Source: an uncultured Candidatus Binatia bacterium (lineage in GTDB: Bacteria; Desulfobacterota; Binatia; UBA9968; JAJDTQ01). From it: DNA of 64,000 nt. Where the stretch lies: the NCBI GenBank assembly GCA_965242525.1, contig OZ251459.1:2656001-2720000 (forward strand), written 5' to 3'. A model generated the notes under the pieces. It saw only the letters and a list, made by a program, of their open reading frames with translations. It did no database searches and was not told the origin of the DNA. Positions 1 through 64,000 of the stretch are shown piece by piece. The position numbers and the translations under genes were made by a program. Numbering within the stretch: position 1 is the first letter of the stretch; every line of letters begins with the position of its first letter.

Positions 1-66
1 CCACCGCCACCCCTGAAACCGTGCGCCGTGTCCGCCGGCGTCCCTGACCGGCAGGGAGAATCCGCC

Positions 67-348
67 ATGGCCGCCCTCAGCCGCCCGGACGCCGAGCTTG
101 CCGCCAAGATCGACCTCAAGCAGGAGATCGCTGCGTTCAAGGCCAATCTCAAGCAGGAGTTCGCTGCATTCAAGGCCGATCTCGCGCAGGATCTCAGGGC
201 GGTCAGGGTTGCCATCGCTGCGGTCAGGGCTGACATCGCTGTCTCTCGGTCTGAGCGGGAGGCCGCCCTCAACGCCGCCGTTCGCAAGATAGTGTTCGGT
301 CAAATTGCCGTCGCCGTTTGGCTCTTCGTCGCCATCAAGTGGTTTTAG
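67..348 (+). CDS. Small coiled-coil protein with C-terminal TM helix (CCDC90/DUF1640-like)
   Basis: ATG 67 follows GGGAGA; 11-aa repeats DLKQEIAAFKA/NLKQEFAAFKA; hydrophobic C-terminus IVFGQIAVAVWLFVAIKWF. Confidence 0.6.
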   Translation: MAALSRPDAELAAKIDLKQEIAAFKANLKQEFAAFKADLAQDLRAVRVAIAAVRADIAVSRSEREAALNAAVRKIVFGQIAVAVWLFVAIKWF

Positions 349-473
349 TGGACTTTCCCTCCTTGCCCGTACCCCTTGCCGTGTAAACAATGTTCCAGGT
401 CTGTACCGATCTATTAGACACCATCGGCATTCTGTGCTACAGAAGCAGGTGGTTAGACAAGGAGAAAAAAAAC

Positions 474-1325
474 ATGGAATATCAGGTAGCCTTATCTTTT
501 GCTGGTGAACAACGGTGCTATGTTGGCAAGGTAGCAAGGTCTCTTCAGGAGCAAGGCATCAGTGTATTCTACGATGAATTCGAAGAGGTATCTCTTTGGG
601 GAGAGTCCCTTATCGAGAAATTTAAAAAGGTATATGCCGAAGATGCTTCATTTGTCGTGATGTTTATTTCCAAAGAATATGTCAAAAAATCATGGCCATC
701 TCACGAGGGACGTTTGGCTCTAAATTGTGCGGTCCAGGAAAAGACAAATTTTGTTCTGCCGGTTCGATTTGACAACACACCGGTTCCTGGATTGCCAGAA
801 GACATTGGCTTCGTAAATGCCGAGGAACATTCGCCAGCGGAACTTGCGGCGATGGTTGCCGAGAAGCTTGGCATAAAGCCTTTCGAGGGCAAAGCATCCC
901 AGGGGCCGCCGCCACAAGAGGTTTCGCCGACTGGCGAGATTGAGTTCGACTACAGCAGGTATAACGGTCGCTACATTATCGGCTCTGGACAAGTGAAATT
1001 CGAGACGGAATGGACCAGGGCGAGTAATACATGTATTCATGTGTACAACGATCCTGAGTCTATCAATGGTGTTGCGCTTGCCTCTGAGTTCAGATCCATT
1101 GGAGAAGTGAAGGACGCCAGTTCATTGGACTACACGTCGCGTGCGCATTCTCCTTGTCTCGGACAGATCGTCGTATGGCGTAACGTAAACGGCTTCTACG
1201 CTGCTGTTCAGGTGCTTGAAATCAAGGACTCTACGCGTGGGGATGACAGAGACGAAGTTCGTTTCCGATACGCCATTCAGTCCAATGGTTCAGATAGTTT
1301 CGCCGAATTCCAGGGCAACGAGTAA
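474..1325 (+). CDS. TIR-domain protein (TIR_2-like) with uncharacterised beta-rich C-terminal domain
   Basis: ATG 474 follows GGAG; YQVALSFAGEQR, VFYDEF, FVVMFISKEYVKKSWPSHE (candidate catalytic Glu), LPVRFD; lower GC than backbone. Confidence 0.85.
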   Translation: MEYQVALSFAGEQRCYVGKVARSLQEQGISVFYDEFEEVSLWGESLIEKFKKVYAEDASFVVMFISKEYVKKSWPSHEGRLALNCAVQEKTNFVLPVRFDNTPVPGLPEDIGFVNAEEHSPAELAAMVAEKLGIKPFEGKASQGPPPQEVSPTGEIEFDYSRYNGRYIIGSGQVKFETEWTRASNTCIHVYNDPESINGVALASEFRSIGEVKDASSLDYTSRAHSPCLGQIVVWRNVNGFYAAVQVLEIKDSTRGDDRDEVRFRYAIQSNGSDSFAEFQGNE

Positions 1326-1391
1326 TATGCAACATCGAATCAGATGGCGAGTTCGCCGTTCATCTATCCGTGAGTGCGATCGTCGATGGGC

Positions 1392-2696
1392 CTACAGGTC
1401 CTTCACCCGTATGTTCTCTTTGCGCAACAACTTCGGGTCGGCTTTGGGTTTCTCCAAGGTCTTCTCGGCTGATCGCGCCCTAGTCGGATTAAGCATTGCA
1501 TCCTTTACGCGCTTCGCCGTCGCCAGGCCAATCGGAGACCACGATACCGCAACCACAGCGACCCGTTGACCATTTGCCGGATGCGGTACAACCCACCGGC
1601 CTACGATGGAGAGACCCGTTAGCGTCACGGCCTTCGCCTGTGACTCCAGTTTTTCGACGAACTGGCTCCCAACGGCTCCGCTGATCGACGCGTCGGCGTA
1701 TTCGATGGCGATTTCGCTACCTTCCTCCGAGGTCTCCGACCTCACCACCTCACCGACAAATCCCCTTATCGATCCCTTGGCTCGGAGTTCAGCGCGGCGC
1801 AGTGCTGCTTCTTCCGCGCGGGAGCGACGACTTGGCGACGCCTTGCGGGGCGCTGCCTGCCCAAAACCGATGAAAACCTGATCTCCATTTTCATCTGTCA
1901 GTTTGTGGACCCCCCAACTCGCAGCTATCGACTCCTTTTGCTTCGGCAACCAGTCTGCAATCCGTACACCGGCCTGTCCCTTGTTCCTGGGTGCGTGCCC
2001 GTCCGCGATGGCCCGCGCCGCGACCTCCAGTCTGGGGCTCCAAACCAAACCCACCAGAACCTCGTATGAGTTCCCCTCCTCGACCGGCCCCTCCAGCACC
2101 TCCAAGGGAAGTGCACCGGATATGTGGCTTGACGCTACTTCTCGAATTTGCCGCTTGAAAGCTCCTCGAAATGCCTGTTCCTTCTCTTTTCGACTACCGT
2201 ACCTACTCGGATCGTAATCCGAGTCAATCTTCTCAAGTTCTCGGTCGAGCGTCGCTTCGGTGAGGTCTTTCAGTTTCCTGGAAATCCTATCGGTCTGCTT
2301 CAGACGCTGAAGAGCTTCGCCTTGGCCCGTCGACCATTGAGCGTTTTCCAGCGCCTGGTAGGAGTTGTTCTGCTCGATGGAAGCTCCCAAAAATTTCACC
2401 AGCTCTGTTTTCGCCCTGAGAAACGCGATGTCATACGCTACACTGCGAGATTCATGGAAACCTGGATGATCAAGAGGAAAATCCACTGTCTTCCGGCCAC
2501 TGGCTACGAAAATATCCCGTTCGTTAGCCCCCTCTCGAAGACGCTTTTCGTCGAGACCCTTCTCCCACTCTGCCATCAGACCAGGGCTATACATTCCGAC
2601 ATGCTGGTTGTCCGCCTCGTCGGCTGCCATCGCCGACCATAGAGACCCAAACAGTAAAACCGACACAACGAAAGCCCCGGTCAAGTTCTTGTTCAT
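1392..2696 (-). CDS. Secreted protein, DUF6844/LPP20-like
   Basis: Signal peptide MNKNLTGAFVVSVLLFGSLWSAMA; GGAGG RBS; helical A-x3-A-x3-A segments (AYDIAFLRAKTELVKF, ALRRAELRAKGSIRGFV) resembling LPP20-type folds; family call from recall. Confidence 0.6.
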   Translation of the reverse strand: MNKNLTGAFVVSVLLFGSLWSAMAADEADNQHVGMYSPGLMAEWEKGLDEKRLREGANERDIFVASGRKTVDFPLDHPGFHESRSVAYDIAFLRAKTELVKFLGASIEQNNSYQALENAQWSTGQGEALQRLKQTDRISRKLKDLTEATLDRELEKIDSDYDPSRYGSRKEKEQAFRGAFKRQIREVASSHISGALPLEVLEGPVEEGNSYEVLVGLVWSPRLEVAARAIADGHAPRNKGQAGVRIADWLPKQKESIAASWGVHKLTDENGDQVFIGFGQAAPRKASPSRRSRAEEAALRRAELRAKGSIRGFVGEVVRSETSEEGSEIAIEYADASISGAVGSQFVEKLESQAKAVTLTGLSIVGRWVVPHPANGQRVAVVAVSWSPIGLATAKRVKDAMLNPTRARSAEKTLEKPKADPKLLRKENIRVKDL

Positions 2697-3133
2697 CGTT
2701 CATCCTCCTTTATCGCGCCACATACCAGGTTGCCTACTTCCCTGGACAGTTCGTTGGAGTAAGACAACGTGTAAACGAACAGCAGTCTTGACCCCGCCGC
2801 CTTCCGTGATCGACGCACCATGTTCCGCAGGAAGCCGGCGGTCTTGGATGAACGCTTGATCTCCACGACCGTAGCCCCATCCTCATTTGACTCCATAGCC
2901 GTCGTCCCCACTGTCTCTGTGCCAAACAGGTGTTCCACCAGAAGTTGCTGTGCCCGACTTCGCGCTCGTCGCGTCTGCACGGCCAAATGCCGCCCTGACG
3001 CCATCTCCACAGTTACGTAATAGTCTGCCCCCGCAGGGCATAATCGTTGCTCCACTGCGGGTCGAACCCCGAAGGGCGCTGCAGATGCCATACCGACGAT
3101 TCCCAATCCAATGAGTATGGGGATACATCTCAT
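2693..3133 (-). CDS. Small secreted hypothetical protein (LPP20-like)
   Basis: Signal peptide MRCIPILIGLGIVGMASA; 4-bp overlaps with both neighbours. Confidence 0.6.
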   Translation of the reverse strand: MRCIPILIGLGIVGMASAAPFGVRPAVEQRLCPAGADYYVTVEMASGRHLAVQTRRARSRAQQLLVEHLFGTETVGTTAMESNEDGATVVEIKRSSKTAGFLRNMVRRSRKAAGSRLLFVYTLSYSNELSREVGNLVCGAIKEDER

Positions 3134-4146
3134 TTGGCTAACATCCCGAGGTTGCGCTGAAGGTCGTGCAGCGCTATGGCTCCGACTAGTCCGAAACCCT
3201 CGTGGAAAAATTCGCGACGGGCGACTTGCTTATCATTTGCGCTCTTGACGAGGCCTTGGGATTCATATGGTTGACGAAACGACCGGCAATCACCACTGTG
3301 GGTATCACAGATCTTGATTTGGAATATTGCCTTCGCTTCGAATCTTTCACCCGTAACCAATTGAGGCGGATCTCCACAGGAATCGGCGCTGCTGACCAGG
3401 GCTGCGACGATTCCCAGGATCGCCAGGCCCTGCTCAAGCGATCCCTTTTGTTGGCCGGGGCTTTGGTAGTGTTGGTTCTGTTGGTTACGAGTTTGAGCAC
3501 GTTGCTCCTTCTTCTGAACGCAGTCCTTGTGCGCCTGTACTTCATTGATGTTGGTATAATTGCGTACTGAGATATTCTCCGAAAACACCTGCCCCAGCAG
3601 TTTGTATGCGGCCTCGTCGGCACGCAGCTCGCCTGGCCGCACCAACTGAATTCGATCTGTCGGACTGTGGAATCGAGACTGCATCCATTCGATAATTCCG
3701 TGCGCCTCTGACCTGACCTCCTCGATCCGAACGTACCAGACTTGGTCCGCAGGAGTTACGCAAACGTTCACGCGCATCGTGATCCTCAACGTCTCTCGAC
3801 TGCCAATCCGTCCAGGTGTTCTTTCCAGTATTTCGTGTGACGTGACCGTACCGCGGAACCGCTGTGAGGTGTCGGACTTGAAGCTGATGTCGTCGTTGCG
3901 GATACTCTCGCTACTTTTGCTCAACACCCGCGTGGTCGTGACCTGTTCCACCGCCAATCTGCGGCCATTTGCTATCAGTCTCGACATCAGGTCCGTAAGG
4001 GAAGTGTCGTCTACGTATTCTTCCGGATGGACCGTCACACTGGTTACATCGTCACAGATACGGCTGTCTGCCGACAAGGCTGGCCGCTCACCAAACGAAA
4101 CCAGGCAGAAAAGGCACATGACACTGGCGCGTATTATGCGTTCCAT
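3130..4146 (-). CDS. Secreted hypothetical protein with FlgT-N/LPP20-like N-terminal region
   Basis: GGAGG RBS; signal peptide; GRRLAVEQV...FRGTVTSHEILE pattern; several Cys. Confidence 0.6.
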   Translation of the reverse strand: MERIIRASVMCLFCLVSFGERPALSADSRICDDVTSVTVHPEEYVDDTSLTDLMSRLIANGRRLAVEQVTTTRVLSKSSESIRNDDISFKSDTSQRFRGTVTSHEILERTPGRIGSRETLRITMRVNVCVTPADQVWYVRIEEVRSEAHGIIEWMQSRFHSPTDRIQLVRPGELRADEAAYKLLGQVFSENISVRNYTNINEVQAHKDCVQKKEQRAQTRNQQNQHYQSPGQQKGSLEQGLAILGIVAALVSSADSCGDPPQLVTGERFEAKAIFQIKICDTHSGDCRSFRQPYESQGLVKSANDKQVARREFFHEGFGLVGAIALHDLQRNLGMLAK

Positions 4147-4278
4147 GGCGCTCCCTCCTCGGATTTCCTACCGATGTACCCATACCTTGCGACCGTTGAG
4201 CGCGTCAAGCAGTGGGTGGTAGAGGGACTGAAGGAGGTCTCTCCAAGGAGCGGAGTAGTCCGAGGGAACCACTCGAGG

Positions 4279-7125
4279 TCAGGCCGTGGCTGCGAGGATG
4301 GCGGCGATGCGGCGAGCGGTATCGGTGAAGTGCTGGACCTCCTCCGGCCGCAGCGGGCGTCCGAGGACGTCGCGTTCGCGGTAGGAAAGCCATTTCTTGA
4401 GGACCTGGTAGCCGCCGAGCTGGTAGCTCCAGACCGCGGCGGGGACGTTGCGCCAGAAGGCGCGGGCGTTCAGGTACACGTCCAACGTCGTGTTGCCGAG
4501 GGCGGGGAGCGCGTCGCCCATGGCGGCGCGTTCGTCCGGCGCAAGGGCGCGTTCGATTATGCGGCCCTGACCGGGCATGACCGTGCCGCCGTTTTCGTAA
4601 TGGCCCCAGCCGACGGTGAGGGCGAAGTCGTCGCCGGTCATGTTGCGCCCGTCCGTGGTGGCAGGCACGGCGACGGCGGCTATCTCCGGGCGCAATGCGC
4701 CGGTGGTGACTTCGGGGACCGGCGTATCGGGACCGAGCAGGGCCGCGAGTTGGCGGCCCCGGGCCGCTGATCGGGCGAGGGTTTCCGCCGCTTGCCGATC
4801 CGGGGATGCGGGACTGCGTTGGGATGCGGGCGAAACGCCCGTGGCGCCGGGGGCGGACCAACCGGGAAGCGGGATGCGCGGCCACTCCATGCGGAGCGCC
4901 CCGGCGTTGGCCTCGCGGTAAGCGGGGTCGTGGAGGGTTGCCAGGACGTGGTGGAACAGGTCCTCGACGCCGAGACCGTGGCGTTTGAGGTAGCGTTGCG
5001 CCGTGCCCGAGAGATTGGGGCGGCGGCCGCCGTCTTCGTTGTCGTCGCGGAGCCATGCGGGGATGCATGTTGCGCCTCGGTCCATGAGATCGAGGCAACC
5101 GATATGCGGGATCGCTTGTGGCGGCGACCATTCCCGGCGAGGTTTCTGCTGCGTCACCAGCCATGCGTTCCTCTCGAATACATGGGATGGGTAGTCGGCG
5201 CGCGGACGGTCGAGCAGCCCGCCATCCGCCTCCCAATACAGCCATCGGTTGTCGAACGGCCGGTAGGCAAAACGAACGAAGCCGTCTTCGTTCGGCCCGC
5301 CGCGGGAAAGCAACGCCTCGCGCACCGCGCGGGCGTCGAAGCCATCCGTCGTCTTCATCGCCGCGGGATGGCGCCGGGTGATCTCCTCGTGGCTCGAACC
5401 CGGATCGAAATAGTCCCTGATCCGCGCTTGCAACAGGTCGAGGTCGGTATCGACGAGGAACGGGTCCCGGCTGGTCTTGACCCCCGGGAACGACACCGGG
5501 AACAGGTCGGGCAACGACGGCCAGTCGAACCAGTCCTTGCTGACCGACGTTTGCATGAAGGGGAGGCCAAGGGGCAGGACCGGATGCACTTCTTCGTACA
5601 GGTGGTCCGGTTCCGCCTCTGCTGTCGCGAGCAACTCCTGCCGCTTCGCCTGCCCCCACAGATGGCGGAAGCCGATGGCCTTTGCCGGGGCGTGGTCGCC
5701 CTTGCGCACCAGCGTCGTGATCGCCGTCCCCACCTGGATGCCCACCGGCCCTCCCTCGGTCGAGAAGATGCTCGGGTCCGGCGTCCCGTCCGGCGCTACC
5801 TTCCCGGTCTTGTACTTGTCCCCGTTCAGGCAGTCGATGCGCACCGCGTCGAAGGCGTCCAGGTAGCGTTCCCGCATTCCCGTGAACGCCAAGCCGTCGA
5901 GCCAGGAGTAGTTGGAGATGAAGCAGACCACGCCCCGGCCCGTCTTCTCCGCAATGCGCCGTTCCGCCATGCGGAAGAAGCGCACGTACAGGTCGTTCAA
6001 CTTTCCCTTGGGCCGCCTTACCCGCTTCGTCCTTCGGTAGGACTCCGAAAGCTCCCGCTCCTCGTTGCCTTCCGGCTCGGGGGCAAAGCCGTTGTAAGGC
6101 GGGTTGCCCAGGATCACCAGGATGGGCCTGTCCTGCTTCACCCGCTCGGCCCGGTCCCGCTCCTCCTCCAGTTCCAGGAAGGGCAAGGGCTTGGTGGTGT
6201 GCGGCTCCCAGCCGGTGAGCGCGTTGGTGAGGAAGACGCCGGGCCGTTCCTCCCCGTCATCCTTCAGGGGCGCGTCCAGGGCTTGCATGGTGAGTCCCAC
6301 CTGAAGGTGAGCCACCACGAAGGGCGCGGGCATGATCTCGAAGCCGAACACCCGCTCGGTGGCCGCCTGCTTCACCCGCGCCCCGACCAGCGCTCCCATC
6401 CCCCGGCCTTCCAGGTTGGCGGCGATGCGGCGCAAGATCTCCGCCAGGTAGGCCCCGGTGCCGCAGCACGGGTCCAACACATAGACGTTCTCCGCGGCCA
6501 GTCCCTCCGGGATGCCCAGGTCGTCCTTCAACGCCCGGTCCGCCCGCGCCACCATGTAGCGCACCACTTCGGAAGGCGTGTACCAGACACCCAACTCTTT
6601 GCGCAGGTCGGGGTCGAATGCCTTGAGGAAGGGTTCGTAGAAATAGGGCACGGCCTCGCCCTCGTCGAAGCGGGCGAAGAAGGCGGCGTGGTCCACCCGG
6701 TCCAGCGCCGCCGCGGTCCAGTCCAGCACTTCCACCAGGCCCAGGGGTTGCAGGCGGCCGGGGTCGGACAACTGCTGGAACAGCGCACGGAGCACCGGCG
6801 CGCGCAGGTGCCATACCGCGGTGCGCCAGTCGAAAGAAGCGGGCGGGACGCCCGCGTTCCCAGGGGGGACGTTGGCAGGGATGTTCGGACTGCCGGCCCT
6901 TGCCCACAGCACCCAGGCCGAGAAGACGCCGTAGAACAGCGTCTGCACCAGGGTCGAACGGAAGAAGCGCACGCCCCGCTCCCCCTCGAAGCGGACGCCC
7001 AACGCCTCTTCCAGTGCCTTGCGCACCAACTCCAACGATGGCGCGTCGCCTGCGGCCTCCACCCGCGCAAGCCCGTCCCGGGCATAGGACGCCAGCAGCC
7101 ACGCCAAATCCTTCGCTGCGGTCAT
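4279..7125 (-). CDS. N6-adenine DNA methyltransferase with type ISP-like C-terminal specificity domain (type IIG/ISP family), lacking an N-terminal nuclease
   Basis: YFYEPFL, GVWYTP, VLDPCCGTG (motif I), GNPPY (motif IV), FISNYSWLDG, YRPFD, GGYQVLKKWLSYR; ATG 7125 with AAGGA RBS. Confidence 0.85.
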   Translation of the reverse strand: MTAAKDLAWLLASYARDGLARVEAAGDAPSLELVRKALEEALGVRFEGERGVRFFRSTLVQTLFYGVFSAWVLWARAGSPNIPANVPPGNAGVPPASFDWRTAVWHLRAPVLRALFQQLSDPGRLQPLGLVEVLDWTAAALDRVDHAAFFARFDEGEAVPYFYEPFLKAFDPDLRKELGVWYTPSEVVRYMVARADRALKDDLGIPEGLAAENVYVLDPCCGTGAYLAEILRRIAANLEGRGMGALVGARVKQAATERVFGFEIMPAPFVVAHLQVGLTMQALDAPLKDDGEERPGVFLTNALTGWEPHTTKPLPFLELEEERDRAERVKQDRPILVILGNPPYNGFAPEPEGNEERELSESYRRTKRVRRPKGKLNDLYVRFFRMAERRIAEKTGRGVVCFISNYSWLDGLAFTGMRERYLDAFDAVRIDCLNGDKYKTGKVAPDGTPDPSIFSTEGGPVGIQVGTAITTLVRKGDHAPAKAIGFRHLWGQAKRQELLATAEAEPDHLYEEVHPVLPLGLPFMQTSVSKDWFDWPSLPDLFPVSFPGVKTSRDPFLVDTDLDLLQARIRDYFDPGSSHEEITRRHPAAMKTTDGFDARAVREALLSRGGPNEDGFVRFAYRPFDNRWLYWEADGGLLDRPRADYPSHVFERNAWLVTQQKPRREWSPPQAIPHIGCLDLMDRGATCIPAWLRDDNEDGGRRPNLSGTAQRYLKRHGLGVEDLFHHVLATLHDPAYREANAGALRMEWPRIPLPGWSAPGATGVSPASQRSPASPDRQAAETLARSAARGRQLAALLGPDTPVPEVTTGALRPEIAAVAVPATTDGRNMTGDDFALTVGWGHYENGGTVMPGQGRIIERALAPDERAAMGDALPALGNTTLDVYLNARAFWRNVPAAVWSYQLGGYQVLKKWLSYRERDVLGRPLRPEEVQHFTDTARRIAAILAATA

Positions 7126-7207
7126 CGTGTCCTTTGTCGCCGAGCGCGGCCTGACATGCAAGCGCTACTCATGCCCCGGCCTTCACCTTGGCTTCTTCCA
7201 GAGGGAG

Positions 7208-7275
7208 AGCGCGTCCTTCGACTTCGCTTCGCTACGCTCAGGACGAACGGGGAGAGGATGGTCAGGGTTAGGGAA
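7208..7275 (-). repeat. Partial MITE/REP core copy
   Basis: GCGTCCTTCGACTTCGCTTCGCTACGCTCAGGACGAACGGGG, the reverse complement of the window-wide core. Confidence 0.85.
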
Positions 7276-7357
7276 GCCCCCCATCCCCCGTCCATGAATC
7301 GATGGAAAGCTGCGATTCGCTGAATCGGACAGGCCCTTGGCCCGGTCACGGGGCGGC

Positions 7358-8200
7358 TCAGGACCCCTTGAACACGATGTCCCCGAAATAGGCGACCGCG
7401 GACTCTCCCGTGTTGTCGGTGTCGGTCATCACGGCCACGCCGGAGATCAGGGGCGGGTCTTCGCCGAAGGCGTTTCGGTAGTCTTGGTAAACGTTCCGCG
7501 ACTCGGTGACCCACTGGCCGACCTTGGCTTCCCCGCTTTGGATGACGATCATCATGGCGCGCTGGGTGTAAGGGTTCGGGACGATGGTTCCCGCGGGGGT
7601 CCTGGCCTCCCAGATGTAGTTGATGGCGCCGAGGGGCGGGTATTGCCCGTGGATGAGGCGGTACGCTTCGTACTGGGTCCTCTCGAAGAAACCGGCCTTG
7701 CTGCTGTCGTATGCGAAGGTGATGTACAACCGGGCCGGGTAGTCGTCGCCGTCCTTCTCCATGACGTTGCCGTTCTTCAGGACGTTCTCGACCTTCCAGC
7801 GCCATTGGACCACGGGATACTGCTTCGGGTCGATGCTCACGGCCCGGGTCAGGCCGGAGGCCGCGGCCCGGCTCACGGCCTTGAGGACCACCGTCCCGTG
7901 GTCCTCCACCAGAGAGTACTCCGTGTGCTTCTCGATCTTCTCGAAGGTCAGGGGCTGCCAGGAATCAGGGTGGGGTCCACCGGCTTTCGCGCTTGAGAAC
8001 TTCCCGACTTCCAGGGTGGCCGGCGGTTCTTCCCGGAGGTTCGGCACCCCTTGGGACGAGGGCGTCCCGCCCGTCCCCGTACCTTCCAGGGCGGGCGGCG
8101 TTTGTCCGAGGAGGTTTGGCGCAGACAGGGCAAGGATCAGGCATACCGCGGCGGACCCGACGAGAGACCCGGGGACCGTATGCCTGGCTGGACGACCCAT
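7358..8200 (-). CDS. DUF3047 domain protein (secreted)
   Basis: Signal peptide; WRWKV, KDGDDYPARLY, INYIW, RNVYQDY, MTDTDNTG, YFGDI; AGGAGG RBS. Confidence 0.85.
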   Translation of the reverse strand: MGRPARHTVPGSLVGSAAVCLILALSAPNLLGQTPPALEGTGTGGTPSSQGVPNLREEPPATLEVGKFSSAKAGGPHPDSWQPLTFEKIEKHTEYSLVEDHGTVVLKAVSRAAASGLTRAVSIDPKQYPVVQWRWKVENVLKNGNVMEKDGDDYPARLYITFAYDSSKAGFFERTQYEAYRLIHGQYPPLGAINYIWEARTPAGTIVPNPYTQRAMMIVIQSGEAKVGQWVTESRNVYQDYRNAFGEDPPLISGVAVMTDTDNTGESAVAYFGDIVFKGS

Positions 8201-8272
8201 GCGATACCTCCTCGTCGCCGGACAACGCCGGAATTGGTCTGGGCAATCCTTGCCCTACAGCCTTTGCCTATG

Positions 8273-8473
8273 GGAACCTCTGAACAATCGAGACATCCAG
8301 TTCCCGATTCCCTCACCCTGACGCCCCTATTCCCGTTCGTCCTGAGCGTAGCGAAGCGGAGTCCCCCATTCATCCTGAGCGTAGCGAAGCAGAGTCCCCC
8401 GTTCATCCTGAGCGTAGCGAAGCGGAGTCGAAGGACGCGCTCATGCCCTCTGTCCCGGTTGTTCAGAGTTTCC
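8273..8473. mobile_element. IS5-like MITE with three tandem 33-bp REP cores
   Basis: Imperfect TIRs GGAACCTCTGAACAATCGAGAC / GTCCCGGTTGTTCAGAGTTTCC; 4-bp direct repeat TATG on both flanks (8269-8272, 8474-8477). Confidence 0.8.
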
Positions 8474-9468
8474 TATGGTGTGCCGAGGGTCCGGGCGCGT
8501 TCCGTGAAGACCGAAGGGTTGGCTCGCCAGTCCGAATAGTCGATGCGCCCGTTGTCTGTGAGCAGGTTGATCTTCCGGTCGAGACAGGCCGCCAACGCGG
8601 CGTCCCCTGCATCGAGGGCAAAGCCGCCGCGTTCGCGTTTGGCCGGGTCGGGGTCCTGCACCGAGACCGCCAGGGCGCCGCGGGACGCCGCGCTGGCCTC
8701 GCCGTTGCCGATGTTGCCCCTCGCCACCGCGTCGATGTCTCCGTTCTTCAGGGCGGCCAGCATCTTTCCTTCCTGGTCGTAGTACCTCACTTGCGGCATG
8801 GTCGGGCCTGCCGGGGTGATGGACGTCCGTCGTTCGAGTTGGTCCGACTCCCTGGCTGCGGTGATGACATGATCCTTGCCCCCGTCCGCGGTCACTACCG
8901 CCCCTCCCTCCACCGTCACCTTCGTACCCGCGGCCAGGACCCCCTTCCCGTCGGTAAGGCCCGTCAGTTGCAGCAGCCGCTCTTCCCCGGTGGTTTCCGC
9001 CACCACGCCCACCCGGTGGGCGCTGGTCAGACTGTCGTAATCGCCGAGACGCTCCTTGTCCGCGGCGCGCACCAGCAGGGTCTGCAGGAACGAGATGTGC
9101 CCCGAGGTGAAGACTACTACTTTCTTGCCGGCCTCGTTGCGGGTGCGGTCTTCACGGATGGTGATGCCGCCGCCCACCACGTCGAACTCCGGCCGCGCCG
9201 CCTTGAGCCAGATGCCGCGGAAGGGGTCGCCGACGCCCCGGCGGGAAAAGGCCAGTCCGGCGCCCTCCATGGCCTCCAGCGCGGTGAGCAGGTCCGCTTC
9301 GTAGCCTCGATGGACGTCGAACCCGGGGGAACCCGGGGTGCGGTCCCGGCTGTAGCTGACGGGCTTGAAGTCGGAGTAGAACCCTGCGTTGAGGACACGC
9401 CCGCCGTGGGTGCACGCTTCCGACCCGGAGGCAACCAGAAGGGCAGCCACCGCGGACAGGACCGCCAT
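8473..9468 (-). CDS. Amino-acid-type ABC transporter substrate-binding protein (SBP_bac_3); true start may be 9735
   Basis: DFKPVSY, GYEADLL, DVVGGGITIREDR, LKNGDIDAV; hydrophobic signal segment MAVLSAVAALLVASGSEA. Confidence 0.8.
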   Translation of the reverse strand: MAVLSAVAALLVASGSEACTHGGRVLNAGFYSDFKPVSYSRDRTPGSPGFDVHRGYEADLLTALEAMEGAGLAFSRRGVGDPFRGIWLKAARPEFDVVGGGITIREDRTRNEAGKKVVVFTSGHISFLQTLLVRAADKERLGDYDSLTSAHRVGVVAETTGEERLLQLTGLTDGKGVLAAGTKVTVEGGAVVTADGGKDHVITAARESDQLERRTSITPAGPTMPQVRYYDQEGKMLAALKNGDIDAVARGNIGNGEASAASRGALAVSVQDPDPAKRERGGFALDAGDAALAACLDRKINLLTDNGRIDYSDWRANPSVFTERARTLGTP

Positions 9469-9481
9469 GAAGACGACTTTG

Positions 9482-9705
9482 GGAAACCCTGAACAATTAT
9501 CCCCCTTCGTCCTGAGTGTAGCGAAGCGAAGGAAACCCTGAACAATTGCCCCCGTTCGTCCTGAGCGTAGCGAAGCGAAGTCGAAGGACGCGCTTTCCCG
9601 CAGGGAGAGACGCCTCGAACCGGAATTGATCAGATGTTCCCGAAGTCGAAGGACGCGCTTTCCCACAGGGAGAGACGGTTCAAACCGGAATCGTTCAGGG
9701 TTTCC
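9482..9705. mobile_element. Composite MITE with internal duplications
   Basis: GGAAACCCTGAACAATT ... AATCGTTCAGGGTTTCC; two REP cores; duplicated GCTTTCCC(G/A)CAGGGAGAGACG segment. Confidence 0.8.
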
Positions 9706-9740
9706 CATGCTCGAAGGTTTCGTCGAGAAGATCATGCCCC

Positions 9741-9769
9741 ATGATACACCGCGGCGATGGCCAAGTGAA
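9741..9769 (-). promoter_or_regulatory. Putative sigma70 promoter for the SBP gene (possibly leaderless at ATG 9735)
   Basis: Minus strand TTCACT-N17-TATCAT; ATG 6 nt downstream. Confidence 0.4.
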
Positions 9770-9948
9770 CACTTGGCGCGGCGTCGCGTGCCTGCCTTGC
9801 ACATGGTTGGCGACCGGACGAGGCTGTGGCCTGCGGCGGCCTCGGGCTGCCCACCGCTGCCGGAGTCCCAAAGGGACTGCGCTGTTGCACACTGAACCAA
9901 TCAGGAGTAAACTCCTGTCTGGTTAGACCAATCGGGAGTGCGCTACCG

Positions 9949-11094
9949 ATGAGTTTCCACCGACTCCTCACGATGGACTTGCCTCCGGGGCGGTCTGCGT
10001 TCCTCTGGGGGGCGCGTCAGACCGGCAAATCGACGTTCCTTCGCGAGCGGTTCCCGGACAGCGTTTACGTCGATCTGCTCGACGCCGACACCGTGTTGCG
10101 CCTCGGCGCCCGCCCTACGCGGCTTGGCGAGGAACTGCAATCCGCGCCGGCAGCCCTTGCCCATCCCGTCATCATCGACGAAGTCCAGAAGGCGCCGGGG
10201 CTGCTCGACGAGGTGCACCGGCTGATCGAGAACCGCGGCCTGTCGTTCGTGCTCTGCGGCTCGAGCGCCCGGAAGCTGAGGCGCGCGGGGGTCAACCTGC
10301 TGGGCGGCCGCGCCTGGCGCTTCGAGTTGTTTCCCCTCACCTGGGCGGAGATACCGGACTTCGACCTCCTGCAGGCGTTGAACCGCGGCCTGCTCCCCGG
10401 CGTCTATTCCGAGCCGCGTTTCCGGCGGTCGCTGGCCGCCTACGTGCGCGACTACCTCACCCAGGAGATCGTCAACGAGGGCCTGACCCGCAACCACGCC
10501 GCCTTCACGCGGTTCTTCGAGACGTTGCGGTTCTGTCACGGCGAACTGCTGAACTACGCAGCCATCGCCCGCGACTGCGGCGTCGAGGCGAAGACCGTGC
10601 GCGCCTACTTCGAGATCCTCCAGGACACGCTCGTGGGTTACCTGATCTACCCGTTCCACCGTCGCACGGGCCGCCAGAGCATCTCCGCGGCGCCCAAGTT
10701 CTACCTCTTCGACGTGGGCGTGGCCGGGCAGGTGTGCGGGAGGACCCTGACCGCCGCGGGGGGAGCGGAGTTCGGGCGCGCCTTCGAACATTTCCTGCTG
10801 CTGGAGATCATCGCCGCCCGCAGTTATCGGGAAATGGAGTACCCCATCGAGTTCTGGCGCACCAAGAGCGGCCTGGAGGTCGATTTCGTGCTCGACCGCG
10901 GCGCGGTGGCGGTGGAAGCCAAGGCCCGGGTGCGCAGCGGCGACCTGCGGCCCATCAGGGCCTTCGTGGAGGAATTCGCGCCGCGCAGGGCCATCGTCGT
11001 CACCGCGGAAGCCGACCGCCGCCGGGTCCACGGCATCGACGTCATGCCCTACCACGAGTTCCTGGAAATGCTGCACGCCGGTGAAATCGTCTGA
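9949..11094 (+). CDS. AAA_14 ATPase + DUF4143 domain protein
   Basis: GARQTGKST, IIDEVQK, CGSSAR, LLGGRA, PKFYLFDVG, FWRTKSGLEVDFV, VEAK. Confidence 0.9.
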   Translation: MSFHRLLTMDLPPGRSAFLWGARQTGKSTFLRERFPDSVYVDLLDADTVLRLGARPTRLGEELQSAPAALAHPVIIDEVQKAPGLLDEVHRLIENRGLSFVLCGSSARKLRRAGVNLLGGRAWRFELFPLTWAEIPDFDLLQALNRGLLPGVYSEPRFRRSLAAYVRDYLTQEIVNEGLTRNHAAFTRFFETLRFCHGELLNYAAIARDCGVEAKTVRAYFEILQDTLVGYLIYPFHRRTGRQSISAAPKFYLFDVGVAGQVCGRTLTAAGGAEFGRAFEHFLLLEIIAARSYREMEYPIEFWRTKSGLEVDFVLDRGAVAVEAKARVRSGDLRPIRAFVEEFAPRRAIVVTAEADRRRVHGIDVMPYHEFLEMLHAGEIV

Positions 11095-11127
11095 GGCGCC
11101 GGCGGCTGCTCCGAGGGACCGGGCCGA

Positions 11128-11156
11128 TTGGCATTCCCGCCCCTCGTTTGTATAGT
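11128..11156 (+). promoter_or_regulatory. Putative sigma70 promoter of the acyl-CoA dehydrogenase operon
   Basis: TTGGCA-N17-TATAGT. Confidence 0.5.
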
Positions 11157-11167
11157 TGCGGGCGCCC

Positions 11168-12331
11168 ATGATGGACTTCACCCTGACCGACGAGCAGGCG
11201 CAACTCCGGGAGGAGATCGGCAAGGTCTGCCAGGACTTTGCCGACCCCTACTGGCGCGAGGTGGATGCCAAGGGCGAGTATCCGGAGGCTTTCGTGCAGA
11301 GGCTGACGGAGTTGGGCTGGCTTGCCGCGCTGGTCCCCGAAGAGTACGGCGGCGCCGGACTCGGCGTCACCGAAGCGAGCATCATCCTGGAGGCCGTCAA
11401 CCGCTGGGGCGGCAACTCCACCGCGTGCCACGCGCAGATGTACACCATGGGCACGCTGCTGCGCCACGGCAGCGAGGAGCAGAAGCGGCGCTACCTGCCC
11501 GGGGTGGCCAGCGGGGAGCTCCGGCTCCAGGCCTTCGGCGTCACCGAGCCCGACTCGGGCTCCGAGACCACGCGCATCCGCACCACCGCCGTGCGCAGCG
11601 GCGACCGTTACGTGGTCAACGGGCGCAAGGTCTTCATCTCCCGCGTGCTCCAGTCGGACCTGATGTTGCTGCTGGCCCGGACCACGCCCTACGACGAGCT
11701 TTCGGACAAGACCCGGGGGCTGTCGGTCTTCTTGGTGGACTTGAGGGACGCGGGCGGCGCCATGGAGGTGACGCCCCTGGACCTGATGATCAACCACCAC
11801 GCCAACGCCCTCGTGTTCTCGGACCTGGAAGTCCCCGTGGAGAACCTCGTTGGCGAGGAAGGGATGGGCTTCCGTTACATCATCGACGGGTGGAACGCCG
11901 AGCGCATACTGATCGCCGCGGAGGCGGTGGGGGACGGCCGGTGGTTCGTGGAACGGGCGTCGCGCTACGCCGGCGAGCGGCAGGTGTTCGGCCGGCCCAT
12001 CGGCGCCAACCAGGGCGTCCAGTTCCCCATCGCCCAGGCATATGCGCACATCGAGGCGGCGGACCTGGTGCGCTACCACGCCGCCTCGAAGTTCGACCGG
12101 GGCGAGCGTTGCGGCGCCCAGGCGAACATGGCCAAGCTGCTGGCGTCGGAAGCGGCGTGGGAAGCGGCCAACGCCTGCATGACCGCCCACGGCGGCTACG
12201 GGTTCTCGGTGGACTACGACGTGGAGCGGAAGTTCCGCGAGACCCGGCTGCTGACCGTCGCGCCGGTGAGCAACAACCTGGTGCTGGCCTACCTGGGGCA
12301 GCACGTGCTGGGCATGCCGCGGTCCTACTGA
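11168..12331 (+). CDS. Acyl-CoA dehydrogenase family protein
   Basis: PEEYGGAG, FGVTEPDSGS, NGRKVFIS, RQVFGRPIGANQ, HGGYG. Confidence 0.93.
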   Translation: MMDFTLTDEQAQLREEIGKVCQDFADPYWREVDAKGEYPEAFVQRLTELGWLAALVPEEYGGAGLGVTEASIILEAVNRWGGNSTACHAQMYTMGTLLRHGSEEQKRRYLPGVASGELRLQAFGVTEPDSGSETTRIRTTAVRSGDRYVVNGRKVFISRVLQSDLMLLLARTTPYDELSDKTRGLSVFLVDLRDAGGAMEVTPLDLMINHHANALVFSDLEVPVENLVGEEGMGFRYIIDGWNAERILIAAEAVGDGRWFVERASRYAGERQVFGRPIGANQGVQFPIAQAYAHIEAADLVRYHAASKFDRGERCGAQANMAKLLASEAAWEAANACMTAHGGYGFSVDYDVERKFRETRLLTVAPVSNNLVLAYLGQHVLGMPRSY

Positions 12332-12336
12332 CGGGA

Positions 12337-12470
12337 GGAACCTCTGAACGATCGAGACGTCCGGGACGGATTCCCTCACTCTGACCCTCCTGTTCCCGTT
12401 CGTCCCGAGCGTAGCGAAGCGGAGTCGAAGGACGCTCCCATGCCCTTTGTCCCGGTTGTCCAGAGGTTCC
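12337..12470. mobile_element. IS5-like MITE (134 bp)
   Basis: GGAACCTCTGAACGATCG ... CGGTTGTCCAGAGGTTCC; perfect 4-bp TSD GGGA (12333-12336, 12471-12474). Confidence 0.85.
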
Positions 12471-12531
12471 GGGAACAGGACGGTCCGCCGAGGTTTCCCC
12501 CCTCGGCCCGGACCGGAGACAGGACGCCTCC

Positions 12532-13410
12532 ATGGATTTGCAACGTTCCTGGATGTTCGTTCCGGGCCACCGGCAACGGATGATCGACAAGGCATTGGGG
12601 CTGGACGCGGACGCCCTCATGCTGGACATCGAGGACGGCGTGGCTCCCGCGGAGAAGGACCAGGCCCGGCGGCTCATCGGCGAGGCCTTGGCGCGGGAAC
12701 GCCAGCCGCGGGAGCCGTTGCGGTTCGTGCGCGTCAACGCCATCGGACACCGGCGCATGGAGGACGACTTGGCCGCGGTGCTGCGCCCCGGGCTCGACGG
12801 GCTGGTCCTGCCCAAGGTGGAGACCCCGGCGGAGGTCGCCGCGGTGGAGTCCCGGGTGGCGGCCCACGAGGCGGCTTGCGGCGCCCGGTTGAAACTCCTG
12901 GTGGCCATCGAGAGCCCTGCGGGGCTGCTGGCGGCGCCTACCATCGCCTCGTGCTCGGATCGGGTGGCGGGCCTCATGTTCGGCGCCGAGGACTTCGGGC
13001 GGGAGCTGGGGCTGCCCGCGTCCCGGCAGGGGGAAGCGCAGGATCTCCTGTATGCGCGCTCGGCGCTGGTGGTGGCCGCGGCTTCGGCCCGGGTCCAGGC
13101 GGTGGACGGGGTGTGGGTGGACCTGCGAGACCCCGAAGGCCTGGAGCGCTTCGCCCTGCAGTCGCGGCGGCTGGGCTTCACCGGCATGTCGTCCATCCAT
13201 CCGTCGCAGGTGGCGCCCATCAACGCGGTCTTCCGCCCCGGGGCGGAGGAGATCGACTACGCCCGAAAGGTCATCGCCGCATACGAGGAGGCGGCCGCCC
13301 GAGGCGACGGATCGGTGGCTTTCGGCGGTCAGCTCATCGACCGTCCCATCATCGAGCGGGCGCGCCGGACCCTGGAACTCGCCCGCTCCCTGACCGACGA
13401 AGAACCTTGA
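12532..13410 (+). CDS. CoA-ester lyase, citrate lyase beta subunit (CitE/HpcH) family
   Basis: RSWMFVPG, LDIEDGV, VRVN, LPKVE, IESPAG, FGAEDF, IHPSQV. Confidence 0.9.
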   Translation: MDLQRSWMFVPGHRQRMIDKALGLDADALMLDIEDGVAPAEKDQARRLIGEALARERQPREPLRFVRVNAIGHRRMEDDLAAVLRPGLDGLVLPKVETPAEVAAVESRVAAHEAACGARLKLLVAIESPAGLLAAPTIASCSDRVAGLMFGAEDFGRELGLPASRQGEAQDLLYARSALVVAAASARVQAVDGVWVDLRDPEGLERFALQSRRLGFTGMSSIHPSQVAPINAVFRPGAEEIDYARKVIAAYEEAAARGDGSVAFGGQLIDRPIIERARRTLELARSLTDEEP

Positions 13411-13423
13411 GGAGGACGCACAC

Positions 13424-14242
13424 ATGCCGGAAGTGGAGAACGCAGAGAACGTCCGTTGCCTGACCGCGGCCAACCCCGGCTACATGACCCTCAAGGGAAC
13501 GAACCAGTACCTGCTGGGCCGGGGGGAGGTCACGGTCATCGACGTGGCCTTGGGCTCGGACGCCAACCTCGACGGGCTGCTGGCCGAGATGGAGGCTCTG
13601 GGCGGGACCCGCATCAGCCGCATCCTGCTCACCCACGTCCACCTGGACCACTGCGGCGGCGCGCTGGCCTTGAAGCAGCGGACGGGCGCGGAGGTGGGCG
13701 TCTCGCAGGTGCGCGCGGGCCATCTCGGTTGCGAGGACTTCACCTACGCGGAGGGAGACCGCATCGCCTACGATGGCGGGGAGCTGGAGGTGGTGTTCAC
13801 TCCGGGGCACGAGGCGGGGCATTGCTGCTTCTACGAGCCGGAGCGGAAGATCCTCTTCTCCGGCGACCACATCCTCGGCAAGGGCACCACGGTGGTGCCG
13901 GCCGGCGAAGGCAACATGGCCGACTACATGGCGTCCCTGGAGAAGCTGCTGTCGCTGGACATCCGCCTGTTGCTTCCGGGGCACGGCCCGTTCGTCACCG
14001 ACCCCCTGGGGAAGATCCGGGAGTACATCGACCACCGGGTCCTGCGGGAGGAGCAGATCCTCCGGGGGCTGCGGGAAGGGCGGCGCACCATCGGCGACTT
14101 GGTGGCGGCCATCTACGCGGACTACCCGTCGGCGTTGATGCGCGTGGCCCACTCGTCGGTGGAGGCCCACCTGCTGAAGCTCGTGGCCGAGGGACGGGTG
14201 CGCCGGGAGGGCGACCGGTATCTTCCGGGCGGCGGCGCCTGA
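13424..14242 (+). CDS. MBL-fold metallo-hydrolase (LACTB2-like)
   Basis: NPGYMTLKGTNQY, THVHLDH, TPGH, FSGDH, PGHG. Confidence 0.9.
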   Translation: MPEVENAENVRCLTAANPGYMTLKGTNQYLLGRGEVTVIDVALGSDANLDGLLAEMEALGGTRISRILLTHVHLDHCGGALALKQRTGAEVGVSQVRAGHLGCEDFTYAEGDRIAYDGGELEVVFTPGHEAGHCCFYEPERKILFSGDHILGKGTTVVPAGEGNMADYMASLEKLLSLDIRLLLPGHGPFVTDPLGKIREYIDHRVLREEQILRGLREGRRTIGDLVAAIYADYPSALMRVAHSSVEAHLLKLVAEGRVRREGDRYLPGGGA

Positions 14243-14316
14243 CGAAGCCGGGAGCCTGTCCGAGCAAGCGAATGGTAGCGAGAGGCAGGCAAGGGCGCCC
14301 GGGATCGGGATCCGCC

Positions 14317-15024
14317 TCAGGGCTCCACCGCTGGCCACTTTTCCACCACCATGGCCGGGAAGCCTTCCCGTGACAGGCGGGCGGCGTATTCCCTGGCCTC
14401 GGAATGATCGTCGAAGGTCCCGAGCCGGACCCGGTGGTAGCCCGCGTGGGGCTCGATGACCACCGGCCGGTCGTAGCGGCTCTCGAGTCGCGCTTTCAAC
14501 TCACGGGCCTTGTCCGGGTCCGCGAACGCCCCCAACTGCAAGGTGTAGTCGAGCCGGTCGGGGATGGCCGTGAGTTCCCGGCCGCCGGTGTCCAGCACCT
14601 CCACCCGCACCGGCGCCGTTCCCGGCCCGATCATGTCCACCGCCTGGGCCGCGGCATAGGAAAGGTCGATCACCCGCCCCTTGACGAACGGCCCGCGGTC
14701 GTTGACCAGCACGGTCACCGACTTGCCGTTGGCCAGGTTCGTGACCCGGACGCTCGACCCCAGCGGCAGGGTCTGGTGCGCCGCGGTCATCCCGTACTGG
14801 TCATAGACGGCGCCGCTGGTGGTCTTCTTCCCGTGGAAGCCGGGACCGTACCAGGATGCGATCCCCCGTTGCGAAAGCTCCACGGACGGCTCCCCGACGC
14901 CGGGCGAAGGGGCAGGCGCCGGAGGCTCCGGCGCCGAAGGCGCGCAGCCCGAAAGCAGGAAGAGGACGACCGCGGCGCAAGGCAAGGAGCCTGCGCCCCG
15001 CGGCCAGGGACGTGCAGAAACCAT
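14317..15024 (-). CDS. rlpA: Septal ring lytic transglycosylase RlpA (DPBB + SPOR lipoprotein)
   Basis: Lipobox LSGC; [31 protein letters not shown]; SPOR motif LQLGAF. Confidence 0.92.
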
Positions 15025-15170
15025 CGCCCCCTGATTATAGCGCAACGCCGCCCGCATGGAAGCGGTACGCCCGCCGGCGCTTACGGTGTGGGGGGAATTA
15101 TGGTACTTTTCTCACAGGTCCGCGGACGAGAACCGCGGGATCCAGTCCCGTTCGAGGAGAAGGCGGCGTC

Positions 15171-15917
15171 ATGTCCGGACATTCCAAATGGAGCACCATC
15201 AAGCACAAGAAGGCTGCCAAGGACGCCAGGAGAGGCAAGCTGTTCACCAAGTTCATCAAGGAGATCACCGTGGCCGCGCGCATGGGCGGGGGAGACGCGG
15301 CCACCAACCCGCGGCTGCGCACCGCGGTGCAGACGGCCCGTGACAACAGCATGCCCAACGACAACATCGAGCGCGCCATCAAGAAGGGCACTGGCGAGCT
15401 CGAAGGGGTCTCCTACGAAGAGGTCAGCTACGAGGGCTACGGACCCGGGGGGGCCGCCTTCCTGGTGCAGGCATGGACCGACAACCGCAACCGCACGGTG
15501 TCGGACATCCGGCGGCTGTTCTCCAAGCACGGCGGAAGCCTGGGCGAGACCGGCTGCGTGGCGTGGATGTTCGACAGCAAGGGGCTCATCGTGGTGTCCA
15601 GGGACGCGGTGGAGGAAGAGGCGTTGTTGGGGCTGGCCCTGGAGGCCGGGGCGGAGGACGTGACCGAAAGCGACGACGTGTTCGAGGTCCTCACCCGGCC
15701 CGAGGACTTCGCCGCGGTGCGGGAGAGCCTCGAGAACGGGAAGGTCCCCATGCTCTCGGCCGAAGTAACCATGATCCCCAAGAACACCATGAAGCTCGGC
15801 GAGAGGGAAGCCGAGCAGACCCTCAGCCTCACCGAAGACCTCGAGGACCTCGACGATGTCCAGAGCGTTGCGGCGAACTTCGACATCCCGGCCGACCTCC
15901 TCGAGAAGACCGGCTGA
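15171..15917 (+). CDS. yebC: YebC/PmpR family protein
   Basis: [34 protein letters not shown]. Confidence 0.97.
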
Positions 15918-15941
15918 CGCGGACGGGGTCGGAGAAGGAAG

Positions 15942-16499
15942 ATCGTCACGATCCTGGGCATAGACCCCGGAACCGTCAAGACCGGTTGGGGCGTGGTCCG
16001 GTCGGACGGCAGCCGCCTGGAGCACGTGGCCCACGGCACGGTCCGGGCGTCTCCCGGCCAGTCCCAGGACCGGCGCCTCCACCGGATACACACGGAGTTG
16101 GCCGAAGTCATCCGTCGGCACGAGCCCGCGTGCGTCAGCCTGGAGAAGGTCTTCCTCGCGCGCAACGCCCAGAGCGCCCTGAAGCTCGGCCAGGTGCGCG
16201 GGGTGGCGCTGCTGGCCGCGGCCCAGGGCAGCGTCCCCGTGTCCGAGTACAACTCGGTCCAGGTCAAGAAGGCGCTCACCGGGTACGGGCACGCGGGCAA
16301 GGGCCAGATGCAGCAAATGGTCGCCGCCATCCTCCGCCTTGCCGACGAACCCCAGGAGGACGCGGCCGACGCTCTGGCGGCCGCCATATGCCACGGCCAC
16401 CTGAGCGCTTACGGGAGCAGGGTGCTGGCGGCCGCGGGGCGGACGGGGAGGAGCTCCCGGGGGTTGCGCTGGGGGGCGGATGCCCTGTCCCGCCGGTAG
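15942..16499 (+). CDS. ruvC: Holliday junction resolvase RuvC (no canonical start upstream of GIDPG; start uncertain)
   Basis: ILGIDPG, EKVF, KLGQVRG, VKKALTGYG, DAADALAAAICH; lies between yebC and ruvA. Confidence 0.9.
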   Translation: MVTILGIDPGTVKTGWGVVRSDGSRLEHVAHGTVRASPGQSQDRRLHRIHTELAEVIRRHEPACVSLEKVFLARNAQSALKLGQVRGVALLAAAQGSVPVSEYNSVQVKKALTGYGHAGKGQMQQMVAAILRLADEPQEDAADALAAAICHGHLSAYGSRVLAAAGRTGRSSRGLRWGADALSRR

Positions 16500-16589
16500 T
16501 CCGCGGATGCCGGGAGCCTCCGCGGGCCGCAAGGCCCTGGGGGTTTCCGGTGGAACGCCGGGCGTCCCCCGGTCGTCACGGATCCCGTC

Positions 16590-17174
16590 GTGATCGCCAA
16601 GGTTCGCGGAACCCTGGACCACAAGGAGCCGGGCGAGGTGGTCGTGGACGTCGGCGGCGTCGGCTACCAACTGTCCATCGCGCTGAGCGTGTTCTACCGG
16701 CTGCCGGAGGTGGGCGAGCCCGTGACGCTGCTCGCGTACACCCATGTCCGGGAAGACTCCCTCCAGTTGTTCGGCTTCTTCGACCCCGCGGAGAAGCAGG
16801 TCTTCGTGCTCCTGACCGGGGTGTCGGGCATCGGTCCCCGGCTGGCCCTGAACATCCTTTCGGGCATGGCGGCCGACGAGTTGCTGGGGGCCCTCAAGGA
16901 CGGCGACGTGGCCCGGCTGGTGTCCATCCCCGGGGTGGGCAAGCGCCTGGCGGATCGCATGATCGTGGAGTTGCGTGATAGGATAACGACGCTTCCGGAA
17001 GCCGCGCCGGACCCGGCCGCGGACCCGGGCGTCAGGGCCGACGCCCTGTCGGCGCTGTCGAACCTGGGGTATCGCCGCGCCGATGCGGAGGGGGTCGTGC
17101 GGCAGGTGCTGCGCAAGGGAGCGTCCGACCTGGAAACCGTGCTCAAGGAAGCCCTCCGCCTGCTCAGCCGGTAG
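16590..17174 (+). CDS. ruvA: Holliday junction branch migration protein RuvA
   Basis: DVGGVGY, VREDSLQLFGF, VSGIGPRLA, IPGVGK, ALSNLGY. Confidence 0.96.
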   Translation: MIAKVRGTLDHKEPGEVVVDVGGVGYQLSIALSVFYRLPEVGEPVTLLAYTHVREDSLQLFGFFDPAEKQVFVLLTGVSGIGPRLALNILSGMAADELLGALKDGDVARLVSIPGVGKRLADRMIVELRDRITTLPEAAPDPAADPGVRADALSALSNLGYRRADAEGVVRQVLRKGASDLETVLKEALRLLSR

Positions 17175-17207
17175 CGGACCGGCGGGCTGCGCAGCGGACC
17201 TCCGTTC

Positions 17208-18245
17208 ATGGAAAGCAGGATCATCTCTCCCGCGGGCGCCGAAGAGGACGTCGTTTACGACAACAGCCTCCGGCCTCGACGGTTCAGCGAGTACGTCGGA
17301 CAGGACAAGGTCAAGGCGAACCTGGGGGTGGCCATCACCGCGGCCAAACGGCGCGGGGACGTCCTGGACCACCTGCTCTTCCACGGGCCTCCCGGCCTGG
17401 GCAAGACCTCGCTGGCGCACCTCATCTCCAGGGAGATGGAGGTGGACATCCGGCCCACCTCGGGTCCGGTGGTGGAGCGGCCCGGGGACCTCGCCGCGTT
17501 GCTCACCAACCTCGACGCGGGGGACATCCTGTTCATCGACGAGATCCACCGCCTCAACCACGTGGTGGAGGAAGTGCTGTACCCCGCCATGGAGGACTTC
17601 CAGGTGGACGTCATGATCGGCCAGGGACCAGGGGCCAAGTCCATCAAGCTGGAGCTCAAGCGCTTCACCCTGATCGGCGCCACCACCCGTTCGGGGTTGT
17701 TGACCCCGGCCTTGCGCAACCGTTTCGGCGCGGTGTTCCGCCTGGACTTCTACGAGCCCGCGGTGCTGGCCGCGCTGCTCGCCCGGTCCGCGTCTCTGCT
17801 GGGGGTGGACGGCGACGAAGAGGGTTTCCTGGAGATCGCGCGCCGGTCCCGGGGCACCCCGCGCATCGCCAACCGGCTGTTGCGGCGGGTCCGGGACTAC
17901 GCGGAAGTCCATGCCGAGGGAAGGATCACCCGGCCGGTGGCGTGCCATGCCCTGGAGATGCTGGAGGTGGACGAGCAGGGCTGCGACAAGATGGACACCC
18001 TGATCCTGGCCACCATCATCGACAAGTTCGACGGCGGCCCCGTGGGGCTGGACACCCTCGCCGCGGCCATCGGCGAGGAAAGGGGCACCGTAGAGGACGC
18101 GTACGAGCCGTACCTGATCCAGGCGGGCTTCCTGGAACGGCGGCCCCAGGGCCGGGTGGCCACGCCGGTGGCCTACCGGCACCTGGGAAGGTCCCAGTCC
18201 GAGTCGCGCATGGACCGGGAGAAACGGCAGAAGCGGCTGTTGTGA
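17208..18245 (+). CDS. ruvB: Holliday junction DNA helicase RuvB
   Basis: [44 protein letters not shown]. Confidence 0.98.
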
Positions 18246-18320
18246 GCGCGGCGGTCCCTTTGCGCTTTGCCGGCGCAAGCGATAGCATGTCCTTTGGGAG
18301 CAAGCAGTCGGGTCATTCCC

Positions 18321-20552
18321 ATGAGCGCGGTCAAGGCTGACGAAAAGTTGGCGGAGACGCTCCGTTCCGACGAACGGAAGCGGCGCAGGCGCGAAGGGTG
18401 GGTGATTTTCGCCGCCACCCTGGTGATACTGCTGTTCGCCTACTCCGAGGTGTTCCTGCCGGGCCTGCCCGCGGACTACGGCTTCTTCGGCAACGCCGCG
18501 GTCTTCCTGCTGTTCAACCTCAACATCCTCCTGCTGGTGCTGGTGGTCTTCCTCGTGGCCCGGAACCTGCTGAAGCTGGTCCTGGACCGGCGGCGGCGGA
18601 TCCTGGGGTCCCGTATCCAGATCCGGCTCGTGCTGGCCTTCGTCTGCATCGCGCTGGCGCCCACCGTGACGCTGTTCGTGCTGGCCGAGAGCTTCGTGAC
18701 GCGGGCGGTGGACAAGTGGTTCGACTCGCAGATCGTCAACGCCCTCAGGAACTCCCTCGACATCACCGAGACCTACTACGAGAACTCGGCCGGCAACGCC
18801 CTTTTCTTCGCCCGGCAGATCAGCGGGCGCGTCGGCGGCGCGGAGCTACTGGACCCCGGCAAGCTCGACGAGTTGCAGCGCCTCGTCGAGGACAAGCAGA
18901 AGGAGTACGGCCTGGGCACTGTGGAGATCTACCGGCCGGACGGGGCCGCGGTGGTGAAGGCGTTCAACGACCAGGTGCCCACCGGGGTTACGGTGAGCCC
19001 CCAGGCGGACTTCCTCAAACGCGCGCTCCGGGGCCTGGAGGCCACCCGCGTCCAGCCCTTGGGCGAGGGCGACGTGCTGCGCGGCGCGGTGCCGGTGTAC
19101 GGCGAGGGCCGACGGATCATCGGGGTCGTGGCGGTGGACTACTTCGTGCCCCGGAGCATCAGCAGGAAGGCGCAGCAGGTATCCCGCTCGTACGAGGAGC
19201 ACAAGGATCTGGCGGTGCTCAAGGAACCGGTGAAGCGGACCTACATCACGACCCTGCTGCTCATCACCCTGACGATGATCTTTGCGGCCACCTGGTTCGG
19301 CCTCGCGCTGGCCAAGGGCATCACCGTGCCCATCCGCCAGCTCGCGGAAGGCACCCACGAAGTGGCCCAGGGCAACCTGGATCATCGTATCGAGGCCGGC
19401 GGAGACGACGAGTTCGGCGCGCTGGTGGCCTCCTTCAACCGCATGACCGAGGACCTCGAGCATACCCACTCCGAGTTGGACCGGCGGCGGCGCTACATGG
19501 AGACGCTGCTGGCCAACATCACCGCGGGGGTGGTCTCCGTGGACTGGTCCGGCCGCGTGAACATCGTCAACAAGGCGGCCGAGATGACGCTGGGGATCCG
19601 GGCGCCGGAGGTGCTCCACCGGCCCTACGACGAGGTGTTCCAGACCCCCAGGCTGCAACCCCTGCTCGACGTGGTCCGGGACGTGAGGGGGGGCGCCGGC
19701 GTGGAGCGCGACGTCCGCATCACGGGCAGGGACGGGAGCCTGACCCTCATGGTCGTCGCGGCGAGCCTCCAGGACGACGAAGGCAACACCCTCGGGGTCA
19801 TGGCGTTCATGGAGGACGTGACCGAGATCCAGAAGGTCCAACGCGTGGAGGCTTGGCGCGAGGCGGCTCGCCGCATCGCCCACGAGATCCGGAACCCGCT
19901 GACGCCCATCCAGCTTTCCGCCCAGCGGCTGCGCAAGCGCTACGGGAACCTGCCGGACGGGGACGGGGCGGTCCTCGACAAGTGCACTTCCACCATCATC
20001 CGGCAGGTGGAGGAGTTGAAGACCCTGGTGAACGAGTTCTCCAACTTCGCGCGGCTGCCCACGGCCCGGCTCGTCCCGGACGACCTCAACGCGGTGGTCC
20101 GGGAAGCGCTGGTGCTGTTCCGGGAAGGGCGCCGGGAGGTGGAGTTCGACTTTTCCGAGGACGCGGCGATTCCGCCCGTGGAGCTGGACCGCGACCAGAT
20201 CAAGCGCACCCTGTTCAACCTGCTGGACAACGCGGTGGCCTCCCTCGACGGCGCCGGACGGGTCGAGGTCGCCACGCGGTTCGACGAGGCCTTCGACATG
20301 GTGCGGCTGGAGGTGGCGGACGAGGGCGGGGGCATCGCCCGGGAAGACCGGGGCCGGATCTTCGAACCCTACTACTCGAGCAAGGAGGACGGCACCGGAC
20401 TCGGCCTGTCCATCGTCGGGACCATCGTGGCCGACCACCGAGGATACATCCGCGTGCGCGAGAACCAGCCCCGGGGCACGCGCTTCATCATCGAGCTTCC
20501 CGCGGCAACGCCCGGGGCCGCCGTGGAGGCGAGGGCCAGCAAGGCGTCGTGA
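18321..20552 (+). CDS. ntrY: NtrY-like membrane sensor histidine kinase (TM-periplasmic-HAMP-PAS-HisKA-HATPase)
   Basis: Several N-terminal TM helices, WFD, HAMP (DEFGALVASFNRM), AWREAARRIAHEIRNPLTPIQLSAQRL, GTGLGL. Confidence 0.85.
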   Translation: MSAVKADEKLAETLRSDERKRRRREGWVIFAATLVILLFAYSEVFLPGLPADYGFFGNAAVFLLFNLNILLLVLVVFLVARNLLKLVLDRRRRILGSRIQIRLVLAFVCIALAPTVTLFVLAESFVTRAVDKWFDSQIVNALRNSLDITETYYENSAGNALFFARQISGRVGGAELLDPGKLDELQRLVEDKQKEYGLGTVEIYRPDGAAVVKAFNDQVPTGVTVSPQADFLKRALRGLEATRVQPLGEGDVLRGAVPVYGEGRRIIGVVAVDYFVPRSISRKAQQVSRSYEEHKDLAVLKEPVKRTYITTLLLITLTMIFAATWFGLALAKGITVPIRQLAEGTHEVAQGNLDHRIEAGGDDEFGALVASFNRMTEDLEHTHSELDRRRRYMETLLANITAGVVSVDWSGRVNIVNKAAEMTLGIRAPEVLHRPYDEVFQTPRLQPLLDVVRDVRGGAGVERDVRITGRDGSLTLMVVAASLQDDEGNTLGVMAFMEDVTEIQKVQRVEAWREAARRIAHEIRNPLTPIQLSAQRLRKRYGNLPDGDGAVLDKCTSTIIRQVEELKTLVNEFSNFARLPTARLVPDDLNAVVREALVLFREGRREVEFDFSEDAAIPPVELDRDQIKRTLFNLLDNAVASLDGAGRVEVATRFDEAFDMVRLEVADEGGGIAREDRGRIFEPYYSSKEDGTGLGLSIVGTIVADHRGYIRVRENQPRGTRFIIELPAATPGAAVEARASKAS

Positions 20553-20587
20553 CCGGCGCCGGACGATAAGAACCACGGGGGGACGCC

Positions 20588-21931
20588 ATGCAGTCGGAGC
20601 AGAAAACGGTGCTGGTGGTGGACGACGAGGACGGCATCCGCGAGACCGTGCGCGAGATCCTGGCCGACGAGGGTTACCGCGTGGTCGCCGCTCCCGATGC
20701 GAGGGAGGTCCCGGACTTGGTGGCCGCAGAGGCCCCGGACGTGATCCTCCTGGACGTGTGGATGCCGGAGCTGGACGGCATCACGCTCCTCAGGCGCATC
20801 CGGCGGGAGCGTCCGGAGGCCCGGGTCATCATGATTTCCGGTCACGGGAGCATCCACACCGCGGTGGCCGCAACCCGGCTGGGAGCTTTCGACTTCATCG
20901 AGAAACCGTTTTCCCTGGACGGGTTGCTGGCCGCGGTCGAGCGGGCTTGCGGCGACCCCAGGCGGCGCGAGGACCCCGCGGCGGTGGAGGACCTGCAGGC
21001 TCGTCGGCTCCGGGCGGCGGGGCCGTCCGGCCCGGGGGAGGGCGGCCGCGGCGCGCCCCAGAAGACCATCGGGAAGAGCGTGGTGGCGTGCGGCCTGGGG
21101 CTGCATTCCGGCGTCAGCACGGGCGTCATCCTGCATCCGTTGCCGGAGGACAGCGGCATCCAGTTCGGCGGCATCTCCACGGACGCCACCGTGCCGGCGC
21201 ACCTGGACTGCGTGCGCTCCACCGAGTTCGCCACCTCGCTGCAACGGGGCGGGGTGGTGGTAGGCACCGTGGAGCACCTGCTGGCCGCCCTCCACGCCTA
21301 TGGCATCACCAACCTGCTCATCAAGATGTACGGCGAGATCCCCATCATGGACGGTTCCGCCATCGAGTTCTGCCGGTTGATCGAGGAGGCCGGGGTGGAG
21401 GAGCAGCGCGGGGAATGCCCGGAGATCGTCATCGACCGGACCTTTCGCGTGCGCGGGGACGGCCCGGAAGAGATCGTCGTCGAACCCGCGGACCGCTTCA
21501 CCGTCCACTACGAGTTGCAGTACCCGAGCCCGGTGGGGACCCAGGAACACACCTACGTCCACTACGGGGCGGACTCGTTCCGCGACGAGATCGCCCCCGC
21601 CCGGACCTTCGGTTTCCTGCGGGACTTCGGGAAGCTCGAGGGCATGGGCCTGATCAAGGGGGGCCGGCTGGGCAACTGCATCCTCGTGGACGACGAGAAG
21701 GTGGTCAACACTTCGCTCCGGTTCGAGGACGAGTTCGCGCGTCACAAGATCCTGGACATCGTGGGGGACTTCTCGCTCATCGGCCGCCCCGTGCGCGGCC
21801 GCGTGACCGCCCGGATGACCGGCCACGCGGACAACATCGCGCTCTTGCGGCAGGTGGCCGAGGCCTTCGGTTCCCCGGAACCCCGTTCCGCTTCGGCGGC
21901 TCGTCCGTCCGCGGATACGCTGTCCCCTTGA
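20588..21931 (+). CDS. lpxC: NtrX-type receiver domain fused to UDP-3-O-acyl-GlcNAc deacetylase LpxC
   Basis: REC: VVDDE, LLDVWMP, ISGHG, FIEKPF. LpxC: QKTI, GLGLHSG, TVEHLLAAL, EIPIMDGSA, EIAPARTFGF, RHKILD, GH. Confidence 0.93.
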   Translation: MQSEQKTVLVVDDEDGIRETVREILADEGYRVVAAPDAREVPDLVAAEAPDVILLDVWMPELDGITLLRRIRRERPEARVIMISGHGSIHTAVAATRLGAFDFIEKPFSLDGLLAAVERACGDPRRREDPAAVEDLQARRLRAAGPSGPGEGGRGAPQKTIGKSVVACGLGLHSGVSTGVILHPLPEDSGIQFGGISTDATVPAHLDCVRSTEFATSLQRGGVVVGTVEHLLAALHAYGITNLLIKMYGEIPIMDGSAIEFCRLIEEAGVEEQRGECPEIVIDRTFRVRGDGPEEIVVEPADRFTVHYELQYPSPVGTQEHTYVHYGADSFRDEIAPARTFGFLRDFGKLEGMGLIKGGRLGNCILVDDEKVVNTSLRFEDEFARHKILDIVGDFSLIGRPVRGRVTARMTGHADNIALLRQVAEAFGSPEPRSASAARPSADTLSP

Positions 21932-21948
21932 CGGGGTCGGCTCGTCCC

Positions 21949-22347
21949 CTATTCGAACCCGAGCAGGCGCGCGTAGGTTTGCGGCAGGGGGATGAGCTTG
22001 CGGTCGCGGCCGAGGCAGGCGTGTTTGGTCCAGCCCGTTGCGATGGCGGCGCGGTCCGCTTCCCGACCGATCCGGTAGTGGAACTTCAGCGCCACGCGGT
22101 TCAGCGATTCGACCGTGGTCTCGATCCGCAGCAGGTCGTCGTAGCGGGCCGGCCTGCGGTAACGGCATTGCGCCTCGGTGACCGGGAAGAAGACGCCGTC
22201 TTCCTCGGCTCGCCGGTAGGGTATGCCGGCTTCGCGCATGAGCTCGGTCCTGCCGACCTCGAACCAGCGAAGGTAGTGGGCGTAGTAGGCCACTCCCATC
22301 TGGTCCGTGTCGCCGTAGATGACGCGGTAGGCGGTGACGTTCTTCAC
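21949..22347 (-). CDS. YbgC/FadM family acyl-CoA thioesterase
   Basis: RVIYGDTDQMGVAYYAHYLRWFEVGRTE, PARYDD; start codon uncertain (GTG 22347). Confidence 0.88.
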   Translation of the reverse strand: MKNVTAYRVIYGDTDQMGVAYYAHYLRWFEVGRTELMREAGIPYRRAEEDGVFFPVTEAQCRYRRPARYDDLLRIETTVESLNRVALKFHYRIGREADRAAIATGWTKHACLGRDRKLIPLPQTYARLLGFE

Positions 22348-22384
22348 GTGCGGAGGAGGCTCTCCCCGCGGGTCCCGGCGGCGT

Positions 22385-23308
22385 TCAGTGGTCCGCTTTC
22401 CCGCCCCGCGGGCCGGGTTGGTTGAAGTCCCAGCGGTCACGGCTGGCCACCCGGACTTCCATCGAGCCGTCGCCCCGGAGGACATGGAAGTTGACCGGGT
22501 CTCCGGCTTGCTTCTTCCAGAGCTCCCGGTAGAGCTGGGGCCGGGTCTGCACCTCCCGGTCCTCGACCGTGAGGATGATGTCCCCCTGCCTGAGGCCGGC
22601 CTCTTCCGCGGGTCCCGAGGGCGTGACCCCGGTCACCACCACGTGGCCTTCCACCCCCTGGGGATGGAAGCCGAGCCAGGGTCGCGGCGGCCGGCTGCGG
22701 ACCCGCCCGAACCGTTTCAGTTCGTCCGCGTCCCGGAGGTAGTACTCCACCGGGATGGCCAGTGTGAACTTGGCGATCTCGTTCAGGTTCAGGGACACCA
22801 CGCCCAGGAGACGGCCCCGGGAGTCGGCCAGCGTGCCGCCGCCGAAGCCCGGGTTGAACGCGCTCAGCCGGATGGAGCGTTCGAGCAGGTACTCCCACTG
22901 GGCGTCGTAGCCTTCCAGGGAGGTGACGCAGCCATCGCTGACCCGTCGAGCCTGCTGGCCCCCGCTGGCGACCATGAACGCGGGTTGGCCGACGTTGACG
23001 GACTCCGCCGGCCGCAGGAACGGCAGGCCCCCGGCGTCGATCCTGACCAGGGCGAGGCCGGTGTCGAAGTCCTGCGCGGCCAGCCGGCCCGGGCGCCGTT
23101 TCCCGTCCGAGAGCGTCACGGTGATGGACTCGGCCCCGTTGACCACGTAGTTGACGGTCAGGATGACGCCGGTGGGATCGACGATGGTCCCGGAGCCCAT
23201 CCTCTCGGAGCCCAGGTTCCGCGCGGAAGGATGGCTCGACGGCACCCTCACGTCGAGGTCCACCGTGGCCGGCAGCACCGAATGTACCAGACCCAACCGT
23301 GCGTTCAC
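22385..23308 (-). CDS. S1C (HtrA-like) trypsin-fold + PDZ protein, probably catalytically inactive
   Basis: GSGTIVD, LTVNYVV, FNPGFGGG, RPWLG, GPAEEAGLRQGDII; GTG 23308 with GGGAGG RBS. Confidence 0.85.
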   Translation of the reverse strand: MNARLGLVHSVLPATVDLDVRVPSSHPSARNLGSERMGSGTIVDPTGVILTVNYVVNGAESITVTLSDGKRRPGRLAAQDFDTGLALVRIDAGGLPFLRPAESVNVGQPAFMVASGGQQARRVSDGCVTSLEGYDAQWEYLLERSIRLSAFNPGFGGGTLADSRGRLLGVVSLNLNEIAKFTLAIPVEYYLRDADELKRFGRVRSRPPRPWLGFHPQGVEGHVVVTGVTPSGPAEEAGLRQGDIILTVEDREVQTRPQLYRELWKKQAGDPVNFHVLRGDGSMEVRVASRDRWDFNQPGPRGGKADH

Positions 23309-23321
23309 GCGCAACCTCCCA

Positions 23322-23499
23322 CTTTCCCGCAGGGAGAGGGAATTCAAGCCGGAATCGCCCGGAGTTCCACGAGGAAACCCTGAACGATGGAGCCGTGGAC
23401 GGGGGATTCCCTCACGCGGCCCTCCCGTCCCCGTTCGTCCTGAGCGTAGCGAAGCGGAGTCGAAGGACGCGCCCTTCCTCCGGGATCTTTCAAGGTTCC
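23322..23499. repeat. MITE/REP copy with partial second end
   Basis: GGAAACCCTGAACGA at 23373, REP core 23430-23470, end GGTTCC at 23499. Confidence 0.8.
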
Positions 23500-23677
23500 C
23501 TTAACAGAATCGGCGTGGGTCCACAAGGTTCCGCACTCCGGGGTCCGGGTCCGCGGGGCTTCGGGCCGTTTGGCGGGGCCGGCGGCAAGTAGCCGGAACA
23601 ACGGGGCTTTCGTCGTGCCCGGCGTTTGACAAAGAGGCCGGCCGGCGGGTATGAAGACCGTTTCGACGGGGGTTGCC

Positions 23678-24196
23678 TTGAGGATTGCATTGGCCCGGAT
23701 CGACGCCGTACCCAGGGAAAGCCGTTTCTCCGAGACCCTGGACTTGGCCCGGGATGACGTTTCGGCAGGGGTGCGCTTTCCCTCGCCCATACAGGTGAAC
23801 GTGAGCTGCTACCGGTCGGGCCGGGAGATCTTCTTCCGCGGCGGACTCAGGGGCGAAGCGGAGGGGGATTGCAGCCGTTGCCTGGAGAGCTTCCCGTTGG
23901 TCATCGAAAAAAGTTTCGACTTCGTGTTGACCCCGGACCCCCTTCCGACTAATAGAAACATGGAGCTCACCGCGGACGAGATGGGTTTGAGCTTCTACTC
24001 CGGCGAGGACATCGACCTTTCGCCCTATGTCCGCGAGCAGGCGTTGCTTGCCTTGCCCCTGCGGCCGCTGTGCAGCGAAAGCTGCCGCGGACTTTGCCCC
24101 GACTGCGGCGCCGAGTTGAACCGGGATCCCTGCGGGTGCACGCCGCCCGGGGACCCCCGTATGGCGGTTTTTCGCAACCTCCGGTTGGACCGGTAG
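23678..24196 (+). CDS. yceD: YceD/DUF177 family protein
   Basis: CSRCL, IDLSPYVREQALLALP, LCSESCRGLCPDCG, DPR; upstream of rpmF; TTG start chosen because ATG 23651 overlaps a TTGACA..TATGAA promoter-like element. Confidence 0.9.
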   Translation: MRIALARIDAVPRESRFSETLDLARDDVSAGVRFPSPIQVNVSCYRSGREIFFRGGLRGEAEGDCSRCLESFPLVIEKSFDFVLTPDPLPTNRNMELTADEMGLSFYSGEDIDLSPYVREQALLALPLRPLCSESCRGLCPDCGAELNRDPCGCTPPGDPRMAVFRNLRLDR

Positions 24197-24243
24197 CGCC
24201 GGCGGGCGCCGGAAACGACGAACAGGCAGGACGGATACCAGAC

Positions 24244-24426
24244 ATGCCCGTACCCAAGAGACGAACCTCCCCCAGCAAGCGAAACAAGCGCCGGTCCCAT
24301 GACGCCATTGCCGCGCCGCAGTGGATCACGTGCCCTCGTTGCGAGGAAGCGGTCCTGAGGCACAGGGTCTGCGCCAAGTGCGGCCACTACAGGTCCCGTT
24401 CCGTGACTCCCGGCGAAGAAACCTGA
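24244..24426 (+). CDS. rpmF: 50S ribosomal protein L32
   Basis: MPVPKRRTS..RRSHD, CPRC, HRVCAKCGHY. Confidence 0.97.
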   Translation: MPVPKRRTSPSKRNKRRSHDAIAAPQWITCPRCEEAVLRHRVCAKCGHYRSRSVTPGEET

Positions 24427-24445
24427 AGCCGCCTGTTGCCTGGTG

Positions 24446-25474
24446 ATGCGGCGGGTTATCGTTGACGGGATGGGCGGTGACCACGGCCCGGGTGTCGTCG
24501 TAGCGGGGGCGCTGCAAGCTGCGAAGGAATACGGGGTGGAGGTCACCCTGGTGAGCGAATCGGGCGCGGTGGAATCCGAGTTGTCGCGCCATTCGTTCGA
24601 CCCGTCGTCCGTGCGCGTCCTGTCCGCGGCCGCCTCCATCGGCATGCACGACTCGCCGAGCCGTGCGCTGAAGCGCAAGGACTCCTCCATGCGGGTCGCC
24701 TTCGACCGCCTGAAGGCGGGTGAAGGCGACGCGGTGGTGAGCGCCGGGAACTCCGGGGCGATGATGGCCATCGGCATGTTCGTGCTGGGACGGTTGCCCG
24801 GGGTGGACCGGCCCGCCATCCTGACGGTCAGCCCCTCCCTTTCCGGCGGCACGGTCCTCCTGGACGGGGGGGCCAATACCGACTGCAAGCCGCGGCAGTT
24901 GGCGCAGTTCGCACGGATGGGCGCCATCTACGCGGAGAAGATCCTCGGAGTCCCGCGGCCCCGGGTGGGCATCCTGAGCAACGGCGAGGAGGACGAGAAG
25001 GGCAACGACCTCACGCGGGAGGCGGTCCGCGAGTTGCGGGCCACGGAGTTGAACTTCGCGGGCCACGTGGAGGGCCGGGACATTGCCAACGGCCGAGTTG
25101 ACGTGGTGGTCTGCGACGGCTTCACCGGCAACGTGGCGTTGAAGACCATGGAGGGACTCGGACAGTTCGTCTCCTCGGTCCTGAAGGAGGCGTTCCGCAG
25201 CAGCCTGCTCAGCCGGCTGGGGTTCCTGTTGTGCCGGCGGGCGGTGCGGCGCGCCTACGACCGCCTCGATTATGCGCACTACGGCGGCGCGCCCCTGATC
25301 GGCCTGGACGGCGTCGCCATCGTGGCCCACGGCGGCTCGTCCGCCAAGGCCATCAAGAACGCCGTGCGGGTGGCGGCCGAAGCCGTCTCCCAGGACATCA
25401 ACGGCTACATCGTGAACGCGTTGGAGCGTGCGCCGGAGCCTCGCGAGCGGACGGATGGCTCCGGTCACGCCTGA
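24446..25474 (+). CDS. plsX: Phosphate acyltransferase PlsX
   Basis: VDGMGGDHGP, KDSSM, SAGNSGA, DRPAI, LLDGGAN, VCDGFTGN, YGGAPLIG. Confidence 0.97.
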   Translation: MRRVIVDGMGGDHGPGVVVAGALQAAKEYGVEVTLVSESGAVESELSRHSFDPSSVRVLSAAASIGMHDSPSRALKRKDSSMRVAFDRLKAGEGDAVVSAGNSGAMMAIGMFVLGRLPGVDRPAILTVSPSLSGGTVLLDGGANTDCKPRQLAQFARMGAIYAEKILGVPRPRVGILSNGEEDEKGNDLTREAVRELRATELNFAGHVEGRDIANGRVDVVVCDGFTGNVALKTMEGLGQFVSSVLKEAFRSSLLSRLGFLLCRRAVRRAYDRLDYAHYGGAPLIGLDGVAIVAHGGSSAKAIKNAVRVAAEAVSQDINGYIVNALERAPEPRERTDGSGHA

Positions 25475-25483
25475 GTGGGGCTG

Positions 25484-26431
25484 ATGGCGGACCCGGGACG
25501 TATCGCGTTCGTCTTTCCCGGGCAGGGATCCCAGTACGTGGGCATGGGGAAGGCCCTGTGCGAGGGGTTCCCGGAGGCGAGGGCGGTCTTCGACGAGGCG
25601 GAGGACGCCCTGCGGATGGACCTCCGCAAGGTGTGCTTCGACGGTCCCGAGGCCGACCTGAACCGCACCGCTTGCACCCAACCCGCGATCCTCGCCGTGT
25701 CCGTGGCCGCGCTCCGGGTGCTCGAAGGACGTTGCCGGGCCAGGCCCTCGTGGGCGGCGGGACACAGCCTCGGCGAATACAGCGCCTTGGTGTGCGCGGG
25801 TGCGCTCCGGTTGGCGGACGCGGCGGCGGTGGTCCGGGAGCGGGGGCGGCTGATGCAGGAAGCCGTGCCCGAGGGCGCAGGGGGCATGGCGGCGGTCCTC
25901 GGTTTGGAAGCGTCGGTGGTGCGGGAGGTTTGCGAGCAGGCGGGGGGCGGGGAGGTGGTGGCTCCCGCCAACTTCAACGGCGGCGGGCAGGTGGTGGTTT
26001 CCGGCGCTCGCGAAGCGGTGCGGCGGGCGGCGCAACTGGCCCGGGACCGGGGCGCGCGGAAGGTGGTGGACCTCCCGGTGAGCGCTCCGTTCCACTGCGC
26101 GCTCATGGAGCCCGCGTCGGAGGGGTTGCGGGAGGTGCTGGAGGGAGTCGAGGTGCGGCCCTTCCGGGTGGGCGTCGTCACCAACGTGGAGGCGGCTTCG
26201 AACTCCGACCCGGAGCGTGTCAAACCCCTTCTGGTGGAGCAGGTGGCGGCCCCGGTCCGATGGGAGGAGTCGGTGGAGACCTTGGCCGGGCTGGGCTGCG
26301 AGTGCGCCGTGGAGCTGGGTCCGGGGAGGGTGTTGTCCGGGCTCATCCGGCGCATCGACCGGAGGATGAAGACCCTCCACATGGAACGGCCCGAGGACCT
26401 GGAAGGGGTGCTCGCGGAGTTGGGGGGCTGA
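25484..26431 (+). CDS. fabD: Malonyl-CoA:ACP transacylase
   Basis: FPGQGSQ, TQPAI, GHSLGEY, VSAPFHC. Confidence 0.97.
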   Translation: MADPGRIAFVFPGQGSQYVGMGKALCEGFPEARAVFDEAEDALRMDLRKVCFDGPEADLNRTACTQPAILAVSVAALRVLEGRCRARPSWAAGHSLGEYSALVCAGALRLADAAAVVRERGRLMQEAVPEGAGGMAAVLGLEASVVREVCEQAGGGEVVAPANFNGGGQVVVSGAREAVRRAAQLARDRGARKVVDLPVSAPFHCALMEPASEGLREVLEGVEVRPFRVGVVTNVEAASNSDPERVKPLLVEQVAAPVRWEESVETLAGLGCECAVELGPGRVLSGLIRRIDRRMKTLHMERPEDLEGVLAELGG

Positions 26432-26434
26432 ACC

Positions 26435-27187
26435 GTGGCCGCGGGACCGCTGGCGGACAGGGTGGCCCTGGTCACGGGGGGCAGCAGGGGCATCGGGCGC
26501 GACCTCGCCCTGTGCCTGGCCCGCATGGGCGCCCGTGTGGTGGTCAACTACCGGGAGAACCGGGAGGCGGCCGAGGAGGTAGCCGAGCAGGTCCGGCGGG
26601 AGGACGGCGCCGCGGAGACGGCGCCCTTCGACGTGGCGCGCCAGGACCGGGTGGACCAGGCGGTCAAGGACATCGTTGACCGGCATGGAAAAATTGATAT
26701 TCTGGTCAACAATGCGGGGGTCGCGGTGGACGGCCTGCTGTTGCGCCAGAAGGCCGCCGATTGGGAAAGGATCATCGACGTCAATCTCAGGGGTGTCTTC
26801 CACTGCACCCGGGCGGCCAGCAGGAACATGGTTCGGCGGCGGTACGGCCGCATCGTCAACTTGGCCTCGGTGGCCGGACAGATGGGGAACGTGGGCCAGT
26901 CCATATACGCGGCGTCCAAGGCGGGCATCGTGGGGTTCACCAAGTCCATGGCCCGGGAGCTCGCCCCGCGCGGGATCACCGTCAACGCGGTTGCTCCCGG
27001 TTTCATCGAAACGGAGATGACCGCGGTCCTGGACGAGGACACGCGGAGCCGGTATCTCGACGCGATTCCCCTGGGCCGGTTCGGCAGCGGCGGCGACGTG
27101 GCCCTGACGGTGGCGTTTCTGGCAGGCCCCGGAGGGCAGTACATTACCGGACAGACCATCGGCGTCAACGGCGGCCTGTACATGTGA
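26435..27187 (+). CDS. fabG: 3-oxoacyl-ACP reductase
   Basis: [33 protein letters not shown]. Confidence 0.95.
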
Positions 27188-27389
27188 CCCCGCCGCGGGA
27201 GCCGTGTTTCGAGCGGCTCTTCCGGCTTTTATGTATGTGGCAGGGTCCTGTGTGGGCAGGGTCTCACGGCATGGCGTCCCCTCCAGCTCAGGAGGGGATC
27301 GGAGTTTCCCGCCATGCCGAACCGAGGACGACGTGGTCGGAACGGGAGGGATTCGGAATCGGGCAGTGGTACGGAACAGGAGGTGCAAT

Positions 27390-27626
27390 ATGGCAACGGA
27401 CGTCGAGGCGAGGGTCAAGCAGATCATCAGCGAGCAATTGGGAGTGAGCGACGCGGAAGTCAGCCCCGAGGCTTCCTTCGTCGAAGACCTGGGAGCCGAT
27501 TCGCTGGACATCGTCGAGCTGGTGATGGCGTTGGAGGAAGAATACGAGATGGAGATCTCCGACGAGGACGCCGAGAAGATCAAGACGGTGCAGGACGTCA
27601 TCGAATACATCGAAAGCCACCGATAG
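27390..27626 (+). CDS. acpP: Acyl carrier protein
   Basis: [18 protein letters not shown]; AGGAGG RBS. Confidence 0.98.
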
Positions 27627-27627
27627 G

Positions 27628-28899
27628 ATGATTACCGCAAGCCTGGAGCAAGTCGATCCGGAAGTCTTCGAAGCCATCCGGGACGAGGGCGAGCGCCTGG
27701 AATCCAACCTGGAGTTGATCGCGTCCGAGAACGTGGTCAGCGCCGCGGTCCTGGAGGCCCAGGGATCCCTCATGACCAACAAGTACGCCGAGGGCTATCC
27801 CGGCCGGCGCTACTACGGCGGTTGCGAGTACGTGGACGTGGTGGAGCGTCTGGCGGTGGAGCGGGCCGGGGCGCTGTTCGGCGCGGAGCACGTGAACGTG
27901 CAGCCCCACTCTGGCTCGCAGGCCAACATGGCGGTCTATTTCGCGGTCCTCAAGCCCGGCGACACCTACCTGGGGATGGACCTTTCCCACGGCGGCCACC
28001 TCTCCATGGGGAGTCCGGTCAACTTCTCCGGCCGGTTGTACGGGGTGGCGCCCTACGGCGTGTCCGAGGAGACCGGGACCATCGACTACGACGCCTTGGC
28101 CGAGCTGGCCCGGGAGCGCCGCCCGCGGCTCATCGTGGCGGGGGCGAGCGCCTACCCGCGGGTCATCGATTACGAGAGGTTCCGCGCCATCGCCGACGAG
28201 GTGGGGGCGCTGTTGATGGTGGACATGGCGCACATCGCGGGGTTGGTGGCGGCCGGCTGCCACCCGAGCCCGGTGCCCCATGCGGACTACGTGACCACCA
28301 CCACCCACAAGACCTTGCGCGGGCCCCGGGGCGGGATGATCCTCTGCCGCGGGGAGCACGCCAAGACCCTCGACAGCCGCGTCTTCCCGGGCATGCAGGG
28401 AGGCCCCCTCATGCACGTGATCGCCGCCAAGGCGGTGGCCCTGAAGGAGGCGTCCACCGAGGAGTTCGCGAGCTACCAGCGGCAGATCGTGGCCAACGCC
28501 AAGGCCCTGGCCGGCGCGTTGACGGCGCGGGGTTTCCGCCTGGTCTCCGGCGGCACCGACAACCACGTCATGCTCCTGGACCTGCGGGACTCCGAGGTCA
28601 CCGGCAAGCTGGCCCAGGAAACGCTGGAGCGGGCGGGGGTCACCGCGAACCGCAACACCGTGCCCTTCGACCGCCGCTCCCCGTTCGTGACCAGCGGCGT
28701 CCGCATCGGCACGCCCGCGGTCACCACCCGGGGCATGAAGGAGCCGGAGATGCGCGTCATCGCCGAGCTGATCCAGCGCGCCCTCGCCAGGGTGGGGGAC
28801 GAACGCGGCCTGGACGCCATCGCCGCGGAGGTGCGGGCCTTGTGCGAGCGTTTCCCGGTCTATCGCGGGAGCGGCGCCGAGCCGGCCCCGCAACCCTGA
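27628..28899 (+). CDS. glyA: Serine hydroxymethyltransferase
   Basis: [36 protein letters not shown]. Confidence 0.98.
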
Positions 28900-28942
28900 C
28901 CTGCCGGGCGCTGGCCGGGTCCCCGGAATCGGCAGGCCTGCC

Positions 28943-29476
28943 ATGAAATGCCCATTCTGCCGCGACGCCAAGAACCGGGTCATCGACTCCCGTCTCGGGA
29001 AGGACGGCGAGATGATCCGTCGGCGCCGGGAATGCGATTCCTGCCGGCGCCGCTTCACCACCTATGAGCGCGTGGAGGAAGCCATGCCCATGGTGGTGAA
29101 GAAGGACGGGCGCCGGGAGGCCTTCGACCGCCTCAAGATCGTCAACGGCCTGAAGACGGCCTGCCAGAAACTTCCCGTCAGCATGGACGCCATCGAGGCC
29201 ATCGCCGACCGCATCGAGCGGGGGATCCAGGAACGGGGAGAGAAGGAGGTGCCGGGCTCCGCCATCGGCGAGGCCGCCATGCGCGAGCTCCACGATACCG
29301 ACCCGGTGGCCTACGTGCGCTTCGCCTCGGTCTATCGCTCCTTCAAGGACCTCGACGAGTTCATGGTGGAGCTGGAGGACCTGCTCCACGAGCGCAAGCG
29401 CCGGGCCGCGGCCGCGGGCCCGGAAAAGGCGGCCCGAAAGACGCGCCGGAAACCCGCACGCGCGGGGAACGCCTGA
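28943..29476 (+). CDS. nrdR: Transcriptional repressor NrdR
   Basis: [35 protein letters not shown]. Confidence 0.98.
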
Positions 29477-29672
29477 ACCGTCGTCGTGCGTCACCGCACG
29501 CCCCTGCGCGGAAACCCGCGCAGGGGGAACGCCTCAACGGCAGTCCGGCGGTGATGAACGGGAGGCGCGGAACGTCTGTTGCCCGCCGGGGCCTTGCCCA
29601 GGGAGACCGGCGGAAACCCGCACGCGCGTGGGCCGCGGCGCGTGAACGGGAGCTGCGGAAGATGGCGCTTCC

Positions 29673-29838
29673 GGAATTCGTGTGGGTTGCGACACTCCCC
29701 ATCCCGTCATTCCCGCGAAAGCGGGAATCCATACAGGGAACCCATGGGGTTTGCTCGCAGGGTATGGATTCCCGCCCCCGCTTCCGCGAGGACATGCTTT
29801 CGCGGGAATGACGAGGGGTGGGCGTCTGCGGAGCAATG
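29673..29838. repeat. Second REP-family composite element (GTCATTCCCGCGAAAGCGGGAATCC)
   Basis: Inverted REP pair 29706-29730 / 29764-29812; flanks GGAATTCGTGTGGGTTG and GGGCGTCTGCGGAGCAATG shared with 41103-41258. Confidence 0.85.
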
Positions 29839-29911
29839 ACGGCGTGTTCCTTTTCGCTCCCCTTTCCCTCCTGCCTTACCCACACAAAAGCCGGAAGAGA
29901 AACCCTATCCC

Positions 29912-31003
29912 ATGTCCTTGGACCAGGACGAGCGTTACATGCGGGCGGCAATCAGGCTCGCGGGCCGGGCCGCGGGGCGCACCAGTCCGAACCCCATGGT
30001 GGGGGCGGTGGTGGTGCGGCAGGGCCGCATCGTGGGGCGCGGCTACCATGCCCGCGCCGGCGGCGACCACGCGGAGGTCCGGGCGCTCCGGCAGGCGGGG
30101 GAGGCGGCTCGCGGCGCCACGCTCTACGTCAACCTGGAGCCTTGCAGCCACTTCGGCCGCACCCCTCCGTGCGTCAAGGGTGTGGTCGAGGCGGGGGTGG
30201 AACGGGTGGCCGCGGGCATGATCGACCCGAATCCCCAGGTGGCCGGCAGCGGCGTGCAGGCCCTGAGACGCGCGGGCGTCCGGGTGGACGTGCCGGTCCT
30301 GGAGGAGGAATGCCGCCGCCTCAACGAGGCGTTCGTCAAGCACGTCACCCGGGGTCTTCCCTTCGTCGCCCTGAAGTTGGCCGCGTCCCTGGACGGCAGG
30401 ATCGCCACGGCCGCGGGAGACTCCAAGTGGGTCACGGGGCCGGAGGCCCGGAAGTTCGTCCACCGGCTGCGCAACCGCTACGACGCGGTCCTGGTGGGTT
30501 CCGGCACGGTGCTGGCGGACGACCCGCAACTCACCTGCCGGCTGCCGGGAGGGCGGGACCCCTTGCGCGTCGTGCTGGACGGCCGCCTGCGCACCCCGGC
30601 CACGGCCCGGCTCGTGGCCCAGCCGGAGCCCGGGAAGACCGTGCTGGTCACCGGGCGCGACGTCCCCGCGGCCCGGAGGAAACGGCTGGAAGACCTGGGT
30701 GTGCAGGTGTGGAGCTTTCCCATGAGGCAGGGGCGGGTGGCCTTCCGGCGCGTGCTCCGGCGGCTGGCCCGGGAGGGGGTGCTCAGCGTCATGGTGGAGG
30801 GAGGCGCGGTGACCGCGGGCCGGGCCATCTCGGAGAAGGTGGTGGACAAGGCCCTGTGCTTCTATGCGCCCAAGTTCATCGGCGCCGAGGGGCTGCCCAT
30901 GGTGGGCGATCTCGGCATCACGCGCCTGCGCCGTTGCCCGCAACTCGGCAACCCCGAGGTCAGGCGCCTCGGCGCCGACATCCTGGTGTCGGCCTACCTG
31001 TGA
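29912..31003 (+). CDS. ribD: Bifunctional riboflavin deaminase/reductase RibD
   Basis: TSPNPMVG, HAE, LEPCSHFGRTPPC, SLDGRIA, VEGG. Confidence 0.97.
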   Translation: MSLDQDERYMRAAIRLAGRAAGRTSPNPMVGAVVVRQGRIVGRGYHARAGGDHAEVRALRQAGEAARGATLYVNLEPCSHFGRTPPCVKGVVEAGVERVAAGMIDPNPQVAGSGVQALRRAGVRVDVPVLEEECRRLNEAFVKHVTRGLPFVALKLAASLDGRIATAAGDSKWVTGPEARKFVHRLRNRYDAVLVGSGTVLADDPQLTCRLPGGRDPLRVVLDGRLRTPATARLVAQPEPGKTVLVTGRDVPAARRKRLEDLGVQVWSFPMRQGRVAFRRVLRRLAREGVLSVMVEGGAVTAGRAISEKVVDKALCFYAPKFIGAEGLPMVGDLGITRLRRCPQLGNPEVRRLGADILVSAYL

Positions 31004-31008
31004 CAACC

Positions 31009-31435
31009 GAAAGCGCGTCCTTCGACTTCGCTTGCGCTACGCTCAGGACGAACGGTGATAGGAGTGTCAAGGTGAGGGAATCTGTCTGGATGTCTCGATT
31101 GTTCGGATCTTCCTTGGACGACACCCCCCGTTCGTTGTGAACACAGCAAGCCCCGTTCGTCCTGAGCGTAGCGCAAGGAACCTCTGGAAAATCGGGACAG
31201 GGGGCATGAGCGCGTCCTTCGACTCCGCTTGCGCTGCGCTCAGGACGAACGGTGATAGGAGTGTCGAGGTGAGGGAATCCATCCCGGATGTCTCGATTGT
31301 TCAGATGTTCCTCGGGCGAAGGGGCTCCGGATCGAGAAACCCTGAACCACGATCCATCGAGGAAACCCTGAACCAAGCCTCCCCGTTCGTCCTGAGCGTA
31401 GCGAAGCGAAGTCGAAGGACGCGCTTCTTCGAAGC
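31009..31435. repeat. Cluster of about four MITE/REP copies in alternating orientation
   Basis: Cores at about 31015-31055, 31150-31175, 31210-31252 and 31381-31423; TIR-like ends GGAACCTCTG / GTTCAGATGTTCC. Confidence 0.85.
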
Positions 31436-31462
31436 GGGGCGTGACCGTCGAGGGCAGTAGCC

Positions 31463-32083
31463 ATGTTTACCGGACTCATCGAAGACGTGGGCAGGGTCCA
31501 CCGCTGGACCGGCAGGGCCGGGGCGGGGGAGCTCGCCTTCGAGACCGCGCTGCCGGTCCGGGAGATCGCGCCGGGGGCGAGCATCGCGGTGAACGGCTGC
31601 TGCCTGACCGTGGTCGGGAAGGCCGGACGCCGGCTCACCGTGGACGTCTCTCCCGAGACCTTGCAGCGCACCAACCTCGCGGACCTGCGCCCCGGGGACG
31701 GCGTGAACCTGGAGCGTTCCCTCCGGGTGGGCGACCGGCTCGGCGGCCATTGGGTCACCGGGCACGTGGACGCGGTGGGGCAGGTGGCCCGCATCGAAGA
31801 GAGCGGCGAATTCACCTTCTTCCGTTTCCGCGCCCCTGCGGCCGTGGGCCGTCTCCTCGTGCCCAAGGGTTCCGTCTCGGTGGACGGCGTGAGCCTGACC
31901 GTCAACGAGTGCACGCAGCGTTCGTTCTCCGTGGCCATCATACCCTTCACCCTGGCGCATACGAATTTGCAGAGCCGCAACGTTGGTGATAGAGTCAACC
32001 TCGAAGCGGACATCATCGGAAAGTACGTCCTCCGGTTCGCCGATGCCTACCGCAAGACGCCGCGCAAGCCCGGCCCCGAGTGA
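31463..32083 (+). CDS. ribE: Riboflavin synthase (alpha chain)
   Basis: MFTGLIE, GASIAVNGCCLTV, VNLER, GGHWVTGHVD, KGSVSVDGVSLT. Confidence 0.97.
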   Translation: MFTGLIEDVGRVHRWTGRAGAGELAFETALPVREIAPGASIAVNGCCLTVVGKAGRRLTVDVSPETLQRTNLADLRPGDGVNLERSLRVGDRLGGHWVTGHVDAVGQVARIEESGEFTFFRFRAPAAVGRLLVPKGSVSVDGVSLTVNECTQRSFSVAIIPFTLAHTNLQSRNVGDRVNLEADIIGKYVLRFADAYRKTPRKPGPE

Positions 32084-32107
32084 CGCCCGCGCGGCGCGGC
32101 ACACGAC

Positions 32108-33331
32108 ATGTCCCTGAGCCCCATCGAAACCGTTCGGGAAGAGCTTCTCCATGGCCGCCCGATCCTGCTGGCGGAGGAGGAAAGCGACCACGGCGCGGGC
32201 TTCGTCTGCATGGCCGCGGAAAAGGTGACCCCGGAGCACGTCAACTTCATGACGCGCCATGCCGGAGGCGTACTCTACCTGGCGCTGGAAGCCCCCCGGG
32301 TCCGGGAGCTGGGCTTCTGCGTGGACGCGGCTGCGAGCATCCTCCCGGGACAGGCCCCGGTCGGGGCGCCCGTGGGAGCCAACTCGGTGCTGGGCCTGGA
32401 GGTCTCGGCCGCGGGCAGGGCCCATACCATCCGGACGGCCGCCAAGCCGGACGCGGAGCCCCGGGACTTCGTGACCCCGGGCAACGTGCTGCCGCTCCAG
32501 GCCAGCAAGGGAGGCGTGCTGGTCAAGGCGGGACCGGCGGAGGCCGCGGTGGACCTCGCGTCCCTCTGCGGCCTGCAACCGGTTGCGGCGATCTGCCAGG
32601 TGCTGAGCGAGGACGGCGCCGTCGCCGCGGGCGCCGAGCTGAAGGCATTCGCCGAGCGCCACGACCTGCGGATGGCGTCGGTGGTGGACTTGGTGGCGTC
32701 CCGGCTCCGCAACGAAGCCACCATACGGAAGGTGTGGCAGGAAGACTTCCCGACCATCCACGGCAAGTCCTTCAAGGCGATACTCTACCGGACCAACCTC
32801 GACCCGTTCGAGCACATGGCCCTGGTGAAGGGCGAGGTCGAGGCCCGGGACGACGTGCTGGTGCGGGTGCATTCGGAGTGCCTTACGGGGGACGTGTTCT
32901 CGTCCGAACGGTGCGATTGCGGCGAACAGTTGCGGGCGGCCATACGGATCATCGACAGGGAAGAGTGCGGCGTCATCGTCTATATGCACCAGGAGGGCCG
33001 CGGTATCGGCCTGACCAACAAGATCAAGGCATACGCGCTGCAGGACCGGGGGCGCGACACGGTGGAGGCGAACCTGGACCTGGGGTTCGAAGTCGATCTG
33101 AGGGACTACGGGGTGGCGGCCGAGATACTGCGGCACCTGGGGATCCGGCGGCTGCGCCTGTTGACCAACAACCCGCGCAAGATCGTCAGCCTGGAGGGTT
33201 ACGGCATATCCGTGAGCCAGAGGGTCCCCCTGGAGGTGGAGCCCCGCGGCCGCAACGCCGGTTACCTGCGGACCAAGCGCGACAAGCTCGGGCACCTGCT
33301 GTCCCGGGTCCGGGACGAGACTGCCCGCTGA
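32108..33331 (+). CDS. ribBA: RibBA: GTP cyclohydrolase II with a degenerate DHBP-synthase domain
   Basis: RibA intact: RVHSECLTGD, RCDCG, QEGRGIGL, LLTNNPRK; RibB catalytic motifs altered. Confidence 0.9.
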   Translation: MSLSPIETVREELLHGRPILLAEEESDHGAGFVCMAAEKVTPEHVNFMTRHAGGVLYLALEAPRVRELGFCVDAAASILPGQAPVGAPVGANSVLGLEVSAAGRAHTIRTAAKPDAEPRDFVTPGNVLPLQASKGGVLVKAGPAEAAVDLASLCGLQPVAAICQVLSEDGAVAAGAELKAFAERHDLRMASVVDLVASRLRNEATIRKVWQEDFPTIHGKSFKAILYRTNLDPFEHMALVKGEVEARDDVLVRVHSECLTGDVFSSERCDCGEQLRAAIRIIDREECGVIVYMHQEGRGIGLTNKIKAYALQDRGRDTVEANLDLGFEVDLRDYGVAAEILRHLGIRRLRLLTNNPRKIVSLEGYGISVSQRVPLEVEPRGRNAGYLRTKRDKLGHLLSRVRDETAR

Positions 33332-33342
33332 GGGCGCCGGCC

Positions 33343-33807
33343 ATGGAAGTGATCGAAGGGAAACTGGACGCCGCGGCCATGCGCTTCGGCATCATCGCCA
33401 GCCGCTTCAACGGCTTCATTACCGAACGGCTCCTGGACGGGGCCGCCAACGCCCTGAAGCGGCACGGCGCGGGCGACGACGCCGTGGACGTGGTATGGGT
33501 CCCGGGCGCGTTCGAGATCTCCTTCTGCGCCCACAAGATGGCGGCCAGCGGCAAGTACGACGCGCTCATCTGCCTCGGCGCGGTCATCCGCGGCGAGACG
33601 CCCCACTTCGACTACATCTGCGCCGCGGCCTCCCGGGGGGTGGGCGACGCCATGGACCGGTACGGCGTTCCCATCGCCTTCGGCCTGCTGACCACCAACA
33701 CGGTGGAGCAGGCGGTGGACCGCGCCGGGGCGAAGATGGGCAACAAGGGGTTCGAGGCCGCGGTCACCGCCATCGAGATGGCGAACTTGAGCAGAGATCT
33801 GGGGTGA
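33343..33807 (+). CDS. ribH: 6,7-dimethyl-8-ribityllumazine synthase
   Basis: SRFN, VPGAFE, LGAVIRGETPHFDY, NKGFEAA. Confidence 0.97.
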   Translation: MEVIEGKLDAAAMRFGIIASRFNGFITERLLDGAANALKRHGAGDDAVDVVWVPGAFEISFCAHKMAASGKYDALICLGAVIRGETPHFDYICAAASRGVGDAMDRYGVPIAFGLLTTNTVEQAVDRAGAKMGNKGFEAAVTAIEMANLSRDLG

Positions 33808-33867
33808 CCTCCGGGCGCGGTCCCAGCGGGCGGGCCACGGCCGGGCGCCGGGTTCCGTCTCCAGCCG

Positions 33868-34302
33868 ATGATGGGTATTCGCCGCAAGGCCAGGGAGCTG
33901 GCGCTGCAGGTCCTCTACCAGATGGAGGTCACGCATGACCCGTCTCCCGCCGGTCCGGACAGTTTCTGGGGCCACTTCCCGTCGCGCCCGGCCTCCCGGG
34001 ACTTCGCCCAGCGCCTGATCGCCGGAACCGTGGAGCACCGGGCGGAGATCGACGGGTTCCTCACGGACGCGGTGGAGAACTGGAGGCTCGACCGCATGCC
34101 CAAGGTCGATCTGATCATCCTTCGGCTCGCCACCTACGAGCTGGTCTATTGCCCGGACATTCCCTTGAACGTCAGCATCGACGAAGCCATCGAGATCGGC
34201 AACCGCTACGGGTCGGACGACTCCCCCACGTTCATCAACGGGGTGCTCGACCAGGTGGCGCATGCCAACGGACTCGAGGAGAGCGAGCGGCCGGAGCCAT
34301 GA
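33868..34302 (+). CDS. nusB: Transcription antitermination factor NusB
   Basis: [41 protein letters not shown]. Confidence 0.97.
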
Positions 34303-36788
34303 TGGAGAAGTACGAGTTCTGGAATATCGAGGCCAAATGGCAGGGCGAGTGGGAGCGGAGCGAGAGCTTCCGGGTGGACGAGTCCTCGCCCCTGCCCAAG
34401 TACTACCTGCTGGAGATGTTCCCCTATCCGTCGGGCCGGATCCACATGGGGCACGTGCGGAACTATTCCATCGGGGACGTGATCGCGCGCTACAAGCGCA
34501 TGCGCGGGTTCAACGTCCTGCACCCCATGGGCTGGGACGCCTTCGGCCTGCCCGCGGAGAACGCCGCCATCGCCAACAAGGTCCATCCCGCCCGCTGGAC
34601 CGTGGAGAACATCGACTACATGCGGACCCAGCTCAAGCAGATGGGCTTCAGCTACGACTGGGCCCGGGAGCTGGCCACGTCGGACGCCGGCTACTACCGC
34701 TGGGAACAGTCGTTCTTCCTGGAGATGCTCGAGCGGGGGCTGGCGTACCGGAAGAGCGCGTCGGTCAACTGGTGCACCGGCTGCGAGACCGTCCTGGCCA
34801 ACGAGCAGGTGCAGGAGGGCCGCTGTTGGCGCTGCGAGCATGAGGTCCTCATGCGCGAGTTGCCCCAGTGGTTCTTCCGCATCACGGCCTACGCCGAGGA
34901 GTTGCTGGCGGCCTGCGACGAGCTCCGGGGATGGCCCGACAAGGTGCTCACCATGCAGCGCAACTGGATCGGGAAGTCCATCGGGGCCGAGATCCGCTTC
35001 CCCCTGGCGGACCGGGACGACGCCCTCACCGTCTTCACCACCCGGCAGGACACGGTTTACGGCGCCACCTTCGTCTCCCTGGCCGCGGAGCATCCCATGG
35101 TTTCGGAGCTTTCCGAGGGGACGCCGCAGCGACAGGCGGTCCGGGAGTTCACCCGGCAGGTGCAGCGCATCAGCCATTCCCGGCGCGGCGACGTGGGGAC
35201 GGAGAAGGAGGGCGTCTTCACCGGCTCGTTCTGCCACAATCCGTTCACCGGGGAGAAGATCCCCATCTACGTGGCGAACTTCGTGCTGATGGAATACGGC
35301 ACCGGCGCGGTCATGGCGGTGCCGGCCCACGACCAGCGGGACTTCGAGTTCGCGGTGAAGTACCACCTGCCGGTGCGGCCGGTGATCCATCCCCCCGGCG
35401 CGACCCTGACGGCCGGGGACATGGCCGAAGCCTACACCGCCGACGGGGTGATGGCCGACAGCGGCGAATTCAGCGGCCTGGGCAGCGAGGAAGGCAGGGC
35501 CCGGATCGCCGCGTTCCTCGAGGAACGGGGCTGGGGCAAGGGCACGGTGCGCTACCGGCTGCGGGACTGGGGCATCTCCCGCCAGCGCTACTGGGGGGCG
35601 CCCATCCCCGTGGTCTATTGCGACCGCTGCGGCCTCGTGCCCGTGCCTCGGGAGGAGTTGCCGGTGCGGCTGCCCACCAACGTGGAGTTCACCGGCGCGG
35701 GGGGCTCGCCGCTGGCGAGCCTGCCGGAGTTCCGCGACGCCGCCTGTCCCGCGTGCCGCGGGCCCGCCCGTCGGGAGACCGACACCATGGACACCTTCGT
35801 GGAGTCGTCGTGGTACTTCGCGCGCTACGCCTGCCCGGACGAGGACCGCCGCCCGCTGGACACGGAACGCACGGCCTACTGGATGGCGGTGGACCAGTAC
35901 GTGGGAGGGGTCGAGCACGCGGTGCTGCACCTGCTCTACGCCCGCTTCTTCACCCGCGTCCTGCGGGACCTGGGCTGGCTTTCGGTGTCCGAGCCCTTCG
36001 CCAACCTCCTGACCCAGGGCATGGTCATCAAGGACGGCGCCAAGATGTCCAAGTCCAAGATGAACGTGGTGGATCCGGACGAACTCATCCACCGCTATGG
36101 CGCGGACACCGCGCGCCTGTTCACCCTGTTCGCGGCGCCGCCGGAGAAGGACCTGGACTGGAGCGACCAGGGAGTCGAGGGGTCCCACCGTTTCCTGAAC
36201 CGGGTGTGGCGCTTCGCCATGCGCCATCGCGAGCGCCTGGCGGGCGTGGCCGCGGACTCGGGTGGAGCGCCGTCTTCGAGCGGCCTCGAGGAACTGCGCC
36301 GGCGGATCCACTGGACCGTCAAGAAGGTCACCGAGGACATCGAGACCCGGTTCCACTTCAACACCGCCATCGCGGCCATCATGGAGCTCCACAACGCGTT
36401 GGGTTCCGTGGCTCCGGAGGACCTGGATCGAGCGGACGGAGCCGCCCTGATCAAGGCCGCCCTGGAGACCGAGATCGTCCTCCTCTCGCCCTTCGTGCCG
36501 CACATCGCCAGCGAGTTGTGGGAGCGGCTGGGCCACTCGGAACCCCTGGCGGACATGGGCTGGCCGGAGTACTCCGAGGAGGCGCTGGCCCGGGAGAACC
36601 GCCTCATCGTCGTCCAGGTGAACGGCAAGCTGCGCGGGAAGGTCGCGGTGCCGACCGACGCTCCCCCGGAGCACGTGGAATCCGCGGCCCTGGCCGACCC
36701 GAAGGTGGCGGCCTTCCTCGACGGCCGTCCGGTCAGGCGGGTGGTGCAGGTGCCCGGCCGGCTCGTCAACATCGTGCTGGAGGGATGA
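34299..36788 (+). CDS. leuS: Leucine--tRNA ligase
   Basis: [45 protein letters not shown]; ATGA overlap with nusB. Confidence 0.98.
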
Positions 36789-36791
36789 ACC

Positions 36792-37397
36792 CTGGTCCGG
36801 CGACCGGTCTTGCCGGCGGTCCTCTCGGTCTCCGTGGGCCTGGCGCTGCTGACGGGCGCCTGCGGCTACCGCTTCACCGGCTCGCACACGGGGCTTCCGG
36901 CCGACGTGCGGACGGTCTTCGTGGAGACCTTCCTCAACCGGACCCGGGAGGTGGGCCTGGAGGACCGCTTGGCCGCGGCCTTGCGCAGGGAGTTGGCGAG
37001 CCGGGAATCGCCGCGGTTGGTGGAACGGTTCGAGGACGCGGACGCGGTGCTTTCCGGGGTCGTCCGGTATTACGGGGTCGGGGACGCGTCGGTCAACCGG
37101 TTCGACCAGGCGCTGGAGTGGGAGGCCCGGATGGACGTGGAGGCGACGCTCCGGCGCAGGCGGTCGAAGGAGGTGCTGTGGCCCCGGCGCGTGATGCGGC
37201 TCCGGGAGGTTTACGCGGCTGCCCGCGGGGCGGTGGTTCCCACTTCCTCCGGGTTCTCCCGGGACACGCTGGACATGAGGGACGTGGGCCGGTTGACGGA
37301 CGCCAGGTTGGCGGAAGACTCCCGCAGGGGAGCCAGGGAACGGCTGCTCGAAAGGTTCGCCCGGTCCATACGGGAGCGGATGGCGGAGGGGTTCTGA
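36792..37397 (+). CDS. lptE: LPS assembly lipoprotein LptE (start CTG 36792 or TTG 36810)
   Basis: Lipobox LTGACGY; F.NRT; DADAVLSG; directly after leuS. Confidence 0.8.
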   Translation: MVRRPVLPAVLSVSVGLALLTGACGYRFTGSHTGLPADVRTVFVETFLNRTREVGLEDRLAAALRRELASRESPRLVERFEDADAVLSGVVRYYGVGDASVNRFDQALEWEARMDVEATLRRRRSKEVLWPRRVMRLREVYAAARGAVVPTSSGFSRDTLDMRDVGRLTDARLAEDSRRGARERLLERFARSIRERMAEGF

Positions 37398-37427
37398 CGG
37401 AGCGCGCCGACCCGGGCGCGGTTCGCG

Positions 37428-37730
37428 CTACGCGGGCTGCTCTGCTTCGGCGGAGGTCCGGGACGAGGCCCGGGCCAGGTATGCGGCCTTGGACAGGCGG
37501 GCCAGCTTCCTCGACGCGGTGTTGCGCTTGAGGACTCCCTTGGTCACGGCCTTGTCCAGCATCCGGTTGACTTCCCGGATCTTCCGTTCGATGGCTTCCG
37601 GGTCGCGGCTCTCGATGGCCGCCCTGACCTTCTTGACCAGGGTCCGGACGCTGGACCGGACCGCTTGGTTGCGCTCGCGGCGCCGGACGCTCTGGTTGTG
37701 CCGCTTGATGGCCGATTTGTGGTTCGCCAA
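37428..37730 (-). CDS. rpsT: 30S ribosomal protein S20
   Basis: MANHKSAIKR, LDKAVTKGVLKRNTASRK. Confidence 0.98.
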   Translation of the reverse strand: MANHKSAIKRHNQSVRRRERNQAVRSSVRTLVKKVRAAIESRDPEAIERKIREVNRMLDKAVTKGVLKRNTASRKLARLSKAAYLARASSRTSAEAEQPA

Positions 37731-37784
37731 GAGCTACCTCCCGAAAGCCCGTCAACTTAGCACCGCTTGCGCGAGGAGTCAACG

Positions 37785-39449
37785 GTGAGCGAGCTCCGCA
37801 AGGTAGCCAGGGCAACGGGCGTGGTCGGCTCCATGACCCTCCTGAGCCGCGTTTCCGGCCTCGCCCGGGACATCGCCATCGGGTATCTCCTGGGAGCCCG
37901 AAGCGCCGCGGACGCGTTCTTCGTCGCCTTCCGGATACCGAACCTGTTGCGGCGCCTCACCGCGGAAGGCGCCCTGTCCGCGGGGTTCGTTCCGGTGGTC
38001 TCCGGTTGCCTGGCCACCCGAGGCCGCGGGGCCGCGGTGGAGGCCAGCCGCGTGATCGTGACCTTCGCGGTCCTGTTCCTCGTCCTGCTGACCGCGGTGG
38101 GCGTGCTCTTCCCGTCTCCGCTCACGCGGCTGTTCGCGCCGGGGTTCTCCGCGACGCCGGAGCGGTTCTCCCTCACCGTGCAGCTCCTTCGGATCATGTT
38201 CCCCAGCATCTTCTTCGTCAGCCTCCTGGCCCTCGCCATGGGCTACCTGAACACCTTCGGCCACTTCATGGCGCCGTCCGTGGCGCCGGTGCTGCTGAAC
38301 CTGTCCATCATCGCCTCCGCGGTCCTCCTCGTTCCGCTGCTGTCCGAACCGGTCCTGAGCCTGGCCTACGGGGTCCTGCTGGGCAGCGTGGCGCAACTCC
38401 TCTTGCAGCTCCCCTTCCTGCGCCGCCACGGGTTCTCCTGGCGGCCGAGCCTGGACTTTCGCAGCGAGGCGATGCGCCGGTTCCTGCGGCTCATCGGTCC
38501 TGCGGTCATCGGCGCCGCGGTGTATCAACTGAACGTCCTGGTGAGCACGGTCCTGGCTTCGTTGCTGGAGCCGGGCAGCGTCTCCTACCTCTACTATGCC
38601 GACCGCTTGGCGCAGTTCCCCCTGGGGGTCTTCGCCGTGGCCCTGGGCACCGCGGCGCTGCCGAGTTTCTCGTCGTTGGCGGCGCGCGGCGACATGCCCG
38701 GGTTGAAGACGACCCTGGGCTACTCGCTGCGGATGGTGAACTTCGTCTCGCTCCCCTCGGCCCTGGGGTTGATGGTGGTGGCCGTGCCCGCGTTCTCGCT
38801 GCTCTTCCTGCGGGGCGCCTTCGACGCCGCGGACGTGCTCGCCAGCGCCCGCGCCCTGGTGTTCCTTGCCCTGGGGTTGTGGGCGGTTTCCGGCAGCCGC
38901 GTCCTGGTGGCCCTGTTCCATGCCATGCAGGACACCCGGACCCCGGTCCGGGTGGCTTTCTGGAGCTTCGCGCTGAACCTGTTCCTGAGCCTGCTGCTGA
39001 TCGGCCCGGTGGCCGCGGGACCGGGGGACAACCCGTTCGTGCTGGCGGTGGCCGCGGTCAGCCATGGCGTCGGCCTGCTCAGCCTTTCCTACGTGGGCCT
39101 GGCCCTCGCCAACTCGTTGTCCGCGACCTTCCAGTTCACGGTGCTCCTGTGGCTCGTCACCCGCCGCCTGGGGGGGTTCGCCTGGAAGGAGTACCTGTCG
39201 TCGCTCGGGCGCAACCTCACCGCGGCCGCGGTGATGGCGGGTCCCCTGTTCCTGATGGCCGGACGCATGCAGTGGGACCCCCGCACCGGCGCATTGTCCA
39301 TGCAGGCGCTGGGCTTCCTCGCCCTGGTGGCGGGCGGAACGGCGCTCTACGCGCTGGCTGTCAGGTGGTTGCGAAGCCCGGATTGGCCGTTGGCGCGGGA
39401 AATGGGAGCCGCCCTCCTGGAGCGGCTCCCACGCTTGACGAAAAAGTGA
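37785..39449 (+). CDS. murJ: Lipid II flippase MurJ (MviN)
   Basis: SRVSGLARD, DAFFVAFRIPNLLRRLTAEG, YADRL.QFPLG, DTRTP; GTG with GAGGAG RBS. Confidence 0.97.
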   Translation: MSELRKVARATGVVGSMTLLSRVSGLARDIAIGYLLGARSAADAFFVAFRIPNLLRRLTAEGALSAGFVPVVSGCLATRGRGAAVEASRVIVTFAVLFLVLLTAVGVLFPSPLTRLFAPGFSATPERFSLTVQLLRIMFPSIFFVSLLALAMGYLNTFGHFMAPSVAPVLLNLSIIASAVLLVPLLSEPVLSLAYGVLLGSVAQLLLQLPFLRRHGFSWRPSLDFRSEAMRRFLRLIGPAVIGAAVYQLNVLVSTVLASLLEPGSVSYLYYADRLAQFPLGVFAVALGTAALPSFSSLAARGDMPGLKTTLGYSLRMVNFVSLPSALGLMVVAVPAFSLLFLRGAFDAADVLASARALVFLALGLWAVSGSRVLVALFHAMQDTRTPVRVAFWSFALNLFLSLLLIGPVAAGPGDNPFVLAVAAVSHGVGLLSLSYVGLALANSLSATFQFTVLLWLVTRRLGGFAWKEYLSSLGRNLTAAAVMAGPLFLMAGRMQWDPRTGALSMQALGFLALVAGGTALYALAVRWLRSPDWPLAREMGAALLERLPRLTKK

Positions 39450-39512
39450 CCCGGGACGGGGTGATGACTTGATACAGGCGACCCCAGGTCACCGGGATGG
39501 CGGCGTCGGACG

Positions 39513-39869
39513 CTATTTCCGCATGGTCTTTTCGAACATGGCCGCTGCCCTGGCCGCGGCGCGTTCGGCTCTTTCCGCGGCGCGTTCGGCGCGTCCGGCA
39601 GCGGCGTCGGCCCTGCCGACTGCGGCGTCTGCGCTACTCGCGGCGTCTGCGGCGCGTCCGGCAGCGGCGTCCGCTTTGCCCGCGGCGTCTTCAGCGCGTC
39701 CGGCGGCGGCGTTGGCCTTGCCGGCCGCATCGTTGACCGCCTGGGCGTCGGCCTTGTACGCGGGGTGCTGGTGATCGACCACTGAACAACCGCTACCCAG
39801 CAGGGCGAGAACCCCCAGGCAAACGGCCGCCCTTCCCATGTTCCTCATGTATCTCGACGACTGCTTCAC
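39513..39869 (-). CDS. Alanine-zipper outer membrane lipoprotein (OprI/Lpp-like)
   Basis: Lipobox GSGC; heptad repeats AAGKANA/AAGRAED; C-terminal MFEKTMRK ending in Lys. Confidence 0.8.
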   Translation of the reverse strand: MKQSSRYMRNMGRAAVCLGVLALLGSGCSVVDHQHPAYKADAQAVNDAAGKANAAAGRAEDAAGKADAAAGRAADAASSADAAVGRADAAAGRAERAAERAERAAARAAAMFEKTMRK

Positions 39870-40045
39870 AGTAAGCCTCCTTCCGTGGCTCTGGTTTCTC
39901 GAATCGCGCGGGCGCCGCTGATTCTGCTGGTCAGGAAAAGTTACAAGCTCTTACCTTATAGCCTTATTCGTGCGCAAGAGCAAGGGACGCGACGGTTCCC
40001 GCCGGAATCCGCGGCCCGTCGCAGTGAGCGGCCGGATCTGCTAAA

Positions 40046-40236
40046 GGAAACTCGGGACAATCCCGGAGGAAGAGCGCGTCCTTCGACTTCGCTTCGCTAC
40101 GCTCAGGACGAACGGGGACGGGAAGGTCGCGCGAGGGAATACCCAGCGGGGGTTCCTGCCTCCCTCAGGATGTTTCGGACAGGAAGGTCGCGCGAGGGAG
40201 CGCCCCTCGTCCACGGCTCGATTGTCCGGGGTTTCC
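40046..40236. mobile_element. MITE copy
   Basis: GGAAACTCGGGACAATC ... GATTGTCCGGGGTTTCC with REP core. Confidence 0.8.
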
Positions 40237-40313
40237 TGGGGATGGAAATGGCCGGCCGCGGGTTCCCGCCGTCGGTCCGCGGCCCTTGGCCTCCGTCTCC
40301 CTGCTCGACCACC

Positions 40314-41039
40314 ATGACCGCGATCCTCCCGAAGCTCACCCGCGAGATGGAAAGGGTGCGTTCGTGCCTGATTCGGTCCCTGGCCGCGGTGCTGGCGCTG
40401 TTCGCCGGAGGACTGTTTCTCGCCCCGCAACTCTTCGAGGTGCTGGTGGAGCCCCTGAAGAGCCGGCTTCCGCCGGGGCAGAGCCTGATCGGTACGGGAG
40501 TGGCGGAGGTCTTCTTCGTCGAGATCAAGGTGGCTTTCCTCGCGGCCGTCCTGGCGGGAAGCCCGGCCATCTTCTACCAGGTATGGCGTATCCTGGCGCC
40601 GACGTTCGGCGCCGAAGGCAGGAAAGCCCTTCTGGTGGGCTTCGTCGGCGCCGCTTCGCTGTTCTTCGTGTCGGGCGCGGTGTTCTGCTACCGGAACGTG
40701 CTGCCCCTGGCGTTCCTGTATTTCCTGGACCAGTACGGCGCGCTCGGGGTCAGCCCGGAAATCCGCGTGTCGGAGTATTTCTCCTTCTTCTGCCGCATCG
40801 TCGTCGCCTTCGGCGTGACGTTCCAACTGCCGGTGCTGACGTTCTTCCTGGCCCGCACCGGGGTGTGGAACCACCGTTTCCTCTGGCATCATTTCCGCTA
40901 CGCCCTGCTGGCGATGTTCGTGCTGGCCGCGGTGCTGACGCCGCCGGACGTGGTCTCGCAACTGCTGTTGGCCGGGCCGCTGATCGTCCTCTACCTGTTG
41001 AGCATCGGAGTGGCCTACCTGGTCGGACGCGGCCGGTAG
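40314..41039 (+). CDS. tatC: Twin-arginine translocase subunit TatC
   Basis: FYQVW, FGVTFQLPV, AAVLTPPDVVSQLLLAGP; multiple TM helices. Confidence 0.9.
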   Translation: MTAILPKLTREMERVRSCLIRSLAAVLALFAGGLFLAPQLFEVLVEPLKSRLPPGQSLIGTGVAEVFFVEIKVAFLAAVLAGSPAIFYQVWRILAPTFGAEGRKALLVGFVGAASLFFVSGAVFCYRNVLPLAFLYFLDQYGALGVSPEIRVSEYFSFFCRIVVAFGVTFQLPVLTFFLARTGVWNHRFLWHHFRYALLAMFVLAAVLTPPDVVSQLLLAGPLIVLYLLSIGVAYLVGRGR

Positions 41040-41102
41040 GCCTCGGGACGGCAGGCGGAGTCTCGATGAAACCCTGAACAAGAGCGAAAGGGATCACGCC
41101 AC

Positions 41103-41258
41103 CATTGCTCCGCAGACGCCCACGATGGATTCCCGCTTTCGCGGGAATGACGGGGAGGGGTAGCGTCTGCGACGCCAAACCAGGGACGGCATGGTCGGAA
41201 TGGGAGGGGAGCGGACCTTGTCGTGTGCGTGGGGAGTGTCACAACCCACACGAATTCC
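41103..41258. repeat. Second-family REP composite, inverted copy of 29673-29838
   Basis: CATTGCTCCGCAGACGCCC, TGGATTCCCGCTTTCGCGGGAATGAC, GGGGAGTGTCACAACCCACACGAATTCC. Confidence 0.85.
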
Positions 41259-41267
41259 TGAAGAGCC

Positions 41268-41448
41268 GACAATCGAGCCGTGGATGGTGGTATTCCCCCA
41301 CGTGACCTTCCTTCTCCTTCAGGCCGCCTATGGGCAGCACGCTGCCCCGGGAGCATTCCCTCGCGTGACCTTCTTTCCCCGTTCGTCCTGAGCGTAGCGT
41401 AGCGAAGTCGAAGGACGCGCTCTTCCTCCGGGATTGTCCCGGGTTTCC
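41268..41448. repeat. MITE copy, inverted relative of 40046-40236
   Basis: REP core 41378-41420; end GATTGTCCCGGGTTTCC. Confidence 0.8.
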
Positions 41449-41538
41449 TCAAGGGGGTCGGACGGGGACGGGTTGCGGGCCCGTGGACGCCGGGCTTCGG
41501 AGCCCCGGGCCGCGGCCTTGCGGGAACAGGGGCCGGGG

Positions 41539-42297
41539 TCAGGTCGCGTAGTCGGGCTCTTCGCGGTCGAGGATGCGTTTCAACGCTGCGAAGTGGCGCT
41601 CCGCGGCGAGGTCCTCGCCGCCGGCCCGTTGCCGCCGGAGGTAGTCGGTGGTCTGCGGGGAAAGGCGCGCGAGTTGGTGGCCGCCCGTTTCCGCCAGCAC
41701 CTGGACTTGGCAAGCGCGTTCCAGGAAATAGAGCCGATCGAAGGCCTCCGCCACGGTCCTGCCCGCGGCGATGACTCCGTGGTTGGCCATGAACAGCACG
41801 TTCTTGTCCGCCATGGCATGGGCGATCCTCCCTCCCTCCGCGCCGTCGAGCACGAGGCCGTTGTAGTCCTCCAGGTAGGCCACGTCGTCGGCGAACCGGG
41901 TGCTGGTCTGGTGCAGCATCTCCAGGCGGCCCCCCTGGCGGCAGGCGATGGCGGTGGCGTAGGGCATATGGGTATGCAGCAGGCAACGGAACTCTCCCGG
42001 GTTGGCCCGGTGCAGCGGCGCATGGATGTGCAGGGCGGTGGGCTCGACCTCGTGGACGCCCTCCACGCGGGTCCCCTGCAAGTCCACGAGGATGAGGTTG
42101 CTCGCCGTCACTTCCGACCAGTGGAGCGGGTAGGGGTTCAACAACATCAGGTCGTCCCGCCCGGGCACGAGGAAACTGAAGTGGTTGTCGATCCCTTCGT
42201 GGAACCCGAACCGGACGGCGAGACGGTAGGCCGCGGCAAGGTCCAGGCGGGCCTGCCTTGCCGCTTCCCGGTCGTACCAGAGGCTTCGTTTGGCCAC
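41539..42297 (-). CDS. Class II aldolase/adducin family protein
   Basis: DLAAAYR, EGIDNHFS, IHAPLH, LHTHMPY, FMANHG, YFLERAC; GTG with AGGAGG RBS. Confidence 0.92.
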   Translation of the reverse strand: MAKRSLWYDREAARQARLDLAAAYRLAVRFGFHEGIDNHFSFLVPGRDDLMLLNPYPLHWSEVTASNLILVDLQGTRVEGVHEVEPTALHIHAPLHRANPGEFRCLLHTHMPYATAIACRQGGRLEMLHQTSTRFADDVAYLEDYNGLVLDGAEGGRIAHAMADKNVLFMANHGVIAAGRTVAEAFDRLYFLERACQVQVLAETGGHQLARLSPQTTDYLRRQRAGGEDLAAERHFAALKRILDREEPDYAT

Positions 42298-42496
42298 GGA
42301 TGGCGCCTCCTGTGCGTGATGTGCGCGGCTTCGCGGCCGCCGGCCGTGCGGCGTCGGCCCGGCGCCCGGAAACCGCGCGCCCCGGAGTGTGCGACAAACG
42401 AGCGGCGGGCGCAAGCGTCCGGGGTTCCCTTGATTACCGCGGCGCCAACCCCTAGACTGGCCCGGATCGATCATCCCCGCGACCGGGCCATCTGGC

Positions 42497-43975
42497 ATGC
42501 ATACCCTGGAACAACTCTACAACAATTCGCTGGCGCTGCTGACCGACCTCTACCAGTTGACCATGGCGTACGCCTACTGGAAGTCCGGCACTGCGCGAAA
42601 GGAGGCGGTGTTCCACCTCTCCTTTCGGGAGAACCCCTATCGCGGCGGGTTCGCCGTCGGGTGCGGGCTCGGCCACGTGGTGGGGGTGCTCAGCCGGTTC
42701 GGGTTCGACGCCAGCGACCTGGACTACCTGTCGCAACTGCGCGGCAACGACGACGAGCGCCTCTTCGAGGACGCCTTCCTCGACTACCTGCGCGACTGCC
42801 GCTTCGTCTGCGACGTGGACGCGGCGCCGGAGGGGACGGTGGTGTTCCCCCACGAACCCCTGGTGCGGGTCCGCGGCCCCATCCTGCAATGCCAGATCCT
42901 GGAGACGGTGCTGCTCAACGTCATCTGCTTCCAGACGCTCATCGCCACCAAGGCGGCCCGGGTCTGCCAGTCCGCCCGGGGGGAGCCGGTGCTGGAGTTC
43001 GGACTGAGGCGCGCCCAGGGGTTCGACGGAGCGCTGGCGGCGAGCCGGGCGGCCTACGTGGGGGGCTGCGCGGGGACGTCCAACGCCCTTGCCGGAAAGC
43101 TCTTCGACATCCCGGTCAAGGGGACCCACGCCCACAGTTGGGTGCTGTCCTTCGACGACGAGACGGAGGCTTTCGAGACCTACGCCGAGGCCATGCCCAA
43201 CAACTGCCTCCTGCTGGTGGATACCTTCGACAGCCTGAACGGCGTCCGCAAGGCGGTGGAGATCGGCCGCAAGCTGCGGGAGCGGGGCCACGAGATGGTG
43301 GGCGTCCGGTTGGACTCCGGAGACCTGGCCTTCCTCAGCGTCGAGGCGCGCCGTATCCTGGACGAGGCCGGCTTTCCCGACGCGGTCATCGTGGGCAGCA
43401 ACGACCTGGACGAGCACGTGATCGCCTCCCTCAAGGAGGAGGGCGCGCGCATCAACGTGTGGGGCGTGGGCACCAAGCTCGCCACCGGCTATGACCAGCC
43501 CGCCCTCGGCGGAGTTTACAAGTTGTCCTGCGTCCGGTCCGAGGGCGAGCAGTGGGTGAACAAGGTGAAGCTGTCGGAGCAGGCCATCAAGGTATCGACG
43601 CCGGGGATCCTCCAGGTGCGGCGTTTCCACGGAGCCGGCCGGTTCGTTGCGGACGCCATCTACGACGAGTCCCTGGGCATCGCCGACGGCTGCACCATCG
43701 TGGATCCCATGAACATGACCCGCAGGAAGCCCATACCCGGGGGGACCGGGTTCCGGGACCTGCTGGTGCCGGTGTTCCGCAACGGCGAGCCGGTTTACGA
43801 CGTGCCGTCGGTGCACGCCGCCCGGGAGCGGGCCCGGGACGAGTTGACGGGTTTCCACAACAGCATCAAGCGCAGGGTGAACCCGCACGAATATCCCGTG
43901 GGCCTGGAGGCGCGGCTCCACGACATGAAGACGCAGCTCGTGCTGCACGCCCGCGGGGTCAACGGAGCGGGTTAG
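42497..43975 (+). CDS. pncB: Nicotinate phosphoribosyltransferase
   Basis: LLTDLYQLTM, EFGLRRAQG, GTHAHSW, LVDTFD, VRLDSGDL, GVGT, LGGVYKL. Confidence 0.96.
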   Translation: MHTLEQLYNNSLALLTDLYQLTMAYAYWKSGTARKEAVFHLSFRENPYRGGFAVGCGLGHVVGVLSRFGFDASDLDYLSQLRGNDDERLFEDAFLDYLRDCRFVCDVDAAPEGTVVFPHEPLVRVRGPILQCQILETVLLNVICFQTLIATKAARVCQSARGEPVLEFGLRRAQGFDGALAASRAAYVGGCAGTSNALAGKLFDIPVKGTHAHSWVLSFDDETEAFETYAEAMPNNCLLLVDTFDSLNGVRKAVEIGRKLRERGHEMVGVRLDSGDLAFLSVEARRILDEAGFPDAVIVGSNDLDEHVIASLKEEGARINVWGVGTKLATGYDQPALGGVYKLSCVRSEGEQWVNKVKLSEQAIKVSTPGILQVRRFHGAGRFVADAIYDESLGIADGCTIVDPMNMTRRKPIPGGTGFRDLLVPVFRNGEPVYDVPSVHAARERARDELTGFHNSIKRRVNPHEYPVGLEARLHDMKTQLVLHARGVNGAG

Positions 43976-44017
43976 CCTTCCCCGCCTCCCCGAGGTCCAT
44001 GGGGCGCGCTCTGCGAA

Positions 44018-44092
44018 GAGGCGAACGGGGACAGGGGTCAGGGTGAAGGAATCGGGAACCCGTCCCGGATGTCCCGATCGTTCAGAGGTTCC
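44018..44092. repeat. Degenerate MITE half abutting the MFS start codon
   Basis: CGAACGGGG...GGATGTCCCGATCGTTCAGAGGTTCC. Confidence 0.7.
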
Positions 44093-44094
44093 CC

Positions 44095-45306
44095 ATGAAC
44101 ATCCTCGGACGGCTCCACGACGCGGTTGGCCGGTTGGGCCGGGAGCGTCTCCGGCTCCTGGGTTTCATCACCCTGGCCCACTTCGCCATCCACTGGTTCA
44201 TGCAGCTCTTCCCGGTGATCGTGCCCACCCTCAAGGGGAGCATGGGCCTCAACGACGTGCAGGTGGGCGGCCTCACGTCCATGCGCATGGCGTCCCAGGC
44301 GGCGTTGAACTTTCCCTCCGGGGTCATGGCCGACGCATGGGTCCACCGGCGCTCGTTCATCGTGACCTCTTCGCTGGTCTTCATGGGGCTCTGCTACTGG
44401 GTGTTCGGGTCCCTGTCCGGTTACGGATGGGCGCTGCTCGCGGTGGGCCTTCTCTCGGTGGGCACGTCGCTGTTCCATCCCGCGGCGATGGCCTCGTTGT
44501 CCAACCGGTTCCCGGAGCGCCGCGCCACCGCCATCGCCATCTACGGCATGGGCGCGACCCTGGGGAACACCGTGACGCCGCTGGCCGTGGGCGTCCTGCT
44601 GGCCAGCTTCCCGTGGCAGCGGGTGCTGGAGAGCCAGCTCCCGGTGGCCCTTTCGGCTGCGGGCCTGGTGTGGCTCTACGCCGCGCGCATGTTCGAGGGC
44701 GACGAGGTCCCGGTCAAGAAGGCCAAGCCGATGGCGGAGATGAAGGGGCTTGCGCGCAACCCCGTGTTCCTGGCGCTGGTGCTGGCGCGCAGCTTCAACC
44801 ACACCGCCCGGCAGGTGACCATGACGTTCCTGCCCATCTACCTCGTCGAGCACCTGGGCTACGCCTCGGTGGGACTGGGCGCCTACCTCATGTTGATGAG
44901 CGTGTCGGGCCTGGTGGCCCAGCCGGTGATGGGGGTGCTGTCCGACCGGGTGGGCCGCAAGGCGGTGCTGGGGCCTTCGCTCCTGGCCCTGGGGCTCGCG
45001 TGCCTCCTGCTCCAGTGGGCAACGTCGGACACGGCGTTGGCTCTGGTGGTCATCGCCATCGGGTTCCTGTTCTACACGGTGGCCAACGCCACCACCGCGG
45101 CGGTCCTCGACGTGGCCACCAAGAGCAGCCAGGCATCCGCCTTCGGACTCATGTCTCTGGGCACCAACCTCATGGTGGTGCCCATGCCCATGCTGGCGGG
45201 ATACCTGAGCGTGCGTTTCGGCATACTGGCGGCCTTCGTGTTCCCGGCCGTCTGCCTGCTGGCGGGCGGTTGCCTCATCCTGCTGCTGCGGTTCGAGAGG
45301 GACTGA
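44095..45306 (+). CDS. MFS transporter (Fsr-like)
   Basis: About 12 TM helices; FHPAA; GVLSDRVGRK. Confidence 0.92.
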   Translation: MNILGRLHDAVGRLGRERLRLLGFITLAHFAIHWFMQLFPVIVPTLKGSMGLNDVQVGGLTSMRMASQAALNFPSGVMADAWVHRRSFIVTSSLVFMGLCYWVFGSLSGYGWALLAVGLLSVGTSLFHPAAMASLSNRFPERRATAIAIYGMGATLGNTVTPLAVGVLLASFPWQRVLESQLPVALSAAGLVWLYAARMFEGDEVPVKKAKPMAEMKGLARNPVFLALVLARSFNHTARQVTMTFLPIYLVEHLGYASVGLGAYLMLMSVSGLVAQPVMGVLSDRVGRKAVLGPSLLALGLACLLLQWATSDTALALVVIAIGFLFYTVANATTAAVLDVATKSSQASAFGLMSLGTNLMVVPMPMLAGYLSVRFGILAAFVFPAVCLLAGGCLILLLRFERD

Positions 45307-45307
45307 A

Positions 45308-45469
45308 GGAACGTCTGCTCCATTCGGCTCCCTGTGGGAAAGCGCGTCCTTCGACTTCGCTTCGCTACGCTCAGGACGAACGGGGATAGTCGTTCCGGGT
45401 CCATGCCTACGAACGGGACGGTTTCAACGCTACGCTCAGGACGAACGGGGGTAATCGTTCCGGGTTTCC
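45308..45469. mobile_element. MITE copy with two cores
   Basis: GGAACGTCTG ... CGTTCCGGGTTTCC; near-TSD TGAA/CGAA. Confidence 0.7.
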
Positions 45470-45525
45470 CGAAGACGCGGCGGGCGGGACCCGGCCCGGT
45501 TGACCGCGGCGGGGCCTGATGTTAG

Positions 45526-45677
45526 GGAACGTCCGGACAATCGAGACATGGAGGATGGATTCCCTCACCTTGACTCTCCTATCCTCGTTCATCCTCATCC
45601 CCGTTCGTCCTGAGCGTAGCGAAGCGGAGTCGAAGGACGCTTTCATGCTCCCCCTGTCCCGATTGTCCAGAGTTTCC
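45526..45677. mobile_element. MITE copy
   Basis: GGAACGTCCGGACAATCGAGAC ... GTCCCGATTGTCCAGAGTTTCC; near-TSD TTAG/TCAG. Confidence 0.8.
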
Positions 45678-45718
45678 TCAGGCAGGTCTTCTCGAAACCC
45701 TGACCGCGGGAGGTTTCC

Positions 45719-46792
45719 ATGAACGCAAGCGAACTCGCCGTCGTCGATGCCGACGGCCACCTGATCGAGTCCATCCCCGAGATGGCGGAGTACATGGCGC
45801 CGGAAGCGAAGGAATACGCCCTGAACCCGCCCCGGAACCGGGCCGGCGTGTTCCCGTCCATCGACGGCATGCACTACCCGGAGACCGAGGAGAACACCGC
45901 GGCCAGCCGCATCAACCCGGTGCGGGCCAGCGACCAACGGCCGGGCTCCGGCGAGGACATCTTCGAGTTCGTCAAGAAGGCCGAGATCGCCGACTCGGTG
46001 CTCTACGCCACCGAAGGGTTGTCCCTGGGCTTCATCCAGCAACCGAGCTACGCGGTGAAGGTGTGCCGGGCCTACAACGACTACGTCACCGAGCGGTACC
46101 GCGGCATCAGCAAGCGGCTGCATCCCATCGCGCTCCTGCCCATGCAGGACCCCGGGGCCGCGGCCCTGGAGTTGCGCCGGTGCGTGAAGGAGATGGGGCT
46201 CCTGGGCGGCATGCTTCCCTCCACCGGCCTGGAGTTGCACCTGGGCCACGAGTTCTACGGTCCGGTGTACGAGGAAGCGGCAGAGCTCGGTTGCGTGCTG
46301 GGCATCCACGGCGGCTCCAACCGGGGCGTGGGCATGGATTCGTTCAGCAGCCGCCTGGGGTCCCGGTTGCTGCACCACCCGGTCCCGCTCATGATCGCCC
46401 TGGTCTCGTTCATCTACCACGGCTGGTTCGACCGTTACCCGACCCTCAAGGTGGCCTTCCTGGAGGGAGGGTGCGCGTGGCTGACCTGCATCGCCGACCG
46501 CATGGAGCGGGACGCGGAGCTGGAAGGGCTGTCGTGCCGCCCGCTGCCGGAATACATCGCCAGCGGCCAGGTCCTCATCGGCTGCGAGGGCAACGACGTG
46601 AGCCTGCCGTACCTGGCCGGGCGCGTGGGCATCGAACCCTTCGCCTATTCCTCGGACTACCCCCATGAGGTGGACCTGCCCGCGGCCCGGCGCATGATCG
46701 AGGAGACGCGCAACCACGCGGAGTTGTCCGAAGAGCACAAGGCGGCGGTGCTGGGAGACAACGCGCGCCGCTTCTACGGCCTGGACGGATGA
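45719..46792 (+). CDS. Amidohydrolase family (amidohydro_2) protein
   Basis: VDADGH, RAYNDY, GIHG, AFLEGG, SSDYPH, LGDNARRFY. Confidence 0.9.
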   Translation: MNASELAVVDADGHLIESIPEMAEYMAPEAKEYALNPPRNRAGVFPSIDGMHYPETEENTAASRINPVRASDQRPGSGEDIFEFVKKAEIADSVLYATEGLSLGFIQQPSYAVKVCRAYNDYVTERYRGISKRLHPIALLPMQDPGAAALELRRCVKEMGLLGGMLPSTGLELHLGHEFYGPVYEEAAELGCVLGIHGGSNRGVGMDSFSSRLGSRLLHHPVPLMIALVSFIYHGWFDRYPTLKVAFLEGGCAWLTCIADRMERDAELEGLSCRPLPEYIASGQVLIGCEGNDVSLPYLAGRVGIEPFAYSSDYPHEVDLPAARRMIEETRNHAELSEEHKAAVLGDNARRFYGLDG

Positions 46793-46816
46793 CCCGTCGG
46801 CCGGCCCCCACCCGCC

Positions 46817-47740
46817 GTGGTCGTTGAAGTCTCCGGCGTCTCCAAGCGCTTCGGCGCGCGGGCGGCGGTGGACGACCTTACCCTGGACGTGCCGCAAGGG
46901 GTCTGCTTCGGCCTCCTGGGCCCCAACGGCGCCGGCAAGACCACGACCCTCCGCATGGTCTATGGCGTGGCCCAGCCCACCCGGGGGCGCGTCCGCGTCT
47001 TCGGCCTGGACGTGTCGCGCCACGTGCGCGCGGTGCGCAAGCGGCTGGGGGTGACGCTGCAACAGAACGTGCTGGTGGAGCCGTTGTCGCCCCGGGAGAA
47101 CCTGACGGTCTTCGGGCGCTACCATCTCCTGGGCGAGGCCGAGTTGGCCCAGCGGGTGGAAGAGCTCCTGGACTTCATGGAGCTCCGCTCCCATGCGGAC
47201 GCGCCGGTCTCCACGCTATCGGGAGGGTATCAACGGCGGCTGGCGGTGGCCCTGTCGCTGGTGAACCGCCCGGAACTCCTGATCCTCGACGAACCCACCA
47301 CCGGGCTCGACCCCGGGGTGCGGCTCGCCCTCTGGTCGAGGGTGCGCGAGCTTCGGCGCAACGGCGCCACGATCCTGTTGACCACCCATTACATGGACGA
47401 GGCCCAGCGCTTGTGCGACCACGTGGCCATCATGTCGGCCGGCAAGGTCATCGCACAGGGACCGCCGCAGGAGCTGATCCTGCGCTACCTGGCCAGGGAG
47501 ACCGTGGAGATCGAAGCGACGCCGGAGGAAGAGTATGCGCTGCTGCGGCAGTTCGACGAGGTCCCGCAACTCTACCGCGCCGGCAACCGCACCATGATCT
47601 ACCTGGACCACCCGCAGCGGCTCCTGGACCGTATCCGGGACCTGGAGCGGTCCGACTGGGGCGCGGTCATCGTCCGGCCCACCAACCTGGAGGACGTGTT
47701 CCTGACCCTCACCGGTGCTACCCTCGAGGACTCCCCGTGA
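46817..47740 (+). CDS. ABC-2 exporter ATP-binding protein (NodI-like)
   Basis: GPNGAGKTT, LSGG, LDEPTTGLDP, TTHYMDEA. Confidence 0.93.
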   Translation: MVVEVSGVSKRFGARAAVDDLTLDVPQGVCFGLLGPNGAGKTTTLRMVYGVAQPTRGRVRVFGLDVSRHVRAVRKRLGVTLQQNVLVEPLSPRENLTVFGRYHLLGEAELAQRVEELLDFMELRSHADAPVSTLSGGYQRRLAVALSLVNRPELLILDEPTTGLDPGVRLALWSRVRELRRNGATILLTTHYMDEAQRLCDHVAIMSAGKVIAQGPPQELILRYLARETVEIEATPEEEYALLRQFDEVPQLYRAGNRTMIYLDHPQRLLDRIRDLERSDWGAVIVRPTNLEDVFLTLTGATLEDSP

Positions 47741-48504
47741 GCCTCTCGGTGCGGCACGCCCTGGCGGTGTGGCGGCGGAACGCCACCATGTACCGCCGCA
47801 CCTGGAGGTGGAACATCCTCCCGAACTTCTTCGAGCCGGTCCTCTACCTGGTGTCCATCGGCGTGGGCCTCGGGGCCTACATCACCACCATGGGCGGGGC
47901 CTCCTACATCGAGTTCCTGACCCCCGGGCTGGTTTGCGTGGCCGCCATGAACGGCGCGAGCTTCGAGGTGACCTACAACGTCTGGGTGCGCATGAAGAAC
48001 GAGAAGATCTACGACGCCATGCTGACCACGCCCATCCAGCCGGTGGACGTGGTGGCCGGCGAGGCGGCCTGGGCGGTCACGCGGTCGTCCGTCTATGGCA
48101 TGTGCTTCTTCCTCGTGGCGGCCCTGGCCGGGCTGGCGCCCCTGCCGCAGGCCCTCTGGGCGCTCCCCGTAGTGCCCCTGACCGGCCTCCTCTTTGCGTC
48201 CGTCGGGCTGGCCTTCACCCTGCGCATCCCCCAGATGGAGCTCTTCAGCTTCTACTACACCCTCTTCCTCACCCCCCTCTTCCTCTTCTCCTCGGTGTTC
48301 TTCCCCCTGGAGGAACGCCTGTCCGGTCCCTGGCTCTGGTTCGCCGAGGTCCTGCCCCTGCTCCACCCTGTGCGGCTGGTCCGCGCCGCGTTCGAGGGCG
48401 CGCCCTCCATCGGACTGCTCTGGGACTTGGCCTATGTCCTGGGTTTGTCAGCGGTGCTGCTCGCCTATGCTGTCCGCCGTATGAGGCAGAGGTTGATCCA
48501 GTAG
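47737..48504 (+). CDS. ABC-2 exporter permease (NodJ-like)
   Basis: GTGA overlap; EPVLYL..G.GLG, YIEFLTPG, TPLFLFS.VFFP. Confidence 0.9.
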   Translation: MSLSVRHALAVWRRNATMYRRTWRWNILPNFFEPVLYLVSIGVGLGAYITTMGGASYIEFLTPGLVCVAAMNGASFEVTYNVWVRMKNEKIYDAMLTTPIQPVDVVAGEAAWAVTRSSVYGMCFFLVAALAGLAPLPQALWALPVVPLTGLLFASVGLAFTLRIPQMELFSFYYTLFLTPLFLFSSVFFPLEERLSGPWLWFAEVLPLLHPVRLVRAAFEGAPSIGLLWDLAYVLGLSAVLLAYAVRRMRQRLIQ

Positions 48505-48557
48505 GGGGGCGCGTGAGTGGGCGGTTCCTTCGGGGGGTTGGGCGGGGTAGGAGAAAC

Positions 48558-48605
48558 GGCAATGGATTTTTTGGCAAAGAATCTATTGCCAAAAAATCCA
48601 TTGCC
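48558..48605. repeat. Perfect 20-bp inverted repeat at the left edge of the island
   Basis: GGCAATGGATTTTTTGGCAA-agaatcta-TTGCCAAAAAATCCATTGCC. Confidence 0.9.
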
Positions 48606-48707
48606 AAAGGCCCGGATCGGGCAAACGCCGATTCAGGCCCGCAACGTCTTCCACTGCCTTGCGGAGGCATGGAAGCCGATTTGCCTTGCATTGGGCAGCT
48701 CTTCCCC

Positions 48708-48736
48708 TTGACATGATTGTTAGATATAATTAACGT
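48708..48736 (+). promoter_or_regulatory. TA promoter with overlapping palindromic operator
   Basis: TTGACA-N17-TAACGT; GTTA-N8-TAAC palindrome; start codon GTG 7 nt downstream (possibly leaderless). Confidence 0.55.
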
Positions 48737-48742
48737 ACCTGG

Positions 48743-49072
48743 GTGGAATACGAGACACTCAAGCTTCGCTTGGATACCGGACAGGTTCCCTTTGAAGAGT
48801 GGCTTGACGGCCTTGGCGATCCTGTCGTGAAAGCACGAATCCTTGCCGCGATCAGGAAGATGGCTGTCGGCAACTTCGGCGGAGCAAGGTCCATCAAGGG
48901 GTCGCCAGGGGTGTTCGAGTATCGTGTCGATGCCGGTCCGGGGTATCGGATATACTACCGTCTCAAGGGTCGAACCGTCGTCTTGCTGTGGGGTGGCACG
49001 AAGGGCACTCAGACGCGGGACATCGAACGCGCGAGCCTCTTTGCCAAGCGCTTAGACAGCGGGGAATGTTAA
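48743..49072 (+). CDS. Type II TA toxin, RelE/ParE addiction-module killer family
   Basis: FEEWL, GNFG, GVFEYRVDAGPGYRIYY, LLWGGTKGTQ.RDI. Confidence 0.92.
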   Translation: MEYETLKLRLDTGQVPFEEWLDGLGDPVVKARILAAIRKMAVGNFGGARSIKGSPGVFEYRVDAGPGYRIYYRLKGRTVVLLWGGTKGTQTRDIERASLFAKRLDSGEC

Positions 49073-49093
49073 TGGTCAGAGGGAGGGTTGCCA

Positions 49094-49393
49094 ATGGCCA
49101 GTGCAACGACCGAACGATTCGATGTAGCCGACCACCTCGACACTCCTGAAGAGGTCGCCGCCTACCTGGAGGCTATCCTCGAAGAAGGGGACGACAGGCT
49201 GTTGCTGCTTGCGCTCCGCGATGTCGTCAAATCAAAGGGGTTTGCCAATGTCGCCAAGAGGGCCGGTTTGCGACGGGAGACCCTGTACCAGGCATTGTCG
49301 GAGGACGGCAATCCCCGCCTCTCCACCTTGTGCGGCGTCCTCGGGGAGTTGGGCATGCGGCTCAGCGTGGCGCCTCTGGCGAAAAGCGCCTGA
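49094..49393 (+). CDS. Addiction-module antidote (HTH antitoxin)
   Basis: FDVADHL, AYLEA, VAKRAGLRRETLYQALSEDGNPRLST. Confidence 0.92.
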   Translation: MASATTERFDVADHLDTPEEVAAYLEAILEEGDDRLLLLALRDVVKSKGFANVAKRAGLRRETLYQALSEDGNPRLSTLCGVLGELGMRLSVAPLAKSA

Positions 49394-49439
49394 GCCGCGG
49401 GTGCTATGGTGCAAAAATCACTGAATCCGGGTACACGCC

Positions 49440-49703
49440 ATGCCTCGTCTGACCATCCGTTTGACCGACGCTACGCATAGAGCGCTGAAGGAAGCCGCGG
49501 TCCGACAGAACCGTTCCATGGGTTCCATCATCGAGGAGAGCCTGGAACTGAGAGGCATCCGGCCCTACGACACCGTCAGGGAGATCGTCGCCAAGGCGCG
49601 GGCCAAGTCCGGGTTGAGCGCTGGCGACGCGATGGCTCTGGCAGTCGAGGAAACGCGGCGTCTGCGCCACGGGCAAGTGAAAGATTATCGGCGTCCGGCG
49701 TAG
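49440..49703 (+). CDS. Ribbon-helix-helix (CopG/HicB-like) protein
   Basis: MPRLTIRLTDATHRALKEAA..SMGSIIEESL. Confidence 0.75.
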   Translation: MPRLTIRLTDATHRALKEAAVRQNRSMGSIIEESLELRGIRPYDTVREIVAKARAKSGLSAGDAMALAVEETRRLRHGQVKDYRRPA

Positions 49704-50182
49704 CGGGCCAAGCGGTGACGTACAGCGGCCTTGGGAAGGCGGCAACGTGGATGGCGCGAGATCGTGGTCAAGGCGTCGTGCAGTTCCTCAAGGCTGGCCG
49801 CGGCCGCATCCTGTATCTGGTCGAGAAGCCATAGCAGGCCGTGGCACTCTACGCCTTCTTCGGCCGCGGACCTGCGAAGTGCGGCATCGCCGCTCAGCAG
49901 TATCCAGGCCCGTGTTCGGGCGAGCTCCAGGGCAAAGCAGTCGGGCAGGGAAAGCACAGGCGCTCGCTGTCGATAGGCAAGGGCGCGCCGGACGCCGTCG
50001 CCATCCAATTCTTCCACTGCGAGGCCAAGCTCAATGAGTTCCTCGCCACCGTGGTTCTTCAGTTCACGCTCGTAGAGCAGGTCCGGGACGGCGAACCGGA
50101 ACGGCAGACGGAATGCGGCCCCAAGCAGGGATCCGCGATCGAAGTCAACGAGAACGGAAGTGTCGGAGACGAGCGCCCGCAT
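49685..50182 (-). CDS. PIN-domain (DUF3368-like) protein
   Basis: VSDTSVLVD, LYEREL, LSLPDCF, LLSGDAALR, HGLLWL. Confidence 0.85.
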   Translation of the reverse strand: MRALVSDTSVLVDFDRGSLLGAAFRLPFRFAVPDLLYERELKNHGGEELIELGLAVEELDGDGVRRALAYRQRAPVLSLPDCFALELARTRAWILLSGDAALRRSAAEEGVECHGLLWLLDQIQDAAAASLEELHDALTTISRHPRCRLPKAAVRHRLARYAGRR

Positions 50183-50187
50183 CGGGA

Positions 50188-51276
50188 TCAGTTCCCCGAC
50201 AGGTCTTCGCGTTCGAGAGCGGGCGGTTCGTCCATCCGCCAGTTGAGTTCACGGACGGACAGGCCAAGCAACTCCGCGGCCTTGGCTTCGGAAACGGCTC
50301 CCTCAGCAAGGGCGCGGAACGTGAGTCGCTCGAAACGCCTGGGTTCCTTTCCTTCCTTGGCGCAAGGCTCCTCGTAAGGCGGGGTGCGCCACCCAAGGAG
50401 GCTGAATTCGTTGAACAACCGCCGGAACAGCGTCTCACTGAAGATGCCGAGGTCCTTGCATCGGTACGTGATCGCCTGAACGCTCGCGCCGAAGAGTTGC
50501 TTCAACTGGACAAGTTCGCCCAGAGCGACCGAAGTCCGGTGTTTCCCGATCTTTGCCCACAGGGCTTCGGCGGGCATGAGAAAGGCCCCGGCGAAGCGGT
50601 GCGCGACTTTTTCTTCGTCCAGGCCGGGCGCCGTGTCCACGACAAGGTGTCCAAGCTCATGGGACAGGGTAAAGCGTTGGCGTTCCAGCCAGTCGTGCCG
50701 GTTCACGACGATGACGGGAACTTGGCTCCTTCCGGCTCGGCGGACACGTGCGGTCAGACCGTCGATCTCTTCCGATCCGACGGCAAGCACCTTGATGCCC
50801 TGCTCCTCCAGCAACTCGAAGAGGTCGGGGATCGGGTCGTGACCAAGGCTCCAGTGGTCCCGAAGGCTGCGAGCCGCCCGGTCCGCCTCGGAAACGTCCC
50901 GCACGACAGGATAGGGCGCCTCGCGCGGACGGTTCCACTCCGCGCTCGGAAGCTGAAGCAACTCCTCGACCATGAGGTAACGCTCCAGAAGGTGCAGAAC
51001 GTTGGCCTCGATCCGGGACTCCTCTTTCCTGCTCGCGCCCGTCTTTCTCCTGAACTCCACCGCTTCGAGGACCATCTCCTGGTCGCTGAGCAGGTAGTCC
51101 ACGGAGACGCCAAGGGCGTCCGCCAGCGCGATCAGGACCCCGGAGCTGGGCATGGATTCGTCGCGCTCGTACTTCCCGATGGCCTGGGCCGTGACCCGGT
51201 TTCCAATCTTCGTCTCCAGTTCGCGGAGAGAAAGACCGGCAGCGGAGCGGGCAAGCTTAAGTCTTTTTCCAAGCAT
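50188..51276 (-). CDS. XRE HTH + ImmA/IrrE (DUF955) metallopeptidase fusion
   Basis: RLKLARSAAGLSLREL..IGKYE; RQRFTLSHELGH (HExxH); AHRFAGAFLMP; GGGAGG RBS. Confidence 0.92.
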   Translation of the reverse strand: MLGKRLKLARSAAGLSLRELETKIGNRVTAQAIGKYERDESMPSSGVLIALADALGVSVDYLLSDQEMVLEAVEFRRKTGASRKEESRIEANVLHLLERYLMVEELLQLPSAEWNRPREAPYPVVRDVSEADRAARSLRDHWSLGHDPIPDLFELLEEQGIKVLAVGSEEIDGLTARVRRAGRSQVPVIVVNRHDWLERQRFTLSHELGHLVVDTAPGLDEEKVAHRFAGAFLMPAEALWAKIGKHRTSVALGELVQLKQLFGASVQAITYRCKDLGIFSETLFRRLFNEFSLLGWRTPPYEEPCAKEGKEPRRFERLTFRALAEGAVSEAKAAELLGLSVRELNWRMDEPPALEREDLSGN

Positions 51277-51292
51277 AGGTTTAACCTCCCTC

Positions 51293-51321
51293 TTGACAGT
51301 TTCTAAAATATCTGATAAAAT
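51293..51321 (+). promoter_or_regulatory. Strong sigma70 promoter directed at SIR2-HerA-KTSC
   Basis: TTGACA-N17-TAAAAT with TGn extension; overlaps a minus-strand TTTACA-N17-TATTTT candidate for the XRE gene. Confidence 0.65.
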
Positions 51322-51512
51322 GAATTTTGTAAACTCAAGCGGCGTCAATTTCCCTTTCCTTGGCCGGAGGGTGGGGAATTCCGTATCCTGTGCATTCATG
51401 GAGGCGACAGACTCGAAATCCTAAAGAGCCGTAGTCTTGAAGTCCCCCTTGAAGTCTCCTATCCTGAAGCTGACTTAGCGCGCCGTTACGAAGACTCGAA
51501 TGGGACCCGGAA

Positions 51513-52748
51513 ATGATGGAAACTGATTTTCACAGACCCGCCGTTGTCGTAGATGATCTGCGAGAAATCCTGATGGTCGACAGGCTGCCCGTTGGCTTTC
51601 TTCTCGGGGCGGGTTGCCCATGCTCAATCAAGGTCCCGGACCCAGATGGCTCACCTCTCATCCCGGACGCAAGAGGACTTACAAAGGCAGTCGTAGATCG
51701 GTCTTCCGTCACCGATATGGCTGACTCATTCCAACGCCTCCAAAAGATGCTAGTCGAGGACGGACAAAAGGACCCGACTATCGAACATATGCTAACCCGT
51801 GTTCGTGCGATGGAGACCGTTGTTGGCAACGCTAAAGTACGAGGCTTTTCCGCGTCTGATCTGCAGCAACTGGAGCAGTCGATCTGCCGGACCATCTCCA
51901 GCATGGTAAACAAACAGCTTCCTGAGTCAACGACGACACCCTATCACTCCTTGGTCAGATGGATCGGACAGCGCACGAATAGAACCGTCATTTTCACTAC
52001 CAACTACGACTTGCTTATTGAGCAGGCATTTGAGGCGCTTCAAGCGCCATTCTTCGACGGATTCATCGGTTCCTACCAGCCGGTTTTCGATCAGTATGCG
52101 ATGGAACAGGATGACCTGCCAGCGCGATGGGCTCTGGTCTGTAAGCTCCACGGCTCGATCAACTGGCGATTCATCCACCAGAGAAATACGATCGTGCGAA
52201 GCTTGGACGAAGCAGGAGACGAGCTCCTCATTCACCCTTCGCACCTGAAATATACCGAAAGTAGACGCATGCCGTACCTCGTAATGCTTGACCGCCTCAA
52301 GGCGTTTATAGGGAACGACAGAAAGCCGGCCGCTCTGTTTACGATCGGCTACTCGTTCTCCGACGAGCATATCAATGACACGATTGCGGATAGCCTTCGA
52401 GCCAATCCTTCTGCAGTATGTTATGCGCTTCAGTACGGCAAGCTGTCGGCTTATCCGCAAGTCGATAGCTTGGCCGAACGGTGCTCCAATTTGCATGTTC
52501 TTGCTCTTGATGAAGCGGTGACCGCTGGCCGGCGTTCCTGTTGGGAAACGTGCTCTCGTGAGCAGATAGAACAACTCGATGATGCATTTCGTTCTCCATC
52601 TTCCGAAGAGGAGACTTCCAAAGCTGGCAGCGAGGGCGTCGATGGTGACGAGGTTGCTGTTGAGTTCCGTCTTGGGGATTTCGACATTTTCGGGCACTTT
52701 CTCGCGTCTTTCTCACCCTTGAAAGTACCATCATTAGGTTATAGCTGA
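51513..52748 (+). CDS. SIR2-like NADase (SIR2_2) of the Sir2-HerA/Nezha type
   Basis: FLLGAGC, FTTNYDLLIE, FDGF, KLHGSINW, IGYSFSDEHIN. Confidence 0.92.
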   Translation: MMETDFHRPAVVVDDLREILMVDRLPVGFLLGAGCPCSIKVPDPDGSPLIPDARGLTKAVVDRSSVTDMADSFQRLQKMLVEDGQKDPTIEHMLTRVRAMETVVGNAKVRGFSASDLQQLEQSICRTISSMVNKQLPESTTTPYHSLVRWIGQRTNRTVIFTTNYDLLIEQAFEALQAPFFDGFIGSYQPVFDQYAMEQDDLPARWALVCKLHGSINWRFIHQRNTIVRSLDEAGDELLIHPSHLKYTESRRMPYLVMLDRLKAFIGNDRKPAALFTIGYSFSDEHINDTIADSLRANPSAVCYALQYGKLSAYPQVDSLAERCSNLHVLALDEAVTAGRRSCWETCSREQIEQLDDAFRSPSSEEETSKAGSEGVDGDEVAVEFRLGDFDIFGHFLASFSPLKVPSLGYS

Positions 52749-52757
52749 GGCAACTCC

Positions 52758-54671
52758 GTGAATATCGACCCCACGTTTCTTGGAACTGTTGAGGATGTGT
52801 CCGGTACGACGGTTCGTGTCAGATTGGATGACGCCACGGCCTCTGGCCTTAGCTTCATAGGTGGTCAAAGCTATCGAGTCGGCCAGCTTGGAGGATTTGT
52901 ACGCTTCCCGATGGGGTTCGTGAATCTCTACGGGATAGTATCGCAAGTCGGAGCGAGCGCGGTACCGCAACGTTCGATGGCGGAGTTATCCCAGGACAAT
53001 AGATGGATCACGGTTCAGCTTGTGGGCGAAGTGCGTCCAAACAAGGACTTTCAGAGGGGGATTTCGCAGCACCCCACAGTAGGAGACTCTGCGCATTTGG
53101 TGACCAAAGAAGATCTCGGGACGATCTACCGAAGGCCCAGGGACCCCCGCTATGTTGCAATTGGTCATTTGGCCGCGGCTGAGTCGATTCCGGCGTTGAT
53201 CGACCTGAACGCTCTCGTCACTCGGCACAGCGCGGTCGTAGGAGCTACCGGGTCAGGGAAGTCCACTACTGTGGCTGGCGTTCTGTCGGCGTTAGCCGAC
53301 GGGAATCGGTATCCTTCCGCGAGAGTGCTTATTATCGACATACACGGCGAATATGGGGCTGCACTGGGAAAGAGGGCGGCAATCTATCGTACCAATCCAG
53401 ACGAAGAAAGGGGTGAAAGGCCGCTTCGGGTCCCTTATTGGGCAATGAGCTTGGAGGAACTAATGCCCGTGACGTTCGGGCAACTCGAAGGCCGCGAAAG
53501 GGGAGCCCTGGTAGATCGGATCGTGACCCTCAAGAGGCAGGCGCTTGAAGCTTGCCCGAGGAATGGCGTAGCTGAGGACGATCTAACGGTGGACACGCCG
53601 GTGCCTTTCAGTATTCACAAGCTATGGTTCGACCTTCACTGTGAGATTAACGCAACGCACGTCGAGAAGGCCGGCACGAAACAATCAAGAGAGACATGGG
53701 CCTTGGAGAAGGGAGACGATGGCAGGCCTGTTCAGCCAGGGGATGTGATGAAGGTTGTGCCTCCACGTTTTCGGGGAGCCAAGGATGTAAAGGGCGATGA
53801 GGAGAAAATCCGTCTGAGCAACTCGAACTTGAACATGGGTAGGCCAGTCGATGCTTTGGCGGCAAGATTGCGGGACACGAGATTCGACTTTCTCTTTCGT
53901 TCTGGTCCGTACCTGCCCGACGAGAATGGAAAGGTACAGGCTGACCTCGGCGAGCTGTTGGCTGAGTGGCTAGGAGAGGAACAGCCGGTTACCGTACTGG
54001 ATCTGTCGGGAGTGCCAAGCTCGATCCAGGCGGAGATCGTGGGTACACTCCTTCGTGTGGTGTATGACGCCTTGTTCTGGGCAAGGAACCTTCCCGAAGG
54101 CGGACGTGAGCGCCCGTTGCTGATCGTGTTGGAGGAGGCGCATGCATATCTTGGCAGTGATGTTGAAGGAAGCGCGGCGGCAGGCGTGCGGCGAATAGCG
54201 AAGGAGGGTCGCAAGTATGGCATCGGGGTCATGTTGGTTAGCCAGAGGCCATCAGAGATCGACGCAACGGTTCTTTCTCAGTGCGGGACGATTTTCGCCA
54301 TGAGGCTAGCGAACCGAGAGGACCGCGGAAAGGTGGAAGGGGCGGCGAGCGACAGCTTGGAAGGACTGTTCGGCGTACTTCCAGTGCTGCGGACCGGTGA
54401 GGCCCTGATCGTTGGCGAAGCGGTCAACATACCTATCCGTGCGAACGTTGACCGTGTGCGTCGACCACCGGACAGCGAGGACCCTGCAGTAGTGGTTGAG
54501 GGAGACGAAGAAGACGGGTATGCGGCGCCAGGGGGTTGGAATCAGCGGCGCGACAAGGCAGACTACGATGAAGTTGTCGAGGTGTGGAGGCGACAAAACC
54601 CGCATCCTCGCAGAGTGCTAGAGGCAAGTAAGACAGTAGATGGAGGAGAAAATGATACGTCAACCGGTTAG
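52758..54671 (+). CDS. herA: HerA/FtsK-family ATPase (HAS barrel + DUF87)
   Basis: RHSAVVGATGSGKS, DIHGEY, LEEAH, KEGRKYG, VSQRPSE. Confidence 0.92.
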   Translation: MNIDPTFLGTVEDVSGTTVRVRLDDATASGLSFIGGQSYRVGQLGGFVRFPMGFVNLYGIVSQVGASAVPQRSMAELSQDNRWITVQLVGEVRPNKDFQRGISQHPTVGDSAHLVTKEDLGTIYRRPRDPRYVAIGHLAAAESIPALIDLNALVTRHSAVVGATGSGKSTTVAGVLSALADGNRYPSARVLIIDIHGEYGAALGKRAAIYRTNPDEERGERPLRVPYWAMSLEELMPVTFGQLEGRERGALVDRIVTLKRQALEACPRNGVAEDDLTVDTPVPFSIHKLWFDLHCEINATHVEKAGTKQSRETWALEKGDDGRPVQPGDVMKVVPPRFRGAKDVKGDEEKIRLSNSNLNMGRPVDALAARLRDTRFDFLFRSGPYLPDENGKVQADLGELLAEWLGEEQPVTVLDLSGVPSSIQAEIVGTLLRVVYDALFWARNLPEGGRERPLLIVLEEAHAYLGSDVEGSAAAGVRRIAKEGRKYGIGVMLVSQRPSEIDATVLSQCGTIFAMRLANREDRGKVEGAASDSLEGLFGVLPVLRTGEALIVGEAVNIPIRANVDRVRRPPDSEDPAVVVEGDEEDGYAAPGGWNQRRDKADYDEVVEVWRRQNPHPRRVLEASKTVDGGENDTSTG

Positions 54672-54861
54672 CTCGAGCAACTTGGTAGAGGTCGGCTACG
54701 ACCCCACGAGGCAGATCCTGGAGGTCTATTTCAAGAGCGGCCACACTTACCAGTACTTCGACGTCCCTGAGCGTATCCATGAGGACTTGATGACGGCTGG
54801 GTCTCCGGGTGGGTACTTGAGTCGTGAAGTAAAGGGCAAGTACCGGTACGCCAGGGTTTGA
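54652..54861 (+). CDS. KTSC domain protein
   Basis: MIRQPVSSSNLVEVGYD, LEVYFKSG..YQYFDVP, A.SPG.Y, VKGKY; GGAGG RBS; overlaps herA by 20 bp. Confidence 0.92.
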   Translation: MIRQPVSSSNLVEVGYDPTRQILEVYFKSGHTYQYFDVPERIHEDLMTAGSPGGYLSREVKGKYRYARV

Positions 54862-55053
54862 TCGAAGGGATAGGCCGTCGCTTCGACTGGTGCCGATTCG
54901 CACGTCCGCAAGGCCAAGTATCAGGTAGCAAGCCTTAGGCGTGAGGCACGAGCTTGGAAGGCCGGATGACGGTCTGTTGCTGCGAACCAATGCTAGGGGA
55001 AGCAGTCCCTAAGTCGGTGGGCTGACTTGAGTCCCCTCGGGTTGTCGAAAGGG

Positions 55054-55917
55054 TCATTGGTTGATCCTGGAGTTTGCCGGATCATCTCCGAGTCTTTCCA
55101 GAGCGTCATGCAGTAGCGTGTCAAGTAACCGTCTCCGCGTCGTTTCTCGTTCCATCTGCACCGCTTCCAGCCCATCGCACAGCGCCATCAGTTCATCGAC
55201 CTTGGTGACAATTCGGCTTTGTTCACTAAGGGGCGGAAGTGGGAAAGGTGCGATGATGGCGTCTTCCGTCCGCAATCTTGGCATTTTCGTTCCCTGCCCG
55301 AGTCGCGTCACGTAGGCGACGAAATCGGGGCGCCGCAAGGCCAAGCCGCAATAGTGTGAGCAAATCGGAAGATACGGACGGAGGGCGACAATCTCAGTCG
55401 TTGAGTAGCCTGGTTCGTCTGCAACAATGACCTTGTTCAAGTACGGTCGCAGCTTTCCATAAAGAATATCGCCAACGCGAAATTCGGATTTGGTACTCTT
55501 GGATTCCCTTCCAGATGCTTGAATCCGAGCGAGCAAGTGCCCGGTGTCTTTTTCAACATCTTCAAGTTCCAAGAGCCACAGGTTTTGATCCAACGATACA
55601 GGCTCCCGTTTACTTCCTGCATCGTACAAGAAAAGCTCACCGAGAGCGCTCCATTCCCATGATCGTGGCAACTCGAAAGGGGCTTCGGCCATGCGAGCCG
55701 GATTGACTTTGCTTTTCTTGATCTCCCCCGTCTTCACCAACCGCGCCTTCTCCTCCGCTATCCGCTTCAGCAACCCCGCTGCCGGCTCATCCTTCGGGTC
55801 CTGCGGCACGAGCTTGCCGCGGACCGCTAAATCGAGGATGAAGCGTCGCAGCCGCTCCACGGACTCTGGTGACTGAATCAGCCGGTCGAAATTGCCGAGC
55901 AGTGCCTCGATGCTCAT
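55054..55917 (-). CDS. hsdS: Type I RM specificity subunit, single-TRD (half-size) HsdS, EcoAI/type IB-like
   Basis: LRRFILDLAVRGKLVPQDP.DEPA, PFELP..W.W, LYGKLRPYLNK, PLPPLSEQ.RIV.KVDELMALCD. Confidence 0.9.
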   Translation of the reverse strand: MSIEALLGNFDRLIQSPESVERLRRFILDLAVRGKLVPQDPKDEPAAGLLKRIAEEKARLVKTGEIKKSKVNPARMAEAPFELPRSWEWSALGELFLYDAGSKREPVSLDQNLWLLELEDVEKDTGHLLARIQASGRESKSTKSEFRVGDILYGKLRPYLNKVIVADEPGYSTTEIVALRPYLPICSHYCGLALRRPDFVAYVTRLGQGTKMPRLRTEDAIIAPFPLPPLSEQSRIVTKVDELMALCDGLEAVQMERETTRRRLLDTLLHDALERLGDDPANSRINQ

Positions 55918-56007
55918 GGCGTTCGCGCCTCGCTGCGTTCAGTCTGCGGTCCCAGAAGGTCGAGTCGTTTCCCGGCGTGAGGAGTCAGTTGAGACGGGGT
56001 CGCCATG

Positions 56008-56193
56008 TCAGGTTGCAGTCGAATCCTCGTCCTCGGATCTCTTTGCGGTCTCGATCAGCCGATTCCCGTACTGCTTCTGCATTTCCATGTAGAAGGCCAC
56101 CAACCGCGCAGGATCATGACCAAAACGCGCTGAAATGCGATGCCGCACTTCCCGGATCTCATCGAGGACGGGATCACTCAGGTCCTGTTTCAT
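56008..56193 (-). CDS. Small hypothetical protein of the type found downstream of PIN toxins
   Basis: DPVLDEIREVRHRIS.RFGHD; AGAGG RBS; family context from recall. Confidence 0.65.
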   Translation of the reverse strand: MKQDLSDPVLDEIREVRHRISARFGHDPARLVAFYMEMQKQYGNRLIETAKRSEDEDSTAT

Positions 56194-56248
56194 TACTTCC
56201 TCTAAAGAGTTCCAGCGGGGTCACCAGCATCTCCTTCAACGCTGTCCC

Positions 56249-56542
56249 CTAAGCGATAGGCTGTAGCGTCAGTCGGAGTCCAAGCGCTTTTGCCACTATG
56301 GCCACGGTGGAAAAAGAGGGATTTCCCTCACTCGACAACGCCTTGTACAAGCCTTCGCGGGTCAGGCCCGTATCCTTGGCGATTTGGCTCATGTTGCGGG
56401 CGCGAGCGGCAGCCCTCAATGCCTGCACGATGAATGCAGGATCGTCCTCCGCCTCTTCCAGGCAGGCTTCCAGGTACAGCCGTATGTCTTCGTCAGTCCT
56501 GAGATATTCTGCCGAGTTCCAACGGGTTGTGGAAAGAGCCAT
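56249..56542 (-). CDS. Orphan addiction-module antidote (HTH antitoxin)
   Basis: WNSAEYL, YLEACLEE, MSQIAKDTGLTREGLYKALSSEGNPSF. Confidence 0.92.
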   Translation of the reverse strand: MALSTTRWNSAEYLRTDEDIRLYLEACLEEAEDDPAFIVQALRAAARARNMSQIAKDTGLTREGLYKALSSEGNPSFSTVAIVAKALGLRLTLQPIA

Positions 56543-56569
56543 TGGTCAATCCTCCAGTTTGCCTGCCAA

Positions 56570-56684
56570 GGAACGTCTGATCAATTCCGGCTTGAACTCT
56601 CTCTCCCTCTCCCTGCAGGAAAGCGCGTCCTTCGACTTCGCTTCGCTACGCTCAGGACGAACGGGGATGATTGTTCAGGATTCC
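56570..56684. mobile_element. MITE copy at the site of a deleted toxin gene
   Basis: GGAACGTCTGATCAATT ... ATTGTTCAGGATTCC with REP core; flanks do not match. Confidence 0.75.
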
Positions 56685-56733
56685 CTGATTTCTGGACCTC
56701 AACGTACTCAATCGTCCGGGGCAAGGCAAGCCT

Positions 56734-58191
56734 TCACCTCCCCAGCGCCTCCCCCAGCATCGCCCTCAGCCGCTCCCGCAGGGCTGCGGTCTCGGCCTCC
56801 GCTTCGGCCAGTTTCGCCAGCAGTTCTTCCGGGTCGCCGTGGTCGGCTTCCGCGGCGTGGGGGTTCTTGACGTCCAGGTTCCAGCCGCGGGCCGCGACCT
56901 CGTCCGCGTCCACTTTCCAGGCGCGGGGGGTTGCCTTGCGGCCCTTGCGGTTCGGGCCGCCCCACCAGTCCATGCAGGGTTGCAGGTGTTCCAGCTTGAT
57001 GGGCCTGGTCATGGAATAGGCTTTCCGGTCTTCGGGCACGAGGTGCTCGTAGAACCAGGTTTCCCGGGTGGGCTCGCCCTTCTCGAAGAACAGCAGGTTG
57101 GTGCCGATGGAGGCGTAGGGCTTGAACACGGAGTTGGGCAGGCGGACGATGGTGTGGAGGTTGCACTCCTCCATCAGGTGCTCCTTGAGCCGGGTCTTGA
57201 CGCCCTCGCCGAACAGGGAGCCGTCGGGCAGCACCACCGCGGCGCGCCCGCCGGGCTTCAGCAGCCGCACGATCAGGGCCAGGAACAGGTCCGCGGTCTC
57301 CTTGGTGCGGAAGTGCGCGGGGAAGTTGCTCTCGATGCCGTCTTCTTCCTTGCCGCCGAAGGGCGGGTTGGTGAGCACCACGTCCACCCGGTCCTTCCGC
57401 CCCCAGCTCGTGTAGGGCCGCGCCAGGGTGTTGTCGTGGCGCACGAAGCCCGGGTCCTCGACGCCGTGCAGCAGCATGTTGGTGACGCACAGCATGTGCG
57501 GAAGCTGCTTCTTCTCCACCGCGCGCAGGGACGCCTGCATGGCCTGCTCGTCCTCGGGCCGCTTGACGTAGCGCTTGCGCATGTGGCGCAGGGCGCAGGT
57601 CAGGAACCCGCCGGTGCCGCAGGCCGGGTCGAACATGACTTCGCCCGGCCTGGGGTCGATGCGGTCGGCCATGAAGGCGGTGACGGCCCGGGGCGTGTAG
57701 TACTCGCCGGCGTTGCCCGCGGACTGCAGGTCGTTCAGCAGTTGCTCGTAGATGTCGCCGAAGTGCTGGCGTTCGGTGAGGTCGTTGAAATCCACGTCGT
57801 TGATGCGGTTCACCACCTGCCGCATCAACTGGCCGGACTTCATGTAGTTGTAGGCGTCCTCGAACACGTCCCGCACCACGCGCCCCCGGTCTCCAGCCCG
57901 GCCGCCCGGCCGAAGCGCCTTCAGGGCCGGGAACAACTCGTCGTCGATGAAACCCAGCAGCGCGTCGCCGGTGACGCCTTCGGGGTCCGCGGCCCAGGCG
58001 CGCCACCGGAACCGTTCCGGGATCGGGGAAGCGTAGCCTTCCCGCATCAGTTCCAGTTCCCGGTCCTGGTCGTCGATGATCTTGAGGAAGAACATCCAGC
58101 ACAACTGGCTGATGCGCTGGGCGTCGCCGTCCACGCCCACGTCCTGGCGCATGACGTTCTGGACGGACTTGACCAGGGTGCGGACCGACAT
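56734..58191 (-). CDS. hsdM: Type I RM methyltransferase subunit (EcoAI-like)
   Basis: DVGVDGDAQRISQ, AGEYYTPR, DPACGTGGFL, NPPF, VLPDG.LFG. Confidence 0.96.
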   Translation of the reverse strand: MSVRTLVKSVQNVMRQDVGVDGDAQRISQLCWMFFLKIIDDQDRELELMREGYASPIPERFRWRAWAADPEGVTGDALLGFIDDELFPALKALRPGGRAGDRGRVVRDVFEDAYNYMKSGQLMRQVVNRINDVDFNDLTERQHFGDIYEQLLNDLQSAGNAGEYYTPRAVTAFMADRIDPRPGEVMFDPACGTGGFLTCALRHMRKRYVKRPEDEQAMQASLRAVEKKQLPHMLCVTNMLLHGVEDPGFVRHDNTLARPYTSWGRKDRVDVVLTNPPFGGKEEDGIESNFPAHFRTKETADLFLALIVRLLKPGGRAAVVLPDGSLFGEGVKTRLKEHLMEECNLHTIVRLPNSVFKPYASIGTNLLFFEKGEPTRETWFYEHLVPEDRKAYSMTRPIKLEHLQPCMDWWGGPNRKGRKATPRAWKVDADEVAARGWNLDVKNPHAAEADHGDPEELLAKLAEAEAETAALRERLRAMLGEALGR

Positions 58192-58194
58192 GGT

Positions 58195-60635
58195 TCAGGC
58201 GGTCTCCCGGTACAGGGCGTCCTGCAGGGTGTGGACGGCCTCCACGAAACCCTCCCGGCCGCCGAACGCCTCGATCAACTGGACCGGCGTGCCCAGGCGG
58301 GTGAACGGCGCGATGCGCAGGACCTCGGTGTCGTCGAGGTTGAGCACCCCCTCGTCCGCGTACTTGTCGAGCAGGGCGTCGAGCACCGACCGGGCCCGGC
58401 CGCCGTACCGGGCGAACACGTCGCGTTTCCGGACGTTGTCCGCCCGTTCCCGGCGGGTCAGCGGCTTGGCGTCGAAGGCCACGTGGCAGATGAGGTCGAA
58501 GGGGTCCAGGTCCTTGCCCAGTTCCCAGGCCATGGCGTCGAGGCTCAGGCCCTCGGCCTCCAGCTCCTCGACCACCGCCTGTTTGCGCTCCGCGGCCTTC
58601 CAGCGCCGGAGGAAGGAGTCGAGGCTGGCGAAGCGCCGCTTCAACGCCTTGCGGGTGAAGTCGTACAGGGACTCGGTGACCAGCTTGCCGTGTTCGTCGA
58701 GGTGCTCCACCCGCTCGGCGACGATGCGCGCCCCTACCCGTCCACATAGACCTTGCGCCGGGCCTCGGAGGGTGGCGGACCCACCGGCGTACAGACGATG
58801 GTCTCGTCCTCGCCCGGTTCCCGCGGTATGGGGTCGTCCTCGTCGTCCGGGGGCGGCGCGTGGTCGGGCGGGGCGACGGGGTCGTCGTCCCCCGGTTCGT
58901 AGATCTGCACCGGCTCCCCGTCGAAGTCCGGGTCGGCGAAGTGGCTGGCAGCCCCGCGGAAGTCCATCAAGGTGAAATAGAACTTGCGCGTGTCCTCGTG
59001 CACGCGGCTGCCGCGCCCCACGATCTGCTTGAACTCGGTCATGGACCCCACCGGGCGGTCCAGCACGATCAACCGGCAGGTCTGGACGTCCACGCCGGTG
59101 GAGAGCAGGCGCGAGGTGGTGACCAGCACCGGGTAGCGGGATTCCGGGTCGATGAAGTTCCCCAACTGCGCCTGCCCTTCGGCGTCCTCTCCGGTGATGC
59201 GCATGACGTAGCGATGGTTCCGGCCCGTCAGGTCGGCGTTCTCGTTGACCAGCGCCTGCCTCATGCGGGCGGCGTGTTCCTGGTCCACGCAGAAGACCAT
59301 GGTCTTCTGGAAACGGTCGCCGCTCTGTTCCAGGAACTCGGTGACCTTGCGGGCCACCAGTTTCGTCCGCTCGTCCAGCACCAGGGTACGGTCGAAGTCC
59401 CGGGCGTTGTAGATGAGGTCCTCCACCTCCCGGCCCTCCCGGTCGAGTTGCCCGGCTACCGGGCGGTAGCCCTCCACGTCCCGGTCGATGTGGACCTTGA
59501 CGACCTTGTAGGGGGCGAGGAAGCCGTCGCGGATGCCCTGTTTCAGGGAGTAGGAATAGACCGGCTCGCCGAAGTAGTGGATGTTGGAGGCGTACCGGGT
59601 CTCCCGGGGCGTGGCGGTCAGTCCGACCTGCGCGGCCCCGGAGAAGTACTCCAGGATCTCCCGCCAAGCCGAGTCCTCCGCGGCGCTCCCCCGGTGGCAC
59701 TCGTCGATGACGATCAGGTCGAAGAAGCCGGGCGAGAACTCGCGGAAGAGCTTCTGCCGCTCCTCCGGTCCGGTGATGGCCTGGTAGAGGCCGAGATAGA
59801 CCTCGTAGGCGGTGTCGATGCGGCGCTTTCCGCCGTGGGCGTCGGTGGAGGTTTCGGCGCCGCGGTCCTCCCGCCGGATGGTCCCGGAGCGGGTGGAGAG
59901 CTTGGCCATGGCCGGGCCGAAGGGCCGGAAGTCGTTGACCATGGCCTGATCGACCAGCACGTTGCGGTCGGCCAGGAACAGGATGCGCTTCCGGCGGCCC
60001 GCCTTCCACAGCCGCCAGATGATCTGGAAGGCGGTGTAGGTCTTGCCGGTTCCCGTGGCCATGACCAGCAGGACCCGGTCCCGGCCCTTGGCGATGGCCT
60101 CCACCGCGGCGTTGACGGCGTTGACCTGGTAGTAGCGCGGGGCCTTGTCGCCGCCGTCGTCGAAATAGTCCTGGAGGACCACCTCCTCGGCCTCGGGGGT
60201 CAGCCCCTTCCAGGCCCGGTAGCGCTCCCACAGGTCGTCCGGCGACGGGAAGGAGTCGAGTCCGAGGGTGGTTTCCCTTTCGCCGCTCTTGCGGGTCCGG
60301 TCGTGGAACACGAAGCCGTCGCCGTTGGAGGAGAAGACGAAGGGGACCTCCAGCGTCTCGGCGTAGTCCAGGGCCTGCTGCATTCCGTCGCCCGCGGCGT
60401 GGGTTTTGTCCTTGGCCTCGATCAGCGCGATGGGGAGGTTGGGCCGGTAGTACAGCACGTAGTCGGCCCGCTTGGCCCTGCCCCGGCTCACCAGCCGGCC
60501 GCGCACGACGATGCGGCCCTTGGTGAAGCCTACCTCCTCGCGGACCTGCGACATCTCGTCCCACCCGGCCTTGCGCAGGGCCGGGGTGATGAACTTGGTG
60601 CAAACGTCGCGTTCGCTGAGTTTCCGCCCGTCCAC
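58195..60635 (-). pseudogene. hsdR: Type I restriction subunit HsdR (EcoAI family) with a single-base frameshift near 58737
   Basis: [47 protein letters not shown]; frame stops at VYVDG* and the C-terminal domain ([10 protein letters not shown]...DPFDLICHVAF) continues in another frame. Confidence 0.88.
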
Positions 60636-60649
60636 GCCCGGGGCTTCCT

Positions 60650-61711
60650 TCAGGCTTGGCCGCTTCCCCTGTACAGGGAGGAACCCTTGTAGCGCTGGGC
60701 CAGGAACCGGGCGAGGACGCCGAGGATGGCGACCGCGGGCACCGAGAACAGTATCCCGACGAGGCCGAACAGGGCGCCCCCGGCCGCCAGGCCGAAGATC
60801 AGCCAGAGAGGATGCAGGACCAGCCTGGGGTCGATGATGCGCGGGACCAGCACGTAGTTGGCCAGCAGTTGGCCCGCGGCGAATATGCCCGGCACCAGCG
60901 CGATACGGAGCCACTCGGGCCAGTACTGGATGAAGGCAATCCCCAAGGACAGGACGAGGCCGAAGACCGTCCCCACGTAGGGAATGAACGAAAGGACGCC
61001 CACGAGCAGGCCGATGGCGAAGCCGTAGGCCAGCCCTGTCAGGGAAAGCGCGGCGCCGTAGAACGCCGCCAGCGCCGCGCCCAGGAGGAAGGACCCCCGG
61101 AGGAACCCCTTGAGCACGCCGTCGATGTCGCGCGCGATGCCCCGGACCGCCTCCGCATGGTCCCGGGGCAACCCGTCGTCGATGGCGGCCACCACGTCCG
61201 GCCATTGCAGCAGCAGGTAGAAGGCGGTGACCGGCGTAATGGTGAGCAGGGCGGCCGCCTGGAAGACCGCGGCCCCGTTGCCGAGCAGGCTGAGGCCGTT
61301 GACGAGGCCCCAGACCACCGCGCTCATGGTTTCGATCCCGCCCAGCACCCCTTGCTCCAACTCCGCGGCCTGGCTGATGCCCGCCTGGACGAGCAGGGGC
61401 CCGATGAACTTGACTAGGCCCGACAGGAACAGCGGGAGTTGCCGGAGCAGTTCTGCGGTCTGCAATCCCACCGGGGGGAGCACGAGCAGGAACGCAGCGA
61501 GCCCGGCGCCCAGGAATCCCCCCATGACCAGCGCCGCGGCAGGAAGCCGCGGCATCCCGCGCCTTTCCATCCACGCCGCGGCCGGGTCGAGCAGCCAAGC
61601 GATCCCGGCGCCGAGGACGAAGGGAAACAGGACCGGGCCCAGGAGCCAGACCAGCAGCAGCGCCGCGGCCAGCGCCGCCAGCCAGAAGAATGCCTGTGAG
61701 CGCGCGTTCAT
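60650..61711 (-). CDS. AI-2E family transporter
   Basis: [39 protein letters not shown]. Confidence 0.92.
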
Positions 61712-61733
61712 GGGAGACCCGTGGGTTGCCGAC

Positions 61734-62288
61734 TCAGGCCGGGCCGGGGTCCGGCGGCCCGAGCCGCAGCTCCCTTGCGGCGCAGAACCGCGCCACTTCG
61801 CGTTCCAGCGCGGCCACGTCCTCGCAATCGACGATCTCGGATGACTCCCGGTGGTCCAGCGCCGCGCCGGCGAGCCGGTCGGCCCAGCCCCCGGACCCCT
61901 GCAGGAGGTAGATGGGGCGTCCGTGGATCCATCCGAAGCAGAGCTCGGACAGGGAGCCGGCGCCGCCGCCCACCGCCACGATGAAGTCTCCCGCCAGCGC
62001 GGTCAGGACGTTGCGCGCGTGGCCCAGGCCGGTGGGGATGACCACGCCGCACCAGGGGTTGGCCGCGTCCGCGTCCGTGCCGGGGGTGATGCCCACCGTG
62101 AGGCCGCCGGCCCGGGCGGCGCCTCGGGCGGCCGCTTCCATGACCCCGCCGCGGCCGCCGGTGACCAGCGTGACGGAGCGGCGCGCGAGCATCTCTCCGG
62201 CCTGCTCCGCCAGCGCGAGGACCGGGGCCGGGGCGTCCGAGTCCCCGACCAGGGCGGCTTGCGCAAAACGTGCCGCGCCCGGGTTCAC
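61734..62288 (-). CDS. TIGR00725/LOG (SLOG) family protein
   Basis: VTGGRGGVMEAA.RGA, TGLGHARN, GGGAGSLSE. Confidence 0.88.
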   Translation of the reverse strand: MNPGAARFAQAALVGDSDAPAPVLALAEQAGEMLARRSVTLVTGGRGGVMEAAARGAARAGGLTVGITPGTDADAANPWCGVVIPTGLGHARNVLTALAGDFIVAVGGGAGSLSELCFGWIHGRPIYLLQGSGGWADRLAGAALDHRESSEIVDCEDVAALEREVARFCAARELRLGPPDPGPA

Positions 62289-62306
62289 CGGTCCGTCCGT
62301 CTGCCC

Positions 62307-63773
62307 TCAGTCCAGCAGGTAGCCGAATTTCTCATGCGCTTTCCGCACCACTTCCGGGCTGGGCGCGTTCACCTTGGGGTACTTGTCGAACCACTCGAAG
62401 GGGCGGCAGGCATCGACGACCACGCGGGAGTTGGTGATGTCGCGGGCCGCGCGCTGCTCCGGGGTCACGCGAGGGTCCGCGGGCGAGGTGCGCATCTTGC
62501 GCAGGATCTCGATGGAGGTCTCGGGGTCGCACCGGGTGAGCATGGCCCAGATCAACTGGTCCAGGTTCGACACGTCGATGTCGTCGTCCACCACGATGAC
62601 GAACTTGCACCCATAGACCACCGAGCCGCAGGTGGACGCCAGCGTGCCCGCCTGCCGGGCGTGGCCGGGATACCGTTGCTTGATGGCGATTCCGTGCATC
62701 AGGCGCGAGGCGCCGACCTCGTGGCACCACACCTGGGTCACGTCCGGGACGCCGGCGTCGGCCAGTTCCTGCTTGAGCATGGCCGAACGCATGATGGCCC
62801 GGTAGCGCGCCATCTCGTCGGGGCCGGCGCCCAGCGGCGGGACCCCCAGGATGACGGGGTCGTTGCGGTGGTAGATGGCGCGCACGTCGAGGGTCGGTTG
62901 CTCGCTGGCGCCGCCGGCGTAGTACCCCGTCCACTCGCCGAAGGGTCCTTCCACCGCGCGGTTGCCGGAGGTCAGGAACCCTTCCAGCACGATCTCGGCG
63001 TTGGCCGGGAAGGGCAGGCCGGTGACCTTGCCCCGCACCACTTCCACCGGAGCGCCGCGCAGTCCCCCCACCACGTCGAACTCGCACACGCCGTAGGGGA
63101 ACTCCGTCCCTGCCACGAAGAACGACATGGGGTCGCTCCCCACCACCAGGGCCACGGGCATGGGTTGGCCCCGGTCGAAGTATTTCTTTCGGTGCATGTA
63201 GGCGTGCTTGCCGGGGACGAACAGCAGGCTCACGGCGTTCCTGCCCTGGACCATGGCCCGGTAGGTGCCCACGTTGATCCACCGTTCCTCCGGGTCGATG
63301 GTCACGCAGAAACAGCCCGTGCCGATGTAGCGGCCGCCGTCGTCCGCGTGCCACTTGGGGGTGGGGAAGAGGGTCACGTCCACGTCGTCGCCGGTGAGGA
63401 CGTTCTCGAACACCGGCCCGTCATCGACTACCACGTGGGGCAGCCGCCGCTGGACCTTGATGTAGTGCTCGAAGAACGCCTGGCTGAGCTCCTGCTTGGT
63501 GAGGTGCTCCGGGAACCCCAGGGTCATGTTCCGGCGCTTGCCGGCAAAGGCGTTGATCATGACCCGGAACCCCTTGGGACATCCGGGGACTTCGTCGAAC
63601 AGGACCGCGGGTCCGTCGTCGGCGCGGATCACCGCGTCCGCGGCCAGCCCGATGTCCTCTTGCCAGCTCGCGCCAGTGACGGTGCGGAGCTCGCCCAGGG
63701 CGTCGGCCCGGGCCATCCATTCGCGCAGGTCCCGGTAGGGGAGCCTGGCTTCCATGGCAGCGGTTGTCGTCAC
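62307..63773 (-). CDS. UbiD family (prFMN-dependent) decarboxylase
   Basis: DLREW, DGGRYIGT, NVGTYR, EIVLEG, EGPFGEWTGYY, VVDDDID, WAMLTR.DP. Confidence 0.93.
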   Translation of the reverse strand: MTTTAAMEARLPYRDLREWMARADALGELRTVTGASWQEDIGLAADAVIRADDGPAVLFDEVPGCPKGFRVMINAFAGKRRNMTLGFPEHLTKQELSQAFFEHYIKVQRRLPHVVVDDGPVFENVLTGDDVDVTLFPTPKWHADDGGRYIGTGCFCVTIDPEERWINVGTYRAMVQGRNAVSLLFVPGKHAYMHRKKYFDRGQPMPVALVVGSDPMSFFVAGTEFPYGVCEFDVVGGLRGAPVEVVRGKVTGLPFPANAEIVLEGFLTSGNRAVEGPFGEWTGYYAGGASEQPTLDVRAIYHRNDPVILGVPPLGAGPDEMARYRAIMRSAMLKQELADAGVPDVTQVWCHEVGASRLMHGIAIKQRYPGHARQAGTLASTCGSVVYGCKFVIVVDDDIDVSNLDQLIWAMLTRCDPETSIEILRKMRTSPADPRVTPEQRAARDITNSRVVVDACRPFEWFDKYPKVNAPSPEVVRKAHEKFGYLLD

Positions 63774-63789
63774 GTGTCTCGACCTCGTT

Positions 63790-64000
63790 TCAGGCGGCCA
63801 TGGACTTGATGCGCTCCACCGCCTCGTCCACCAGTTCGTCGGTGGTCTCGTTGGCGCCGATGACGCCCACCCTGGACTTGCCGGTGAACCACGAGCGCTC
63901 CAGGTCCTCGACCTTCTCGATCCGGTGCACGTTGTCGTTGAACGCCCGGGCCACTTCCTCCATGCGGTTGGTCATGCCCTCGGTCCAGCCGAAGATCACC
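63790..64000 (-). CDS. C-terminal fragment of an IspH/LytB-like protein (cut by window edge)
   Basis: HRIEKVEDLERSWFTGKSRVGVIGANETTDELVDEAVERI resembles the IspH domain-3 C-terminus. Confidence 0.6.
   Translation of the reverse strand, partial: VIFGWTEGMTNRMEEVARAFNDNVHRIEKVEDLERSWFTGKSRVGVIGANETTDELVDEAVERIKSMAA

Follow-up and report, generated by a model that had tools for sequence, protein, structure and literature searches.

LpxC is the enzyme that commits cells to lipid A synthesis. Natural fusions of LpxC include LpxC-FabZ (NF009667), in which the C-terminal partner is a pathway-neighbour enzyme. Some response regulators have an enzyme as their output domain, among them CheB, in which a phosphorylatable receiver at the N-terminus is connected by a flexible linker to a C-terminal hydrolase, a methylesterase, and restrains it until phosphorylated. 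In E. coli, LpxC is controlled by FtsH/LapB/YejM through adaptor-mediated proteolysis, and proteolytic control of enterobacterial LpxC is also cited in two reports (PMC3333781, PMC6339880). Loss of NtrYX in R. sphaeroides raises lpxC transcripts 8.8-fold, an indirect effect (PMC7240162). One of the closest described systems is that of Desulfovibrio, where LpxC is the sole target of a histidine kinase and an NtrC-type receiver protein (DVU2931/DVU2934, or Dde_3000/Dde_3003 in D. alaskensis) (PMC3333781, PMC4045070). In D. vulgaris, DVU2934 binds upstream of lpxC only (PMC3333781). In D. alaskensis G20, the pair of kinase (Dde_3000) and sigma54 regulator (Dde_3003) apparently has no target other than lpxC, and a sigma54 site lies at the lpxC transcription start site (PMC4045070). 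As lpxC rises in the G20 kinase mutant (PMC4045070), the ancestral system does not signal with a simple sign.

Here we describe a locus of an uncultured Candidatus Binatia bacterium, contained in a 64,000-nucleotide stretch of DNA (the window), in which a histidine kinase gene is followed by a gene for a receiver (REC) domain fused to LpxC. As in Desulfovibrio, LpxC appears to have a kinase and an NtrC-type receiver of its own. However, the Desulfovibrio regulator binds DNA and activates transcription, whereas in REC-LpxC, which lacks AAA+ and HTH modules, receiver and enzyme form one polypeptide. The layout is that of CheB, but REC-LpxC has as its output a core enzyme of an essential biosynthetic pathway, not a signalling enzyme, and, unlike CheB, it appears to have been born of a transcription factor that captured its own target. 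It differs from the E. coli system, which has no covalent sensor domain, and from LpxC-FabZ in that the added domain is N-terminal and serves signalling. With NtrY/NtrX it shares a link to the envelope and to lpxC. Our literature search found no paper describing a REC-LpxC fusion. We propose, with a probability of roughly 0.7, that the kinase phosphorylates and dephosphorylates Asp56 of the receiver and that the state of the receiver sets the activity of the organism's only LpxC.

A receiver domain fused to the only LpxC

Both domains are encoded in one open reading frame, as the initial annotation had read it (Table 1). The LpxC part is a full-length domain, and solved LpxC chains align with its motifs residue for residue (E=4e-53), bearing out the claim of a complete enzyme with its zinc and catalytic residues. 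Residues E229-H230 (TVEH) and H386-K387...D390 (HKILD) are invariant in 92/92 short fusions, as are the receiver-site residues D12/D13, D56 (in LLDVWMP), S84 (ISGHG) and K106-P107, and H413 of the GH motif is at least 90% conserved. In the AF2 model (mean pLDDT 84.6), residues 7-121 form five strands alternating with five helices, the (beta-alpha)5 fold (pLDDT ∼84-94), and the nearest solved receivers were deposited as Fis-family or NtrC-family regulators (4d6x, 5m7n, 1zit). A search of the genome, which is 98.96% complete, yielded a single PF03331 match, that of REC-LpxC, so there is no second lpxC match and REC-LpxC serves as the only LpxC of the cell. Nor does the genome contain an NtrX above cut-off.

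Three alternative identities were rejected. NtrX (NF051870) is the best NCBIfam match of the fused receiver, yet it scores 127.6 bits against a cut-off of 600 and is matched over model positions 3-129 only. Bifunctional LpxC/FabZ (NF009667) reaches 209.8 bits against 465, with the LpxC part alone matched. The Pfam scan found no AAA+ or HTH domain in the window protein, and the absent AAA+ rules out membership of the NtrC-type sigma54 enhancer-binding proteins, a family from which the protein descends but to which it no longer belongs.

Table 1. Positions, within the window, of the kinase and REC-LpxC genes and their parts.
Feature	Position	Strand	Remarks
Sensor histidine kinase, NtrY-like architecture	18321..20552	+	ATG; in-frame TTG at 18267 possible alternative start
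Kinase sensor module	18396..19316	+	Kyte-Doolittle hydropathy, frame from 18267
TM-like segments of kinase	∼18396-18473, 18480-18590, 18612-18701; final ∼19239-19316	+	hydropathy
Kinase extracytoplasmic domain	∼18702-19238	+	∼180 aa; hydropathy
Kinase cytoplasmic part	19308..20507	+	Pfam: HAMP 19308-19460; PAS 19497-19820; HisKA 19854-20057; HATPase_c 20187-20507
Intergenic spacer kinase/REC-LpxC	20553..20587	+	35 nt; SD-like G-run 5-6 nt before ATG 20588
REC-LpxC fusion gene	20588..21931	+	447 aa plus stop; single ORF; genome's only LpxC match
REC domain, residues 8-118	20609..20941	+	Pfam Response_reg (PF00072) 111.4 bits, cut-off 30.2, profile 1-111 of 111; Asp56 codon 20753-20755
Linker, residues 119-157	20942..21058	+	Arg/Gly/Pro/Ala-rich, disordered; probable remnant of deleted AAA+/HTH modules
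LpxC deacetylase domain, residues 158-424	21059..21859	+	Pfam LpxC (PF03331) 275.6 bits, profile 1-267 of 268; NCBIfam TIGR00325 lpxC equivalog 242 bits, cut-off 187.25
LpxC catalytic/zinc-ligand codons	E229/H230 21272-21277; H386 21743-21745; D390 21755-21757; H413 21824-21826		

The upstream kinase

The kinase begins with three to four TM helices, an extracytoplasmic domain and a further TM helix, followed by HAMP-PAS-HisKA-HATPase, an architecture that it shares with NtrY. The four cytoplasmic domains all exceed their Pfam cut-offs and HisKA carries an H-E-x-x-N motif, as read from the translation. NtrY_N and sCache_3_2 remain below cut-off, and the sensor region gives weak single-Cache and dCache_3 matches. 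The NtrY_N domain (PF19312) scores 19.8 bits against a cut-off of 23.2, and 22.7 bits in the orthologue from locus L023; the designation NtrY-like therefore holds for the architecture and not for the NtrY_N domain. The best NCBIfam matches, the LIC_11548 family and AtoS, are both below cut-off. No paralogue with the same sensor region was found in the window genome, and each of its two NtrC-type regulators of full length is encoded next to a kinase of its own. The kinase and REC-LpxC genes are co-directional, and the short spacer with its SD-like G-run suggests an operon junction.

The gene junction and the linker

The linker of ∼35 residues varies in length and sequence across the REC-LpxC family, and residues 125-152 are predicted to be disordered (pLDDT <50 in AF2). 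The Arg/Gly/Pro-rich character that had been described for it is evident in the translation. In longer family members a degenerate AAA+ and an HTH remnant occupy the linker position, and the linker is probably what remains of these modules after their deletion.

Two trivial explanations of the fusion were considered, namely that it arose by an assembly or frameshift error, or that an internal start gives rise to a separate LpxC polypeptide. For the latter, the linker in this genome offers a candidate, a GTG (residue 133) behind a GAGGA-like stretch. However, the GTG column is unconserved and the linker contains no conserved Met, so that no conserved internal start was found across the family; moreover, the LpxC domain starts at its natural N-terminal Q-K/R-T-L motif without a start codon of its own. 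As to the former, two other studies supply single contigs that run through the whole operon with 0 gaps, and four independent runs show just one indel, 2 nt inserted behind position 20575, inside the intergenic spacer. The REC+LpxC architecture also recurs in at least 120 independent clusters. An artefact is thus already effectively refuted, and the two explanations together are exceedingly improbable.

Distribution of the fusion and its linkage to the kinase

Among the matches listed, both domains were present in 120/120 homologue clusters. In a phylum sample of 301 genomes, 39 contain an end-to-end match to REC-LpxC and another 37 contain an LpxC of the fused clade within longer frames of 450-966 residues. 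An N-terminal REC was found in all 17 of these 37 long frames that were examined, and a REC-bearing LpxC is accordingly present in about 76/301 genomes. In the sample, almost every fused genome has a single LpxC-containing match at E≤1e-35. The fusion also occurs in at least four other phyla, and the record titles of fused loci include Syntrophobacter(-aceae/-ales), Binatia, Thermodesulfovibrionia, Nitrospinaceae and Bdellovibrionota. REC-LpxC is therefore widespread, and it is confirmed to be neither an artefact nor a one-off.

A kinase orthologue lies directly upstream of the fusion in 10/15 public fused loci, with sensor-region scores of 312-740 bits. Fusion and kinase are unlinked in the other 5/15 and in most of the loci L087-L104. 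All five orphan-fusion genomes tested have exactly one kinase orthologue elsewhere, and no receiver gene was found within the ∼0.8-1.5 kb flanks of these relocated kinases. Residues 1-360 of the query kinase identify mostly single-copy orthologues in 275/301 genomes of the phylum sample, comprising 75/76 fused and 200/225 non-fused genomes. The kinase is present almost throughout the phylum, so that finding it together with the fusion does not discriminate: the co-occurrence that the initial annotation proposed to test is consistent with its reading without being specific. Each check that it suggested and that could be made in silico favoured its reading. The adjacent kinase is probably the phosphodonor, acting as kinase/phosphatase, of REC-LpxC.

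Relationship to sigma54-dependent regulators of lpxC

At fifteen unfused loci lpxC is followed by a kinase orthologue and then by a regulator of ∼460 residues. The regulators scanned at these loci (6/6) contain REC, Sigma54_activat and AAA_lid, and 5/6 contain HTH_8. A strong -24/-12 element lies 58-127 nt upstream of lpxC in 7/15 unfused genes, where about 0.24 would be expected by chance; such an element was found in 0/11 kinase-linked fused operons and 0/5 orphan fusions. The published sigma54 site of G20 resembles the -24/-12 sites at the unfused loci. The unfused regulators are putative orthologues of DVU2934/Dde_3003, to which they are likened by architecture, by these similar sites and by gene context, namely the Syntrophobacter arrangement that has been described (PMC3333781).

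Phylogenetic trees agree with this relationship. The fused RECs group in one clade with those of the lpxC-linked sigma54 regulators (SH-aLRT 96) and are set apart from a gamma/beta-proteobacterial clade, and 34/34 fused LpxC domains, including that of the window, fall in a single clade (support 100/100). The window REC is 42-52% identical to the RECs of the lpxC-linked regulators, versus 37-38% to those of its own genome's NtrC-type regulators. Judged by sequence, the receiver and the kinase belong to the families of this conserved lpxC-kinase-sigma54-regulator cluster. The receiver had been taken for an NtrX type; its motifs are indeed intact and conserved, but on the tree and identity evidence it descends from a sigma54-dependent, NtrC-type regulator of lpxC and not from NtrX proper.

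Surviving intermediates and retention of the phosphorylation site

Intermediate architectures survive as REC-AAA+-HTH-LpxC, REC-AAA+-LpxC and REC-HTH-LpxC. They show that LpxC was joined in frame to an NtrC-type regulator still complete with REC, AAA+ and HTH, and this origin by fusion of an lpxC regulator to its own target enzyme is a new result of the analysis. Walker A is retained in 10/10 long forms, from all of which GAFTGA, the Walker B DE and the R-finger motif have gone, while an HTH remnant can be aligned in 6/10. Among 65 representatives, GAFTGA is absent from 20/20 that bear an AAA+ domain. HTH_8 is above cut-off in P0142, and P0145 consists of REC, an HTH remnant and LpxC. The phospho-site D-D-D-S/T-K, on the other hand, is retained in 26/27 long or REC-HTH forms, and the acceptor Asp in 61/62 diverse short forms. 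Of the 62 diverse forms, 58 have all 12 residues checked (5 REC and 7 LpxC), and the 7 of LpxC are present in every one (62/62). Thus the HTH and the motifs for sigma54 contact and ATPase function decayed or were deleted after fusion, with the phospho-acceptor site kept in nearly all intermediates, and retention of this site beside decaying AAA+ and HTH modules is a signature of selection on phosphorylation.

This pattern bears on the possibility that the receiver is a relic or structural element, fixed neutrally on a constitutive LpxC, with the kinase signalling elsewhere or using REC-LpxC as a phosphate sink. Such a reading could draw on two representatives that have lost the phospho-site and kept LpxC, P0158 (acceptor D to N) and P0161 (E-N-S-S-Q), which indicate that the enzyme can exist without phosphorylation, and also on the many fusions that do not adjoin a kinase and on the presence of the kinase in most genomes, fused or not. 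We consider it very unlikely, given phospho-site retention of 92/92 in the short fusions, and of 61/62 and 26/27 across at least five phyla, with AAA+/HTH decayed in every case, and given that the relocated kinases have no other receiver gene alongside.

Proposed mechanism

We propose that the kinase, through an extracytoplasmic Cache-like sensor, HAMP and PAS, would phosphorylate or dephosphorylate Asp56, and that LpxC would thus act as the output domain of a response regulator, its activity set by the phosphorylation state of the receiver. Phosphorylation probably alters LpxC catalysis, and not stability alone. AF2 gives the window protein a pTM of 0.80, and a Bdellovibrionota homologue of 44% identity one of 0.75; by an arithmetic estimate the LpxC domain alone could give only ∼0.60-0.63, and the pTM values hint indirectly at a fixed REC:LpxC packing. 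By analogy with CheB, the unphosphorylated receiver may pack on and restrain LpxC, with phosphorylation relieving the restraint, a suggestion that we offer tentatively and at somewhat less than even odds.

The receiver might instead set the half-life of LpxC, with phosphorylation exposing or hiding a degron or recruiting a protease, in a functional analogue of FtsH/LapB control. Enterobacterial LpxC proteolysis is a precedent for control of abundance, some receivers control proteolysis (RssB, which is among the NCBIfam REC matches of the fusion, is one), and the long disordered basic linker and variable C-terminal tail are possible sites of protease entry. However, the analysis found neither a degron nor an adaptor, many family members lack the C-terminal tail, and the packing hinted at by the high pTM values would fit allostery or occlusion better; the LapB zinc-ribbon family was uninformative. 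We therefore regard control of abundance as unlikely.

The receiver could also act by assembly or localization, phospho-REC dimerizing or docking to the kinase and so concentrating LpxC at the membrane near its lipid substrate, without direct intramolecular inhibition. NtrC-family receivers signal through dimer rearrangement, and the closest solved relatives of the fused receiver are of the NtrC and Fis families. A Walker-A-bearing AAA+ scaffold in the long forms could still oligomerize, and a long, flexible, basic linker would suit such a role. On the other hand, LpxC enzymes are to our knowledge monomers, and the AAA+ scaffold has been lost repeatedly across the fusions and is thus not required, which makes assembly or localization quite unlikely.

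Direct control of catalysis by the receiver remains our preferred reading. A CheB-like relief of inhibition would keep the sense of the ancestral control, where lpxC transcription is activated by the regulator in its phosphorylated form. Because the whole regulator appears to have been fused to its target enzyme, transcriptional control would have become direct phospho-control, and with a receiver inherited from an lpxC-controlling transcription factor, the membrane kinase probably switches the enzyme directly.

The receiver-LpxC operon

The fusion (Table) contains a receiver (REC) domain at residues 8–118 (Pfam, 111.4 bits) and a full-length LpxC domain at residues 158–424 (275.6 bits, covering positions 1–267 of the 268 in the profile), and it exceeds the cut-off of the NCBIfam lpxC equivalog (242 versus 187.25 bits). 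Its LpxC motifs align with those of solved LpxC structures and its receiver motifs with receiver domains deposited as NtrC-family or Fis-family regulators; every receiver and LpxC motif listed in the initial annotation was recovered in the one frame. The description of the receiver as NtrX-type holds to the extent that NtrX is its top NCBIfam match, but the match involves the receiver part only and reaches 127.6 bits against a cut-off of 600. The start codon at 20588 is preceded by a Shine-Dalgarno-like run of G. Likewise, the kinase called NtrY-like has the expected multi-spanning architecture, with HAMP, PAS, HisKA and HATPase_c domains all above the Pfam cut-off, but NtrY_N falls below it (19.8 versus 23.2 bits). 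Hydropathy indicates an N-terminus of three to four membrane segments, an extracytoplasmic stretch of ∼180 residues and a further membrane segment. The top NCBIfam match of this kinase is the 'LIC_11548 family'. Because the end of RuvB lies only 75 nt from the kinase ATG, co-transcription of the kinase with ruvCAB is possible. Lipid-metabolism genes are found around the operon.

Table. Genes of the receiver-LpxC operon and its surroundings in the window.
Feature	Position	Strand	Remarks
RlpA-like DPBB and SPOR protein	within 14317–18245	−	upstream of kinase
YebC, RuvC, RuvA, RuvB (in that order)	within 14317–18245	+	upstream of kinase
Kinase	18321–20552	+	743 aa; ORF co-directional with fusion
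REC-LpxC fusion	20588–21931	+	one unbroken 447-aa ORF; starts 35 nt after kinase
4HBT thioesterase	21949–22485	−	convergent with 3′ end of fusion
Trypsin-PDZ protease	22385–23347	−	
YceD	23651–24196		
PlsX	24443–25474		
FabD	25475–26431		
Lipid-metabolism genes around operon	21949–26431		

The fusion is genuine and is the only LpxC of its genome

The fusion is neither an assembly artefact nor a one-off. Single contigs from two different studies cover positions 18200–22000 without a gap, differing by 41 and 56 substitutions, and the sole indel listed across sequencing runs, found in a third run, inserts 2 nt into the intergenic spacer. Both Pfam domains are present in all 120 homologue clusters among the matches listed, at identities from 96% down to 61%. 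Within 92 aligned short fusions (REC-linker-LpxC), no variation is seen at receiver residues D12, D13, D56, S84 and K106-P107 or at LpxC residues E229-H230 and H386-K387-D390. The linker differs between family members in both length and sequence and lacks a conserved Met; in the window genome it contains one GTG that is a conceivable translation start, but this codon falls in a column without conservation across the family, which argues against separate translation of LpxC from an internal start. The fusion gene is the one LpxC match in the window genome (4.23 Mb, 98.96% complete), where the initial annotation had proposed looking for a second lpxC. Close strain variants of the operon, differing by 41–56 substitutions per 3.8 kb, occur in runs X4, X7 and X10 of other studies, two of which (X4 and X10) are labelled sponge metagenome.

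Distribution of receiver-bearing LpxC

When the window protein was searched against a sample of 301 genomes of its phylum, 39 genomes, including that of the window, gave an end-to-end match, and a further 37 encoded an LpxC of the same type (48–60% identity) inside open frames of 450–966 residues. Most of the remaining genomes have an ordinary LpxC of ∼300 residues (35–42% identity), and 23 of the 301 have no match at E≤1e-35. Sequences were fetched for 17 of the 37 longer-frame cases and one of the 39. A receiver precedes LpxC in all 18: nine have the short form with an extended linker, and nine have the long form (REC-AAA+-LpxC) in frames of 694–837 residues. Receiver-bearing LpxC is thus present in ∼76 of the 301 genomes (25%), provided that the remaining 20 cases resemble the 17, and in nearly all such genomes it is the sole LpxC-containing match. 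Beyond the sample, record titles place fused loci in Syntrophobacter, Syntrophobacteraceae, Syntrophobacterales, Binatia/Binataceae, Thermodesulfovibrionia, Nitrospinaceae and Bdellovibrionota, and the architecture, for which a search across genomes had been suggested, is accordingly widespread. The best 65 clusters from a library of 1.84 billion representative proteins, some of them fragments, include REC-LpxC (32 clusters, plus two fragments split as REC-LpxC-LpxC), REC-AAA+-HTH-LpxC (nine), REC-AAA+-LpxC (six) and REC-HTH-LpxC (two). One representative match of 1121 residues (P0197) carries six receiver domains in tandem.

In genome G034 of the sample, fusion and ancestral cluster coexist naturally. 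It carries a very divergent fused REC-LpxC (locus L101, G034:C11:38500-47000), with an end branch of 1.62 in the LpxC tree, and on another contig (G034:C33:18811-20965) an ordinary lpxC directly upstream of the kinase orthologue. All six genomes of genus g75 in family f47 (G079, G146, G177, G207, G237 and G265; 99–100% complete) have neither an LpxC match at E≤1e-35 nor a kinase-sensor match at E≤1e-12. This lineage may have lost LPS synthesis jointly with its sensor; being one lineage, the six genomes count as one event.

The kinase is retained with the fusion

In 10 of 15 fused public loci, the fusion directly follows, on the same strand, an orthologue of the window kinase whose sensor region alone scores 312–740 bits. 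The window genome has no second kinase with that sensor region, and each of its two full-length NtrC-type regulators adjoins its own kinase. Where the kinase is not adjacent to the fusion, all five genomes tested encode exactly one kinase orthologue elsewhere, and no receiver gene was found in the ∼0.8–1.5 kb flanking these relocated kinases. In searches cross-tabulated by hand, the sensor module is present in 75 of the 76 fused genomes, the one miss being an 88% complete genome in ∼1190 contigs (G211). The proposed co-occurrence of fusion and kinase therefore stands, but it is not specific to the fusion, since 200 of the 225 non-fused genomes also have the module (275 of 301 overall), making the kinase a near-universal core sensor of the phylum.

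An unfused cluster with probable σ54 control of lpxC

The same scan that gave the fused loci revealed 15 loci in which an unfused lpxC is followed by the kinase orthologue and a regulator of ∼460 residues. All six regulators scanned contain a receiver, a σ54-interaction AAA+ domain and its lid, and five also contain a Fis-type HTH. By hand comparison among the matches listed, no fewer than 19 genomes of the sample have the kinase immediately after lpxC on the same strand. Seven of the 15 unfused lpxC genes (L021, L023, L024, L026, L035, L036 and L052, from diverse MAGs, including one Limnocylindria-titled record) have a strong −24/−12 element 58–127 nt upstream of the LpxC domain; with a background of 0.016 such sites per 450 nt, ∼0.24 would be expected among 15. 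The element is absent from all 11 kinase-linked fused operons and all five orphan fusions examined.

These unfused loci agree with experiments on Desulfovibrio, for which two-component control of lpxC transcription is already published (PMC3333781, PMC4045070). In D. vulgaris, lpxC is the single bound target of the σ54-type regulator DVU2934 (kinase DVU2931), and in Syntrophobacter fumaroxidans lpxC is, according to the same authors, directly upstream of the orthologous operon (PMC3333781). In D. alaskensis G20, lpxC is apparently the sole target of kinase Dde_3000 and regulator Dde_3003 and has a σ54 site at its transcription start, which the elements found here resemble, and lpxC expression goes up in the kinase mutant (PMC4045070). 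A Leptospira review gives a predicted σ54 promoter upstream of lpxC and names LIC_11549 as the NtrC-like EbpB (PMC12655853); judging solely by locus-tag numbers, LIC_11548 would be its neighbour.

Origin and uneven decay of the fusion

A tree of 34 fused (24 short, 10 long) and 15 unfused LpxC domains, the latter biased to kinase-linked lpxC, places all 34 fused domains in one clade (support 100/100, branch length 0.62). It is this tree, not that of the receivers, that argues for a single origin: the receiver tree (118 columns), which needs five changes although strongly supported branches force only one or two, leaves the monophyly of the fused receivers undecided. The fused receivers share a clade (SH-aLRT 96) with receivers of lpxC-linked σ54 regulators and of other regulators from delta, Nitrospira and Acidobacteria lineages, apart from 24 gamma- and beta-proteobacterial receivers. 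In pairwise comparison, the window receiver is 42–52% identical to lpxC-linked regulators of other organisms and 37–38% identical to the two NtrC-type regulators of its own genome, both of which retain GAFTGA.

The long forms have decayed unevenly. Their AAA+ domain retains Walker A in all ten cases and in all ten has lost the GAFTGA σ54-contact loop, the Walker B Asp-Glu and the R-finger motif; GAFTGA is likewise absent from all 20 AAA+-bearing representatives. An HTH remnant can be aligned in six of the ten, with LpxC starting ∼10–15 residues beyond it. HTH_8 is still above the Pfam cut-off in representative P0142, and representative P0145 is a REC-HTH remnant-LpxC. Of 27 long or REC-HTH forms, by contrast, 26 retain the phospho-site, and among 62 diverse short forms 61 retain the acceptor Asp; the alternative of a vestigial receiver has to be weighed against these figures. 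The exceptions are P0161, where the whole phospho-site is degenerate (E-N-S-S-Q), and P0158, where the acceptor Asp is replaced by Asn and the LpxC residues are intact. These two natural pseudo-receiver variants could act as natural 'locked' controls.

We propose that a single in-frame fusion joined an entire NtrC-type regulator to the enzyme encoded by its own target gene. Transcription activation would then have become dispensable and decayed, and the AAA+/HTH part would have been deleted several times over, leaving the linker of the window protein as a trace, while selection continued to maintain receiver phosphorylation. The proposed sequence, long forms first and repeated reduction after, is based on the irreversibility of module loss and not on the LpxC tree, in which the long forms are nested among the short forms rather than basal.

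Proposed control of LpxC by the receiver

On sequence grounds, we estimate a probability of roughly 0.7 that the adjacent bifunctional kinase exerts direct phospho-control on LpxC. The former circuit would have run from sensor kinase to regulator to lpxC promoter, and the present switch would run from sensor kinase to phosphorylated receiver to LpxC catalysis. If control is direct, phosphorylation may relieve inhibition, by analogy with CheB; this mode, to which we give slightly less than an even chance, is favoured because phosphorylation would still act in the positive sense, as in the ancestral circuit, where the regulator activates lpxC transcription once phosphorylated. The rise of lpxC in the G20 kinase mutant (PMC4045070) suggests that the kinase may be mainly a phosphatase under laboratory conditions.

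AlphaFold2 models both domains of the window protein with confidence, joined by a disordered linker (mean pLDDT 84.6). The pTM is 0.80 for this protein and 0.75 for a Bdellovibrionota homologue that is 44% identical. As LpxC comprises ∼61–62% of each chain, LpxC by itself could give a pTM of at most ∼0.60–0.63, and the excess hints that the receiver is positioned with some confidence relative to LpxC. Prediction of a complex between separate REC (1–124) and LpxC (156–430) domains with alignments scored 0.00 in both runs, but the controls did not fold either, and the score counts neither for nor against binding. Candidates for a regulatory surface are twelve LpxC positions with conservation of 90% or more across the fused clade whose residues are seldom seen in unfused LpxC; one of them, K246 (window 21323–21325), is a charge reversal, with Glu in 13 of 15 unfused proteins. 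Instead of catalysis, the receiver might control the assembly or localisation of LpxC. It might also control LpxC stability; the LapB zinc-ribbon family PF18073 matches the window genome, but also 10 of 14 control genomes including Gram-positive ones, and we therefore draw no conclusion on LapB/FtsH.

Enzymatic outputs are already known among response regulators. Neither a receiver covalently joined to LpxC nor its origin by regulator capture was found in searches of the full-text literature. The databases name these proteins plainly LpxC, and the regulatory domain has therefore been overlooked. What is understood of LpxC regulation comes mainly from enterobacteria, in which it proceeds through FtsH/LapB/YejM proteolysis. 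In the REC-LpxC family, a membrane sensor kinase is proposed to be wired directly to the enzyme through its attached receiver. The family would thus offer a genetically explicit answer to how most other Gram-negative phyla set LpxC activity, one that the covalent receiver opens to simple biochemistry, as well as a handle on the envelope signal sensed by the kinase. It also provides an evolutionary series of unusual completeness, its intermediates still living, in which a transcription factor joins the enzyme encoded by its target gene and then sheds its DNA-binding and σ54-activating parts, a clear example of regulatory short-circuiting. We consider it an even bet that a complete σ54 regulator was captured by the protein whose gene was its sole target, turning a transcriptional circuit into a hard-wired post-translational switch, and that the kinase family senses a ligand reporting the state of the outer membrane. 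If so, this family would serve generally as a sensor for LPS homeostasis, a role that has so far gone unrecognised.
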